Shown in pieces: positions 1 through 64,000 of a stretch of 64,000 bases of DNA. Origin of the DNA: Tubiluchus corallicola. Taxonomy: Eukaryota; Animalia; Priapulida. The stretch is taken from the NCBI GenBank assembly GCA_030141605.1, contig JAQGDQ010000708.1:45108-109107 (forward strand). Direction: 5' to 3'. The notes below the pieces were generated by a model that saw nothing but the letters and a program-made list of their open reading frames with translations, did no database searches and had not been told where the DNA came from. The first letter of the stretch is position 1; every line of letters begins with the position of its first letter. The translations under genes were made by a program, and so were the position numbers.

Positions 1-38
1 ACCTAGTGCAATTTTCTCATTCATTCTTTTCCTTTCAG

Positions 39-132
39 GTTTACGTACAGGAACAACCATGTATTGTTAGTGGGCTCTGAATCTCCATTCTACTACCAAC
101 CAAACGTGACAATGAAGGCACAACAATTGTAG
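39..132 (+). CDS. Probable 3'-terminal coding exon of an upstream gene (FTYRNNHVLLVGSESPFYYQPNVTMKAQQL*); product unknown
   Basis: Strong polypyrimidine tract plus acceptor (ttttctcattcattcttttcctttcAG, AG at 37-38). The frame is open from 40 to TAG at 130-132, with AATAAA at 146-151 and further copies downstream. Confidence 0.5.
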
Positions 133-556
133 CATTAGCAGTAGGAATAAATGACCGTCGAGTAGCCTGGCTGCCCGATAGGTCGGGAATTATGCAACTC
201 GTTGTGACGCTCACAAAAAATTACAGAATAATATCAAACAAACGTAAATAAAAAATGTTTTTGCTACTTTATATCATGAAAATAAATCTGTTTTTACCTT
301 TTGCATTGTGAAATGACATTAAATATTCTAATGTTCATTACTAGATCAAAGGCAAAAACATTGCAGTGACAGTCTAGTAAATTATGTCAATTTCTCAAAC
401 TAACATCAACCTGATCAGATATCGTTTCGTTTTAATAAATTTTACAGTAATTGATTTTTGTTTTCGATTTTGCTTGCTGGCTACATAGTTTTAATAACAC
501 AATAATACCTGTGATGCATCTAGATGTGGTGTATCTAAAGAAAGCTTAAATTCTAT

Positions 557-667
557 GTGCTTGTCACGTGATAAAGGCATGCTTGTCACGTGATATATAC
601 ATGCTTGTCACGTGATATAGGTATGCTTGTCGCGTGATATAGGCGTTCTTGTCACGTGATATAGGCA
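557..667. repeat. ~22-bp minisatellite (gcttgtcacgtgatataggcat), ~5 copies
   Basis: Direct tandem copies; most contain the palindrome TCACGTGA. Confidence 0.85.
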
Positions 668-1541
668 AAGCGTTTTCCTGGTTTTCCTGTTTCAAATTTT
701 CAACTGTAACGTCATTTTTCTTGTGTAGCAAAATACAGAGAAGAGTTATGTAATTATTGTAAAGGAATTGGGTTATGAAAATATTTTGTTGGCATTGGGA
801 ATTGAACTCGAGACTTTTTGCTTAATGTACTTCAAATAGATCTATATGAGCTAGATGAGCAAATTTTGATCGTTTTGCTATGTAATTGGCTGTGAGTTAA
901 AACTTGTCTTGGACTTCTAATTTGTTTATAGATCTGAATCAAAACTGTTGATTATTTGTGTTTTTTAATGCAAAAGTTGGGTAGTTAGTTTGTACAAATC
1001 AGAATAAAGAATGTAAATATGTTAAATAATATGATAGTACTGTACTGTGTGATATATAACTTATTTGTATATCTTGAGTTGGCTTATCTTATCAGGTGTT
1101 AATAGACTGTTTTTTAATAATGGTGTGTAGATGTTTTGTTAGTAGTATGTCAATGCGTTTGCTAAACCGCTCGAGCCAAAATTCTCAAAAATGCTAAAAA
1201 AATCTTTTGGAATCTTTTAATTTATGTTTTTAAACTAACGTAACTTTCATTAGTATCAAAAATTTGCAGTTTAAATCTGGCGACTGTTAAACTTATCTGC
1301 ATCGGCAACTATAGGAGATTTCCCATACTGCTGTAATGCTAGTCATTTTATGCCAAAGACTTTGACCAGTAAACCACACTGTTTCTTTGTGCATGTGCAA
1401 ATAACATTGCACATTTGAGCTTACTGTGTAATCCTGTGTACTGTAAGAGACATACAGTAATTTATGTTTTAAGTATTAAAATTTATGTTGTTACAGTAAT
1501 AAGATAAGAGTTCTTATTGAATATATGATCATGTGTAATGA

Positions 1542-2101
1542 TTAAAGGAAGACCGGATGATTGTGTAAGCACGAGTTCAGAATAAATAATGTTCTAAAAT
1601 ATTGAAAACTACAATAGCTTATTTTAAATCAAAGCTCAGATTAAATAATAATTACCTCGGATACTCAAATTTCGTTATTAAACTTTCAAAGCTACGCGCG
1701 GCTCAGTGAATCTACTAAGATTGGCAGCGGCGCGTTTTTGTCGCGTGCGCGTGGCCGACAAATAGAAGGCGGCACCGTGATAAGCATGATCATGAAATGC
1801 TGTGTTCGTTTCATGACGTCATATGATGTAGAGCCCATTTTCGTGACATCGTGCGTTTAAGCAGTACTGATACGTTTATGCAAATGTGCTTGACGCGCAA
1901 GGAAAGACGCCTGCCATTGCACAAACTGTGGTTAGTTTCTGACGTAAGCGATAGCTGTGTTAGGTTGCCGTTAATTAATTTTCTAAGCTAATTATTCAAA
2001 TATAAGGAACAATTGCTAACTTTTATAGGCAAGAAAATGTTAATTTTGGACAGTAAATTGAAATGAGATTGAGTCTAAACAATCATCCGGTCTTCCTTTA
2101 A
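1542..2101. mobile_element. Non-autonomous TIR DNA transposon, family A (Kolobok-like), complete copy
   Basis: Perfect 19-bp TIR AGGAAGACCGGATGATTGT...ACAATCATCCGGTCTTCCT flanked by TTAA on both sides (1542-1545, 2098-2101). Related copies occur at ~35.6-36.06 kb and ~57.9-58.13 kb. Confidence 0.85.
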
Positions 2102-2680
2102 TGCAATTTTCTTTCATTGGTGAAAATCAGAATTGTAGCGTGTCTCAGGTGTAGACATTGTTCCAGCTGTGTAAACTTTGACCAAAGAAATAACTTTTCT
2201 GGAATATTCCTACGTTTGGCAGGGAAAAGGGTGTGAAAAGCTTTTCTAAAATAATAAAACATATTCGTCTGAAAATTGCGCCTGTTTTTGTTTGAGTTTC
2301 TAAGAAAATTCATAATATTCCAGAGAATTTTTGGAATGTCCGGTTTAAAAGCTGCCAGTGACGTCTGGTGTACATCACACAAACGTACGTAACCGGAAGT
2401 ACTTGACGCGCGTAACCGGAAGTACTTGACTGTTGCCCTTTAGGAATAGTTATGGTTAACATTATCGTAAAACAATTTTAAAAACTTTTTAAGTGAGAAT
2501 GATTTTGCAGTTTTTATTTCACACTTAGTTTTTATTGGCTGGACGTGTACTTCCCCCCCCCCCCAGTTGCCTTCCCTAAATTTAAGTAAAGGAAGCGCTT
2601 TTTCACAAACTTCCTGTAAACAACGAAGCTGTAGTATGTTAAACATTATTGCATTTTATCCATAATTTCAATTTGATTTG

Positions 2681-2850
2681 TTAACCCTTTCACACCCGTT
2701 CTATCCCGTGGGATACATGCTATATTTAGCACGCGGGCACAGGTAGAAAAAATAATTATGATGTGTAAACAAGATGGACATACTGAACAAAAGTACCATG
2801 CCAAAAAAAATTTTCTTATTAAAAAAATAATTTGGGACTGAAAGGGTTAA
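2681..2850. mobile_element. piggyBac-like MITE, short internally deleted copy
   Basis: TTAA-CCCTTTCA...TGAAAGGG-TTAA termini; homologous to the inverted longer copy at 62117-62581. Confidence 0.8.
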
Positions 2851-3419
2851 TAGTGTGCAATGGTGATGAAAGAGGTTTTAAAACTGAACTTACTTGGCTT
2901 CTTTACTCGCCTTTGGGAAATTTCTCGCAAAAGTTTGCAAGTGACTGTTAGCACCTGCCATTCTTTGTCTAAACGATAACAAGTCACTTTTTTGGCTTCA
3001 CAATCCTGATGTCACGTGACTAACGTTATTATGATGTCACGCCAAGTAATCTGCTTTTTGGTTTTCATTCATAAACCTAATATTTGAACAAACTGTTATC
3101 AGTAGTTGACAGTTACGCGTGCTTTAAAGCTGCGTCCTCTTTAATAAGTGTGGCTGTTTGCTTACAGATGGCGGTATATGCATATTTGCGGAAACGTTAC
3201 AGCTTCATTGCTTTCATTATTAAATCGCGCCCGGGCAATTGCTTGACAAAAAAAAACGTTAGGGCTAACATGATAAAATAAGACTTGGGTTTTTCACGGT
3301 TCATCAAGTTAGAAGCTAGAATTCAGCACTCAGTCGTACAGTATACTCAATGTAGATAAGTGTGGTGGGATCGGAACCTAGCTAATTGTCAAGGATAGTC
3401 CTCTAACATGAAACAGTTC

Positions 3420-3810
<391 letters not shown>

Positions 3811-4588
3811 TGAACTAGCAGAAGTGTCTCGCCTACATTGGAACGTGGACACGTCCTCCTTCGCACATGTAATATGGTTAGTATAGTGAACGAAACTGCT
3901 CCGAACGAGTATTAACCTATTGGTCGTCCATCTATTCACTTTCCAGGCTCGGTGTTGCTTAACTAGAGAACTTTTTGTTAAAGAGATGCCACATCTCGAC
4001 GATTCGTTGTTCCATAAAGGCATTAAATTTCACACTTGTGCTGGTGACATTATTCGCGTAATCCAATCATCTTAGTGACATTAAATCAAAACCTCGCCTG
4101 ATCACGTGACGTCAGCCATTTTTGCCTCCGGGCTCCGCCTTTAATTTGATTTAATTATCGCTTGGTAATTTGTGCGCAGAGTCGATCCACAGCTAGGAAA
4201 AATGAAACGGTGACGTTCTGTTTGCACGTGGCATGAAGATTATTTCTATAAACAAAACACGTAGGCGTACTTGATGGAAGGTTCACAAGTACAAGGAACT
4301 TACCATGAAAATTTTCTAAGCTGTTCTAGTTTGAGGAGGAGGGAGGGGGCAATCATCTCTCTCAACACCCCTGTAATGGTAACTGCAATAGTATATAAAT
4401 GCCAGAAGACCAAATTATAGTAATTTTTACTAAAAAGTCACTAACAAAACACAAGCCAAAAGTTTCCATTTTCACACTGAGCAAACATGCAAATACTTTC
4501 ACGATGCATTTTCCAACGTTTCTGAAGTTCAAAAGAAATAAAGGTGACAGTTTTCCTTTTGTAAACATGTTTATCAAAATTGTTATAT

Positions 4589-5226
4589 CACACTGTAATG
4601 TTGTCTTTCACATACTGCTGTTCACACCGTAATGTTGTCTTTCGCATACTGCTGTTCACACCGTAATGTTGTCTTTCGCACACTGTTGTTCACACTGTAA
4701 TGTTGTCTTTCACATACTGCTGTTCACACTGTAATGTTGTCTTTAACACACTGCTGTTCACACTGTACTGTTGTCTTTCACATACTGCTGTTCACATTGT
4801 AATGTTGTCTTTCACATACTGCTGTTCACACTGTAATGTTGTCTTTCACATGCTACTGTTCACACTGTAATGTTGCCTTTCTCATACTGCTGTTCACACT
4901 GTAATGTTGCCTTTCACATACTGCTGTTCACACTGTAATGTTGTCTTTCACATACTGCTGTTCACACTGTAATGTTGTCTTTCACATACTGCTGTTCACA
5001 CTCTAATGTTGTCTTTCTCATACTGCTGTTCACACTGTAATGTTGTCTTTCACATACTGCTGTTCACACTGTAATGTTGTCTTTCACATACTGCTGTTCA
5101 CACTGTAATGTTGTCTTTCACATACCGCTGTTCACACTGTAATGTTGTCTTTCACATACTGCTGTTCACACTGTAATGTTGTCTTTCACATACTGCTGTT
5201 CACACTGTTATGTTGCCTTTCACATA
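4589..5226. repeat. 34-bp minisatellite (cacactgtaatgttgtctttcacatactgctgtt), ~19 copies
   Basis: Tandem near-identical units without spacers. Confidence 0.95.
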
Positions 5227-5496
5227 GTAATTTCATATATATCTTTCATATTTTAATTCAGAATTTACATATCCACGGTCATATTAATTAAATCATAGTT
5301 TTTTTCATTTTTTGTGCATAGTTGTAAATATGTTTGATTTTATTCGTCGTTACTTTCCATTACTGCACAGTAGTTTAGATTGCACTGACGCATTTGCCTT
5401 TAGCAGTGTAAGTTTTTATTAACTAACACTGATTGATCATCTCTGTAAAGTTTTTATCTGTGATTATCAATGTATTTTAATGGCAAATAAAGATAT

Positions 5497-5528
<32 letters not shown>

Positions 5529-5819
5529 CTATCGTTGCCTTAAAAGGATGTGAATATTACAGTGTATTACATATAACTGTGGTAACACACGTATACGGCT
5601 AAACTACTACTTGTTATCTACATGAGACTGGAACTACTGTACATATTAGCAGCCTGTATATGCAATACCAAAAGACGTTGGCGAATGGGCAACCACATAA
5701 TTGTATTTATAAAGTAGTACTGTAGATTTAATTTTTACTGCAAGCTGTTGCCACAAAGGAATGTGAACAAGATAAAGAAGGAATTGATTTGCGAACAAAA
5801 AAGCTCTTTACCTCAGCTC

Positions 5820-6213
5820 TAGAAAAGAAAATGATTATTATTTAAAATATTTTCACTAATTGGTAAAATGTCGCAGACTCCAGGGTGCACCGCTCACTAA
5901 CCAAAAAACGTATTTTTAATCTTATTGACAAGATACAGTAATTTTAAATTTTATTTAGTTAGTGATTTGTGCGCTACGAATGCTCTGATTATTTTTTCAA
6001 ACTTTACAAAATGTTATCTAAACTTGTTTCAAATGACCTGTCGTCAAAATCGCTGCGCGCAATGGTCATCGCGGGAGTTTAAATTTACATGTTTTACATA
6101 GTGTTACTGCCGATTGAAGTCCTGTATGCAAAAAGGCTGTACGTAAGTGATATAAAATTTCAAAACGAATTTTTTAAAGCTTTATGTTTATAAAGGATTT
6201 TCTTGTGCTTTAA
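5820..6213 (+). mobile_element. Family B Kolobok-like non-autonomous transposon, partial copy
   Basis: Shares e.g. GCTACGAATGCTCTGATTATTTTTTCAAACTTTAC with copies at 38.0, 39.2, 49.4 and 53.1 kb; ends TTCTTGTGCT-TTAA. Confidence 0.8.
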
Positions 6214-7259
6214 GAAAGGGTCACGTAAGTTTGCAAAATCTCTTCTCTTTTCATTTACATCTGGTTTAGTTGTCATTGATTTGGTAGAAACTTAATATAA
6301 TTAACTATCTGCGAGGATAAACCTATCCTACACAATGTAAACATTTGCCTTGTGCTTCGTATTGCGTTTTACCTGCATGAATGGGCTTCCCCTGTCACGA
6401 GGAAGGAAGCATTATTTTATGTAAATGAACAGAATGGAGAAAATAACGTTTCACGCACTCGTGAGCAGACACTAATTCGTGTTGATGGTTTAGAGATGGT
6501 TTTTATTCTGCTGCCTCATCAGCTGCTGAACTGATTCCAAGAAGTATGACATCATGGAAGACAGCAAGGGGAGTGTGCATGTCAAATGTTAAAGCGAAAT
6601 TGGAATCCAAGACTGGAAAAATTTCCTGGAAATAAGTCTGGAGTGTGGTAATCGTTGATGGTAAACTTTAAGACAATAGGGAAGTCAAAAGTACGAAAAC
6701 TTCTGGGAAATGAACGTACAATATTTAAACATTAAAATATTATTTGGGTCTACCACTAAACCACTATTTGGATCTAACATTAGATTATTCCATTAAGCAC
6801 CCAATAAGCCTGTCCAGAGTTTCGTTCTGCGCACGCGCAGTTGGGGTGGATCAAAGATAAGTGCACCACAGCAACGGGTCTTAACTACCGCCCTCACGTG
6901 ACATGTGGGTAAAGCAAAGCCGTCTGCCACACCAGTTCAGTAACTTCAGTTTACGTGGACTTCACCTAATTGCGCATTAGTCTTTACGAAGAATGATTTG
7001 CTAGCAGGATCTTGTTTGGGAAGAAGAAAAAATGAACTAGGTAAGGTTCTAGCTAGCTGTTAAAACTGTTACTATTACAACACCATGGGCTACGAGGCTT
7101 TGTCAGAGTACACAAATGCGTTTTAGGTACACTTAACCTTTGACATTTCCACGATCATCATCAATCGCTGGAGCTGTGAAAAGGCTTATTAGATCTGCTT
7201 AGAACAATACAGAAGGCAAACACCAAACAAATTTGTCAGAACTATGTTTACAATATGGG

Positions 7260-7600
7260 CATTATTGAAATGACGTTGGAGTCAAAAAGGGGAGTGGAGC
7301 CCCGAAGACGGACCAGTGCAGCATGCTCATTGACTCGGGCAGCTCCTGCAGCCAACCTGGTGCCAAACGTATCGCTCCGCTTTCCTTTGTACTACACCAG
7401 GGGGGAAGAGAGGGGGTTCCTGTTGTCTGGGCAACTCAGGATCTCCATACACCTTGCCCAGGCGTGCGCCCTGGAGACGTTCAAGGATCGGACTGCTCAG
7501 TCACAATCGAAGCTGCAGCTCCATCAATGTGATCAATAACTGACTCTCTTGCCGCACACTCCATTGTCTTCCGAGACGGAAGGATGCCAACAACAATAAC
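7260..7600 (+). mobile_element. Probable retroposon with RTE/BovB-like 3' end and short (CAA)n tail
   Basis: GC-richer segment ending CACACTCCATTGTCTTCCGAGACGGAAGGATGCCAACAACAA, which resembles RTE-clade 3' termini as I recall them. The 5' boundary is uncertain. Confidence 0.45.
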
Positions 7601-8016
7601 AAAAAAGGATATCAGCAACGTTAACATAAATCGTAATGTTGTAAAAATTGGAACAATACTACTGTGAAATATTAAGAAGAAAATTGTTGGAACAGAGCCA
7701 AAGGTGCGTAAAACATCAGAACAACTTTGCCTCAAGTACTTAAAGAAAGAAAAATTTGGAATATAGCCTTCCGTTGTGAGCAAAGTTTGAGGAATGTGGA
7801 TCCTCAATGCAGCAATTAGATAAACTTGGCGTTGAACAATAAAACAGCATTGGAATACCAACTGAGCCTTTGAAATAACTTTGGAGTAAAATGTGGGAAA
7901 GTGTTGAACTCTTTACCTTTGCGGCGTTACGGTAGTAGAACTTATAGAGTCAGTTTGCTGTCACTACGAAACAGTTCTGCCTACAAAATCGCCAATAGTG
8001 GGACAACATTTCGAGG

Positions 8017-8745
8017 AGTACTATAGTAGTAGTAGTACCTTAGTAGTAATAGTCTATAGTAGCAGCAGTAGTAGTAGTACCTTAGTAGTATCAGTACTAT
8101 AGTATTAGTAGTACCTTAGTAGTATTAGTAACATCGTAGTAGTAGTAGTACCGTACTAGTACTGGTACTATAGTAGTAATAGTAGTAGTAGTACCTTAGT
8201 AGTATTAGTACTATAGTAGTAGTAGCTTAGTAGTGCTAATGCTATAGTAGTAGTTGTTGTACCTTAGTAGTATTAGTTCTATAGTGGTAGTATCTTAGTA
8301 GTATTAGTACTATTGCAGTATTAGTACTATAGTATTAGTAGCTTAGTTGTACTAATGCTATAGTAGTAGTACATTAGTAGTATTAGTACTATAGTAGTAG
8401 TAGCTTAGTAGTACTAATACTATTGTAGTAGTACATTAGTAGTAGTAGTAGCTTAGTAGTACTAATACTATAGTAGTAGTTAATTGGTAGTATTAGTACT
8501 ATAGTATTAGTAGCTTAGTAGTACTAATACTATAGTAGTAGTACATTAGTAGTATTAGTACTATAGTGTTAGTAGCTTAGTAGTTCTAATACTATTGTAG
8601 CAGTACATTAGTAGTATTAGCGCTATAGTGTTAGTAGCTTAGTAGTACTAATACTACAGTAGTAGTACGTTAGTAGTATTAGTACTATAGTAGTAGTAGC
8701 TTAGTAGTACTAATACTATAGTAGTAGTATATTAGTAGTATTGGT
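8017..8745. repeat. Degenerate (AGT)n-derived complex satellite
   Basis: Repeating tagtagtattagtactatagtagtagtagcttag-type units. Confidence 0.9.
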
Positions 8746-9714
8746 AAGTGACAACTAACAGTGGGGGAACATGCAGTTGAAAACTAACAGAAATTTTGAT
8801 GGAAGTTAGGTATACAAAACTAGATGCAAACACCACAAATATGTGGTAAATGTGGTAAATACTAAAAGTAGATTGGGATAAAACTAAAATGGACTTTGCC
8901 AAATGTTGCTGCCATTAGTATGGTCAATTTGCAGACTTATCCCAACAAATCGCAAGAAAGGGTCTTGCAGTATTTGGTCCAGAGAATAACATGTCCAAAT
9001 TAGGCCGAAATTTGAACACCGCAAAAGGCCTAATCATGACGTCAAAAAAGATGGCCGCCATTTGACCATTATGAATGGGTATTTAGTCTACAGGAATAAT
9101 GAAAAAAAAATGCTCATTTTGATTCAAAAGCATGAAACTTTACACAGTGCTGCAGCTTGTAAAGATGATTAATTTTGATTGTGGAGTCAATCGAAATTCG
9201 TGCAATATGGCCACAATTTTGAAGATGGCTGACAATATGACTGTTGCTAGCTTATAAAGGCTATCAGAGGATACAAGATGATGATTTTGATGCGTAAATA
9301 TAGGTTTTCAAGATCAGGGAAGACATCTGATGCTGAAGTGCCCCTATGATATCACCCCATTTCAAAATGTTGAAATATTGGCTCTACTAATATTGACAAA
9401 AATTTCACCTCCTACGAAAATTTTACTTCCCACGAATTTCGCAGACGTCTTTCCACAAGAAAGACTACGGTCAATTAAAGCAAATTTCAATTAAATATAA
9501 TGAAACGATACTAACCTTTAAACGCAATCATATAAACAATTTCATTGCGCTTAATTTAATTTTCACATGAAAAACGTGGCTTCCATGTAGATCCTGTTAC
9601 ACATTTGTGAGCAACATGTAATTGAATCACGAATCCAAGCTTTATAGTTTGCAATGCTTACAACTTACTGACTTTATGAACAAGTTTCAATGCAGCAAAA
9701 CGTTGAAATATATT

Positions 9715-10530
<816 letters not shown>

Positions 10531-11143
10531 TAGTTGTCAAATTGATTTGTATGGAAAATTTACCACTATGCCAAAGAATGTTGAAAGTAATTTCATTGAA
10601 CAGAAACACGATTTTTCGAGTAAGCACGCCCGTTCTTCAAATGTTTGCAATTATCGTATATTTCTAGAGAATAAAACTTCATTTAACCAAATTCAAGCTA
10701 CGGATGTTAAAATTTCTAAAATTAAAACACTCAACGAAACTAATATTTGTAATTTTTCGATTTTGTATGTTAAAACGTATCAAAACATAAGTTACTTGCT
10801 AGAGGAATATATTTTTACATTATAATTCTTTATTAAAAATTTAAATTATACACATATACAAATATTTACATAAAATACATACAATGACCCTCTCTTTGCA
10901 GGGTATGGTTACAAAAACTTTGTAAATAAAATAGCTGTTATATTCGTAAGATTTTTATATACCAATAAATCACGGATTTCGTAGCTCAAAATAATATAAA
11001 AGAACAACTAAAATCAAATAGCATCAGTTTACACAAATCGACCTGTATAATATAAAAGTGACTAGAAACAGAAAAAAATAGATGTCTACAGATTTGTTCT
11101 GTTACGCAAAGTTCAATATTTTATACTAAAGTTTGTAAAAACG

Positions 11144-12509
11144 AATCACAAACTAACTCAGTGAAAGCATCTAGCAGATGATCACAAACTAACTCAGTGA
11201 AAGCATCTAGCAGATGATCACAAACTAACTCAGTGAAAGCATCTAGCAGATGATCACAAACTAACTCAGTGAAAGCATCTAGCAGATGATCACAAACTAA
11301 CTCAGTGAAAGCATCTAGCAGATGATTTCAAACTAACTCAGTGAAAGCACCTAGCAGATGATCACAAACTAACTCAGTGAAAGCATCCTAGCAGACGATC
11401 ACAAACTAACTCAGTGAAAGCATCTAGCAGACGATCACAAACTAACTCAGTGAAAGCATCTCGCAGACGATCACAAACTAACTCAGTGAAAGCATCTAGC
11501 AGACGATCACAAACTAACTCAGTGAACGCATCTAGCAGACGATCACAAACTAACTCAGTGAAAGCATCTAGCAGACGATCACAAACTAACTCAGTGAAAG
11601 CATCTAGCAGATGATCACAAACTAACTCAGTGAAAGCATCTAGCAGACGATCACAAACTAACTCAGTGAAAGCATCTAGCAGACGATCACAAACTAACTC
11701 AGTGAAAGCATCTAGCAGACGATCACAAACTAACTCAGTGAAAGCATCTAGCAGACGATCACAAACTAACTCAGTGAAAGCATCTAGCAGACGATCACAA
11801 ACTAACTCAGTGAAAGCATCTAGCAGACGATCACAAACTAACTCAGTGAAAGCATCTAGCAGACGATCACAAACTAACTCAGTGAAAGCATCTAGCAGAC
11901 GATCACAAACTAACTCAGTGAAAGCATCTAGCAGACGATCACAAACTAACTCAGTGAAAGCATCTAGCAGACGATCACAAACTAACTTAGCGAAAGCATC
12001 TAGCAGACGATCACAAACTAACTCAGTGAAAGCATCTAGCAGACGATCACAAACTAACTCAGTGAAAGCATCTAGCAGACGATCACAAACTAACTCAGTG
12101 AAAGCATCTAGCAGACGATCACAAACTAACTCAGTGAAAGCATCTAGCAGACGATCACAAACTAACTCAGTGAAAGCATCTAGCAGACGATCACAAACTA
12201 ACTCAGTGAAAGCATCTAGCAGACGATCACAAACTAACTCAGTGAAAGCATCTAGCAGACGATCACAAACTAACTCAGTGAAAGCATCTAGCAGATGATC
12301 ACAAACTAACTCATTGAAAGCATCTAGCAGATGATCACAAACTAACTCAGTGAAAGCATCTAGCAGACGATCACAAACTAACTCAGTGAAAGCATCTAGC
12401 AGATGATCACAAACTAACTCATTGAAAGCATCTAGCAGATGATCACAAACTAACTCATTGAAAGCATCTAGCAGATGATCACAAACTAACTCCGTGAAAG
12501 CATCTAGCA
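11144..12509. repeat. 36-bp minisatellite (atcacaaactaactcagtgaaagcatctagcagacg), ~38 copies
   Basis: Highly homogeneous tandem units; explains the 456-aa and 222-aa repetitive ORFs. Confidence 0.97.
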
Positions 12510-13109
12510 GGTTTTTGTCACGAGTGTTATAAATTTTACTAATGTTCTGAGATTGTGGGATATTTGCAGGTGCTAATCTTTTATATTTATCGACCAGAGT
12601 GCAATTAAAAAGCAAATGTTCAACTGTTTGTGCTTCCTCTGTATATATGCAGAGAGAAATATAAGCCAAGCAAAATTTTAAAAAAAAGATGTATATTTTG
12701 AAATATTTAATTTTCGGAATTCGACATCTAACATCAAATATCATTTACTTATTAAACGGTGATTTAGCAAAAAATAAAAAATAAATTTTAGGTTTAAAAA
12801 TTATTTCAAAACAAAATTGAAAAAAATGCGCTTATTCGACAACATAAAAACCTGAAAGGCCCAAGAAAATCTTGACGGTTAGGTCAATAATTATGCAAAT
12901 GGGCAAATGTGCTACACATTAGACCGAGTACCGTAATGAGTACCAAATGAGTAACATGAGTATCACTTGAGTACCACACCAGTTACTGTTTACGACTAAC
13001 CCAGTAAAATATTGTAACGTAGAACGGGTGATGTCAATTCTCTCCGTCATAGTTGTGCATAAAACGTAAAAAACAGAAATGAAAGTGAAATTAAGGAACT
13101 CGTCAAATG

Positions 13110-13340
13110 TCTAATCAATTGCGCTCCATGCTGGTTATCATTACGGAGCAGGTGCTGAAGTGAAAACCATGAACCTGCCTGTCAGCCAGCTGAACCGACG
13201 AGGCCGTTCCTAAGCGACGGTTTTATACCTGGTGTGCAATGCCACTATGCAATGGCTTCGTGTGGACGAGACCCTTTCAATGTAGAGGGGTGGGTGGAAA
13301 ACAAATGGCGTTTCACCCCACGTAACAATATTTTAAACCC
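13110..13340 (+). mobile_element. Dispersed repeat family E (unclassified)
   Basis: Similar to 33170-33400 (CCGACGAGGCCGTTCC..GCGACGGTTTTA..CACTATGCAATGGCTTCG..AATGTAGAGGGGTGGGTGGAAAA); weaker relatives near 37.1 kb and, inverted, 29.0 kb. Confidence 0.65.
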
Positions 13341-13412
13341 GATGGAATGGTGGGTGCGACTTTAGAATAACTTTGAATGAAACAAAAACTACGTATCCTA
13401 AGTACAGACCTA

Positions 13413-13431
13413 TTCTCTCTCTCTCTCTCTC

Positions 13432-13462
<31 letters not shown>

Positions 13463-13501
13463 CTCTCTCTCTCTCCGTCTGTCTGTCTGTCTGTCTGTCT
13501 G

Positions 13502-13546
<45 letters not shown>

Positions 13547-13680
13547 GTCTGTCTGTCTGTCTGCCTGTCTGTGTGTCTGTCGGTCGGTAGGTTTGTTTGT
13601 TTGTTGGTTAGTTGGTTTGTTTTGTTATTTGTCTGGTTGATTGGTTGGTCGGTCGGTTTTTTACTGATTGGTTAATTGGT
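13413..13680. repeat. (CT)n/(CTGT)n/(TTGG)n compound microsatellite
   Basis: Direct observation. Confidence 0.9.
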
Positions 13681-14284
13681 TAACTGTTCACTTGGTTTGT
13701 CGGTCGGTTGCTTGCTTACATGTTAATTAGTTAGTGAGTTACAGCCACATAAAGGTTCGCTCATATGCCTTAACGCTTAATAACTGTTCACATAGCAGAG
13801 TGAGCGCTAACAGTGGGTGGTGGAATCAAGGTCAAAGGTCAAGGTCAAGGCGAACAAAACTATGTCAGCTCAATAGGTGTAAACTCTCTGGCGGGTAGCA
13901 TAGGTTTCATGGGTCGGCTCTAGGGTTTCATGGGGCGGCGCTAGGTGCAGGATGCATATTGGCAAAGCTGTCAGCAAGACGTGAAGGTATTAAAATTCTC
14001 CTGACGCCACGCAGCTGTGCAGAATGCGAGACTGATTTCGTTCACGAATCCGGGAATTCACAAAGATCCCTTCTTAACTTTAACCTACTCTCTTCAAATC
14101 CCAGGAGAAACTTTTTCTATGAAAACTGCTGGCTGCTTAAAAGCAAAGCGTCTGTGTCGAGTCGCAAGGTTAGGAATTAAATCTAGAAGCAGTTTATGAG
14201 TAAGGCCACTTCTAATGGGCAGAATGGATTTTGAAATGTGTATGTAGGCTGAACTGTTGCTTAAGCAATTAAATGCTATAATTT

Positions 14285-14443
14285 TGAGAGAGAGGAAAAG
14301 AAAGCGAGGAAGCAGATAGAGAGAGAAAGAGAGAAAGAGAAAGAGAGAGAGAGTGGAAGAGAGATAAAGAGAGAAAGAGAGAGAGAGAGAAAGAAAAAGA
14401 GAGAGAGAGAGAGAGAAAGAAAGAAAGAGAAAAAAAGAGAAAA

Positions 14444-14501
<58 letters not shown>

Positions 14502-14565
14502 AGAGATATAAACAGAGAAAGTGAGAGAGAAAGAGAGAGAGAGAGAGAGAAAGAGATAGAGAGAG

Positions 14566-14620
<55 letters not shown>

Positions 14621-14770
14621 GACAGAGAGAGAAAGAAAGAGAAAAGGAGAGAGAGGAAAAAGGCAAAGAGAGAGAAAGAAAGAGAAAGAGATAGAGAGAG
14701 TGGAAGAGAGAAAGAGATTGAGAGAGTGGAAGAGAGAGAGACTGACAGAGAACTAAAGAAAGAAAACGAG
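14285..14770. repeat. (GA)n-rich polypurine tract
   Basis: Direct observation. Confidence 0.95.
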
Positions 14771-15371
14771 GGAGGGTGTGTTAGCAGAGGAAGACCAAAC
14801 AAAGAAGAAACTGTTAATAATAGAATTTGAAGAACAGAGAATTAAACAAACTGAAACAGAACTGCCAAAGCAAAGATAAGTGAAGTAGAAACGGCTTAAT
14901 AGGGGATGGCAACTGATGATGATGAAAAAAACTGATAAATTGACGATGTTTTACAGTGACGCAACGTGTTGTGAGAAAATAACTTTTAATAATTGAAGAT
15001 TGAAGAAAATGAGGTGATTGAACACGTAATGTGGAGATGATGAAACAGAGATCATTATTTTTGCGAAAATTCTTGTCGAAGTTTACAGCTGTCACGTGAC
15101 TAAGTGGAAATTTTTTCCAGAATTCAGGAGCGCAAAGGATTTTTTAAATTACATGCGGATGCTCGATCAACTACTAGACAAATTTTCACCTGTAGTGCAG
15201 AAAAAGCTCAAAGCATCATAGTCTGAACTAGGCTGTTTTACACCCTGGGTATAATTTAGCATAAGACAATTCATCCCCCCGGGGTATACTGAGGCCTGGG
15301 CCAAATCACACCCGGGTTTAATTGGGCAAGAGTTGACTTGGCCTGCTACAGCGAAATTTCTGCACTCAGGC

Positions 15372-15895
15372 ACTTATAAAATACAGACCCTTTTATGCTT
15401 ATAAAATACAGACCTTTTGTATTTATAAAATATAGATCATTTTGTGCTTGTAAAGTACAGACCCTTTTGTGTTTTTAAAATACAAACCCTTTGCTCTTAC
15501 AAACTATAGACCCTTTTATGCTTATAAAATACAGACCTTTTGTATTTATAAAATATAGATCATTTTGTGCTTGTAAAATTCAGACCCTTTTGTGTTTATA
15601 AAATACAAACCCTTTTGTACTTATATAATACAGACCCTTTTGTATTTATAAAATACAGACCCTTTGCACTTGCAAAATATAGACTCTTTTGTATTTATAA
15701 AATACAGACCCTTTTGTACTTATAAAATACAGACCCTTTTGTACTTATAAAATACAGACCCTTTTGTATTTATAAAATACAGACCCTTTTGTACTTATAA
15801 AATACAGACCCTTTTGTACTTATAAAATATAGACTCTTTTGTATTTATAAAATACAGACCCTTTGCACTTACAAAATATAGACTCTTTTGTATTT
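15372..15895. repeat. 25-bp minisatellite (tataaaatacagacccttttgtact), ~21 copies
   Basis: Tandem units. Confidence 0.95.
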
Positions 15896-16158
15896 ATTAT
15901 TCACTGTTTTAGTCGACAGTTTGGTACCAGCTGTAAATAGGCTCTTCTAGCTGAGTCACCAACGAGCATTTTGATTGGTTGACGACACACAATGACGAAA
16001 ATCAAGACAAGCTAGATATCATCAACCTCGAATGACAATGACATCCAAGGACCGTCTCAACGCATGGGCACGCTGGACAGTTGACCAGGGACCTCACGAG
16101 CATAGGTGCCCCATGTTACGTATGTTGTGACTTGCTCTCAACAAATGAATACTATAGT

Positions 16159-16424
16159 CTTCTTCTTCTTCTTCTTCCCAGCTTTTCCCTATGCGGTCTC
16201 TTCGGTCTTCTTTAGAGAAGCTGCTTCCAGCCCATAGATTAGAGCGGGTCTGACCACTTCTTTGAGGACTTTACCTTTAAGTCTCACCGACTCATTCATA
16301 GAAGGTTTTGGCGCAGTTTTTACAGGCGGATGCCCTTCCTGACCCTAACCCTCCCTATTTATCCGGGCTTGGGACCGGCACTGAGTTGGGCTGGCTTGCC
16401 CCCCCCCCCCCCAGTGGCTAGGTT
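16159..16424 (-). mobile_element. Short retroposon (SINE or truncated LINE) with (GAA)n tail and 16-bp target-site duplication
   Basis: AAATGAATACTATAGT is duplicated exactly at 16143-16158 and 16425-16440; (CTT)n at the left end reads as a (GAA)n 3' tail on the minus strand. Confidence 0.85.
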
Positions 16425-16812
16425 AAATGAATACTATAGTAAACCATAACTATTTGTCAATGGTTTTTAAATGAAGGTGGATCATCTCAAGCACTAGGCT
16501 TACAGGATTGCCGATGAAAATTTCAAATATGATAACCATTATGGAGACTGAAACTTGTAAAAAATCATACCAACAACGAGACACTAACGTTCGCACTGGC
16601 TTCACTTATGCGTATGGAAAATGTGTTCAGTCGTCAATGAAGTCATGAATGATGAAGCCATTTTCTGCAAAGAAATTTCGCACAAATGTTTGTGTTGAAT
16701 GCTTTATTAATAATACATAATTTACAATAATTTCGTACAGTGCCATCTCTTTCTGTATGGCGTACCAATAGAGGTGCCATTCATATGTGTATAATTTAAA
16801 TTTTAAATAAAG

Positions 16813-17206
<394 letters not shown>

Positions 17207-17309
17207 TCATATGTTGAGATTTCTGTGCTTTTCAAGGTGTGCTGTTCAAACATTCGTGTTGATTAATCTTTGCAGTACAGCACGTTTTTCAATATTTAAA
17301 CATGTGGGT

Positions 17310-20300
17310 TTAGTCCACATTGTTTATTTATTACTCTTAGGAAATAAAAGCTAGTCTACATTGTCTATTTGTTACTCTTAGGGAACAAACGCCAGTCCAC
17401 ATTGTTTATTCGTTACTCTCAGGGAACAAACGCTAGTCCACATTGTTTATTTGTTACTCTTAGGGAACAAACGCTAGTCCACATTGTTTATTTGTTACTC
17501 TTAGGGAACAAACGCTAGTCCACATTGTTTATTTGTAACTCTTGGGGAACAAATGCCAGTCCACATTGTTTATTTGTTACTCTTAGGGAACAAACGCTAG
17601 TCCACATTGTTTATTTGTTACTCTTGGGGAACAAACGCTAGTCCACATTGTTTATTCGTTACTCTTAGGGAACAAACGCTAGTCCACATTGTTTGTTCGT
17701 TACTCTTAGGGAACAAACGCCAGTCTACATTGTTTATTTGTTACTCTTGGGGAACAAATGCCAGTCCACATTTTTATTTGTTACTCTTTGGGAACAAACG
17801 CCAGTCCACATTGTTTATTTGTTACTCTTAGGGAACAAACGCCAGTCCACATTGTTTATTCGTTACTCTTAGGGAACAAACTCTACTTCACATTGTTTAT
17901 TTATTACTCTTAAGGAACAAACGCTAGTCCACATTGTTTATTTGTTACTCTTGGGGAACAAACGCCAGTCCACAATGTTTATTTGTTACTCTTGGGAAAC
18001 AAACGCTAGTCCACATTGTTTATTTGTTACTCTTGGGTAACAAACGCCAGTCCACATTGTTTATTTGTTACTCTTGGGGAACAAACGCCAGTCCACATTG
18101 TTTATATGTTACTCTTGGGGAACAAACGCCAGTCCACATTGTTTATTTGTTACTCTTGGGTAACAAACGCTAGTCCACATTGTCTATTTGTTACTCTCGG
18201 GGAACAAACGCCAGTCCACATTGTTTATTTGTTACTCTTAGGGAACAAACGCTAGTCCACATTGTTTATTTGTTACTCTTAGGGAACAAACGCCAGTCCA
18301 CATTGTTTATTTGTTACTCTTAGGGAACAAACGCCAGTCCACATTGTTTATTTGTTACTCTTAGGGAACAAACGCTAGTCCACATTGTTTATTTGTTACT
18401 CTTGGGGAACAAACGCTAGTCCACATTGTTTGTTCGTTACTCTTGGGGAACAAACGCTAGTCCACATTGTTTATTTGTTACTCTTAGGGAACAAACGCTA
18501 GTCCACATTGTTTTTTGTAACTCTTGGGGAACAAACGCCAGTCCACATTGTTTATTTGTTACTCTTAGGGAACAAACGCTAGTCCACATTGTTTGTTCGT
18601 TACTCTTGGGGAACAAAGCAGTCCACATTTTTTTGTTACTCTTGGGAACAAACGCTAGTCCACATTGTTTGTTCGTTACTCTTGGGGAACAAACGCTAGT
18701 CTACATTGTTTGTTCGTTACTCTTAGGGAACAAACGCCAGTCTACATTGTTTATTTGTTACTCTTGGGGAACAAATGCCAGTCCACATTTTTATTTGTTA
18801 CTCTTTGGGAACAAACGCCAGTCCACATTGTTTATTTGTTACTCTTAGGGAACAAACGCCAGTCCACATTGTTTATTCGTTACTCTTAGGGAACAAACTC
18901 TACTTCACATTGTTTATTTATTACTCTTAAGGAACAAACGCTAGTCCACATTGTTTATTTGTTACTCTTGGGGAACAAACGCCAGTCCACAATGTTTATT
19001 TGTTACTCTTGGGAAACAAACGCTAGTCCACATTGTTTATTTGTTACTCTTGGGTAACAAACGCCAGTCCACATTGTTTATTTGTTACTCTTGGGGAACA
19101 AACGCCAGTCCACATTGTTTATATGTTACTCTTGGGGAACAAACGCCAGTCCACATTGTTTATTTGTTACTCTTGGGTAACAAACGCTAGTCCACATTGT
19201 CTATTTGTTACTCTCGGGGAACAAACGCCAGTCCACATTGTTTATTTGTTACTCTTAGGGAACAAACGCTAGTCCACATTGTTTATTTGTTACTCTTAGG
19301 GAACAAACGCCAGTCCACATTGTTTATTTGTTACTCTTAGGGAACAAACGCCAGTCCACATTGTTTATTTGTTACTCTTAGGGAACAAACGCTAGTCCAC
19401 ATTGTTTATTTGTTACTCTTGGGGAACAAACGCTAGTCCACATTGTTTGTTCGTTACTCTTGGGGAACAAACGCTAGTCCACATTGTTTATTTGTTACTC
19501 TTAGGGAACAAACGCTAGTCCACATTGTTTTTTGTAACTCTTGGGGAACAAACGCCAGTCCACATTGTTTATTTGTTACTCTTAGGGAACAAACGCTAGT
19601 CCACATTGTTTGTTCGTTACTCTTGGGGAACAAACGCTAGTCCACATTGTTTGTTCGTTACTCTTGGGGAACAAACGCTAGTCCATATTGTTTATTCGTT
19701 ACTCTTAGGGAACAAACGCCAGTCTACATTGTTTATTTGTTACTCTTGGGGAACAAATGCCAGTCCACATTTTTATTTGTTACTCTTTGAACAACAGTCC
19801 ACATTGTTTATTTGTTACTCTTGGGAACAAACGCCAGTCCACATTGTTTATTCGTTACTCTTAGGGAACAACTCTACTTCACATTGTTTATTTATTACTC
19901 TTAAGGAACAAACGCTAGTCCACATTGTTTATTTGTTACTCTTGGGGAACAAACGCCAGTCCACAATGTTTATTTGTTACTCTTGGGAAACAAACGCTAG
20001 TCCACATTGTTTATTTGTTACTCTTGGGGAACAAACGCCAGTCCACATTGTTTATATGTTACTCTTGGGGAACAAACGCCAGTCCACATTGTTTATTTGT
20101 TACTCTTGGGTAACAAACGCTAGTCCACATTGTCTATTTGTTACTCTCGGGGAACAAACGCCAGTCCACATTGTTTATTTGTTACTCTTAGGGAACAAAC
20201 GCTAGTCCACATTGTTTATTTGTTACTCTTGGGGAACAAACGCTAGTCCATATTGTTTATTCGTTACTCTTAGGGAACAAACGCCAGTCCACATTGTTTA

Positions 20301-20659
20301 TTTATTACTCTTAGGGAACAAACGCTAGTCTACATTGTTTATTTGTTACTCTTAGGGAACAAACGCTAGTCCACATTGTTTGTTCGTTACTCTTGGGGAA
20401 CAAACGCTAGTCCACATTGTTTATTTGTTACTCTTAGGGAACAAACGCTAGTCCACATTGTTTTTTGTAACTCTTGGGGAACAAACGCCAGTCCACATTG
20501 TTTATTTGTTACTCTTAGGGAACAAACGCTAGTCCACATTGTTTGTTCGTTACTCTTGGGGAACAAACGCTAGTCCACATTGTTTGTTCGTTACTCTTGG
20601 GGAACAAACGCTAGTCTACATTGTTTGTTCGTTACTCTTAGGGAACAAACGCCAGTCCA
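17310..20659. repeat. 41-bp satellite (agtccacattgtttatttgttactcttagggaacaaacgct), ~80 copies with ~1-kb higher-order repeat
   Basis: Tandem units. Identical ORF translations recur at a 1017-bp offset (17934/18951, 18016/19033). Confidence 0.97.
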
Positions 20660-21549
20660 TCGTTTTTCCTTGAGTTGCTAATTAAGAAACTATTGATGAC
20701 GGCAACAAAAACTGACATCAAAGAGGCAATCGTAAAAAGTAAACGAAACCGATAAACAAGACCTTTTACAGCTTTTCGTGAACGTATTCCTTTGCAAACA
20801 TGTTTCAATGGCAGAAATTAATGATGTTTTTCGGAGCTTCGTAAAAATAATGAAGTTGAAACTTATTTTCAAAATTCGTAAAAGAATTTGAACTGCAGAA
20901 TGGTACAGTCTGAAACGTGTCGTTTCTAGAAATGCTGGATCTGTAGTAGGTTGGATGGTTAGTCAGTTAACAGCTGTTTGGCTAACCTGTTTGTTTCTAC
21001 GGCCATTGGCAGTCAGTTAGTCACGTGATCACTTTTAACTATAACCAGCTGTGCAGCAATCGAACCGACCGACACATCTTTTATATCCAACCATGCAGTC
21101 AGTCTTCAGCTAACCGACTGACTAACTGACCAGCCAACAAACCATCTAATAAACAAGCCAGCGAATGTGCCACCATCTGTCCAACCACTCAGCCAGCCAA
21201 CTACCAACCAACAACCAGCCAGCCAACTAACCGACTAGCTAATTGACTCATTTTGCTAGAATATATTTATTTTCCTCATATCTGCTTGAGTACAGACATA
21301 AAAATTCGAATAAATAATAAAAACTAAAACGAGTTTGTAGGTTTATAATTATATTACAAAATAATGTTAACCAAAATTAATGTAATGTGTGCACTAATTT
21401 ATTGGTAGACTAGCAATTTTAAAATCTTCTCATTAAAGTCATTTTGTCAAAGATTTAATTTTCATGCAATACAGAAGTTTACAATGTTTTATACTTGAAA
21501 AGAAATATAACAAAGATGCTAATAATTTCTTAACTAGGTGCTAGATAAA

Positions 21550-22025
21550 ATGAATGAACGAATGAATGAACAAGCGACCGAATGAATGAACGCACGAACG
21601 AATGACAAACGAGTGAGTGAATGAACGAATGAATGAACAAATGAATGAGTGAATGAGTGAATGAGTGAATGAATGAACAAACGAACGAATGACAAACGAG
21701 TGAGTGAATGAACGAATGAATGAACAAACGAACGAACGAATGAAAGAACGAACGAATGACAAACGAGTGAGTGAATGAACGAATGAATGAACAAACAAAT
21801 GAATGAATGAATGAACAAACGAACGGATGACAAACGAGTGAGTGAAAGAACGAATGAATGAACAAACGAATGAATGAATGAGTGAATGAATGAACAAACG
21901 AACGGATGACAAACGAGTGAGTGAATGAACGAACGACTAAACAAACGAATGGATTAATGAATGAATGAATGAATGAATGAATTAAGGAATGATGAATGAA
22001 TGAATGAACGAATGAATGAATCAAT
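21550..22025. repeat. (GAAT/GAAC/GAGT)n tetranucleotide-derived repeat
   Basis: Direct observation. Confidence 0.9.
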
Positions 22026-22746
22026 GAAGGCACTAATGAACAACGAAAACAAGTGTGCCAACAAACGGAATGTCTGATTTAACGAACGAATAAAGACACA
22101 AACAAACATTAAAACAAACAAACAAATAAGCGAAGAAACAAACAAGCAGACCAACTCACCAAATAAGAAAACGAATGCGTTAGTTATTAAACCAATAAGT
22201 CTTAATGCGAACTAAGATAAAATTTAAAAGAAAAGAAAAAAATTGAAGAGAAAAAAGAAGACGTGAACAAGTGAATTGTAGAGCAAGCAGTGAAGACAAA
22301 TAAGCAACTAAAAACAAACAAAAGCGATAAAATTATGAAATAAGTAAACAAATAAATCAATATAAAATATATAAATAATACAAAGTGTAGACGAATAAAT
22401 GACTTAATGCATGAAAAGTCAACAAGAAAAATAATGTTCTGTGAATTTACCACAATAAATAAATAGATAAATAAATAAAGAAAGAAAGACATAACTGATT
22501 AAATTAATTTAAGTGAAAAAGTGATGAATGAGTGATCTAAAAGTAAATGGACAAATACATGATGAATGAATGAATAAATGAATGAGTGAATGAAAGAACG
22601 AACGAATGAATAAACGACTTTTGCTCTGACAGTTTCATTAATTAATCTACAAACATTTTCTACAAAATTTCGATGCACTTCATTCACCTTTAATAAAACA
22701 ATCATTTAACCCTTTGCCGTACCTCTACCATAGTGTGCGTAGACAA

Positions 22747-23121
22747 ACACAAAACTTTAACATAACCTGAATTTTCAGTTAAAATTTTGCACGGTTAGCA
22801 GACAAAATTCGCTATGTTTTATACTTCCTTTTTAAAACAGTTGACAGAACTCTGTATTTTGAAACTGTAGGAACACAAAACTTTAACATAACCTGAATTT
22901 TTAGTTAAAATTTTGCACGGTTAGCAGACAAAATTCGCTATATTTTATACTTCCTTTTTAAAACAATTGACAGAACTCTGTATTTTGATACTGTAGGAAC
23001 ACAAAACTTTAACATAACCTGAATTTTTAGTTAAAATTTTACACGGTTAGCAGACAAAATTCGCTATGTTTTATACTTCCTTTTTAAAACAGTTGACAGA
23101 ACTCTGTATTTTGATACTGTA
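22747..23121. repeat. 126-bp tandem triplication
   Basis: acacaaaactttaacataacc recurs at 22747, 22873 and 22999. Confidence 0.95.
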
Positions 23122-23777
23122 TCAAGTACAAAGTAATTTCGTTGAATTGCTACAAAAAGTATTTTAGTGGGCGGAGCAGAAAAAAGTGGAGCGTCTTTGC
23201 AAAGTGAAATTTACCGTCATTTGTAGGTAAGCAGGTCTCAAGACAATTATACAGCTCATATGTTAATCTCAAGAGTGTGTGTATTCGTAGTAGAAATATA
23301 TACAATATTAATTAATTTTGACATACAAAACTTATGCACGTGTTTAATTTTCTACAATATTTATCCCCTTTCGCTTTCTCTTGGGGTTTCAGCTGTTTTA
23401 AACTAACGAAATATTAAGAAAGGCAGAAGGGGGTGCTAGTGTGCTGTACTAAAAATTGTTGTTTTCAGTCTTCTTGAGTTTTTTCGGTTTTCTGTTTTCT
23501 GTTGGTGCATTTCTCTTTCGTTTTCTTTCTACCTAAAACAAGAGAAACATTGTGGAATGAAATGACAATTAGAACAAATACCAAGTGCTCGATTGTGTCA
23601 ACACTGATATAAGCCAACTTAGAAATTAAATACAGCATACTGTATGAAGTTTCAGTTTTACACAAAAACAGAAAAAAATGTTGTAATTAAGATTTTCTGA
23701 TACTTTTTATATTTTCTTGGAACTTTCTTTAAGAGGAATTCGAATACAAAGATGTCATTTCCGAGAATGTCTGTAAT

Positions 23778-24000
23778 TTGATTTCGCACGTTTTAGTGGC
23801 TAGATTTCGCATGTTTTAGTCGCTAAAGCACATTTTAGCCGCTAGATTTCGCATGTTTTAGTCACTAGATTTCACACGTTTTAGTCGCTAAAGCACATTT
23901 TAGTCGCTAGATTTCGCACGTTTTAGTCGCTAGTGCACGTTTTAGTCGCTAGATTTCACATGTTTTAGTCGCTAGATTTCACACGTTTTATTCGCTAGAT
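23778..24000. repeat. ~20-23-bp minisatellite (tagatttcgcacgttttagtcgc)
   Basis: About 10 variable tandem units. Confidence 0.85.
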
Positions 24001-24593
24001 GACTTCAGCAAATTTCGGGGCTTGGTTACAGCAGCGTTTGCGTTTGGTTGAAACATTTCACTATGCAGCATTGTTTACAAATTCAACGTCACAGAAACGA
24101 CGCGGTATCCAAGGAAACCGTTGCTATGCACAATTGTTTAGCCGCCGAAGGTTCACGAGCAAAAGCGAACAAAATGTTTGGGGAATGCAATTTCGAGACG
24201 AATTTCATTAAGCAGGAAGCCATGAAATTCAATAAAATCAGCGTCAAATATTAAGTCACCTCTTTTAATTAGAGAAAAGTAGTTTTTATGTTAAATTTGA
24301 TACTTAAATAGGTAGCGTGACGTGTGATGATAGAACACGTGACGTAGTTACCTCAAACTAATCGCAGGCCTACATCGTAATTGTGACTTTTAAGATTAGT
24401 TCTGTGTATCAGTAGCACTAGCACTACAAGTCACGTTGCAAACAAAGGTTTATAAATAAACAAACAAAAACTGTTTACGCCATTGTATACATATATATTG
24501 TAACAAAAATTATTTCATTTAGCTCTCAATCGGGGTACCTCCATCAGAACAAAGGTGTTGACTGAGAGAAATATTTGGCACATGTGACTATAT

Positions 24594-24595
<2 letters not shown>

Positions 24596-24637
<42 letters not shown>

Positions 24638-24790
24638 ATGCGTGTGTGTGTGTGTGTGTGTGCATGCGTGTGTGTGTGTGTGTGTGTGCACGTGTGCGTG
24701 CGTGATGTGCATGCTGCGCATGTGTTTGTGCACGTGTGTGTGTGTGCGTGCGTGCATGCTGTGCGTGTGTGTGCGTGCGTGCGTGCGAGC
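24596..24790. repeat. (TG)n/(TGCG)n microsatellite just downstream of the neuropeptide stop codon
   Basis: Direct observation. Confidence 0.95.
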
Positions 24791-24845
24791 GCATTACAAG
24801 AAATGCATATAATTATACCTTTACTGTGCCATATTTCGATGATAT

Positions 24846-25330
24846 CTATTGCCTGTTCTTTGCTATTCGCCTGCTATCGGTTGTACTACGTTTACCCAAG
24901 AATTCCATGGCCCGTTTACTGTCGTCGTTACGCTTGCCGAGAAATTCCATGGCTCGTTTGTCGAGATATTTTGTTGCACGTTTTCCGAGAAATTCCATTG
25001 CACGTTTTCCGAGAAATTCCATGGCTCGTTTGACGTCGTCACGTTTTCCGAGAAATTCCATGGCGCGCTTTTCCGTGTTCCGTTTCCCTAAAAATTCCAT
25101 TGCACGTTTTTCGTCGGCGATGATGCCCTCTTGTGGTGGGAAGTTGAAAGATCGTTTTCCGCCTAGAAACTCCATGGCTCTCTTCTCAGGGAGAAGGTAT
25201 TCCGTATCGTCCGACGTCCGCTTACCGAGAAATTCCATGGCTCTTTTATTGTCGTCCCTTTTACCAAGGAATTCCATGGCACGCTTCTCTTCTGCTAACT
25301 CATTACCTGACACAGGCAAGAAGATTTCGT
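24846..25330 (-). CDS. Neuropeptide precursor, peptide-encoding exon: 8x AMEFLamide + 1x AMEFLGamide (EFLamide/EFLGamide, TRH-type-like)
   Basis: Nine KR-AMEFLG(G)-KR units with acidic spacers: dibasic convertase sites plus a Gly amide donor. Codons vary synonymously between copies. Acceptor tatttttattctaatttcAG (AG at 25332-25331), phase 1; TAG at 24848-24846. Confidence 0.95.
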
Positions 25331-26404
25331 CTGAAATTAGAATAAAAATACATCAGAAGTAGAATCAGGTAGACAATATGGTGAAAAACATGACGAAATT
25401 GCAGTACATGACGTCATTCCCAAATTTCCTACGTCATTCTGAAAACAAGTGACGTAAACTATGATTAAAGCAAAAGTCAAGTTTCTCGGGAAGCTAATTT
25501 TAATATTTGTGAAAAATGTTAGAAAGTTTCAGCAGTGAAATTGTGATAAGCATCTCGTGTAATTAATCATTTCAATTTAAAATTGCGATCACTTCACGCT
25601 TGGGCACGGTCATTTTGGTGAAAAATGGCGTCATCTGGTTTCCGTGCGATATAAACAGTTGTTCCGCCAGGTGCTTCAGAATGTTTGTTTAACTTACAGA
25701 GCGATTCTATAAACTAAGTAACCAGCCCGGCACCTACTACGTGCTGACATGTTTACATGCGCGTCTAAAAGTCAACAAAAATCTGCAAATTAATTATTTA
25801 CACAATTAATGTCAATTACTAACACATTTTAAGGTATAATCTGTAGATTAAAGCAATGTAACCAGTTTAAATTTGATCATAATTGACCGAATGACTAATT
25901 TCTAGATAAACACAGTTAAACACAACATTAGAATAACAGAACTTCTAAGCAAACTGTAGAAATGTCTCAACGCGTACCTTCATCACAGCTTGCCTTCACA
26001 GCATTCACGCTGCCCAGCAGGCACCAGCTTACGTCATTTTTTTTTAAATAGGCAGCCATCAAAGTTCGTTTGGCGGGAGATAAAAATATTTAAATTTCTT
26101 TTACATTTTTAAGCAAAGCATTCTATGTGCATATTTTATTGTGATTTCAATATTTTTAATTGTACATTTTAAAAAAGACAATAAATGTTGTTCGTTTTGG
26201 TTAAGCAATAGTCTATGAAGCATGTTGCCTTTTTAATTCTACACACCTTGTTTCATTGAGTCACAGTCTCTACGCGATGAATCACAAATTGTCCACTAAT
26301 TAGTTTGTCTCGGGGTTGAAAAATGGCCAGTCACTGACCCATCAGCTCGCAACAGACCTAAGGTAGATTAATGATGAAGCATCACTATGCAGCATGCAGG
26401 TAAG

Positions 26405-27990
26405 GCGTCATCATCCACTCAACAGCTCTGAAAGTCTGAGTCTGAATGTTCCAGCAGATTCATTGACAAACTTCCGTCGTCCTCCATTCAACAGCTCTGA
26501 AAGTCTGAATCTGAATGTTCCAGCAGATTCATTGATAAACACCCGTTATTCTCCATTCAACAGCTCTGAAAATCTGAGTCTGAATGTTCCAGCAGATTCA
26601 TTGATAAACATCCGTTATTCTCCATTCAACAGCTCTGAAAATCTGAGTCTGAATGTTCCAGCAGATTCATTGATAAACATCCGTCATTCTCCACTCAACA
26701 GCTCTGAAAGTCTGAGTCTGAATCTTCCAGCAGATTCATTGATAAACATCCGTCATCCTCCACTCAACAGCTCTGAAAGTCTGAGTCTGAATGTTCCAGC
26801 AGATTCATTGATAAACTTCCGTCATTCTCCATTCAACAGCTCTGAAAGTCTGAGTCTGAATGTTCCAGCAGATTCATTGACAAACTTCCGTCGTTCTCCA
26901 TTCAACAGCTCTGAAAGTCTGAGTCTGAATGTTCCAGCAGATTCATTGATAAACATCCGTCATTCTCCACTCAACAGCTCTGAAAATCTGAGTCTGAATG
27001 TTCCAGCAGATTCAGTGATAAACATCCGTCATTCTCCATTCAACAGCTCTGAAAGTCTGAGTCTGAATGTTCCAGCAGATTCATGATAAACATCCGTCAT
27101 TCTCCATTCAACAGCTCTGAAAATCTGAGTCTGAATGTTCCAGCAGATTCAGTGATAAACATCCGTCATTCTCCATTCAACAGCTCTGAAAGTCTGAGTC
27201 TGAATGTTCCAGCAGATTCATTGATAAACATCCGTCATTCTCCACTCAACAGCTCTGAAAATCTGAGTCTGAATGTTCCAGCAGATTCAGTGATAAACAT
27301 CCGTCATTCTCCACTCAACAGCTCTGAAAATCTGAGTCTGAATGTTCCAGCAGATTCAGTGATAAACTTCCGTCATTCTCCACTCAACAGCTCTGAAAAT
27401 CTGAGTCTGAATGTTCCAGCAGATTCAGTGATAAACATCTGTCATTCTCCACTCAACAGCTCTGAAAGTCTGAGTCTGAATGTTCCAGCAGATTCAGTGA
27501 TAAACTTCCGTCATTCTCCATTCAACAGCTCTGAAAATCTGAGTCTGAATGTTCCAGCAGATTCATTGATAAACATCCGTCATTCTCCACTCAACAGCTC
27601 TGAAAATCTGAGTCTGAATGTTCCAGCAGATTCATTGATGAACATCCGTCATTCTCCACTCAACAGCTCTGAAAATCTGAGTCTGAATGTTCCAGCAGAT
27701 TCAGTGATAAACACCCGTCATTCTCCACTCAACAGCTCTGAAAGTCTGAGTCTGAATGTTCCAGCAGATTCAGTGATAAACTTCCGTCATTCTCCATTCA
27801 ACAGCTCTGAAAATCTGAGTCTGAATGTTCCAGCAGATTCATTGATAAACATCCGTCATTCTCCACTCAACAGCTCTGAAAGTCTGAGCCTGAATGTTCC
27901 AGCAGATTCATTGATAAACATCCGTCATTCTCCACTCAACAGCTCTGAAAGTCTGAGTCTGAATGTTCCAGCAGATTCATAGATAAACTT
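26405..27990. repeat. 69-bp minisatellite, ~23 copies, intronic
   Basis: Unit cagcagattcattgataaacatccgtcattctccactcaacagctctgaaaatctgagtctgaatgttc; explains the 230-aa and 299-aa ORFs. Confidence 0.95.
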
Positions 27991-29759
27991 CCCATCTGCC
28001 TCCCCCTCCCCGCTTATTGATTCGTTTCGAATATTATAATCTTATAATGTAATTAGACTCTTCTTTAGTTATAGAATTAGAATTTATTGCTAGATTTACC
28101 ATGAGCAAACAAGTTTACGATGACAATTTACACAGAAAACATTAAATTAACACAAATTTTCACACAGAAAACATTAATATCTAATTATAATTTTCATTGA
28201 GGTTACTTGTAAGCCCTAGGACAACACCGGGACGAAAATATTGTGTTGATGCTGCCCAGATAAATGGAATCTTTGTGTTCATATTGTTACGAAGACAGAT
28301 TTTGACCAACACCCTAATGTTAGTAATGGGTATGGTTGAGAAGCCCAGTAATGCAAATGTACCTGTATAAAACAGAATGCATGCCGTAATTTTACGATTC
28401 CAACCTGGCCTTTCTGTCTGTAAAGGTGAATGCTGTAGGTTTGCTAATTTTTATACAAAAATCTGTTCACATGTCATGGAGCTACTGATTGTGCATTAAA
28501 GTTTATTTTACATTTATATTCTTTTTGCTTTTTTCGTCTGCTGTAAAGTATTTCATAACTTGTATGCCGCTCTATACATCCTGAGACGGATCCGCGCTGG
28601 AACCCGGAGCCATTACACTAGTGTCAGAAGTGGGATCCGAAATTGCCGCTTGAAATGGACCCGAATCCGTTACAATATTATTCTTACTTTATATGGGTAT
28701 TATATACATCAACATGTGATGTTACCCTTTGTTTGTAAATGTGTAAATATTTGTTTTCTTTATAAATCTCTAATTGTACTTTTGTGTGTTGTGTAAACAA
28801 TTTTTACTAATATTTCTATACGTGTTCACTTACCAAATAAATGTATAAAAAATATGTCAAACGTCTTTAATTTTCCTTTTCGTTCCATTCCTTCTCCACG
28901 TTTCCTTCTCCTCTTTCTCTCCTTCTTCTTCTTTTCCTCTGACCGGTCAACTGAGACCGACCAATAACAACACAAAGATAATAAAAGCAGGGTAGAGGAT
29001 ATTCTATCTCAGCACCTGCTTCGTAATGACGACCAGCATGCAGTTCAATGCATTACACATTTTGATGCTTTCTGTACAGCTGTATGCTGTGTCAGCGAAT
29101 CTGCACCGTCCGTCTTCGTAAAAACAATATGATTAAATTACCACCATCATCGTCATCATTACCATCATCACTACTGTTGTCACGGCTGTCATCACCATAA
29201 TCGTCACTCCGTAATTGTTGTCATTGTCATCTGTCGTTGCCAATGCTTCAAGTTTGTAAATGTAATCCAGTTTCTTTAGCACCTGGTGAAGCCATTAGCG
29301 AAAGAGAAAAAATCTCGGACGTGCTCCAAATCTCATCTATCAATTCCTGCAAAGAGGCGTCGTTTAACTCAGTTTCCTTCACTTCCTCTAACCGGAAGTA
29401 TTCCATGCTCTATTTCCCATTAACTCTACTGGACAAACTGTTAGCTCACACTCAGTCTCCTTCATTAAAACATTTTTTACATGGTGTCGACTATAAATTT
29501 CTCCGGCTTCCGGAAACTGCACCGGAAATAAAATGAGTGCACGACGGAAACTTTAGCACTGCTTGGCTTCTGAATTCTATAGCTAATAAAAGTAATTTTC
29601 CCCCCCAGTAAACGAATGAATATTTCCCCCAGTAAACTCCTACTGAAATTTTATAACATAAAAACATCAAATGTGAAAATCCCGAGATGTAAGAATCCTG
29701 AGACCAGTTTAAATAAACTTGCATTAAATTAAATTAATTTGAATTAACTATAAACAATA

Positions 29760-30320
29760 AAACTATTGAATTAACAACCAATTTTAGTTTAAAGCAAAAT
29801 CGGGCCCAAAAACTCTAGGTGTAAAATCAATCTACTCTTTAAAATATTAAAAGAAAACATGCTATTTATTCAAAAATGACTTACGTGAAGGAATTATTAC
29901 CACACAAACACAATTTCACGTTCGCGCCATTAGTTCTTTGCTGTTACAAGTATTTTGCCATTCGCTAGTTAGACGGGCACTAGCGCCTGCATTTTGGAAA
30001 CCCATTACACAAAAACAGGTGCTGTACCTCTCAGTTCAGATGTGTTAGTTTCTCATGAACTACACACGTTCGACAGCTCATGCGTGAGCAAAGCGGTAAA
30101 TTTGAAATTTGAATTTTCATCTTACAACTTGCCTAATTTTAGCACAACACACTGAATCTCTTACAGTAGCACTGAACTTCAATTTTCGCTTTCCCAAAAC
30201 ACTCGTGGAATATTTTTGTTGTCGAAAATTATGTTAATTTGTGAAGTCAATAGTTGGCTTGCCCGCCGTTAATTAAGCTTTTAATCTATTATTTAATTAT
30301 CAGAAACGCTTTTGCAGTAT
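29760..30320 (+). mobile_element. Dispersed repeat family F (unclassified)
   Basis: Colinear similarity with ~54700-55200 (AATCTACTCTTTAAAATATT, CATTCGCTAGTTAGACGGG, CAGTTCAGATGTGTTAGTTT). Confidence 0.7.
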
Positions 30321-30855
30321 AATTTTTCTTTTTTATATTTCTTTCTTTAGTAACAAATTTATATAAGTTTTGGTTTTCCCTTTTCAGTAGCAACAATTGT
30401 TTCACCAGTTTGGCTGGTTGTATTTCAATGTTTTTATTCGTTTCAGTTTCAGAAAGAATAAAAAATTTCTAAAATCCGAAAACTTACTTTTTAAAAACAA
30501 TTTTATTCGGTTCTAATACAATCTTTAATCATTTTTTGTTATCAAATGGCTAGAACCAGTGGCTATAGATGTATTTTTGAAAAGTATGTAGGTTGCTGCC
30601 ATATTTCTCAAATAGGGCTATAATATCTCAAGCTAGAAAGTGAAACAGTTTAAATATTGTATTTCTTGCAAGTGGTACTAATATTAACTAGTTCAGAACG
30701 CGAATCGTTGGGTTACTTGTACACGCACGCACGTACGAACGTGTTCATGTACGCACGCATGCCTGCACACGTGCGTTTTTCATTGCAAACTTACATAACT
30801 ATGTAAACGTGGATATAGCTCGTACGCCATGTTACGCATGATGTGCCTTCGTCAC

Positions 30856-31600
30856 TTCTTTTCTTCTTCTTCTTCTTCAAAATTTCATTCCACCCTTTGT
30901 AGGCACCGAGGTATTAAAATTTATCAGAGTATTCCACTCACTTCTATCTGCAGCTAACAGTGTAAGTTCTTCTACTCCTAAAGATAGATTTGGTTGAAGT
31001 TGTTGAGCATCTTTATTTATCTTACCTATCTAAGTTGCTTTTTGGTTTGCCAGGTGGTTTCTTGCAAGGTTTTATGGCTTTCTTTAAGGCAAATCTTACT
31101 GGTGCTTCATTCGGTAATCTTAGAAGATGTCCTAGCCATCTTAATCTTCGGATCTTGACTTTTGAACTCCAAGAAATTTCTTTTGTTCTGGTGTATAAAT
31201 CTTCATTTTTGATTATGATTATGAGAATGTATGGCCATCTTATCTTTAAAACTTTCCTAAAGAGACTTCTATGAAATGTGACAATCTGCTTTTCTTGAGT
31301 AATTGTTAAACCCCAAGTTTCACTGTTGTACATAAATATGCTGGTAACTTAAGCGTTAAATAATCGAAGTCTTATGTTAAAACTTAAGTTCTTGCTAGTT
31401 AATGCAAAATTGTGTTGAAGAAAAGCAAGCACTGCTTGTTGCTTTCTGCTTTTAATGTCATCTTCGGTGTTTAGAAAAGTCCCCATGAATTTGCACTTTT
31501 ACCAAGACCGATTACCGTCTCTTACAATAATATATTCTTCTGTTTTTGACTGATTTACTTGAATATTTCTTTTCTCTAGTTTTTGGAAAATCCCTTTTTA
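30856..31600 (-). mobile_element. Degenerate 5'-truncated RTE-clade LINE (ORF2 C-terminal part) with (GAA)n tail
   Basis: The translation YNSETW..L...FHR.L.RK.L.I.W...NEDLY...I..RRLRWLGH.LR is the typical post-RT region of RTE-clade LINEs. Stops lie upstream, and there is a (TTC)n run at ~30856-30878. Confidence 0.85.
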
Positions 31601-32254
31601 TTGTGTTAGTTTGAGAATTTCATCTTTCTTTTAGATTTTTGAATTAGAAGCCCATTTACGGTTGCCATGGATCCATTTTTTCTTTCGTAAAACTTTAGAT
31701 TAACAGAAGAAGAACTCTATTGTGACGTCACAATAGAAAATTGACTGAGACATTCTATGTTTACGTATGAAACTGACGTCACGCCAAAATACTTATTCGC
31801 AGAATTACCACGCAAACGAATTACCAAAAAAAACTAAAAAATTTACGGTGCTTTATATGGAATACAGATGCTGTCATCTGGTGAACGTTTATAGAACGAA
31901 CTCCTATTAATGTCGCCCAATGATTCGCCGCTAAATTTTTAATTGTTATGCCCCACTCAGCTGTCGTTGAGTTTAGAGAATCGATGTTACTGACGAGTGT
32001 CGCCCATTAAACTGATACATGTCTTAGTTGATGGCTCCAGGCGAGTTATAGATGCAATTTTAAACAGCACTGCTGCGCTTTGGAAATTCAAAACTATACT
32101 ATCCTTAACTAAAGTTTATCAAAATTACGACTACTAGTGAAATGCCAATGAAATAATAATGTTGGCCTTATAATATTCTTCTACTTTATTTTAGCTTTTC
32201 AGAAAAAATTACTGTTATTCTATTTTAAGCAATAATAATAACAAATAATAATGA

Positions 32255-32591
32255 TAGTGATAGTGACAGTGAACGTGAACGTGAACGTGAACGTGAACGT
32301 GAACGTGAACGTGAACGTGAACGTGAACGTGAACGTGAACGTGAACGTGAACGTGAACGTGAACGTGAACGTGAACGTGAACGTGACCGTGACCGTGACC
32401 GTGACCGTGACCGTGACCGTGACCGTGACCGTGACCGTGACCGTGACCGTGACCGTGACCGTGACCGTGACAGTGACAGTGACAGTGACAGTGACAGTGA
32501 CAGTGACAGTGACAGTGACAGTGACAGTGACAGTGACAATAACAATAACAAAGGCAATAACAATAACAATAACAATAACAATAACAATAGC

Positions 32592-32642
<51 letters not shown>

Positions 32643-32692
32643 AACAACAGCAGCAGCAACAACAACAAAAACAATAATAATAATAATAATAA
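32255..32692. repeat. Compound microsatellite (GTGAAC)n-(GTGACC)n-(GTGACA)n-(ATAACA)n-(ACA)n
   Basis: Direct observation. Confidence 0.95.
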
Positions 32693-32696
32693 CATT

Positions 32697-32995
32697 AGTT
32701 TATGAAGCGAGAATTCTACAACACAAAAGTATGAAGGAACGCGAAATGATTACACTAAAATCTGGAAAACGTTTAAGTGTATCTGAAAATACAAGTATAC
32801 AAGAGAATGTGCAAGCGGTGTCCGTATGAATCCGTCTGCTCTGGTCTCAACGGCCTGCTTCGCCTTATATAGTGCGCCCGAGAAGTTTCTAGAAGTTCCT
32901 TTCCAGAACATTCTACACGGTAAGACGATTATTTTAACGGAACATTCTACAATGTTCTATGTAATTCTAATAGATGCCAACGATCTCCACAACAC
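32697..32995 (-). mobile_element. LTR-like repeat, copy 1 (partial)
   Basis: Similar to ~46843-47147. On the minus strand it starts TGTGTTGTGGAGAT and contains CTATATAAGG. Confidence 0.55.
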
Positions 32996-33169
32996 ATAAT
33001 AAGGTTATAGTTATAGATGCCGAAAGGAACTATGCGAGTCAAGCAAATGGATATTATAAATTTGAGCGGATGGAGCTGATTCGCTACTTCATTTCACGTT
33101 ATAAAACAACGTTACAGAAACGACAGGAATTACATTTTCTATATTTTTATAGAAAAAACTTGCCAGAGT

Positions 33170-33400
33170 CCTCTATGTTCCGTGCTAGTACTACGGAATA
33201 GGTGCTGAGATGCTAAACGCACATGTCCGTCAGCCAGTTGAACCGACGAGGCCGTTCCATAGCGACGGTTTTACACCTGGTTTTCAACGTCACTATGCAA
33301 TGGCTTCGCATGGACGAGACCACCACAATGTAGAGGGGTGGGTGGAAAATAAATGGCATTTCGTCCGTGTAATGACATCATGCAATGTAATGGTGGAAGT
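33170..33400 (+). mobile_element. Dispersed repeat family E copy
   Basis: Similarity to 13110-13340. Confidence 0.65.
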
Positions 33401-33669
33401 TGGCTGAGCTAATTTAACTGCAAGTGACTAGTATACGTGCCGTAAATAGCAATGTGTCGTCATCAGCATACATTACATGATTTGAATATGTGTTTAACGA
33501 CAGCTTATTAACAACTGATGCGAGGACGCTAGTCTATGGGGACGGATATTACTGTGCCTAGAGCATCATGCAATTATTGTATCTATCTCACCTTGCAATG
33601 TGGAAAGAATATATCATTGGAGGCTCCTTGAAGTTAGAAAGCGTAAAGTAAAAGTAGACAAACACGTAC

Positions 33670-34127
<458 letters not shown>

Positions 34128-34239
34128 CAATAATGGGGTTAGAAAAATGCTATGAACTTAATAATAAAGTTAAAGGTGATCAAGAAAAAAAGGAAAAAAC
34201 TTAAAGTAATAATGCATTATTTTCATAAATTCTACTTAC

Positions 34240-34339
34240 TAGCTAGTGGTGACTGGGCTGCTGACGTGAATGTCACGTGACTCAAACAGACAAATAAGCA
34301 AGCCGATAGCAAAATGAAATATAACCTTCGAAGCAACAT
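34240..34339 (-). CDS. Neuropeptide precursor, signal-peptide exon (MLLRRLYFILLSACLFVCLSHVTFTSAAQSPLA)
   Basis: Acceptor cgttttttttttcAG (exon starts 34352), ATG in AAACAATG context, basic n-region, hydrophobic core and small-residue c-region. Canonical donor A|GTAAGT at 34240/34239. Its 100 coding nt leave phase 1, matching the acceptor at 25330 (A|AC = Asn) and giving a 194-aa ORF. Confidence 0.8.
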
Positions 34340-34759
34340 TGTTTCTCTAATTCTGAAAAAAAAACGAAAAGATGTTAAGAATGTTAAAAAAATGGTAAGA
34401 ATACAAGAAACGTGACCCAAACACTTAAACTGCTGAAGTAACTATTTTCTGGCTTCAAAATCTTCGAAACTGGTTAATGTACTGAAGCCGAAACTGAGTT
34501 TGTGGCGCATGAGTTAATTATCTAAGGAGCCCTTGCCAACGTTTTTAATTTTATAATGTGACCACCATTATGACGTCATCATTACTTACGGGCCGCACCG
34601 AATCGTCCGACGAACTTGTGGTAATAACGTAGCTATAAAAAGTTGACCCACCGCCTCTACGGACTACTACCCATATTAGCGAAGGTTATACTGACTAAAA
34701 CAAAGCTATGGCTTTAAACTTTGTAGTTCAATTTAAACTAATTTAGGGAATTTAAACTT

Positions 34760-35585
34760 TAGATTTACCGGTCTTAAACTACTTAGAAAATCCATCTCCA
34801 GATTTACCGGTCTTAAACTACTTAGAAAATCTAGCTCCAGATTTACTGGTCTTAAACTACTTAGAAAATCTAGCTCCAGATTTACCGGTCTTAAACTACT
34901 TAGAAAATCCAGCTCCAGATTTACCGGTCTTAAACTACTTAGAAAATCCAACTCCAGATTTACCGGTCTTAAACTACTTAGAAAATCCAGCTCCAGATTT
35001 ACTGGTCTTAAACTACTTAGAAAATCCAGCTCCAGATTTACCAGTCTTAAACTACTCAGAAAATCCAGCTCCAGATTTACTGGTCTTAAACTACTTAGAA
35101 AATCCAGCTCCAGTTTTACTGGTCTTAAACTACTTAGAAAATCCAGCTCCAGATTTACCAGTCTTAAACTACTTAGAAAATCTAGCTCTAGATTTACCGG
35201 TCTTAAACTACTTAGAAAATCTAGCTCCAGATTTACCAGTCTTAAACTACTTAGAAAATATAGCTCTAGATTTACCAGTCTTAAACTACTTAGAAAATCC
35301 AGCTCCAGATTTACCAGTCTTAAACTACTTAGAAAATCTAGCTCCAGATTTACCAGTCTTAAACTACTTAGAAAATATAGCTCTAGATTTACCAGTCTTA
35401 AACTACTTAGAAAATCCAGCTCCAGATTTACCAGTCTTAAACTACTTAGAAAATATAGCTCTAGATTTACCAGTCTTAAACTACTTAGAAAATCCAGCTC
35501 CAGATTTACCAGTCTTAAACTACTTAGAAAATCTAGCTCCAGATTTACCGGTCTTAAACTACTTAGAAAATCTAGCTCCAGATTT
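34760..35585. repeat. 39-bp minisatellite (cagatttaccggtcttaaactacttagaaaatccagctc), ~21 copies
   Basis: Tandem units. Confidence 0.95.
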
Positions 35586-35609
35586 AAAAGTTTTAATCTA
35601 CATGGAAAA

Positions 35610-36060
35610 TTAGAATAATTATCTTAGAAAGTTAATTAACGGCAACTGAACACAGGTATTGCTTACGTCAGAGACTAACCACAGTTTGTGCAATGGCAGA
35701 CGTCTTCCCTTGCGCGTCAAGCACGTTTGCGTAAGTGTTACTGCTTAAACGGGTGATGTCACGAAATATGGGCTTTACATCATATGACGTCAGAAACTAA
35801 CACTGCAGTTCGTGATCATGGTTATCACGATACTGCCTTCTATTTGTCGGCCACGGGAATGTGACAAAAAGGCGCCGCTGCCAATCTTAGTAGATTCACT
35901 GAGTCGCGCGTAGCTTTGAAAGCTTAACGAAATTTGAGTATCCAAGGTAATTATTATTTAATCTAAGCTTTGATTTAAAACAAGCTGTTGTAGTTTTCAA
36001 TATTTTAGAACATTGTTTATTCTAAACTAATGTTTACACAATCATCCGGTTTTCCTTTAA
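35610..36060 (-). mobile_element. Family A Kolobok-like element, inverted partial copy
   Basis: Reverse complement of ~1542-1995; ends CAATCATCCGGTTTTCCT-TTAA. Confidence 0.85.
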
Positions 36061-36334
36061 ATATGTCAGCATAGAACCAGCGAGAGCCTAGAAAGTTTAC
36101 TAAATTGCGCGTACTAAATGATTTAAATCAAAGAGAGAGAGAGAGAGAGAAAGACGTAACTAAAGTTGTTGCTTAGCTAGGCTAGGATACTAATGCATTT
36201 ACCGTTCGCAAGTAATACGCACGCCTGTTAATCAACCGAGTTTAGAGTTAAAACTTAGTCTACAGTTTTAGCTGATTGTAAAAGTAATGAAATTATAAGG
36301 GAAAATAAAATTTCACCCTAAATGACTTATCTAC

Positions 36335-37005
36335 ATAATAATTACTGGGTACCCATAATTACTTGGTACCCTAATAATTACTGCGTACCCTAATAATTAC
36401 TGGGTTCCCTAATAATTACTGTGTACCCTAATAAATACTGGGTGCCCTAATAATTACAGGGTACCCTAATAATTACTGCGTACCCTAATAAATACTGGTT
36501 GCCCTAATAATTACTGGGTTCCTAATAATTACTGCGTACCCTAATAAATACTGGGTGCCCTAATAATTACAGGGTACCATAATAATTACTTGGTACCCTA
36601 ATAATTACTGGGTACCCTAATAATTACAGGGTACCCTAATAATTACTGCGTACCCTAATAATTACTGGGTGCCCTAATAATTACAGGGTACCATAATAAT
36701 TACTTGGTACCCTAATAATTACTGGGTACCCTAATAATTACAGGGTGCCCTAATAATTACTGGGTACCCTAATAATTACAGGGTACCCTAATAATTACTG
36801 GGTGCCCTAATAAATACTGGGTACCCTAATAATTACAGGGAACCCTAATAATTGCTGCGTACCCTAATAAATACTGGGTGCCCTAATAATTACTGGGTTC
36901 CCTAATAATTACTGCGTACCCTAATAAATACTGGGTGCCCTAATAATTACTGGGTGCCCTAATAATTACTGGGTTCCCTAATAATTACTGCGTACCCTAA
37001 TAATT
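36335..37005. repeat. 19-bp minisatellite (taataattactgggtaccc), ~35 copies
   Basis: Tandem units, many carrying the palindrome GGGTACCC. Confidence 0.95.
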
Positions 37006-38016
37006 TTCTAGCACTTCAAAATTTAACGTAAACAGGAAAAACTTGAGAAAGAGACGATTTTTATGAAAACAATTGGACTTTTCACGTACTTGTCCTGCCA
37101 GCGGAACAGGTGCTGAGACGTAAAAGCATCTGGGCTGGTGCCTGCTGTGAATCAAAGATGGGTTTTTATCTTGAATTCGTCATCACTATGTAACGTCTTC
37201 GAAAAGACCGGACCATTTCAACTGCGGGGGGGGGGGGGGGGGGTGATGGCTTTTCGTCTTCAGCTCAACAATGTATCAGTTTAGAGTTTTGCCACAGTGG
37301 AGCCAAAGACCGGACCATTTAATTTTACCATTTTTCAGTACGATCCAATAATTATAAAGATATGGAGAAACTCGTAGATTTTGTGGTCTGCTTCTTTTTC
37401 CCAAAGTTTCTCCTATGTGGAATCCTGTTTATTTACACGGCGGAAAGACAACATCAACAGCCAGCGATCTCCACAACACATATCCAACAAGAATTTGAAT
37501 TTGATCTCCCTGTTGGAAGACAGTCGTTGTAGTACACCTACGAAAACTAGCCCATCAACAAAACAATGGCACGTGGCACAAGTAATGACAGTAATTACAA
37601 ATGACAGTAATTAAAACATCAAAGTCGGCGGTGTTAGAAAATGAAATTAAACTTCGTCGGCGCTTTGAAAATGAAGTCGTCCCTCTTTCACGTGTTCTAA
37701 TCTTTATTTGCAATGAGTTAACTTTATAAAGATTTATTCCAGAAACCAGAGTAGCGTGTAATATTACTAGACATTCAAAGAGACTGATGTTGCCACAAAG
37801 TCATTAGACTCGCCAATGATCATACGTGAGTAATTAGTTAAAATCTCATTAAGCTGCTTTCAAAGTCGTCAGCTAATTATGATGTCAGTAAATTATGTGT
37901 GAATCTTTGAAGAGTGAAAATATTGAAATTGCACGTTGTCAAGGCAGCGCGTCTTCCGCCCAAGGTTACAACGTAACGTAACGAGTTTATTTACGTTGTT
38001 ATTAATTAATTTGATA

Positions 38017-38690
38017 TTAAAGCACAAGAAGCTTTTCCACTTACATAAAACTCTAAAGATTCGTCTTGAAATTTTGTACCACTTACATACTGCCTTTTTG
38101 CATACAGGACTTGTGTCGGCAGTAGCGCTGCATAAAACATGTAAATTTAAACTCCCGCGATCACCGTTAGACGCAGCCATTTTTAACTGAAACAAGTTTA
38201 GATAACATTGTGTAAAGTTTGAAAAAATAATCAGAGCATTCGTAGCACACACGTCACTAACAGAGTAAAATTTAAAATTACTCTATCTTGTCAATAAAAT
38301 TTAAAATACGTTTTTGGTTAATGAGTGGCGCACCCTGGAGGGTGAGTCATCGACATTTTACCAATTGGTGAAAACACTTTAAATAATTAATAATTTTCTT
38401 TTCTAGTTACTTAAGTCTTTCAAGCAGGTAAGTGAAATACTAATTATAACTTTGTATGGAAAGTCTTTTGGGACATAGTTAAACATTTTTTACTTCCCCC
38501 GATTTACATTGTGCATGTATGACGTCATGTAATGGCGCGGTCGGAAGAGCCCTGCGGAAATTTAAAACGAAAACAAAGAAAAAATCATTTGATCGAGAAA
38601 ACGATATACATATAAAATTATCATAAAGTGATATAATTTTTAAGGCGATTTTTCTGAAACCTACTTCAGGTACCCCTTTTCTCGTTGTAC
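38017..38690 (-). mobile_element. Family B Kolobok-like element, inverted copy
   Basis: Begins TTAA-AGCACAAGAA; reverse complement of the 39.2-39.95 kb copy. Confidence 0.8.
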
Positions 38691-39018
38691 TAGTAGTATA
38701 AAATATCTAATATAATGACAGTAATAATATTTTACTGGCGAATCAGACATCATCGAACCACACTAACAAACGTTTTTGTGGAGATAACTCACCTAACTCA
38801 TACTTGTCAAATTGTATTGACGCTTTGCACTATATCTTGAAAATGACGCTTGTTCACAAAAGATACCGTCTTACATTCGTATAGATATTTGCTTCATAAT
38901 GAAACTCGGAACTGAAAGAAACTGGCTGGTTCAGTAACTGCTTTCAGCTCAACTCAATGCAGAATGGGAAACAGCTATACCGTGTGTGAATAGCCATCTA
39001 AGGTAAGCACCATTAGAC

Positions 39019-40094
39019 CTGGGCGCGGTTTCACAAAGCCGTCACGAAGTTAGTGACGTTGTTGTTATCAGTTTAGTGACAATTTTAACGAGCTCATTAA
39101 CGTTTGCGTTTCAGAAAGCGGGCACTATTTTAAGGATGTCACTATTTATTGACAAGAAAAGTGACGAGCTAAGAGCAGTCTTTAAATAACAAGAAAGGGG
39201 TGCCTGAAGTAGGTTTCAGGAAAATCGTCTTAAAATTTATTTTACAACAATTTTATGCGTACATCGTACTCGCGTTGAAAGGATTTTTTGTTTGTTTTCA
39301 TTTTAAATCTTCCACAACGCTGTTCCGACCGCGTCATTACATTACGTCATATACGCACAACGTAAATCAGGGAAAGAAAAGGCAATGTTAAATTATGCCC
39401 CAAAAAACTTTTCATGCAAATCTATATTACTTAGCATTTCACTTACCTGCTGGAAAGACTTGTGTAACTAGACGTTAAGTTCAAAATATTGAAAACTACA
39501 TCAGCATTTTTCAAATCAAAGCTTAAATGAAATAATATATGCCTCGGATAATTAAATTTTGTAACTAGAAATAATAATTTAAAATGTTTGTGCCAATTGG
39601 TAAAATGTCGCTGACTCACCCTCCAGGGTGCGCCACTCCTTAACCAAAAATGTATTTTTAATCTTATTGACAAGATACAGTAATTTAAAATTTTACTTAG
39701 TTAGTAACATGTGTGCTACGAATGCTCTGATTATTTTTTCAAACTTTACACAATGTTGTCTAAGCTTGTTTCAAATGACCTATCGTCAAAATGGCTGCGT
39801 CTAATTGTCATCGCGGGAGCTTAAATTTACATGTTTTATACAGCGTAACTGCCGACACAAGCTCTGTATGCAAAAAGGCAGTAGGTAAGTGATAAGTGAT
39901 AAGTTTAAGACTAATTTTCTAAGCTTTGTGTAGCTGGAGGGTTTTCTTGTGCTTTAAGACGATCAATAATTAGTGACGTTCTAACGACGTTGTTTGTGAA
40001 ATAATAGTGAAAACGTCACTAAGGCATCACTAAATGGCTTTAGTGACAGCTTTAGTGACGGCGTCCAGTATTGGCTTTGTCAAATCGGCCACTG
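39019..40094. mobile_element. PIF/Harbinger-like MITE interrupted by a family B insertion
   Basis: Imperfect 19-bp TIRs GGCGCGGTTTCACAAAGCC / GGCTTTGTCAAATCGGCCA with CTG on both sides (39019-21, 40092-94). Both halves are rich in TTAGTGAC motifs. Confidence 0.65.
39182..39957 (+). mobile_element. Family B Kolobok-like element, full-length, nested
   Basis: TTAA at both ends (39182-85, 39954-57). Confidence 0.85.
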
Positions 40095-40472
40095 GTTAGT
40101 GACTACACCAGGAAGGTAACTGAATAACTGCCTTCCAAGTAATGACGCATTCTAACTGGCGAGTTAACTCACCAAGTAACTCGCAAGAGTGTTCAGGCTA
40201 GGGAGCAAAACTAACTAAAAGTTACTCTATGACTATTCTGTGTGAGCTGACACTTCCTTTTCTATTAACCACAAGAAGTGTCGAGAGTAACTTTTAGTTA
40301 GCTCACACTAGATAGTAACAATTTCTACTCGTTGCAATTTCTATCGGAGAGCTTGCATAACTTGCCGACAGTAACTCGCAGAGCAGTTCACACTTGTGAG
40401 TTTGAACACACCATAAAACTTGTTTACAAAATAGTTAGTAGTTCATTTCATGCTTCATATCAAGAGCCTCAC

Positions 40473-40539
40473 CAGAGCTTGATGGCATCCAAGCTGCGGT
40501 GAAGAGCAAGCACAGAAGGAGGCACCAACATTCATTCAT
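40473..40539 (-). CDS. Candidate second signal-peptide exon (MNECWCLLLCLLFTAAWMPSSS)
   Basis: Pyrimidine-rich acceptor ending ggtcAG (exon from 40549), hydrophobic 22-aa ORF, donor G|GTGAGG in phase 1. No transcript evidence. Confidence 0.35.
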
Positions 40540-41468
40540 AAGCGAACCGCTGACCATAAATGAAATGAAGTTTTAAAGTCTCCCTAGCAACTAGTCTCTC
40601 TACTACCACGTTGCCTAGCAACCCAGTGGTCTAGCAACGACATTGCCTAGCAACTAGTCTCTCAGCTACCATGTCGCATAGCAACCCATTGCATAAATGA
40701 AATAAAGTCCACCCGCTAGCACACAAGCACCTACTGTGATGCTTCCGTTCCCACCACTTATTGCATAACTACTACAGCACACATTTTAAGCATAACAGGG
40801 TTAGAATTTATTTACCGTTATTGTTGTTTATTGCTATCAAAATTATTTGATTAATTGTTCACTTAGCATCCCACCCGTATTTATATTTGTATATATTGTA
40901 ATATTGTATCTGTATATATTGTAATTTTTCTCCTAACTCATTCTAGTGGCCTACCATAAGCTAGCTTCTTAGGTCTCTAGCGCAGAATTCAGGTATTGTA
41001 TAATATTTTTGTATTAACAAAAACTGATTATCGATGCACATGTAATGTATATGCATATGTTTATTGCGAAATAAATCTATTAAATCTTAAAACTTTAAAT
41101 CTAACTTAATTAATATAAATTTGATAATTTATGTATGAGATGTGTTTTTCATGTACGAGATTAGCCATGCACTACTAGTGTAAGGGAAATCGTTAAAGAA
41201 ATTATGTCATAAACGATCATACAGTTCATCAGCCCATCTCCTTAGCAACTAGTCTCTCTACCAACCCTATGGTCTAGCAACGACATTGCCTAGCAACTAG
41301 TCTCTCAGCTACCATGTCGCATAGCAACCCATTGCATGGCATCCAACCTTCCTAGCAACCAATCAGTACGAGAAAGCCAGCTTTGCTGAGTTCATGAAAT
41401 TGCTCCTACATTTTGCACTACATGATGCGACTCTCTGTTTTATGTTAGTGTATTCCATTTATATTGTG

Positions 41469-42034
41469 TTAAAGGGAAGGCGAAGCCTTTTAGCAGATTG
41501 GGCTTATTTCAATGTTCGCAAAAATGTTAGAAAGATTCAGTAATAGAACTGCAATAAGCGCCTCGTGTGATTAGCAAAGTTACTTTAAAGTCAAGATCAG
41601 TTCATGCTTGGGTGCTCCCATTTTCAATACCCATTTTTCTTCCAATGACGTCATTCGTCCTAAAGAAAAGCAGCGCACTCTCAATCTTCATCAAAAGTAT
41701 AATAAGTTTTTTTTCAAAAAAATAGATAGCTAATTTTGTAATATTTTTGCGTGAACATTAGGTAAACTGCAGAAATTTGAATTTGTTTAAGCAGTGAGCA
41801 CTTACGGAAAGCCAATATGTGCGTACGAAAAGCCAGGAAGTCTCCTTGTTACGTCATGAATTACAAGTCAAGGGCGGCAACCACCACACCTGAAAATTTC
41901 TATTCAGAGGCAGTGTATTTTAAATTTATGCTTTATTGGCAGTTCTTTGCAAATTTCTTTGTTATTATTTTCTACGTTTAAGTGATAATAGTAAAATAAA
42001 CCCATCATACTGAGAGGCGTGTTCTTTCGTTTAA
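41469..42034 (+). mobile_element. Family C Kolobok-like element, full-length copy without satellite
   Basis: TTAA-AGGGAAGG...GTTCTTTCGT-TTAA; homologous to 42.58-42.95, 52.18-52.70 and 60.39-61.80 kb. Confidence 0.8.
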
Positions 42035-42579
42035 TAAATATTTATGGTATATGTTAAATCGCGGCTTTTGGATTAGCAAACTTAGCGAACGTAATTTACC
42101 ATCGCAAAAGGATTAAAACGTTCATCTACGATCGCAAAAGGATTAAAACGTTCATCTACTACAAGAACATTATTTTTACCTAAGAACAAAGGTAGAGAGA
42201 TTCCGCCATGAAAGTGTGCTGCTGACTAATATGATCATATTTCGCTTTGATCTAGTTAACAGCAGTTTGTTCACTTTCATCCAGTCTTTATGTTTTTTTA
42301 GCTTCTGTTAGTACGAAGTTGCAAAGTGAATAAATGAATGGACTAAAGAAAAGGTTTTGTCATCAGCAAAAAACGTGTATTGAAACAATTATTAAGAAAC
42401 AGGTGATTAACGTAAGTAAGAAAAAAGCGTGGTCCTAGGATAGATCCTTGTGTTACACCACAATTTATACATAACAGTACAATGTATTACAGTTACAAAA
42501 GGATAGTCAATGTAGTGGATTAACCAATGCACACGGTCCATATGACTAATTTGGTCAAAGAAAAGGGTAAAATTTCTGG

Positions 42580-42945
42580 AAAGTTAGGCTTGTTTCTATG
42601 TTCGCACAAAATATTTGAAAGATTTAGTAATAGAGCTGCAATAAGCGCCTCGTGTAATTAGTAAAATCACTTTAAAGTCCCGATCACTTCATGCTTGGGA
42701 GCTCTCATTTTGATTGACGTCAATTCTTCTTCCAATGACGTCATTTGCCCTGAAGAAAAGTAGCGAACTTTCAATCTTCGTCAAAAGTATAATAAGTTTT
42801 TACAAAAACATTATATAGTTGATTTTGTAATATTTTTGCGTGAATATTAGTTAAGGTGCAGAAGTTTGAATTAGCTTAAGCAGAGCGCGTTTACGGAAAG
42901 CCACGACACGCTCACGAAAAGTCACGAAGTCTCCCAGTTACGTTG
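42580..42945 (+). mobile_element. Family C element, partial copy
   Basis: Colinear with ~41500-41860. Confidence 0.75.
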
Positions 42946-43117
42946 TCATGCTCTGGGCGTGTAAGAGTAAATCAAACGCAGATCAAACATCAAGGCAGTC
43001 CCCATTTCAACTAAATTTGACCTTAACAGACCTGACTAAGTGGTTTACTTACAATGACGTTATCAGGTGCCCTAAATAATCAGTTACCTATATGTCGTGT
43101 ACGTGAGTTTGCAAATG

Positions 43118-43450
43118 ACTCACTAACTCGCTCACTCACTCGCTCACTCACGCGCTCGCTCGCTTACTCATTTATTCACTAGCTCACTCACTCACTCACT
43201 CGCTCACTCACTCACTCGCTCACTCACTCGCTCTCTTGCTCTCTTGCTCACTCACTCGCTATATTGCTCTCTTGCTCACTCACTCACTCACCCGCTCTCT
43301 TGCTCACTCACTCACTCACTCACTAGCTCTCTCGCTCACTCACTCACTCACTTACTCACTCACTCACTCACTCACTTGCTTGCTCGCTTACTCACTCACT
43401 CACTCACTCACTCGCTCACTCACTCACTCGCTCACTCACTTACTCACACG
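43118..43450. repeat. (ACTC/GCTC)n microsatellite
   Basis: Direct observation. Confidence 0.9.
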
Positions 43451-43737
43451 ATTCGGCTCATAAATATTTACGGCAACAAGATTTTCCCATAACTGCGGAA
43501 AAGAATTTGCTAAAACGAAATCAGTACAAGATGGCGGTGTCTCTTAGACCAGTCACGCTGAGAGCCCCATTTAAAAAATATCTCTGGTTTTGTTTTGGAA
43601 GAGAGGGAGAGGGTTTATTATTTTTATGAGTCTTTGTATTTATTGCTTAATAAAAAGACTTATAATAATAATAATCCCTCTCTCTCCCCCTCCCCCTCTC
43701 TCTCTTCCCTCTCGCTCATAAAACATGCTCGAGCTTT

Positions 43738-45047
43738 CAAACATGCGCTTTTATATAAGTTTGTTTTATTTTAAACATGCGCTTTTATATAAGTTTGTTT
43801 TATTTTAAACATGCGCTTTCATAAAAGTTTGTTTTATTTTAAACATGCGCTTTTATATAAGTTTGTTTTATTTTAAACATGCGCTTTCATAAAAGTTTGT
43901 TTTATTTTAAACATGCGCTTTTATAAAAGTTTGCTTTATTTTAAACATGAGCTTTCATAAAAGTTTGCTTTATTTTAAACATGTGCTTTCATATAAGTTT
44001 GCTTTATTTTAAACATGCGCTTTTATATAAGTTTGTTTTATTTTAAACATGCGCTTTCAAGTTTGTTTTATTTTAAACATGCGCTTTTATATAAGTTTGC
44101 TTTATTTTAAACATGCGCTTTTATATAAGTTTGTTTTATTTTAAACATGCGCTTTTATATAAGTTTGTTTTATTTTAAACATGCGCTTTTATATAAGTTT
44201 GTTTTATTTTAAACATGCGCTTTTATAAAAGTTTGTTTTATTTCAAACATGCGCTTTTATAAAAGTTTGTTTTATTTTAAACATGCGCTTTCATATAAGT
44301 TTGTTTTATTTTAAACATGCGCTTTCATAAAAGTTTGTTTTATTTCAAACATGCGCTTTTATAAAAGTTTGTTTTATTTTAAACATGCGCTTTCATAAAA
44401 GTTTGTTTTATTTCAAACATGCGCTTTTATAAAAGTTTGTTTTATTTCAAACATGCGCTTTCATATAAGTTTGTTTTATTTCAAACATGCGCTTTTATAA
44501 AAGTTTGTTTTATTTCAAACATGTGCTTTCATATAAGTTTGTTTTATTTCAAACATGCGCTTTTATAAAAGTTTGTTTTATTTCAAACATGCGCTTTCAT
44601 AAAAGTTTGTTTTATTTCAAACATGCGCTTTTATAAAAGTTTGTTTTATTTCAAACATGCGCTTTTATAAAAGTTTGTTTTATTTCAAACATGCGCTTTT
44701 ATCAAAGTTTGTTTTATTTTAAACATGCGCTTTTATAAAAGTTTGTTTTATTTTAAACATGCGCTTTTATAAAAGTTTGTTTCATTTCAAACATGCGCTT
44801 TTATAAAAGTTTGTTTTATTTCAAACATGCGCTTTTATAAAAGTTTGTTTTATTTCAAACATGCGCTTTTATAAAAGTTTGTTTTATTCTAAACATGCGC
44901 TTTTATAAAAGTTTGTTTTATTCTAAACATGCGCTTTTATAAAAGTTTGTTTTATTCCAAACATGCGCTTTTATATAAGTTTGTTTTATTCTAAACATGC
45001 GCTTTTATAAAAGTTTGTTTTATTTTAAACATGCGCTTTTATAAAAG
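43738..45047. repeat. 34-bp minisatellite (aaacatgcgcttttatawaagtttgttttatttt), ~38 copies
   Basis: Tandem units. Confidence 0.97.
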
Positions 45048-45199
45048 ATACGTCGAAACTTAATATTGATGAGCAAATTATTATGGTCTTTTAATTTTAA
45101 TTACCTTTAATTATATTAATTTTAATTGTCTTTTAACTCTTTGCATAAACACAGTAATTCAGTTGTTAACTGTAATGTGTTTGTTATAAAAAAGTTACT

Positions 45200-45600
45200 A
45201 ACTGACTCACTCACTCTCTCACTCACTCACTCACTCATTCGCTCACTCACACACTCACTCACTTATTCACTCACTCACTCACTCACTCGCTTGCTTACTC
45301 ATTCACTCACTCACTCACTCGCTCTCTTGCTCTCTTGCTCACTCACTCACTCGCTCGCTCTCTTGCTTACGCACTCACTCATTCACTCACTCACTCACTC
45401 ACTTGCTCGCTCACTCACTCACTCACTCGCTCGCTTGCTTACTCATTCACTCACTCACTCACTCGCTCTCTTGCTCACTCACTCACTCGCTCACTTACTC
45501 ACTCACTCGCTCGCTCGCTCTCTTGCTCACACACTCACTCACTCACTCACTCACTCGCTCGCTTGCTTTCTCACCCACTCACTCACTCACTCACTCGATC
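45200..45600. repeat. (ACTC/GCTC)n microsatellite
   Basis: Direct observation. Confidence 0.9.
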
Positions 45601-45649
45601 TCGCTCATATCTTGATATCTTTTTATTGAGCTAGATTTGCACCCATCTA

Positions 45650-46590
45650 TGTGGACCTAATGTTGACATCATGTTGTAAAAACCGAATAAACTAAACTGA
45701 TTTGAAGAATCCAACATTCATGCCTTTGTTAATTGTCATTGTGGGTCTAATGTTGGCATTATGTTGTAGAGATCGAATAAACTGATTTGAAGAATCCAAC
45801 ATTCATGCTTTTGTCAATTGTCACTTTGAACCTAATGTTGGCATTATGTTGTTGAAGTCGAATAAACTGATTTGAAGAATCCAACATTCATGCTTTTGTT
45901 AATTGTCATTGTGGGTCTAATGTTGGCGTTACGTTGTAGAAGTTGAATAAACTGATTTGAAGAATCAAACATTCATGCTTTTGTTAATTGTCACTGTGAG
46001 CCTAATGTTGGCATTATGTTGTAGAAGTCGAATAAACTGATTTGAAGAATTCAACATTCATGTTTTTGTCAATTGTCGCTGTGGGCCTAATGTTGGCGTC
46101 ATGTTATAGAAATCAAACAAACTGATTTGAAGAATCCAACATTCATGCTTTTGTCAATTGTCACTGTGGGCCTAATGTTGGCATTATGTTGTAGAAGTCG
46201 AATAAACTGATTTGAAGAGTCCAACATTCATGCTTTTGTCAATTGTCACTGTGAGCCTGATGTTGGCATTATGTTGTAAAAGTCGAATAAGCTAATTTGA
46301 AGAATCCAACATTCATGCTTTTGTTAATTGTCATAGTGGGTCTAATGTTGGCGTCATGTTATAGAAGTTGAATAAACTGATTTGAAGAATCCAACATTCA
46401 TGGTTTTGTTAATTGTCATTGTGGGTGTAATGTTGGCTTCATGTTATAGAAATCAAACAAACTGATTTGAAGAATCCAACATTCATGCTTTTGTTAACTG
46501 TCACTGTGGGTCTAATGTTGGCATTGTGTTGTAGAAGTTGAATAAGCTGATTTGAAGAATTTAACATTCATGCTTTTGTTAATTGTTACT
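45650..46590. repeat. 85-bp tandem repeat, ~11 copies
   Basis: aataaactgatttgaagaat recurs at 45861, 45946, 46031 and onward. Confidence 0.95.
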
Positions 46591-46779
46591 AGGGTGGGGG
46601 AGGCTCACTGATATTTGTAGCCCAGGGGCCACATTATCAAAAGCTACTTAGCTACCTGTACTAATTCTGTTGAACTTAGTTGACTATATATTATGAAAGT
46701 GAATTCCATTAAATAAGTTCTGCGTTGTGTTTTGAATCACGGTTTACGGAACGCGTGATCGAGTCAATGATCGAAAACC

Positions 46780-47147
46780 CATAAAAGATTATACAACTCA
46801 CAAAAACTAGAGAAAACCAGAAAACACTTCATCAAATTAAAATAGTTTATTAAGCGAGAATTCTGCAACACAAAAGTATGAAGGAACGCGAAATGTTTAC
46901 AGTAAACGTGAAAATCTGGAAAACGTTTGAGTGTATCTGAAAATGTAAGTATACAAGAGAATGCGTAGGTGGCGTCCGTGTGAATCAGCGTGTGTCTGTC
47001 TCAGCGGCCTGCTTCGCCTTATATAGCGTGCAGGAGACATTCTAGACGTTTCTTTCTAGAACATTCTACAAGGTAAGACGATTATTCTAACGGAACATTC
47101 TACAATGTTCTATTTAATTCTAATAGATTCTAGCCATCTCCACAACA
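46780..47147 (-). mobile_element. LTR-like repeat, copy 2 (possible solo LTR)
   Basis: Minus strand: TGTTGTGGAG start, then TATA (CTATATAAGG), then AATAAA; matches 32697-32995. The left boundary and a TSD were not established. Confidence 0.55.
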
Positions 47148-48788
47148 AAACTATAGTTTTTTAACAAAATTGGCGGGTGTGAAAAAGGCTTTTGTCAGTA
47201 TATGTAGCAACATAAACCAAACTCCTTTAGTGGCACAAACACTTTATTATTGAGTGTCTTTTCTGTACACTACGTTGTGACTACTAGATTAAAACTGTAA
47301 AAGCTCAAAACAGTTGAAACTGCTTAACCTTGGGCAATGCATATCAGAAACCAGTCAGGTGAGAAAATGATTCACTGTAGTCTAACTTGCTGTAAAGTTA
47401 TAATGTTGCTAAAGTTTATAAAGTTCATAAACAAACTCGTGAATCAGTTCACGACAGCGGGAAAACTGAAGCACAACTTCAGAGAAATTGATTCTGCAAG
47501 AAACACCTCAGTTTCCCAACGCGTTTAAAACTGATTCATGTTGATTCGTCAACACAAAACCCCGCTGTGCTTCTAATGGCAAAGGTTCATAAGAGCATAA
47601 TAGGCTAACACCACAAGCCATCATAATTACATCCGTCAGTAGTTTGTAAACAGCATGGTGTCGCGAGAAGGGCAATAGCGGAAATCATTTGGTAAACTCT
47701 CTGTCAAATGATTACTTATGACTGTATACTGATAATTTGTCTAGCAAGCTGACATTGTGGCACTTTGATTATGGTATCAGTTTCCGTATTTGTCCACGCA
47801 ATTGTAGACATGCTCACCATAAAGATATAATGATTTGTGTGCTAACAGTTAACATGTGTGTCAGAAGTTGTAATGAACTATTATATATGTGCTTACAAAC
47901 CAAAACCGTTCACAAGTCGGCATAGTTAAAACTACGTTATGATGCTTCAAAGTAGAATGTAAAAAAATTTCTGAAATGTGAATTTAGGTATTTTATAAAA
48001 AAAACAACGCTAAATATACTGGACTTTTACATTCTGGCTTCAATTATCAAGAAAATGTTCAAAAATACTAAAAATTTAATTTTGTAACTTGAACCCACTT
48101 TGCTGTCTAGAAACTTGCACTGCAATTGTAAAAAACTCCTATTTTCTAATAGTAGCTCCTAGAAGCAGCCATTTTGCTTCGGGTTTTTTTCTATTGCCAA
48201 GCCCAGATCATCGTCAGTAAGAGCCATCTACTGAATTTAAACACAACTTCAGTGTGTTCTTGCAAAGCCCATAGCAACCAACATTCGTACGATTGCTAAG
48301 TGCTTTGTAGAAACGCGACAAAAAACAATGGCTGACTTTAGCAGTGATTTTCTCAAGGTTATGTTTTTCAGTGTGCAACCTGTACCTCAACTTCAATGTG
48401 GATTATCTCAGCTTAGAAATAAGAGCGATGAACTTGGTATCAAAATGATCCTTACGAACTGGAAATTCAGGATATGTGAATAACTAGAAAAGGTTAATTG
48501 TCGACTTATGGACGATTTTGCTATGGAAGCACTATAATGTTGTTTGATATATATATATATATATAGTCATTGCCAGCCCTAAAGGTGGTATTTTTGACCA
48601 CTCAGAAAGCCTAATTTTTAATTTTTAATCAGCGTAATTAGGTTTAATGAAGCCGTATGAGTGAAACGCGTACAACACATTCTGACACATATCAGAAATT
48701 ATTTGAGTTAAGCCCGCCGGGGCTTCATTTTCAATTCTAAAAAGAGAAGTATGTTTACAAATAAAAAAGTATTTAGAAGTAAATGAAT

Positions 48789-49108
<320 letters not shown>

Positions 49109-49412
49109 CGATGTTATACCTATACTGGCACCACATCACTAGCATTTTATACTGGCATAGCCTACCTACACACGCCTGCAGTTAAACTATTTATGCTGCA
49201 ATTTTAATTACAACATCCGGGATGTTTTGCCGAGTTGCAGGAAGATTTCAAGGATTCTCAAGGCAAATATGACTGTACTTGCTGTGAAATTTTCGAAGCC
49301 ATTTGTGATGATAATTGCCTTTCAACGGCATTTGAATATTTCAATTTTGATTATGTGTTCACACTACATGCCGTACACACGCAAATACAGCACAGCGAGT
49401 TTATTACAGTAA

Positions 49413-50097
49413 AGCACAAGAAAACCCTCAACTTACAAAAAGCCTAAAAAATTGCCTTGAAATTTTATATCACTTACTTACTGCCTTTTTGCATATTAGA
49501 CTTGCATCGGCAGTAACACTGTATAAAACATGTAAATTTAAACTCCCGCAATGACCGTTAGACGCAGCCATTTTGACGACAGGTCATTTGAAACAAGTTG
49601 AAATAACATTGTGTGAAGTTTGAAAAAATAATCAGAGCATTCGTAGCACACAAGTCACTAACTAAGTAAAATTTAAAATTACTGTGTCTTGTCAGTAAGA
49701 TTAAAAATAGGTTTTTGGTTAGTGAGTGGTGTACCCTAGAGGGTAAGTCAGCGACATTTTACCAATTGGTGAAAGTATTTTAAACAACTAATATTCTTCT
49801 TTTTTAGTTACATAAGTCTTTCCAGCAGGTAAGCCAAAATCTAAGTAATATAAGTTTGCATGGAAAGTTTTTTGGGTCATAGTTTAACATTGCCTTTTCT
49901 CCCCCTGATTTACGTGGCGTAGTGACGTCATGTAATGGCGCCGTCGGAACAGTATTGCGGGAAATTTAAAATGAAAACAAATAAAAATTCCTTTCAACGC
50001 GAATTCGATATACGCATAGAATTACTATAAAGTAAGATAATATTTTACGGCGATTTTTCTGAAACCTACTTCATGTACCACTTCTCTTGTCCTTTAA
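49413..50097 (-). mobile_element. Family B Kolobok-like element, full-length inverted copy
   Basis: Termini AGCACAAGA...TCTTGTCCT-TTAA (imperfect TIR). Confidence 0.85.
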
Positions 50098-50177
50098 CAA
50101 AACCCAACTCTCTTCGCCAGTTTAATCTACTGAAAGCGTAAGTGATGGTACGCTTTCAACTCTAAGTTGTCTGCTCA

Positions 50178-50795
50178 CTGTAATTGTTACAGTAGCTACA
50201 CCTGTTCATTGTAATGGTTACAGTAGCTACACGTGTTCATTGTAATGGTTACAGTAGCTACACCTGTTCATTGTAATGGTTAGAGTAGCTACACCTGTTC
50301 ATTGTAATGGTTAGGGTAGCTACACCTGTTCATTGTGATGGTTACAGTAGCTACACCTGTTCATTGTAATGGTTACAGTAGCTACACCTGTTCATTGTAA
50401 TGGTTACAGTAGCTACACCTGTTCATTGTAATGGTTACAGTAACTACACCTGTTCATTGTAATGGTTAGAGTAGCTACACCTGTTCATTGTAATGGTTAC
50501 AGTAGCTACACCTGTTCATTGTAAAGGTTACAGTAGCTACACCTGTTCATTGTAATGGTTATAGTAGCTACACCTGTTCATTGTAATGGTTACAGTAGCT
50601 ACACCTGTTCATTGTAATGGTTACAGTAGCTACACCTGTTCATTGTAATGGTTACAGTAGCTACACCTGTTCATTGTAATGGTTACAGTAGCTACACCTG
50701 TTCATTGTAATGGTTAGAGTAGCTACACCTGTTCATTGTAATGGTTAGAGTATTTACACATGTTCATTGTAATGGTCACAGTAGCTACACCTGCT
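50178..50795. repeat. 31-bp minisatellite (tgtaatggttacagtagctacacctgttcat), ~20 copies
   Basis: Tandem units. Confidence 0.95.
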
Positions 50796-50857
50796 CTGTA
50801 AGCTGTAATAATCTCTATTTCTGCAGATTAACTTAACGTTTCCCTTTCTACATTTTG

Positions 50858-51897
50858 GAGTCTTACAAGTCTACAGAGAAGTATTTTGTAATTACAACAA
50901 ACCGACATTATGAAATCTTTCAAGTCTACAGAGAAGTATTTTGTAATTACAACAAACCGACATTATGAAGTCTTACAAGTCTTCAGAGAAGTATTTTGTA
51001 ATTACAACAAACCGACATTATGAAGTCTTACAAGTCTACAGAGAAGTATTTTGTAATTACAACAAACCGACATTATGAAGTCTTACAAATCTACAGAGAA
51101 GTATTTTGTAATTACAACAAACCGACATTATGAAATCTTTCAAGTCTACAGAGAAGTATTTTGTAATTACAACAAACCGACATTATGAAGTCTTACAAGT
51201 CTTCAGAGAAGTATTTTGTAATTACAACAAACCGACATTATGAAGTCTTACAAGTCTACAGAGAAGTATTTTGTAATTACAACAAACCGACATTATGAAG
51301 TCTTACAAGTCTATGGAGAACTGTTTTGTAATTACAACAAACCGACATTATGAAGTCTTACAAGTCTACAGAGAAGTATTTTGTAATTACAACAAACCGA
51401 CATTATGAAGTTTTACAAGTCTACAGAGAAGCATTTTGTAATTACAACAAACCGACATTATGAAGTCTTACAAGTCTACAGAGAAGCATTTTGTAATTAC
51501 AACAAACCGACATTATGAGGTCTTACAAGTCTACAGAGAAGTGTTTTGTAATTACAACAAACCGACATTATGAAGTCTTACAAGTCTACAGAGAAGTGTT
51601 TTGTAATTACAACAAACTGACATTTTGAAGTCTTACAAGTCTACAGAGAAGCATTTTGTAATTACAACAAACCGACATTATGAAGTCTTACAAGTCTACA
51701 GAGAAGCATTTTGTAATTACAACAAACCGACATTATGAAGTCTTACAAGTCTACAGAGAAGCATTTTGTAATTACAACAAACCGACATTATGAAGTCTTA
51801 CAAGTCTTCAGAGAAGCATTTTGTAATTACAACAAACCGACATTATGAAGTCTTACAAGTCTACAGAGAAGCATTTTGTAATTACAACAAACCGACA
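50858..51897. repeat. 55-bp minisatellite (caagtctacagagaagtattttgtaattacaacaaaccgacattatgaagtctta), ~19 copies
   Basis: Tandem units. Confidence 0.95.
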
Positions 51898-52174
51898 ACA
51901 AGTGCTAAATGAAAGATAAAACGAACTAACGAACGAGCATTCAATCAAACAAGCCAAGGAAGCAAACAAACAAACAAACAAACAGACAGACAGACAAACG
52001 AAATAGATAAACAACGAGGAGAAGTGAGCAAACGGATTAAATCCATCAATAACGAATTCGCAGAGGATCCAAGGACTTCCGCTATTTTCCCCTAATTAAG
52101 AGATAAAAGCAGCAGGTAACATATTTCTTATGCGACTGTAGCGACAAACAACAAAATGATGGACCAACGCATGG

Positions 52175-53118
52175 TTAAAGGAAAGATCAACCCTTCTATG
52201 AAGTAGGCTTATTTCAATGTTAGTGAGGATGTAATAATAAAACTGCAATAAGCACCTCGTGTAACTAGTAAAATCACTTTAAAGCCGCGACCACTTCATA
52301 CTTGGCGGTGCTTGCGTTTTCAGTGCACATCCTTCTTCCAATGACGTCATTTGTCCTGAAGAAAAGTAGCGCACTGTCGATCTTCATCAAAAGTATAATT
52401 AATTTGTACAGAAATATTAGATAGCTAATTTTGTAATATTTTTACGTGAACGTCAGGCAAGCTGCAGAAGTTTGAATTACTTTAAGCAGCGCGCGATTAC
52501 GGAAAGTCACGACGCGCTTACGAAATGGCACGAAGTCCCCCAGTTACGTCATGATTTTCAAACGAATGGCGACAAGCAGCGCGGCTGAAAATTCCGAGGT
52601 AGAATATTTTAGATTTATGCTCTGTAGAAAGTTGTTTTTCAAATTTAAGTCATAACAGTAAAATAAACCCAACATACTGAGCGACTTGTTCTTTCCTTTA
52701 GCACACCACAAACAGTTTAAGTGATGAAAGTAAAACAAACCCAACGTACTGAGTGACTTGTTCTCTCCTTTAGCACACCACAAACAATTTAAGTGATGAA
52801 AGTAAAACAAACTCAATATACTGAGTGACTTGTTCTCTCCTTTAGCACACCACAAACAGTTTAAGTGATGAAAATAAAATAAACCCAACGTACTGAGTGA
52901 CTTGTTCTCTCCTTTAGCACACCACAAACAGTTTAAGTGATGAAAGTAAAATAAACCCAACGTACTGAGTCACTTGTTCTTTCCTTTAGCACACCACAAA
53001 CAGTTTAAGTGATTACAGTAAAATAAACCCAACGTACTGAGTCACTTGTTCTTTCCTTTAGCACACCACAAACAGTTTAAGTGATAACAGTAAAATAAAC
53101 CCAACATACTGAGTTACT
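52175..53118 (+). mobile_element. Family C element whose right end is amplified into a 72-bp tandem array (~6 units)
   Basis: TTAA-AGGAAAGATCAA left end. The complementary TTGTTCTTTCCT right end recurs in every 72-bp unit. Confidence 0.8.
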
Positions 53119-53119
53119 T

Positions 53120-53723
53120 TACAGCATTTTTATGCATATATCGCGCTCATGTTAAAAGGAATTTTTGTTTGTTTTCATTTTAAATCTCCCGCAACACTGT
53201 TCAGATGGCGCCATTACATGACGTCACATGCGCAAACGTAAATCGGGGGAAGAAAAGGCAATGTTAAATTATGTCCCAAAAAATCTTTCCATGCAAAGTT
53301 ATATTACTTAGCTTTTCGCTTACCTGCTGGAAAGACCTATGTAACTAGAAATAGTAATTTAAAATGTTTGTGCCAATTGGTAAAATGTTGCTGACTCACC
53401 CTCCAGGGTGCGCCACTCACTAACCAAAAACGTATTTTTAATCTTATTGAGAAGATACAGTAATTTTGAATATTACTTAGTTAGTAACATGTGCGCTACG
53501 AATGCTCTGATTATTTTTTCAAACTTTACGCAATGCTATCAAAACTTGTTTCAAATGACCTGTCATGAAAATGGCTGTCTAACGGTCATTGCGGGAGTTT
53601 ACACGTTTTATGCAGCGTTACGGCCGATGCAAGCCCTGCATGCAAAAAGGGCAGTATGTAAGTGTAATAAAATTTCAAGACGAATTTTCTAAGCTTTGTG
53701 TAGCTGGTTTCCTTGGGCTTTAA
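53120..53723 (+). mobile_element. Family B element, 5'-truncated copy
   Basis: Colinear with ~39250-39955; ends GGCT-TTAA. Confidence 0.8.
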
Positions 53724-54189
53724 AGGGTTTCCGAGGCGCTGAACTTGTGATGCAAATGTCCCTGGTTCAAATCTAGGTTTTCTCGGTTTTCTCCCGCGTT
53801 TTATACATTGTCAAGGCAACCGTCACGGACACCACGCCCACGTCTTTTAAGTGAAAACTAATCCTACTTTTGATAGTCTACGATGTGAATAAAAAACGAC
53901 TTCGGGGAAATGAGTCTCTCAGCTCGTCTAGCCACCATTCGTTACAGGAAAGTAGGGCAGATTAGTTCTAAAAAAACCACCAGGATAACGTCATACGAAA
54001 TTTACAAGTCTACAGAGAGATATTTTGTAATTATAACGTTACTTCGATGCTCTTGTGTATGCCAAAAATGGTTTACTATGCCATTATGTAACTTTTATTG
54101 CGTAATAGTTGTACGTGTATTGTCTAATAGAAAAAGGAGCACTTCTGCTATTGGCATGCTTGCAATGATAAACACAAATGCTTAGAACG

Positions 54190-54658
<469 letters not shown>

Positions 54659-54699
54659 CGACTTTTTAGGACAGCTGTCGTTACTTGAAAACTAAAACC

Positions 54700-55200
54700 G
54701 TACCTAAATAAGAACTTAATGCAAAACCGAACTCAATCTTAAACTGCAGGTGAAAACAATCTACTCTTTAAAATATTGACAAGAAACACACTAGTTTTTT
54801 TCAAAAATGACTTACGTTGAAGAATTATTACCACACAAACGCATTTCCTCATTCGCTAGTTAGACGGGTACTGGCGCCTGCATTTCGAAAACGCATTGCA
54901 CAAAAAACAGGTGCTGTGCTTCTCAGTTCAGATGTGTTAGTTTGTGACGAACTACACAGCGGTAAATTTGAATTTTGGATTTTTATCTTAAAACTTGCCT
55001 AGTTTTAGTACAACACACTGAATATCTTACAGTAGCACTGCACTTCAATTTTTTCTTTCGCAAACACGCGCAACACGCTCATGTAAAATTTCTGCTGTTG
55101 AAAATTATGTTAATTTGTGATGTCATCAATAATTGGGCTCGCCCGTCGTTAATTAAGTTTTTAATCTATTCTTTAATGATCAGAAACGCTCTTGCAGTAT
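54700..55200 (+). mobile_element. Dispersed repeat family F copy
   Basis: Similarity to 29760-30320. Confidence 0.7.
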
Positions 55201-56179
55201 TAATTGTGTTAAAATGTATGCTTTTTATCGGATTTGAACATGGGGTAGTATATGAAAAATCATCCTGTCTTCCTTTAAGCTAGCGAAACCTAACTCATTA
55301 AAATCATGTTAAATTTTTAATAAAACGAACAACGGAAAATTCAAGCAAGCAAGCAAACAAAAAGCAAACAGGCAAACAAGCAAGCATACAAACAATCAAA
55401 CAAACTTACAGACATACAAACAGACCGGGAAATAAGCAAACTAAAGAACCAATGAAAGAAATACCGAGACAGCGAACGAACGGACACACGTAGAAGCAGA
55501 CGGACAGACAAGCAAGCAAGCTGTTTGTCGAACTTTACAAATGTTACCTTATCAATGTCTGTTTTTTTGCGCATGAAATAAATTAAGCAAAATTTTGAAA
55601 TTAAATGAAGTTTCGTAATAATAACTTTACTTCGGAAAATCAACTATAATCAGATAGCTGCCGGTCCCGCCCCATATCGGTTTGCAAAGTGCCAAACTGC
55701 AAGTAAGGAGAACCTGTTAAATTATACTATATGATAAATAATTATGTTAATAAGAGGCTCACAGAAGGAAGCCAAATAAGGAGAGCTAAGGAGTGGTGCC
55801 ACGTGATGACGTAATTGACCTAGTTGTCAGGCTGCGCACGCAGCTCATATATAAGACGTGACATCAGCTAGCACGAGAGCTGGGTCATACTTTACACCTG
55901 CAAGCTGGACTTCTCTCGTAGATCAGGGGCCTTGGCACTGCTATCTATATATTATACTTATTGTGCTGATATTTAATAAATGTGTTATTTCGTAAATAAA
56001 GTCTTAATAGCTTTACCATTTATCAAACGTTTATAAACAGCCACACACAGCTCACACAACGTACTTTCCACTATATCTCACTTAATAAATTTTACTCTGC
56101 ATAACAAAGTACAAGTTTGAACGCGTGGCAATGCTAGGTGTGTGAACGTACCATAATTTACAACTGTCATAAGCAAACT

Positions 56180-56443
56180 AATGAAGCCAAGGATTTGCTA
56201 GTCTTTTTACACTAGAGTCAGTAATGTACACAAATGAAGCCAAGGATTTGCTAGTCTTTTTACACTAGAGTCAGTAATGTACACAAATGAAGCCAAGGAT
56301 TTGCTAGTCTTTTTACACTAGAGTCAGTAATGTACACAAATGAAGCCAAGGATTTGCTAGTCTTTTTACACTAGAGTCAGTAATGTACACAAATGAAGCC
56401 AAGGCTTTGCAAGTCTTTTTACACTAGAGTCAGTAATGTACAC
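56180..56443. repeat. 53-bp tandem repeat, 5 copies
   Basis: atgaagccaaggatttgctagtc recurs at 56181, 56234 and onward. Confidence 0.95.
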
Positions 56444-56738
56444 TCTATAGACAATCCCTCCTAAACCGCGTGGTTATGATGAGACTAATTATGGGTCTAC
56501 AGAAACTAGCCCTTTGGAGTGTGCCCTTTTGTAATAACTAGAGACCGCCTTACATATGCCAGGAGGAGTTTTGCGTCTATTAGCATCATCAGCATGGCTA
56601 AGCTCATTTTATAATGCACAGTCTTGCATTGGGTTATTGAATAGCATCTCTTTCAAATAAGAAAGTTCCTGGCTACTGTCAATATCACAAGAATTAAATT
56701 GTTTCTTAGTGCAGTTAAAGTCAAACTAAACCCTCACT

Positions 56739-57755
56739 ATAATGTAATGTAATGTAATGTAATGCAATGTAATGTAATGTAATGTAATGTAATGTAATGT
56801 AATGTAATGCAATGCAATGTAATGTAATGTAATGTAATGTAATGTAATGCAATGCAATGTAATGTAATGTAATGTAATGTAATGTAATGCAATGTAATGT
56901 AATGTAATGTAATGTAATGTAATGTAATGTAATGTAATGCAATGTAATGCAATGTAATGCAATGTAATGCAATGTAATGCAATGCAATGCAATGCAATAC
57001 AATGCAATGCAATGCAATGCAATGCAATACAATGCAATACAATACAATACAATACAATACAATACAATACAATACAATACAATACAATACAATACAATAC
57101 AATACAATACAATACAATAGAATAGAATAGAATAGAATAGAATAGAATAGAATAGAATAGAATAGAATAGAACAGAATCTAATCTAATCTAATCTAATCT
57201 AATCTAATCTAATCTAATCTAATCTAATCTAATCTAATCTAATCTAATCTAATCTAATCTAATCTAATCTAATCTAATCTAATCTAATCTAATACAACAA
57301 CAACAACAAAAACAAAAAAAAAAAAAATAATCTAATCTAATCTAATCTAATCTAATCTAATCTAATCTAATCTAATCTAATCTAATCTAATCTAATCTAA
57401 TCTAATCTAATCTAATCTAATCTAATCTAATCTAATCTAATCTAATCTAACCTAACCTAACCTAACCTAACCTAACCTAACCTAACCTAACCTAACCTAA
57501 CCTAACCTAACCTAACCTAACCTAACCTAACCTAACCTAACCTAACCTAACCTAACCTAACCTAACCTAACCTAACCTAACATAACATAACATAACATAA
57601 CATAACATAACATAACATAACATAACATAACATAACATAACATAACATAACATAACATAACATAACATAACATAACATAACATAACATAACATAACATAA
57701 CATAACATAACATAACATAACATAACATAACATAACATAACATAGTATAGTATAA
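56739..57755. repeat. Compound pentanucleotide microsatellite AATGT-AATGC-AATAC-AATAG-AATCT-AACCT-AACAT
   Basis: Direct observation. Confidence 0.97.
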
Positions 57756-57884
57756 TATAATATACTTTTGCAACTTAAAAATCTTACTATCGTTACGAAT
57801 ATTCAATTTATAAACTTTGATTTTTCATCACTTCGTTGTTAGCAGTACTAAATTTGAAGAACCGCCATTTTTCTTGATATCATC

Positions 57885-58131
57885 CGTTTAAGCAGTACTG
57901 TACACTTATGCAAACGTGCTTGACGCCCAAGGGAAGACGTCTGCCATTACACAAACTGTGGTTAGTTTCTGACGTAAGCAGTAGCTGTGTTCGGTTGCCG
58001 TTAAATAACTTTCCAAGCTAATTATTCAAATATAAAAAACAATTATTAACTTCTATAGCCACGAAAATGTACATTATGGACGGTAAATTAAAGTGAGATT
58101 GAGTCTAAACAATCTTCCGGTTTTCCTTTAA
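57885..58131 (+). mobile_element. Family A element, right-hand part
   Basis: Matches ~1853-2101; ends CAATCTTCCGGTTTTCCT-TTAA. Confidence 0.85.
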
Positions 58132-59840
58132 GTGACAACAATAAAATGAACCCAACATGCTGAGTGACTTGTTCTTTCCTTTAGCACACCACAAACAGTT
58201 TAAGTGATAACAGTAAAATAAACCCAACATGCTGAGTGACTTGTTCTTTCCTTTAGCACACCACAAACAGTTTAAGTGATAACAGTAAAATAAACCCAAC
58301 ATGCTGAGTGACTTGTTCTTTCCTTTAGCACACCACAAACAGTTTAAGTGATAACAATAAAATAAACCCAACATGCTGAGCGACTTGTTCTTTCCTTTAG
58401 CACACCACAAACAGTTTAAGTGACAACAATAAAATGAACCCAACATGCTGAGTGACTTGTTCTTTCCTTTAGCACACCACAAACAGTTTAAGTGATAACA
58501 GTAAAATAAACCCAACATGCTGAGCGACTTGTTCTTTCCTTTAGCACACCACAAACAGTTTAAGTGATAACAATAAAATAAACCCAACATGCTGAGCGAC
58601 TTGTTCTTTCCTTTAGCACACCACAAACAGTTTAAGTGATAACAATAAAATGAACCCAACATGCTGAGTGACTTGTTCTTTCCTTTAGCACACCACAAAC
58701 AGTTTAAGTGATAACAATAAAATGAACCCAACATGCTGAGTGACTTGTTCTTTCCTTTAGCACACCACAAACAGTTTAAGTGATAACAATAAAATGAACC
58801 CAACATGCTGAGTGACTTGTTCTTTCCTTTAGCACACCACAAACAGTTTAAGTGATAACAATAAAATGAACCCAACATGCTGAGCGACCTGCTCTTTCCT
58901 TTAGCACACCACAAACAGTTTAAGTGATAACAATAAAATAAACCCAACATGCTGAGTGACTTGTTCTTTCCTTTAGCACACCACAAACAGTTTAAGTCAT
59001 AACAATAAAATGAACCCAACATGCTGAGTGACTTGTTCTTTCCTTTAGCACACCACAAACAGTTTAAGTGATAACAATAAAATGAACCCAACATGCTGAG
59101 TGACTTGTTCTTTCCTTTAGCACACCACAAACAGTTTAAGTGATAACAATAAAATGAACCCAACATGCTGAGTGACTTGTTCTTTCCTTTAGCACACCAC
59201 AAACAGTTTAAGTGATAACAATAAAATGAACCCAACATGCTGAGTGACTTGTTCTTTCCTTTAGCACACCACAAACAGTTTAAGTCATAACAATAAAATG
59301 AACCCAACATGCTGAGTGACTTGTTCTTTCCTTTAGCACACCACAAACAGTTTAAGTGATAACAATAAAATGAACCCAACATGCTGAGTGACTTGTTCTT
59401 TCCTTTAGCACACCACAAACAGTTTAAGTGATAACAATAAAATGAACCCAACATGCTGAGTGACTTGTTCTTTCCTTTAGCACACCACAAACAGTTTAAG
59501 TCATAACAATGAAATGAACCCAACATGTTGAGCGACTTGTTCTTTCCTTTAGCACACCACAAACAGTTTAAGTGATAACAATAAAATGAACCCAACATGC
59601 TGAGTGACTTGTTCTTTCCTTTAGCACACCACAAACAGTTTAAGTGATAACAATAAAATGAGCCCCACATGCTGAGCAACTTGTTCTTTCCTTTAGCACA
59701 CCACAAACAGTTTAAGTAATAACACTAAAATGAACCCAACATGCTGAGCAACTTGCTCTTTCCTTTAGCACACCACAAACAGTTTAAGTCATAACAATAA
59801 AATGAACCCAACATGCTGAGCAACTTGCTCTTTCCTTTAA
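58128..59840. repeat. 72-bp satellite derived from the family C terminus, ~24 copies
   Basis: Period 72 (58151 to 58223); ends TCTTTCCT-TTAA; explains the 533-aa ORF. Confidence 0.97.
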
Positions 59841-60385
59841 GGTCCATTCCACATTATACAAACCATACCTAACAGAAATTATTCTTGTACACACCCAGCC
59901 GATTACTATCCAGAACTAATGGTGCTTAACTAAACATTGTGTCACGGACTTTTGTTGTATATCTGGTGATGTTTAATATAGTGATAATACAGTTTTCCCT
60001 TAACAAAAAAAAACACAAAAGCAAAACCAGCAGCCATTTTTGCAGTCTGCTTCTCAACGCAAAATATTTTTTTTCAAGTTGAAGGATTTTAAAGAAATGG
60101 CGCCCCATATGAGCCGTCCTCGCAATTTATTTATAAGATAATAAAGCAAGGCAAGATAACATTCATGTAAAAAGTATACCGTAGCTGATCCCTCACTAAA
60201 TTGCTTTTGGCGCATGTAGTAGCTGCAACGAGATTGGTTTCACTGCCGGATTATCGCAAAGGTCAGGCAACTGCCGTAACCGTTGCCATACATAACGAAA
60301 GCCCCCTATTCCAACAACACTCTGCCGAATTTGCCGCAACACCAACCTCAATTTTCTTATTTTGTTGATAAGAAATTGGCAAAAT

Positions 60386-61802
60386 TTAAAGCAAAGGATA
60401 AGTCCGCTTAGCATGTTGGTTTATTTTACTGTTATGACTTAAACTGTTTGTGGTGTGCTAAAGGAAAGAACAAGTTGCTCAGCATGTGGGGCTCATTTTA
60501 TTGTTATCACTTAAACTGTTTGTGGTGTGCTAAAGGAAAGAACAAGTCACTCAACATGTTGGGTTCATTTCATTGTTATGACTTAAACTGTTTGTGGTGT
60601 GCTAAAGGAAAGAACAAGTCACTCAGCATGTTGGTTTATTTTACTGTTATGACTTAAACTGTTTGTGGTGTGCTAAAAGAAAGAACAAGTTGCTCAGCAT
60701 GTTGTGTTTATTTTATTGTTGTCACTTAAACTGTTTGTGGTGTGCTAAAGGAAAGAACAAGTTGCTCAGCATGTGGGGTTCATTTTATTGTTATCACTTA
60801 AACTGTTTGTGGTGTGCTAAAGGAAAGAACAAGTTGCTTAGCATGTGGGGCTCATTTTATTGTTATCACTTAAACTGTTTGTGGTGTGCTAAAGGAAAGA
60901 ACAAGTTGCTTAGCATGTTGGTTTATTTTATTGTTATCACTTAAACTTGTAAAACTTAAACCAAAAAAATTACAAAAAAAAACTGTCTGCAAAGCATAAA
61001 ATTCATTTATAATAGCGCTGAAGTAAATGTTCAGGCGCGGTGGAAACCGCCATTTGCTTGAAAATTATGACGTAACTGGTGGATATCGTGATTTTCAGTA
61101 AGTACTCACCGCTGAAACCAATTCAACAGTCTGCAGTTTACCTAATGTTCATGCAAGCATATTACAAATTAGCGATCTGATTGTTTGTAAAGGCTTTTTA
61201 TACTTTTGACCAAAATTGACGTGCGCTGCTTTCTTTCAGTCGATGAACGACGTCATTGGTGGAGAACTGGGAGCATCCAAGCATGAAATGATACGAACTT
61301 GAAGCGATTATGCTAACTACACGTGGCGCCTGTGACACTTCACTGGTGACGTCACTGGTGGAGAACTGGGAGCATCCAAGCTTGAAATGATACGAACTTG
61401 AAGCGATTATGCTAACTACACGTGGCGCCTGTGACACTTCACTGGTGACGTCACTGGTGGAGAACTGGGGGTACCCAAGCTTGAAATGATACGAACTTGA
61501 AGCGATTATGCTATAACTATGCGTGGCGCTTATGACACTTCACTGGTGACGTCACTGGTGGAGAACTGGGAGCAGCCAAGCTTGAAATGATACGAACTTT
61601 GAGCGATTACGCTATAACTACACGTGGCGCTTATGACACTTCACTGGTGACGTCACTGGTGGAGAACTGGGAGCAGCCAAGCTTGAAATGATACGAACTT
61701 GAAGCGATTATGCTATAACTACACGTGGCACTTATGACACTTCATTACTAAATGGCAAACATTGAAAGAAGCCTAACACAGAAAGGTTGACCGTTCCTTT
61801 AA
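60386..61802 (-). mobile_element. Family C element, inverted, carrying a 72-bp array (~60410-60945) and a ~100-bp array (~61245-61740)
   Basis: TTAA at 60386-89 and 61799-802. The body is a diverged reverse complement of 52175-52700. Confidence 0.75.
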
Positions 61803-62116
61803 GAACAGCATTAAAAGCAGCAGTATAATAAGAACAGCATAAAAGCAGTAGCCTATTATATCTAAGTGTTGAGTGTACATCGGTACCTGCAATAAACTAT
61901 GAAAAATTTAATATAGGCTCACAACGAGGCCACTTGAACAGGGAAAATAAGTGCAAAAATTCCACATAAATGATCTCAGCGGAATTAGTGCAGATAATAT
62001 GGCGTTTTATTAAACTTGACTGTCGACTTTATGTTAATAAATTCAAACGAGCTTCTCCTACGAAACTTTGTTCCGGCAAACAGCTGAGATTGGAAGTGAA
62101 AAGAAAATTTTAGCAC

Positions 62117-62581
62117 TTAACCCTTTCAGACCCAAATTATTTTTTTAATAAGAAAAATGTTTGGCTTGGTACTTTTGTTCAGTATGTTCATTTTGTTTAC
62201 ACGTAATAATTATTTTTTTCTACCCGTGCCCGCGTGCTAAATATAGCCTGTATCCCACGGGATACATTGGGATTCAATGGAAGCATAAAATGTGCTTCAT
62301 TTTGCAAATGCTGATAATTTTTTAAAGTATTTAAGACATTTGGTATGCATGCTATGCTGATCTGTACGAAGTCGTCTCTAAAGTACTGTACCTTGCGCAG
62401 TTTTTTATGCTATGTAGATTTTCTAGTTTGCCATTTTATCACCATTTTCAGTCTATTGTTATTGGCTTAAATCAAAATAACTATTAACAGATCAAATGAC
62501 TGTCAGTTTTAAAATTTTGTTAATTTTAAAGGCACAAAATATCCTCGTATCCCACGGGATCAACGGGTATGAAAGGGTCAA
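62117..62581. mobile_element. piggyBac-like MITE, long copy
   Basis: TTAA-CCCTTTCA...TGAAAGGG-TCAA termini; homologous to 2681-2850. Confidence 0.8.
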
Positions 62582-62789
62582 ACCCCACGGAAAATTAGCA
62601 GGTAAATACTGCAAAAGAAAATTTTGTTACTGACATGTTTATTTGATCTGCAAAATTTAGCTCATTTTATTGCTGTACTGAAATTTTTAATGATATAGTA
62701 CATATAAAAACTACGCATATATGTGCTCACATAGACGCAAATGTTCTCTCTAATCATTATGATAAATATCAGCTCACAAACTAGGCATA

Positions 62790-63020
62790 GATGTGCATGT
62801 GCGCGTGTGTGTATGTGCGTGTGTGCGTGTGCGTACGTGCGTGGACTTGTGCGCGTGTGTGTATGTGTGTGTGTGCATACGTGCATGGACTTGTGCGTGT
62901 GTCTGTATGTGAGTGTGCGTACGTGCGTGGACTTGTGTGCGTGTGTGTATGTGTGCGTGTGCGTACGTACGTGGACTTGTGTGCGTGCGTACGTGCATGG
63001 ACTTGTGCACGTGTGTGTGT
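62790..63020. repeat. (TG/CG)-rich degenerate repeat
   Basis: Direct observation. Confidence 0.85.
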
Positions 63021-63201
63021 ACTCATAATTAAGTCAAAGTTAGAGACCATTTATATAAATGCGCAATACGTAATATTAATAAATAAAATAAAGATTAATC
63101 AAGAATTAACAGAGAGTGCTGACTGTAACTATGTTTTTAGTTACAGTCAGATGAACAAACTAAAGAAACTAACCGCATATCCACTTTCTCTATTGTAGAC
63201 A

Positions 63202-64000
63202 AGCTATGCCTCAACGTACCTCGCTATGCTAGGTAAGCTATGCCTCAACATACCTTGCTATGCTAGGTAAGCTATGCCTCAACATACCTCGCTATGCTAG
63301 GTAAGCTATGCCTCAACGTACATCGCTATGCTAGGTAAGCTATGCCTCAACATACCTTGCTATGCTAGGTAAGCTATGCCTCAACATACCTCGCTATGCT
63401 AGGTAAGCTATGCCTCAACATACCTCGCTATGCTAGGTAAGCTATGCCTCAACATACCTCGCTATGCTAGGTAAGCTATGCCTCAACATACCTCCCTATG
63501 CTAGGTAAGCTATGCCTCAACATACCTCGCTATGCTAGGTAAGCTATGCCTCAACATACCTCACTATGCTAGGTAAGCTATGCCTCAACATACCTCACTA
63601 TGCTAGGTAAGCTATGCCTCAACATACCTCACTATGCTAGGTAAGCTATGCCTCAACATACCTCACTATGCTAGGTAAGCTATGCCTCAACATACCTCAC
63701 TATGCTAGGTAAGCTATGCCTCAACATACCTCACTATGCTAGGTAAGCTATGCCTCAACATACCTCACTATGCTAGGTAAGCTATGCCTCAACATACCTC
63801 ACTATGCTAGGTAAGCTATGCCTCAACATACCTCACTATGCTAGGTAAGCTATGCCTCAACATACCTCACTATGCTAGGTAAGCTATGCCTCAACATACC
63901 TCACTATGCTAGGTAAGCTATGCCTCAACATACCTCACTATGCTAGGTAAGCTATGCCTCAACATACCTCACTATGCTAGGTAAGCTATGCCTCAACATA
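63202..64000. repeat. 34-bp minisatellite (aagctatgcctcaacatacctcactatgctaggt), >=23 copies, runs off the window
   Basis: Tandem units. Confidence 0.97.

Follow-up and report, generated by a model that had tools for sequence, protein, structure and literature searches.

Known EFL-amide precursors and the gene in the window

In molluscs, the EFLamide/EFLGamide family goes by the name of fulicin. The amidated core E-[L/F]-[L/F/V] is described as the signature of the TRH-type family (PMC8398477). Among the systems closest to the gene analysed here, which lies in a 64-kb stretch of DNA (the window), the mussel MIP(PxFVamide)/fulicin exon (Mytilus coruscus CAC5401040.1, P0036; locus L001) encodes, like the window gene, AMEFLamide between KR sites, together with other xMEFLamides, and at L001 the last coding exon is entered in phase 1, like our exon B. 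The mussel exon differs by its YAEF[L/I]amide or YDEFLamide peptides, a GDW[I/M]G tail and a PxFVamide exon upstream, whereas the window gene encodes a single peptide type with one copy extended by Gly and lacks a PxFVamide exon. Oyster Cragi-fulicin (LOC105328755) shares the EFL-amide core and the multi-copy design and has been assigned to the TRH type, but its peptides, detected by mass spectrometry, are of the form (F/Y)S(E/D)FL, and its gene, which also encodes MIP, has three splice products, fulicin being one (PMC8398477). A chiton precursor (leptochitonRugatus.8852) resembles ours in its signal peptide, small-hydrophobic-EFLamide pentapeptides with Gly-extended copies, short acidic spacers and similar size, but the peptides are GFEFLamide and GFEFMGamide instead of AMEFLamide and AMEFLGamide, and xYDF[V/I]amides are also present (PMC6425005). 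The annelid FVamide/EFLGamide precursor (Platynereis, Capitella) gives an EFLG-amide like the Gly-extended copy of the window gene, and relatives have NMEFLGamide; however, all its copies are Gly-extended, mostly FSEFLGamide, and lie behind an FVamide region, with read-through or alternative splicing being needed (PMC3890597). The cephalopod precursor idiosepiusNotoides.288058 shows a signal peptide, a spacer and tandem xMEFLamides including one AMEFLamide, but PMEFLamide dominates, the copies lack spacers and the family placement is unsettled, a Sepia counterpart being filed under PRQFVamide (PMC5736919). P0051, with A[V/I]EFLGamide repeats that are all Gly-extended, alone among the 161 proteins fetched shares two spacer motifs (GGKRSF and KRATxY) with the window gene. 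No copy in the window gene has an aromatic first residue, in contrast to the oyster (F/Y)S(E/D)FL and Platynereis FSEFLG peptides.

An earlier note on this DNA had suggested that AMEFLamide might be an unannotated variant. Both Mytilus coruscus CAC5401040.1 and the squid precursor already encode it; judged from these public mussel and squid sequences, AMEFLamide is not new as a peptide. By name, no paper on it was found among the 20 of 417 and 30 of 397 matches listed, which were noise.

Predicted gene structure, peptide units and silent-site divergence

The gene is small and likely made of two coding exons (34339-34240 and 25330-24846) spliced across an intron of about 9 kb (Table 1). The coding part of exon A, from the ATG at 34339 to 34240, has 100 nt; exon B is preceded by a pyrimidine tract and CAG just before 25330 and closes with TAG (24848-24846). 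Joined in phase 1, both exons translate in frame into 194 aa. The GTAAGT donor, the CAG acceptor and the matching frame agree with the earlier proposal of a signal-peptide exon about 8.9 kb upstream with canonical splice sites in phase 1 and a 194-aa product, the junction itself being a prediction. Upstream, a TATAAA at 34555 is a possible promoter, as an alternative to the candidate 5'-leader intron. A CRE-like TGACGTCA at 34578 was dismissed as evidence because the window has 19 occurrences of this motif.

Table 1. Positions of features of the predicted precursor gene in the window.
Feature	Position	Strand	Remarks
Exon A	34240..34352	-	13 nt 5' leader after strong acceptor, ATG 34339, phase-1 GTAAGT donor
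Predicted intron, 8,909 nt	25331..34239	-	satellites and dispersed repeats; predicted junction
Exon B, coding part	24846..25330	-	phase-1 acceptor, acidic spacers, nine intact units, stop 24848-24846
Candidate 5'-leader intron, 237 nt	34353..34589	-	putative; GTAAGT at 34589, acceptor at 34353
Nearest candidate polyadenylation signals	23987..24269	-	ATTAAA 24269, AATAAA 23992; motif match
Single Gly-extended unit	25158..25178	-	predicted AMEFLGamide (annelid EFLGamide-like)
Tenth unit, decayed	24960..24983	-	KR-ATKYLD-KR, without amidation Gly; nucleotide comparison

Exon A encodes a predicted signal peptide with a basic n-region and a hydrophobic core at residues 6-17, most likely cleaved after Ala27 or Ala28, as judged from hydropathy and the (-3,-1) rule. 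When the 38.7 kb upstream were scanned for signal exons, with thresholds chosen after this exon was known as a candidate, three candidates passed; exon A was the best of them, and neither of the others had a 6/6 donor. It is quite improbable that exon B, though real and TRH-type, takes its N-terminus from another first exon, or that an extra exon was lost from the assembly. The predicted nature of the 34240/25330 junction, two weaker signal-exon candidates at 38486 and 47688 and a repeat-rich, possibly mis-assembled intron leave room for such a structure, and the EFLamide exon of Pyrrhocoris is reported to be joined by splicing to the first exons of a different gene, Prohormone-4 (PMC7294237). 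Against it, no candidate lies nearer than exon A, which has the sole 6/6 donor, the core of highest hydrophobicity, a basic n-region and a strong acceptor of its own; moreover, the 77 non-repeat ORFs of the window include no other gene recognisable by Pfam at the curated cut-off, and the intron holds only one in-frame cassette candidate, of 8 codons.

As for reads, contigs of run X1 match exon B without any differing letter, although X1 may be the window's own source and hence is not independent support. Since an X1 contig runs through exon A and past its two borders without a loose end, this run behaves as DNA, and for both reasons a contig end at 25332, beside the acceptor, was not counted as a sign of splicing. 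Run X2 covers repeats only.

Exon B contains nine intact KR-flanked units, eight of them AMEFLG-KR (KR starting at 25286, 25247, 25109, 25070, 25031, 25007, 24959 and 24917) and one AMEFLGG-KR. All nine have Ala first and Met at position 2, and none is Gln-led. The earlier count of nine units thus stands, but a tenth, decayed one had been overlooked, which is identical to its neighbour at 18 of 24 nt and to the unit majority at 17 of 24, with four of six peptide residues changed. Likewise, the peptide described as invariant is so in the eight AMEFLamide units, while the single AMEFLGamide unit brings the predicted products to two. The KR-flanked, Gly-ended units are consistent with the proposed processing by KR cleavage, trimming and Gly-dependent amidation.

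The peptide ORF has nine G-dibasic sites, compared with two in the next-best ORF of the window and at most two in each of 60 hexamer-block shuffles (60/60), and hence the array is not due to chance. The nine units differ by 15 minority alleles, each of them synonymous. Over their 36 pairs pS reaches 0.91, near saturation, and pN is 0; the latter is partly circular, as the units were chosen by their peptide, while the near-saturated pS is free of this circularity. These values agree with the earlier claim, made from the differing codons, of selection at the protein level. It is extremely improbable that we are dealing with a satellite or a dead gene merely resembling a precursor: tandem repeats do make up 40% of the window, part of exon B is itself called as a 24-nt tandem repeat and one unit has decayed, but nine units are intact with only silent minority alleles, the frame is open across 160 codons and other animals have orthologous exons. 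As a whole, the initial observation (exon pair, frame, nine units and silent-site divergence) was confirmed.

Likely assignment to the TRH-type family

The gene is likely that of a protostome TRH-type (fulicin/EFL(G)amide) neuropeptide precursor, with eight AMEFL-NH2 and one AMEFLG-NH2 as predicted products. As such it is new, but adds an ordinary member to a family already known. Its nine EFL units, each with a Gly donor, carry the family core, and a predicted signal peptide and dibasic sites are those of a secreted multi-copy precursor. In the 161 fetched precursors, classified by our own motif rules, xMEF[L/I/V]amide was found in 11/62 of the fulicin/EFL(G)amide type, eight of these 11 being from one mussel-type lineage and hence not independent, in 5/27 unclassified, in 0/64 of the Arg type and in 0/8 of the PxFVamide type. 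Together with the core, this supports the assignment made in the earlier note. In related loci, the peptide exon is entered in phase 1 in 3/3 cases, as in the window gene; this is weak evidence, because introns that follow signal exons are commonly in phase 1.

Among 17 matches to exon B, a mussel-type group has AMEFLamide beside YAEFLamide/YDEFLamide and a C-terminal GDW[I/M]G, an ending comparable to QGEWVamide in the fulicin precursor of the oyster (PMC8398477), which speaks for the assignment. Its cluster includes Mytilus coruscus CAC5401040.1, with a PxFVamide part ahead of the xMEFLamide part. In the exons P0127 and P0186, NMEFLGamide stands together with FSEF[L/I]Gamide, and FSEFLGamide is reported as the ligand of the TRH-type receptor in Platynereis (PMC4772807). 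The chiton mixture of EFLamide and Gly-extended copies likewise speaks for the assignment. Against it, a resemblance of ends among F[V/L/I]amides may extend to unrelated peptides of spiralians (PMC8557429), the PxFVamide exon of the mollusc/annelid compound gene is missing, and no GDW/GEW-type tail occurs in the 194-aa product of the window gene. Moreover, the aromatic first residue (Phe/Tyr/Trp) of fulicin in the narrow sense is replaced by Ala in all nine units. Fulicin is also described as carrying a D-residue (PMC8398477).

A deuterostome TRH precursor is not indicated, with no Gln-led unit and, up to an E of 0.1, no match to PF05438. Neither exon has a curated Pfam match, and Rfam gave 0 matches. 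The ESM Atlas returned generic neuropeptide-precursor clusters only, all below 0.9, TRH at rank 10 (0.83) being a lead only. In a metagenome scan, 0/111 pattern matches were confirmed with the exon B query and 3/168 with the mussel-type alignment query.

It was also considered that the precursor, though real, might belong to the PRQFVamide/LRNFVamide/FLamide pentapeptide group, having converged on EFL and acting on a receptor other than the TRH type. Genes of this group do not need a PxFVamide exon. AREFVamide and PREFLamide, which occur in PRQFVamide precursors (P0044, Deroceras prqfvamide 1), are pentapeptides like AMEFLamide, HMMER ranks precursors of this kind high, and the earlier note had linked xMEFLamides to them, rightly in so far as cephalopod PMEFLamide is filed there (PMC5736919). 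However, none of the 64 Arg-type precursors has an xMEF[L/I/V]amide or a Gly-extended form, the latter present in the window gene, and in their 49 distinct E-containing peptides the residue before E is R in 47 and never M; in the window gene, Met stands at position 2, where xR[Q/E/D/N]F[V/L]amide has Arg. The high HMMER ranks most likely come from shared GKR repeats, and automatic labels are unreliable, an amphipod SEFLamide precursor (P0040) being named 'protein PRQFV-amide'. Membership in this group is therefore unlikely, and the link is probably a matter of labelling.

The missing PxFVamide module and predicted function

The corresponding genes of mussel, oyster, snail and annelids have a PxFVamide/MIP exon ahead of the xMEFL/EFL exon; at L001 the PxFVamide part is followed in the DNA by the xMEFLamide part, 1.4 kb apart. 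In the six frames of the 64-kb window, no F[V/I/L/M]-G-[K/R] cluster was found outside exon B, and the intron contains no suitable internal exon for PxFVamide or other amidated peptides. Because the PxFVamide/FVamide region, present between signal exon and EFL exon in L001, P0036 and P0097, is missing, the gene was not filed under the MIP(PxFVamide)/fulicin or FVamide/EFLGamide compound genes. In EFL and PxFVamide precursors of squid, chiton and Ennucula compared for shared N-termini, each N-terminus occurred once, which in this filtered set says nothing on gene separation. We tentatively suggest, as a possibility that we rate below even, that in this lineage the TRH-type gene has separated from the PxFVamide/MIP module and stands alone, encoding a single, simplified pentapeptide and one copy extended by Gly.

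In the established pathway, KR sites are cleaved by convertases of the PC1/3 or PC2 type, carboxypeptidase E then trims off the basic residues, and the terminal Gly is converted to an amide by PAM. If exon A is spliced to exon B in neurosecretory cells, the signal peptide would bring the 194-aa protein into the secretory pathway, where these steps would release eight AMEFL-NH2 and one AMEFLG-NH2 per precursor. The predicted target of both peptides, which they would activate, is the animal's orthologue of the TRH receptor, a GPCR of the rhodopsin type. The roles reported for snail fulicin and for TRH-1 of C. elegans lie in reproductive or feeding muscle and in growth, and by analogy the released peptides would most likely modulate such muscle and growth circuits.

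The consequences are limited and major views remain unchanged. ORF-based annotation would miss the gene, for which a correct gene model is now added, and, to judge from the comparison, the PMEFLamide of cephalopods, now classed with PRQFVamide, may be their TRH-type peptide. If the animal is a mollusc or an annelid, the absence of the PxFVamide/MIP exon would be a small evolutionary novelty. AMEFL-NH2 and AMEFLG-NH2 are two cheap synthetic ligands with which to ask whether a protostome TRH receptor needs an aromatic first residue or an extra Gly. The D-residue of fulicin is at position 2; a stand-alone gene, if true, would be a natural test of the minimal protostome TRH-receptor ligand without an aromatic first residue, and possibly also of D-isomerisation at Met2, as in fulicin.

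Gene model and surroundings

The earlier note had joined a signal-peptide exon with canonical splice sites, in matching phase, to a peptide exon, giving 194 aa, and the exons, splice signals, phase and product length were all found again. The coding part of the signal-peptide exon (exon A) comprises 100 bases, from ATG 34339 to 34240 on the minus strand, followed by a GTAAGT donor, and the peptide exon (exon B) starts behind a pyrimidine tract and CAG and closes with TAG (24848-24846). The junction itself we infer, since the only sequencing run containing the stretch (X1), which may be the source sample, behaves as DNA. X1 shows zero differences from the window in the coding parts; upstream of exon A there are two, a substitution and a single base in a T-run (34412 and 34356).

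The exon A product is a predicted signal peptide. Its n-region is basic, hydropathy over nine residues peaks at 2.93 in a hydrophobic core, and (-3,-1)-compatible cleavage sites follow residues 20, 27, 28 and 30. Three ATG-to-donor stretches in the 38.7 kb upstream exceeded thresholds chosen with exon A already known as a candidate, and among them exon A is the closest, has the highest hydrophobicity and bears the sole 6/6 donor. A strong acceptor 13 bases 5' of its ATG points to an additional non-coding exon. The neuropeptide precursor gene is real, and the earlier reading of it was good.

Tandem repeats masked 40% of the window. No Pfam match at cut-off was obtained for the 77 non-repeat ORFs of at least 62 aa, nor any Rfam match in the surroundings. 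The trypsin-like stretch, beside which the reading frames are closed, is probably a broken fragment or chance, and the intronic 108-aa stretch we take to resemble an RTE-type LINE protein tail. Summed X1 contig depth reached ~2,300 on the high-copy repeats versus 8-9 on the exons.

Features of the gene and its surroundings
Feature	Position	Strand	Remarks
Exon A	34240-34352	-	signal-peptide exon
Predicted intron	25331-34239	-	
Exon B	24846-25330	-	peptide exon
Decayed unit ATKYLD	24983	-	without Gly
Trypsin-domain match, weak	7334-7540	+	69 aa; Pfam E 0.00086, 19.6 bits, under 20.6 cut-off
108-aa stretch	31025-31348	-	inside intron; no Pfam match
Dispersed repeat family	5819-6213, 38018-38685, 39182-39957, 49410-50090, 53120-53723	both	400-700 bp, 80-87% alike
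Second dispersed family	1542-2001, 35609-36060		
Third dispersed family	41498-41854, 42584-42943, 52174-52489		
High-copy interspersed repeats	25470-26200		directly upstream of exon B acceptor

Selection on the peptide units

Nine KR-flanked units, as counted earlier, are present in exon B, eight reading AMEFLG and one the Gly-extended AMEFLGG; the decayed tenth copy had been missed. The exon B ORF holds 9 G-dibasic sites versus 2 in the next ORF, and 60 of 60 shuffles gave at most 2. The constant peptide with varying codons was borne out: over 36 pairs of the nine intact units pS was 0.91 and pN 0, the latter partly circular because the units were picked by their peptide and the tenth excluded; third-position saturation does not depend on this choice. 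All 15 minority alleles in the nine units are silent, the synonymous fraction of sites being 22%. Selection acts on the peptide.

Family assignment and relatives

Searches with exon B gave 17 proteins of similar length, 4 longer ones and 162 representatives, the best 150 of which were listed; a four-sequence profile gave 73 matches. By motif rules devised in this analysis, 161 fetched proteins were classed, excluding 20 redundant cluster members and 49 new profile matches. Peptides of the form xMEF[L/I/V]a (x, any residue; a, amide) occur in 11/62 fulicin/EFL(G)a-type proteins (8 of the 11 from one mussel-type lineage), in 5/27 unclassified, and in 0/64 Arg-type (PRQFVamide-like) and 0/8 PxFVa proteins. 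Gly-extended forms were present in three fulicin-type proteins and one unclassified. The peptide exon begins in phase 1 in 3/3 fetched loci, which lends weak support to the TRH-type reading.

Membership of the PRQFVa/FLa group, suggested by the xREF[V/L]a that PRQFVamide precursors also yield and by the cephalopod PMEFLamide filed under PRQFVamide in PMC5736919, is unlikely, since none of the 64 Arg-type proteins has xMEF[L/I/V]a or a Gly-extended form and R directly precedes E in 47/49 Arg-type peptides. The label is itself unreliable: an amphipod SEFLamide precursor (P0040, Hyalella azteca) bears the automatic name 'protein PRQFV-amide', and the cephalopod precursors may be mislabelled likewise. 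The xMEFLamide link to PRQFVamide drawn earlier is probably a matter of that filing. On sequence, the window gene is probably a protostome TRH-type (fulicin/EFL(G)amide) precursor, as first proposed.

Besides AMEFLa, the closest relatives encode further xMEFLa peptides and YAEFLa or YDEFLa, and they end in GDW[I/M]G. The model of one, Mytilus coruscus CAC5401040.1, puts PxFVamide peptides ahead of the xMEFLa part, an order shared by Physella model P0097 with fulicin-type peptides; at a mussel-type locus (L001) a PxFVa exon tail lies ~1.4 kb ahead of the xMEFLa exon. The exons of P0127 and P0186 carry NMEFLGa next to FSEF[L/I]Ga. AMEFLamide, supposed possibly unannotated, is also encoded by mussel-type and squid precursors; both it and the mixed Gly-extended layout have precedents, since supplementary transcripts of PMC6425005 include a squid one with PMEFLa and one AMEFLa and a chiton one that mixes GFEFLa and xYDF[V/I]a with two Gly-extended GFEFMGa. 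Literature searches by name and topic returned nothing about AMEFLamide among the matches listed, name matches being noise.

Other precursors were observed alongside. Judged by its relatives, the window gene would belong to a mollusc or another lophotrochozoan, with an arthropod also possible: the APGMEFLa precursors P0014-16 resemble APGSEFLa precursors. Repeats of A[V/I]EFLGamide and of [N/T]FEFLamide mark P0051 and P0061; P0051 has two spacer motifs in common with the window gene and possibly stems from a related lineage. P0006 (Tubulanus polymorphus XP_074644156.1) joins an xREFLamide precursor to a prokineticin domain (PF06607, E 2e-10) and is separate from that species' FSEFLGamide precursor (PMC8557429 supplement).

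Relation to the compound gene and predicted signalling

PMC8398477 describes fulicin/EFLGamide as orthologous to TRH and gives its core as E-[L/F]-[L/F/V], and FSEFLGamide is reported as the ligand of the Platynereis TRH-type receptor (PMC4772807). The F[V/L/I]amides form a heterogeneous group (PMC8557429). Reported roles include copulation and egg-laying in snails (PMC8398477) and growth in C. elegans (PMC11004728), while bugs null for EFLa are reported without visible defect (PMC7294237). Three transcripts arise from the oyster fulicin gene, two for MIP and one for fulicin. Its peptides are of the type (F/Y)S(E/D)FL, plus a single QGEWVamide, and most were detected by mass spectrometry (PMC8398477). 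In Platynereis EFLGa sits beyond the FVa stop codon (PMC3890597). The window gene, in contrast, has zero copies with an aromatic first residue and lacks the GDW/GEW tail of oyster and mussel-type precursors. No PxFVa/FVa exon was found in the 8.9-kb intron, its expected site between signal and EFL exons, nor in the rest of the 64-kb window, so the gene differs from the compound mollusc/annelid gene while agreeing in sequence with the wider TRH-type family. Possibly the module was lost or separated, the lineage never had it, or the assembly has a gap in the repeat-rich intron; that the gene stands alone, apart from the PxFVamide/MIP module, is a tentative and somewhat doubtful reading.

Precursors of this kind are cut at KR by convertases, trimmed by carboxypeptidase E and amidated by PAM. 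The units fit this pathway, as had been argued, and the predicted products would be nine amidated peptides, eight AMEFL-NH2 and one AMEFLG-NH2, together with the acidic spacers. Once released, the peptides would signal via a putative TRH-receptor orthologue.
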